1,252 nt of DNA from Escherichia coli. GTDB lineage: Bacteria > Pseudomonadota > Gammaproteobacteria > Enterobacterales > Enterobacteriaceae. Made by a program: the position numbers and the translations under genes. The notes below the pieces were generated by a model. The model saw only the letters and a program-made list of their open reading frames with translations. It was not told the DNA's origin and searched no databases. The stretch is taken from NCBI RefSeq assembly GCF_003334405.1, contig NZ_QOWM01000046.1; one strand, written 5' to 3'. This document shows positions 1-1,252 of this stretch, in pieces. Positions within the stretch are counted from its first letter, which is position 1. Each line of letters begins with the position of its first letter.

Positions 1-98
1 CACATGCTGAGGGTGCTGTCCGGGTGCAGCTCCGGGTCGGGCAGGCGGTTACCTGCCGGGTCTGTGGCATACGGGATATCAATGCCCAGGTTACATAT
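1..98 (-). CDS. 5' portion of a probable orphan Rhs core fragment (YD-repeat-encoding), start-less, continues beyond window start
   Basis: Minus-strand translation from about 98 toward 1 gives ...ICNLGIDIPYATDPAGNRLPDPELHPDSTLSM..., containing a YxxDxxGxRL match to the YD-repeat consensus. GC jumps from about 26% to about 66% (59/90 by hand count over 1..90) at about position 90, matching Rhs core composition. Frame is open from the immunity stop (123..125) to the window edge with no ATG; orphan rhs fragments downstream of immunity genes are a known feature of Rhs loci. Confidence 0.5.
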   Translation of the reverse strand, partial: MCNLGIDIPYATDPAGNRLPDPELHPDSTLSM

Positions 99-122
99 AA
101 TAATAAGAGCAATTAACTTAAT

Positions 123-449
123 TTATTTGTTTATAATGCGCTTACTTAATACAAACCATTGAATATACCCTCCTGACAGAAAATAAAGCCATATTATTAT
201 CGCCATAATATACTTACTATCAATCCTTACGCCAATAATGTCTGATACAGCCCCTATAAATATTAGAGCAATAAAGAATACTATGCCTGTTGGAAAACAT
301 ATTACCATCATTCCATAAGACATGAGACTAATTAACTCGCTCACATCACGAGTGGAGTCTAATAGTGAAAGTCTATGCATGGAAAAGAATAGTATTAAAA
401 GCGATAAAGCCAGCCATATAGCTCTGAATAAAAAAATAATATATTTCAT
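123..449 (-). CDS. ybfB: Small integral membrane protein (108 aa, about 3 TM helices); presumptive cognate immunity protein for the Rhs CT toxin
   Basis: ORF 449..123 with stop TAA at 125..123. ATG 449..447 overlaps the toxin stop (TAATG). GGAG Shine-Dalgarno 7 nt upstream (complement of 457..460). Three hydrophobic stretches: approx aa 4-24 (LFRAIWLALSLLILFF), 45-68 (GMMVICFPTGIVFFIALIFIGAV) and 81-101 (IMAIIIWLYFLSGGYIQWFVL). Position directly downstream of the rhs CT is the canonical immunity slot. AT-rich (26% GC by hand count over 91..190). Symbol is tentative, from recollection of the E. coli rhsC-ybfB arrangement. Confidence 0.78.
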   Translation of the reverse strand: MKYIIFLFRAIWLALSLLILFFSMHRLSLLDSTRDVSELISLMSYGMMVICFPTGIVFFIALIFIGAVSDIIGVRIDSKYIMAIIIWLYFLSGGYIQWFVLSKRIINK

Positions 450-1252
450 TACATCACTCCGGTGAATACAAATCTAATAAAACGTCCAATGTTATTTCCG
501 GAGCACTTCATCTTACATGTTTCTAAAGAATCATTAGACCAGTCTTGGCAGTTTTTAAATAGCCCTAAATTTATAGGTGTGAATATATCAGGCAATACAG
601 AATAACGCGGCCTTACCTCTTTAAACTTCCCTTTTAAACAGTTCTCCACACAACTATTATCGGTTTCAACGAGGTCACAACGGCCAGCAGCTTCTTTTGT
701 ATCATTACTTGCTTTACCTGGCCCCCATAGACCATCTCCTTTTGATTCTCCCCGTTGGTCTTGGCCACCACAAGTATAGTCCCCTTTACCATCTGGGACA
801 CAAAGATATTGATGATAGAACGGATTCCCCCATATATCTGGACCGCTTCTTTCACCAGTTCCGCCCATTGAATGCAGTGGCTTAATGCATTTTAGTGTTT
901 CTAATCCTAATGGATCTATATTTGAGATCGGATTCAACGGATACTGATAAAAATTCCATCCCCCTTTCAGCCCAATCGGATCCTGAGTGATATATCGCCC
1001 CTGCAGCGGGTCATAATAGCGGTGGCGGTTGTAATACAGGCCGGACTCCTCATCATACTGCTGCCCCGGCAGGCGGATAAGCTGCTGCAGCTGATGCGGG
1101 TTCTCTTCATTCAGCAGGTTGCCCCATTCATCGTATTCTGCGCACCATTCTGTTGTCCCTTCCTTGCTGATAAGGGCCAGCGGCAGGCCGCGATGGTCGC
1201 AGTGGTACAGGTGGATTTTTCGCGCCGGCGTGTACACCGGGTCCATCTGGTT
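449..1252 (-). CDS. rhsC: Rhs family YD-repeat polymorphic toxin, C-terminal portion (5'-partial; gene continues beyond window end). Contains end of conserved Rhs core through DPLGL (916..902) followed by variable C-terminal toxin tip (901..452), stop TAA 451..449
   Basis: Minus-strand ORF is open to the window edge (codons 1252..1247 read N-Q before the tracked ATG at 1246..1244, so that Met is internal). Translation [24 protein letters not shown]...[45 protein letters not shown] is the hallmark C-terminal end of the Enterobacterial Rhs core, terminating in the PxxxxDPxGL demarcation motif. About 58% GC across 1081..1200 (hand count) versus AT-rich sequence after the motif. Paralog symbol is tentative (E. 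coli rhsA/B/C share this core); chosen because of the 108-aa membrane ORF plus orphan fragment downstream. Confidence 0.88.
452..901 (-). other. Variable C-terminal toxin (CT) domain of the Rhs protein, about 150 aa, Cys-rich and Gly-rich, function unknown
   Basis: Sequence immediately after DPLGL: [24 protein letters not shown]...[18 protein letters not shown]. Nine Cys in 150 aa including two CxxxC pairs (CVENC, CKMKC). Sharp drop in GC relative to the core. Position after DPxGL is where Rhs toxins carry their polymorphic effector domain (established architecture). Confidence 0.8.
457..460 (-). promoter_or_regulatory. Shine-Dalgarno (GGAG) for the immunity gene, embedded in the last codons of the toxin CT
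   Basis: Minus strand reads ...CACCGGAGTGATGTAATG...; GGAG sits 7 nt before the ATG at 449..447, good spacing for translation initiation and coupling. Confidence 0.55.

Follow-up and report, generated by a model that had tools for sequence, protein, structure and literature searches.

A start-less rhs core fragment behind ybfB in Escherichia coli as a probable boundary between the expressed rhsC module and a displaced orphan tip

Introduction

Orphan Rhs modules represent stored diversity of a widespread bacterial competition system, in which the attached tip decides which neighbours are killed and the retained immunity genes decide what a strain survives. Main and orphan rhs of Salmonella LT2 share a 522-bp repeat with 95% identity, and recombination over this repeat, after duplication of the locus, gives a chimeric full-length Rhs protein that deploys the orphan toxin (Koskiniemi et al., 2014; PMC3967940). 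Salmonella orphan tips are also expressed from internal promoters. Transcription start sites were located 89 nt upstream of the motif in both main and orphan rhs, a CTG start gives low levels of orphan protein, and the weakly, internally translated tips act like toxin-antitoxin pairs (Starsta et al., 2020; PMC7043789). For the enterobacterial rhs genes a tip-displacement model was put forward (Jackson et al., 2009; PMC2935791). Poole et al. (2011; PMC3150448) reported orphan modules that lack initiation signals.

Here, a stretch of 1,252 nt of E. coli DNA (contig NZ_QOWM01000046.1), referred to as the window, was analyzed with emphasis on positions 1..122, where an immunity gene is followed by a fragment of an rhs core. 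The fragment is already known: it is an annotated pseudogene in K-12 and part of a textbook orphan Rhs module at the rhsC/ybfB/ybfO/ybfC locus, and nothing about it is new in kind. A literature search for 'ybfO' identified no paper dealing with the fragment as such. As in STM0291/STM0292 of Salmonella Typhimurium LT2, a start-less core fragment with a new tip and an immunity gene stands directly behind the main immunity gene, and a direct repeat of the core would permit recombination between main and orphan copies. This repeat is twice as long as that of Salmonella (1,044 nt at 97% versus 522 bp at 95% identity), whereas the tips and immunity proteins of E. coli and Salmonella LT2 are unrelated, and recombination and internal expression have been demonstrated experimentally in Salmonella only.

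The arrangement also resembles the model of Jackson et al. (PMC2935791), in which an incoming tip with core homology pushes the resident tip downstream and arrays of dissociated tips are formed; likewise, an ancestral tip that has been displaced in some strains is found attached in others. Added to that model here is a case in which the same junction occurs at two chromosomal rhs sites and a different tip has been displaced at each, and the present data fit either a circular intermediate or a linear fragment that recombines through the core on both sides. Similar to the orphan cdiA-CT/cdiI modules (PMC3150448), the fragmentary tip keeps its demarcating motif and some conserved sequence upstream of it, has no initiation signals and is followed by its cognate immunity gene, which is assigned here by position. 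Unlike the CDI systems, in which CdiA carries VENN, Rhs proteins carry the PxxxxDPxGL motif, and the secretion route also differs.

Results

The window covers the 3' end of rhsC, ybfB and the start of ybfO

The window is the reverse complement of the 3' end of K-12 rhsC, ybfB and the start of ybfO, with 99.4% identity to MG1655 (counterpart at about 732,975-734,224 of NC_000913.3) and an identical junction sequence. Among 5,426 complete E. coli genomes, 3,888 matched the window with identities up to 99.9%, and at least 80% of the window was covered in 2,537. The near-identical genomes used below were 99.4-99.9% identical to it (K-12, 99.4%; best matches, 99.7-99.9%). The window and the K-12 ybfO/ybfC locus therefore represent the same locus, and the differences are strain-level SNPs, e.g., A67 in YbfB where K-12 has T67; at a few core positions of the main copy the base of the K-12 orphan is found.

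The rhsC 3' end (1252..449), ybfB (449..123) and the orphan fragment (92..1) share the minus strand. The 3' end of the main rhsC core occupies 902..1252, where the gene runs off the window, and includes the DPLGL codons at 916..902; this part contains a match to the Pfam family RHS (PF03527, E = 5.8e-15). It is followed by the variable C-terminal tip of RhsC (449..901, minus strand), which comprises 150 amino acids with nine cysteines and ends with a stop codon at 451..449, and by ybfB (123..449, minus strand), which encodes a hydrophobic protein of 108 amino acids in the position of an immunity gene after RhsC. The stop of rhsC shares bases with the start of ybfB (TAATG, window 447-451), and the ybfO stop and the ybfC start overlap by 4 nt in K-12 (L003 8651-8654). 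In both pairs, the overlapping stop and start codons form an arrangement typical of translational coupling of toxin and immunity genes.

The piece after ybfB is labelled by PGAP as 'RHS repeat-associated core domain-containing protein', incomplete and missing its N-terminus (pseudogene), and the same piece is the pseudogene ybfO (b0703; rhsO) in the K-12 record; ybfC is the next gene in both annotations. No Pfam or NCBIfam family was assigned to the RhsC tip, the ybfO tip, YbfB or YbfC, and matches were limited to the RHS core domains.

The spacer behind ybfB leads into a copy of the rhsC core

The minus-strand ORF 449..123 (108 aa) ends with TAA at 125..123, and the same frame continues as IKLIALIIICNLGIDIPYATDPAGNRLPDPELHPDSTLSM without a further stop, while the two other minus-strand frames past ybfB contain stops. 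The earlier note had described a start-less rhs core fragment on the same strand directly after the immunity gene and in its frame, with the single TAA between them, and both statements proved correct. Positions 77..1 aligned with nt 2695-2771 of K-12 rhsC (codons 899-924) at 97.4% identity (75/77; E = 2.7e-33), and matches to other E. coli cores end exactly at window position 77. The change in base composition is sharp, with 25% GC in 101-200 and 60% in 1-100, and on a finer scale 17% in 122..93 and 68% in 77..1.

The AT-rich intergenic spacer itself extends over 93..122 (30 nt, minus strand). Between it and the core copy at 1..77 lies a patch of degraded core similarity (78..92, minus strand), which reads AACCTGGGCATTGAT where the core has AATCTGGATATCCGC in a base-by-base comparison; at the protein level, NLGIDIP in the patch corresponds to NLDIRIP in the core (NLGID versus NLDIR). 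The ybfB stop is thus separated by 30 nt from the first core-like bases and by 45 nt from solid homology, so that the spacer of about 25 nt proposed earlier was right in being AT-rich and too short in length.

No match at E ≤ 1 to an Rfam family was obtained in the junction spacer, and a structured RNA or recoding signal was rejected. A consensus promoter and terminator scan identified no site on the minus strand of 1..122, and its overall counts equalled the shuffled expectation. The exact 54-nt junction pattern was absent from the one-genome-per-species representatives outside E. coli; this search took in species representatives, and non-representative strains lie outside its scope. The plus-strand ORF 4..162 (52 aa), which runs antisense to ybfB and the orphan, was ruled out by the minus-strand RHS_core match (E 1e-230).

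The 5' end of the orphan has no usable start signal

In the frame shared by ybfB and the orphan, no ATG, GTG or TTG occurs in 122..6. An in-frame ATG is present at 5..3 (minus strand) and corresponds, by coordinate mapping, to the start of ybfO (b0703) in the K-12 record (734220). It is an ordinary Met codon of the core, as the main RhsC core also reads ...LSMWPDN. Pairing with the anti-Shine-Dalgarno sequence at this ATG was -3.2 kcal/mol, compared with a mean of -2.85 ± 2.5 over all positions of rhsC as background, while values of -6.1 and -6.0 kcal/mol were obtained for ybfB and ybfC. The earlier statement that no ATG is present holds for 122..6 and fails at 5..3; an obvious Shine-Dalgarno sequence is indeed missing, since pairing at this ATG is at background level.

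The 5' end of the orphan is without a usable start signal. The fragment is probably carried on read-through transcripts from upstream and left untranslated from its 5' end, and an analogous situation was described for a CDI orphan region (Poole et al., PMC3150448). The term 'silent' should not be presumed for it, because Salmonella orphan tips have internal promoters and are weakly translated (PMC7043789).

A second tip and ybfC follow in near-identical genomes

The continuation of the orphan to the left of position 1 was taken from near-identical genomes. There, the orphan core goes on for 348 codons up to YQYPLNPVQYIDSMGL, a Pro-to-Ser variant of PxxxxDPxGL, which is followed by a tip of 152 amino acids and by ybfC. 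The second DPxGL-type motif that had been predicted for a leftward extension was found in this Ser form, and a putative further toxin-immunity pair, as expected beyond position 1, was present as the 152-aa tip and ybfC in every near-identical genome inspected. The ybfO tip shows no similarity to the RhsC tip. YbfC has 189 amino acids, its gene occupies the position of an immunity gene and overlaps the orphan stop by 4 nt; both tip and ybfC lie outside the window.

The orphan repeats nt 2695-3738 of rhsC over 1,044 nt with 97.2% identity and no indels, and its core frame begins at the first base of codon 899. It thus lacks the first ~900 codons, among them those for the N-terminal delivery region and for most of the shell. 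When the translated orphan core was compared with the NCBIfam RHS_core model, positions 908-1261 of 1261 were matched with E 1e-230, which corresponds to the C-terminal 28% and leaves no competing plus-strand gene for the region; neither of the refuting outcomes named in the earlier note was observed. Against the full-length RHS core family NF041261, the orphan scored 768.9 bits over positions 908-1261 only, below the curated cut-off of 2000 bits, and it is a fragment and no full member of this family.

Main and orphan cores differ by 12 synonymous and 13 non-synonymous codon changes, which shows no clear purifying signal. All three uninterrupted orphan copies inspected (K-12, BL21 and 23CRST029) have an intact ORF of 507 codons. 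In strain 1223 an IS3 element splits the orphan core ~620 nt past the junction (L015 5079-7860), and ybfC is frameshifted in EDL933. Because of these two cases, upkeep of the orphan and of ybfC is not universal across strains.

Behind this junction, at least two different tips occur in nature. For the DNA studied here, a tip of the ybfO type is the more likely of the known tips beyond position 1, because at the one polymorphic site of the arm the window agrees with K-12. In K-12 ybfO, this tip is preceded by PLNPVQYIDSMGL (L003 8145-8192), with Ser for Pro, instead of the canonical PxxxxDPxGL. The Ser variant was also found in 7/7 full-length Rhs genes checked with this tip, six of which are intact ORFs, and therefore does not reflect decay of the orphan. 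Taken together, the fragment starts in the core frame without initiation signals and carries a motif with an unrelated tip, a small ORF stands behind it, and the tip is attached to a full-length core elsewhere, which are the features by which an orphan module is recognized.

The ybfO tip is orphaned in some strains and attached to RhsC in others

The ybfO tip together with ybfC was present in 3,518 of the 5,426 complete E. coli genomes, the junction in 2,661 and the RhsC tip with ybfB in 2,536. Roughly 860-980 genomes therefore carry the ybfO tip without the junction (857 when the junction count is used, 982 when that of the RhsC tip with ybfB is used). Both states are common in E. coli: the tip is an orphan in about 2,660 genomes and lies off the junction in about 860-980. 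In an evenly spaced sample, 15/60 records had the tip under a feature named 'RHS element core protein', the label of full-length genes.

In all six of these genomes that were inspected (6/6), the kdp/ybfA...ybgA/phr site holds a full-length RhsC with the ybfO tip; ybfC follows immediately, and ybfB is absent there. EDL933, PF9285, 99E2750, 2021CK-01361 and F8111-1SC3 encode an intact RhsC of 1,399 amino acids, and in JE86-ST02 the gene carries an internal stop.

Other states of rhs genes were encountered as well. In WCHEC96200, a 96%-identical ybfO-type tip with its immunity gene is located on a full-length Rhs at a third chromosomal site, the rhsB site on the side of the nik operon (L006 3284-8037), and further downstream at this site NTF2-fold and DUF6258 immunity-like ORFs and yibA are found. 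The rhsC gene is damaged in the B-lineage, e.g., in BL21(DE3) (L002 6449-8258), where most of the N-terminal part is missing, and in 23CRST029 it is annotated as missing its C-terminus (L001 6890-8539); both strains retain ybfB, the junction and the orphan.

Diagnostic SNPs and a second rhs site point to recombination through the core

In PF9285, 19/20 diagnostic sites between nt 2758 and 3678 have the variant of the K-12 main copy, and starting at nt 3706 the variant of the orphan copy is found. The one deviating site is nt 3246, where the K-12 main copy differs from every other sequence compared. A switch between main and orphan variants is also present in 2021CK-01361, between nt 3021 and 3246. 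Such a switch is the pattern that a single homologous crossover within the 1,044-nt repeat would leave. The SNPs are compatible with either direction of the reaction, because the same trace is expected from insertion and from excision and because cores of different strains are visibly mosaic. PF9285 could accordingly be either a deletion derivative or a pre-insertion ancestor, and single crossovers are hard to prove because of the mosaic Rhs cores.

In 88-3493 and F8111-1SC3, the RhsC tip and ybfB are located at the rhsA site (yibF...yibH). The end of ybfB, the spacer, the patch and the core arm of this copy are the same as in the window apart from one SNP, and the orphan that follows carries an RhsB-type tip and yhhH. 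Since the same junction thus stands at the rhsA site ahead of a different tip, the tip, immunity gene and core arm appear to have spread between rhs loci as one cassette. The comparison further indicates that the junction was made once and then spread via the core homology on both sides, displacing whichever tip was resident.

F8111-1SC3 has both arrangements at once: at the rhsC site a full-length RhsC carries the ybfO tip (L012 1272-5471), and at the rhsA site the RhsC-tip/ybfB cassette with the junction lies behind an N-terminally truncated rhs (L013 5127-6452). Within the window, the main-copy core at ~1100-1252 has K-12 orphan-type bases at several diagnostic sites, as does the best-matching strain (K-12: ISTEGTTAWYAEY). 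These orphan-type bases suggest that gene conversion has taken place, either between the main and the orphan copy or between different rhs loci.

Discussion

At positions 1..122 the expressed module of rhsC tip and ybfB very probably gives way to ybfO/rhsO, a displaced orphan fragment from the C-terminal part of an Rhs gene. This arrangement may have come about as follows. Incoming DNA consisting of a core arm, the RhsC tip, ybfB, the spacer and a second core arm would have recombined through core homology with a resident full-length rhs gene. The resident ybfO tip and ybfC would have been pushed downstream by this event and would be untranslated there as Rhs protein. The 1,044-nt direct repeat would let RecA-type homologous recombination interconvert the two states, and excision or deletion would re-attach the orphan tip to the full core, by which the deployed toxin would change. 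YbfC could be translated from read-through transcripts, because its gene has its own Shine-Dalgarno sequence and no terminator-like site lies between it and ybfB within the window, and could then protect against strains that deploy the ybfO-type toxin.

That the orphan tip may recombine with the main rhs gene, as a spare tip that could be attached to it, had been proposed before. This idea is supported, because natural strains carry the tip on full-length RhsC at the same site and because such recombination has an experimental precedent in Salmonella (PMC3967940). The earlier observation is confirmed and its interpretation supported. Whether 1..122 is part of a discrete transferable cassette is evenly balanced. 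Such a cassette would consist of the RhsC tip, ybfB, the 45-nt spacer plus patch and the 1,044-nt core arm, would not be the broken end of a resident gene, and would have been inserted by core-homology recombination at at least two rhs sites (rhsC and rhsA), each time displacing a different resident tip. If this is true, the cassette junction would be a population-level marker with which tip exchange can be traced, and insertion versus excision polarized, across E. coli.

Two other readings concern translation across the junction. With only one stop between ybfB and the orphan and no other in the frame, read-through of the TAA could fuse YbfB to the orphan Rhs fragment, and the shared frame would then be functional. 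The earlier note had called the shared frame a 1-in-3 chance event, and chance remains a sufficient account when the open spacer is included: multiplied by the probability of about 0.28-0.41 that a shuffled spacer contains no stop, 1/3 becomes roughly 0.1. Among the stop codons of E. coli, TAA gives the most efficient termination. Moreover, the two other immunity-to-orphan junctions of K-12, yibA-yibJ and ybbC-ylbH, are both out of frame (in frame at 1/3 loci), and their orphans begin at quite different core positions, so that these junctions appear to be unconstrained. As the junction seems to be a single inherited unit copied between loci, its recurrence is no independent sign of selection, and no recoding RNA family was detected. 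The common frame looks like an incidental product of chance, and a functional fusion is considered extremely improbable. It is also highly improbable that ybfO is an independent gene starting at the ATG 5..3 and encoding a protein of 477 amino acids, as in older annotation of K-12. This ATG is in frame and ybfO begins there in the K-12 record, but the same Met codon lies inside the main RhsC core, its anti-Shine-Dalgarno pairing is at background level, and core homology reaches at least 72 nt upstream of it. In the 477-aa product the N-terminal delivery region would be missing, as would about two thirds of the shell, and both the current K-12 record and PGAP call a pseudogene missing its N-terminus.

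Further downstream, the orphan could be expressed from an internal promoter and a start just upstream of PxxxxDPxGL, giving tip and immunity protein in the manner of a type II toxin-antitoxin pair. The 5' end in the window would play no part in such expression, which would add to, and is compatible with, an origin as a displaced fragment. The start sites, CTG start and low-level orphan protein of Salmonella (PMC7043789) argue for it, as does the E. coli orphan ORF, whose 507 codons are intact in K-12, BL21 and 23CRST029. On the other hand, the promoter scan gave no site on the minus strand of the corresponding main-copy region, roughly 940-1040 (that of the orphan itself lies outside the window), and the orphan is interrupted by IS3 in strain 1223; internal expression is therefore regarded as distinctly unlikely. 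The fragment could instead be a pure relic, the decaying leftover of one insertion that serves neither as a toxin reservoir nor for immunity, and the pseudogene annotation, the IS3 element in strain 1223, the ybfC frameshift in EDL933 and the 12 synonymous versus 13 non-synonymous codon differences are consistent with this. However, the ORF of 507 codons is intact in all three uninterrupted copies, the repeat still has 97% identity across its 1,044 nt, both arrangements occur commonly in E. coli, and ybfC retains a good Shine-Dalgarno sequence, which makes a mere relic unlikely. The displaced fragment, with a tip that may be re-attached to the full core, is the preferred explanation.

Small features of the two proteins in immunity position may bear on where the toxins act. 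YbfB is small and very hydrophobic, and the N-terminus of YbfC, which lies outside the window, resembles a signal peptide (MKRVLFFLLMIFVSFGVIADC). This is only a hint that both toxins, the RhsC tip and the ybfO tip, might act in the cell envelope.

Follow-up and report, generated by a model that had tools for sequence, protein, structure and literature searches.

Does the fall in GC content beside the DPLGL motif of this Escherichia coli locus mark the place where a toxin and immunity cassette was joined to a conserved core, and does the compositional break coincide with the join? A preliminary description of the 1,252-nt stretch of DNA analysed here (the window) had answered yes to both. E. 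coli chromosomes were found to match the whole window, the best record (strain 2018-11-1BCC) being 99.9% identical and two K-12-type records 99.2% identical, and at least 80% of the window is present in 2537 of 5426 complete genomes. In annotated records, the minus strand of the window contains the 3' end of rhsC, ybfB, and the start of the ybfO orphan; the name rhsC is taken from the annotation of strains that are 99.9% identical. The locus is flanked by kdpFAB/ybfA on one side and by ybgA/phrB on the other, and ybfC and ISAs1 remnants are also found in it. A long open reading frame (449..1246, minus strand) is open to the window edge, and the ybfB reading frame occupies 123..449 on the same strand, with no read-through ambiguity. 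The window is very probably the core/tip junction of E. coli RhsC, carrying a cassette that has a separate history and is exchanged as a unit by C-terminal displacement.

The features of the window are all encoded on the minus strand, apart from a spacer to which no strand was assigned. The last 112 codons of the conserved rhsC core, up to the residue before DPLGL, lie at 917..1252 and were identified from NCBIfam matches, identity to paralogues, and annotation as the end of an RHS-repeat-associated core domain (RHS_core NF041261, E 1.6e-72, model positions 1146-1261 of 1261; TIGR03696, E 7.9e-26). The PxxxxDPxGL demarcation motif follows at 902..931, as indicated by the translation, homology to paralogues, and the published description of the motif (PMC3150448), and DPLGL itself is encoded at 916..902, where the preliminary description had placed it. 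The C-terminal tip of RhsC, a polymorphic toxin domain of 150 codons with 41.6% GC and a GC3 of 0.31, extends over 452..901 with its stop codon at 451..449. The next gene, ybfB (123..449), encodes a predicted multi-pass inner-membrane protein of 108 aa and is presumed to be the immunity gene, based on the list of open reading frames, the YbfB annotation, and the hydrophobic segments of the product. An AT-rich spacer at 78..122 (18% GC at 101-122) separates ybfB from the orphan core and forms the 3' edge of the cassette. Homology, a GC change point, and annotation identify positions 1..77 as the GC-rich start of a downstream orphan Rhs core fragment, which continues beyond the window edge to its own tip and to ybfC. 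This fragment is the ybfO pseudogene, annotated as an N-terminally truncated 'RHS repeat-associated core domain', and beginning at window position 77 its core is 97.3% identical over 1045 nt to rhsC nt 2695-3738, so that the orphan module downstream of ybfB consists of a partial core, its own tip, and ybfC. The YD/RHS repeats of RhsC sit outside the 1252-nt window and were read from the 99.9%-identical locus, in which a Pfam analysis of RhsC residues 1-1190 revealed 15 RHS_repeat domain matches (10 with E <= 0.001), together with RHS and DUF6531. The locus thus has the parts of an Rhs element: repeats, a core ending in PxxxxDPxGL, a variable tip, a co-varying small gene, a GC contrast, and an orphan module.

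The end of core homology was determined by comparing the last 351 core nt of the window with seven other core ends from five genomes. These paralogous Rhs cores have 94-98% nucleotide identity to the window over this length, and near-perfect identity runs through '...CCGTTGAATCCG' (PLNP, window position 929). The next 27 nt, encoding xxxxDPxGL, are variable and travel with the tip: VQYIDSMGL is common to two ybfC-type tips, and VINVDPQGL to two yibG-type tips. The rhsC/ybfB type and the dsORF-f3 type have these 27 nt in common, down to the final base of the Leu codon (902), but show no relationship from 901 onwards. Among the paralogues, which represent six tip types, no alignable sequence was found past the motif. 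The limit of core homology therefore lies within 929..902, inside the sequence encoding PxxxxDPxGL.

The compositional break was found to be equally clear, and to be placed elsewhere. The core stretch at 981-1252 has 57.7% GC, in agreement with the approximately 58% reported previously for the sequence upstream of the motif, and ybfB (123-449) has 31.5%. A single-split likelihood scan gained 21.5 log units, whereas 500 shuffled sequences gained 2.6 on average and never more than 8.9, so the GC break is real and far beyond chance. Within the rhsC core portion (917..1252) the sequence is GC-rich down to approximately 1000 and AT-richer beyond. The best change point is 955 when all bases are used and 998 for GC3, which is 13-32 codons ahead of the motif end. 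The 2-log-unit support interval of the GC3 split, derived from the likelihood profiles and shuffles, defines a compositional transition zone at 923..1004 (minus strand), while the all-base profile is much wider (586-997). Forcing the split to 901 costs 6.9 log units. The last 64 nt of the core before the motif already have only 40.6% GC and the motif itself 33%, and 60-nt segments on either side of the motif show the reverse of the expected polarity, with 33% GC on the core side (901-960) and 45% on the tip side (841-900). Tip GC is also uneven, at 47% for 640-880 and 35% for 452-640. AT-richness spans ybfB and stops abruptly at approximately 75-77 (GC change point 75), within 2 nt of the start of orphan homology at 77. 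The strong break continuing across the immunity gene, as first described, is thus upheld, whereas its placement exactly at DPLGL, or within a few codons after it, is not; the accompanying figure of roughly 30% GC holds for ybfB and for third positions (0.31) but not for the tip as a whole.

The same arrangement was seen in eight cassettes of six types, in which core GC3 is 0.74-0.76, tip GC3 0.24-0.34, and immunity gene GC3 0.23-0.40. In all eight, the terminal 32 core codons have a GC3 of 0.38-0.50, compared with 0.74-0.76 directly upstream, and in a Buttiauxella homologue GC likewise declines before the motif. The composition step therefore lies 25-70 nt, or 25-100 nt by the broadest estimate, further into the core than the homology limit, and 40-100 nt ahead of the motif, in sequence that is conserved among paralogues. 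All paralogues examined have the step on the core side of the motif, so a recombination limit read from composition alone is 25-100 nt out of place. This mismatch is not predicted by a simple graft at the motif, and counts against one. Decayed core-end stubs in two loci have 45-47% GC, compared with 50% for the corresponding part of the window, which is suggestive but not decisive evidence that core-end stubs travelling with cassettes are the source of the early drop in GC.

This core was seen with six tip types, and each of them is followed by a different gene: ybfB, ybfC, dsORF-f3, a gene for a 136-aa hypothetical protein, yibA, and yibG. The ybfC pair is an orphan in K-12-type loci and belongs to the main gene in O157:H7; similarly, the yibG pair is an orphan in one genome and part of the main gene in another. 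In O157:H7 strain NE92, the same site between kdp-ybfA and ybgA-phrB contains a full-length core fused to a ybfC-type tip, and the rhsC tip and ybfB are absent from that site, although the difference between O157 and K-12 could be due to a deletion instead of an insertion. With six tip/immunity pairs on cores that are approximately 95% identical, and a different pair at the same site in O157:H7, the proposal of a toxin-immunity cassette on a conserved core, renewed by C-terminal displacement, is borne out. The cross-strain alignment that had been suggested as a check shows a conserved core with tip and immunity gene replaced together; neither a uniform composition across the boundary nor tips that fail to co-vary with the immunity gene were observed.

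Genome counts point to the same linkage. A full tip (at least 80% covered) was found in 2545 genomes, ybfB in 2659, and the whole window in 2537. Of the 2545 full-tip genomes, 2537 cover the whole window to at least 80%, a threshold that can be reached only with the tip and most of ybfB present; approximately 120 genomes have ybfB without a full tip. Those exceptions to the tip/ybfB linkage that were examined are insertion-sequence events. In strain NT1F31, IS1 took out ybfB and the orphan core and left rhsC intact, and in the metJ-yiiX Rhs locus of strain MLI106K1, ISAs1 cut the tip to 35 codons while ybfB persists as an orphan. Across six strains, the tip and ybfB are 99.8-100% identical, kdpA differs by at most 2%, and the rhsC core by at most 3.8%. 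Beyond E. coli, the tip family has few members, which are fused to the ends of Rhs cores in Salmonella, Buttiauxella, Shigella, and a small number of metagenome sequences. A YbfB homologue was located directly after the tip homologue in all three loci examined (Buttiauxella, Salmonella, and a metagenome contig), with identities of 71, 66, and 42% for the tips (42% on the metagenome contig) and 35, 39, and 33% for the YbfB homologues. On the metagenome contig (approximately 44% GC), the coordinates of tip and immunity gene also adjoin, and the module of stub, tip, and immunity gene lies next to integrase and primase genes. A repeat search revealed only short AT-rich chance repeats; the cassette edges have no inverted repeats.

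These results can be accommodated in a single explanation. The GC-rich part of the window is the end of a YD-repeat shell of approximately 1240 residues, a core of which each genome carries several nearly identical copies. The AT-rich block, from approximately 78 to approximately 929 if delimited by homology, or to approximately 955-1000 if delimited by composition, is the cassette of RhsC-CT and ybfB, with a history separate from that of the core. Cassettes would be exchanged whole when homologous recombination takes place in the core sequence that the locus shares with modules of partial core, tip, and immunity gene, either incoming or already resident as orphans; the previous tip (ybfO/ybfC) would have been left as an orphan just downstream. 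Composition, homology limits, modular replacement, tip-immunity linkage, and conserved residues were seen directly, whereas the direction and source of transfer, like autocleavage, toxicity, immunity, and the route of delivery, are inferred. Recombination in the shared core results in homology that ends at the sequence encoding PxxxxDPxGL. The earlier placing of recombination at the demarcation motif is accordingly right about where homology ends, but recombination itself must occur within the shared core.

Other origins of the GC contrast have to be weighed against this exchange of cassettes. The change might be a by-product of amino-acid composition, and so uninformative on history, if a shell rich in Gly, Arg, and Pro simply gives way to a tip and membrane protein rich in Lys, Asn, and Ile; the ybfB product is indeed hydrophobic and rich in Ile, Phe, and Leu, and the core ends in codons for N, F, Y, and K. 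However, the shift is concentrated at third positions: GC3 is 0.68 across the 112 codons of the core and 0.31 across the 150 of the tip, while GC1 declines modestly from 0.61 to 0.49 and GC2 moves in the opposite direction, from 0.35 to 0.45. A drop in GC3 while GC2 rises indicates a shift at silent sites and not an amino-acid effect, and the break also coincides with the loss of homology and with unit-wise replacement. Position-specific GC thus largely rules out an artefact of amino-acid composition as the cause, and the probability left to this reading is negligible. Alternatively, the contrast could arise mainly from the core, as a compositionally foreign piece from a GC-rich source, with the tip and immunity gene not especially unusual. 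The entire rhsC core has 61.5% GC and a GC3 of 0.72, compared with 41.3% and 0.31 for the AT-rich core extension; the flanking kdp/ybfA and ybgA/phrB DNA has 51.6-51.7% GC and the 14-kb locus 50.5%, and in earlier work the core is regarded as rich in GC by E. coli standards (PMC2935791). Measured against these flanks the junction joins two atypical pieces, the cassette deviating about equally the other way (41.6% GC in the tip, 31.5% in ybfB), and we consider it unlikely that the core accounts for most of the contrast.

A third account concerns how the low GC of the cassette came to be, and has a better claim, falling somewhat short of even odds. Here AT-richness would be maintained, candidate causes being H-NS-type silencing, low toxin expression, or equilibrium in a mobile pool, and would not be the leftover of a recent import; the break would then reflect differing constraints and gene pools, and exchange would still occur. 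Tip GC is 41.6, 41.3, and 42.1% in E. coli, Buttiauxella, and Salmonella, respectively, and immunity gene GC is 31.5, 28.9, and 28.8%; the metagenome contig gives 38.6% and 29.9%. As GC is nearly constant across the four hosts even though the immunity proteins are only 33-39% identical, low GC appears to be a long-standing property of the cassette, and may stem from a mobile pool or from selection. In Buttiauxella and Salmonella, where the tips are 66-71% and the immunity proteins 35-39% identical to those of E. coli, divergence without drift towards the host value of approximately 51% argues against simple incomplete amelioration. The same picture could nevertheless come from frequent re-import, and maintenance leaves both the end of homology at the motif and the unit-wise replacement unexplained, so that it modifies the exchange of cassettes by C-terminal displacement and does not replace it. 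Because low GC has been kept despite deep divergence, composition is no evidence of a recent arrival from an AT-rich donor; it supports a different history for the cassette, not a recent one.

The core end contains both QDPIGL and IDPLGL, with the two Asp residues 22 residues apart. In TseI, the catalytic residues D1407 and D1429 are likewise 22 apart, and cleavage occurs between L1433 and S1434, directly after DPLGL (PMC7170923). On the basis of sequence and of this spacing, the Asp encoded at 980..982 (minus strand) is predicted to be the first catalytic residue of an internal aspartyl autoprotease. By analogy with TseI, we infer that the Asp pair (QDPIGL...IDPLGL) would cut RhsC after the Leu encoded at 904..902, freeing the 150-residue tip inside the shell. 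The core end also aligns to the solved Rhs/TcC structures 8h8a, 8qjc, 7q97, and 4o9x (E 1e-14 to 7e-6). Once delivered to a neighbouring cell, the tip would act as a toxin at the envelope or membrane, from which YbfB would protect the producer. As to the route of delivery, no vgrG, hcp, or T6SS genes are present within 6 kb either side of rhsC, and the N-terminus of RhsC in the Pfam scan contains DUF6531 and no recognised PAAR match.

No match to the tip was found in Pfam, even at E 10, nor in NCBIfam or PADLOC, and Pfam, NCBIfam, and PADLOC scans of YbfB were also empty. A PDB sequence search with a tip-only profile gave only a chance match (Tctex1, E 0.66); earlier PDB matches of the tip alignment were rejected, as all of them fell on the Rhs core stub that some of its rows include. 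Alignment of the tip family with E. coli YiiX using hhalign gave a probability of 0.2%, and hence no support. H10, H30, and C118 are invariant in the tip-family alignment (10 sequences), as are eight other Cys residues, and a CGGQD motif is present. In an AlphaFold model of the tip (pLDDT 71, pTM 0.68), a five-strand sheet is followed by helices, and C118 starts the helix at 118-133. The structural matches of this model were YiiX (7.1), PLAAT4 of the LRAT family (6.4), Aichivirus 2A (6.2), TseH (5.8), PPPDE (5.3), and CLN5 (5.3), and a Foldseek analysis recovered this fold from the Rhs tips of numerous other bacteria and then, weakly, PPPDE and PLAAT. RhsC-CT is probably an envelope-acting, disulfide-rich permuted NlpC/P60-like cysteine hydrolase, an assignment drawn from this medium-confidence model; sequence-based membership tests did not support it.

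YbfB has three to four strongly hydrophobic segments, at approximately 1-31, 39-78, and 83-101. The ATG of ybfB overlaps the rhsC stop codon (TAATG at 451..447), which suggests coupled translation, and YbfB is presumed to be the cognate immunity protein of the RhsC tip. A promoter and terminator scan gave the same counts as shuffled sequences. No experimental study of the RhsC-CT/YbfB pair was found in the literature searched; the supplements of PMC12994826 gave no match to rhsC, ybfB, or the tip motif, and RhsC and YbfB are not mentioned in the available part of Zhang et al. 2012. Tentatively, and with the predicted fold as a guide, RhsC-CT/YbfB, which is present in approximately half of complete E. 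coli genomes including K-12, might represent an uncharacterised envelope toxin family: a Cys-rich permuted NlpC/P60-type hydrolase that would act on membrane lipids or lipid-linked envelope molecules and be neutralised in the membrane by an immunity protein of three to four helices. As a separate matter, the constant low GC of the pair might be selected or be a property of the pool.

The core/tip junction is real, ordinary, and already described, K-12 rhsC being among the founding cases of the principle. It shows how contact-dependent weapons are renewed, with a constant delivery shell and a swappable cassette of toxin and immunity genes. What is added here is modest, namely the finding that the composition step falls inside the conserved core ahead of the motif, and a prediction, open to testing, of the fold and catalytic residues of the RhsC tip, for which no family has been assigned.

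Several known systems can be compared with this locus. With the self-cleaving T6SS Rhs effectors and TcC subunits (TseI, TccC3, and P. protegens RhsA) the locus shares an alignable core end, and with TseI the spacing of the two Asp residues and the DPLGL context; unlike those effectors, RhsC has no T6SS genes within 6 kb and carries DUF6531 with no PAAR match, and its cleavage is at the stage of a prediction. In the model, RhsC-CT resembles the permuted NlpC/P60 lipid-targeting T6SS toxins, namely Tox-Act1 of Salmonella (paired with Imm-Act1) and TseH of Vibrio cholerae, its best matches being YiiX, PLAAT4, and TseH. Tox-Act1 is a permuted NlpC/P60 phospholipase that acts in the periplasm, its immunity protein Imm-Act1 has two TM helices, and YiiX, PLAAT4 (LRAT), and TseH are clades of one permuted group (PMC12994826). 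As modelled, RhsC-CT would resemble this group in having its His before its Cys and a helix that begins at the Cys, and YbfB is predicted to be embedded in the membrane as is Imm-Act1; Tox-Act1 would be the closest functional analogue of RhsC-CT in the literature if the modelled fold is correct. The GC-rich core, the AT-rich core extension (work of the Hill laboratory as summarised there), and the model of C-terminal displacement were set out by Jackson et al. 2009 (PMC2935791), and the PxxxxDPxGL demarcation motif and orphan toxin/immunity modules by Poole et al. 2011 (PMC3150448). The present locus agrees with these descriptions in its conserved core, its exchangeable tip past the motif, the trough of low GC beyond the gene, and displaced tips with partial core downstream. 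It has been stated that E. coli clade I rhs loci are generally without dissociated tips downstream (Jackson et al., PMC2935791), but this rhsC locus does carry one (ybfO/ybfC). The nearest comparison is the E. coli K-12 RhsC element itself (rhsC-ybfB-ybfO-ybfC with ISAs1/H-rpt remnants, of the RhsA-B-C-F subfamily), which is the same locus with the same gene order; nothing material differs from it, and the finer placement of the composition step and the predicted fold of the tip are additions to what was described there.

The 3' end of rhsC and the start of ybfB, the presumed immunity gene, share one base in a TAATG on the minus strand (window 447-451), and because the rhsC stop codon overlaps the ybfB start codon in this way, the sequence suggests that the two genes are translationally coupled. 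Toxin and immunity ORFs also adjoin in a homologue from a metagenome contig (L012, position 3528). In the segments around the window from six strains (L001, L002 and L014-L017), the tip together with ybfB is 99.8-100% identical, whereas divergence in the same strains reaches 2% in kdpA and 3.8% in the rhsC core; the cassette is therefore far less diverse than its surroundings.

At some loci one of the two genes is missing or damaged. In strain NT1F31 (L009, NZ_CP045190.1, 2288-7192), an rhsC of intact length is followed directly by IS1, and both ybfB and the orphan core are absent, so that the toxin tip has been kept without its presumed immunity gene. In strain MLI106K1 (L008, NZ_CP116931.1, 3593-5159), ybfB persists as an orphan at another Rhs locus, metJ-yiiX, where the RhsC tip is reduced to a 35-codon remnant cut by an ISAs1 element, and where the orphan core that comes after ybfB bears the dsORF-f3 tip in place of the ybfC tip. 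An O157:H16 strain (L015, 7416-11609) has an intact and identical ybfB next to an rhsC that is annotated as a pseudogene and contains an internal stop.

Downstream of ybfB, the GC-rich left end of the window (1-77) is the start of the ybfO orphan Rhs core fragment, which is 97.3% identical to rhsC nt 2695-3738. Homology starts at window position 77 and GC content steps at about position 75, so at this edge the composition changes no more than 2 nt from the point where homology begins, in contrast to the DPLGL side. There, GC3 has already fallen to 0.38-0.50 in the last 30 or so codons of the conserved core (window 917-1000) across all eight paralogous cassettes, and the core end of a Buttiauxella homologue is likewise AT-richer ahead of its tip. 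One possible cause is that core-end stubs travel with the cassettes. Decayed stubs of about 200 nt lie between cassettes in L007 (1339-1547) and in MLI106K1 (5673-5850); with 75-78% identity to the window's core end, stop codons and a terminal DPLGI, they appear to be remnants of tips that were displaced earlier. The metagenome contig (JGI 3300001750, 1-3866) carries a core stub of 54 residues together with a homologue of the tip, at 42% identity, and a YbfB-like gene. They adjoin tyrosine integrase and primase genes in DNA of approximately 44% GC, with nearly uniform composition across the stub/tip boundary; this set is possibly a cassette on a mobile element.

The RhsC tip itself (window 452-901) lacks a family assignment and belongs to a small family in which H10, H30 and C118 are invariant, together with a CGGQD motif and eight further cysteines. 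Its predicted fold resembles those of permuted NlpC/P60 enzymes, namely YiiX, PLAAT4, TseH and PPPDE.
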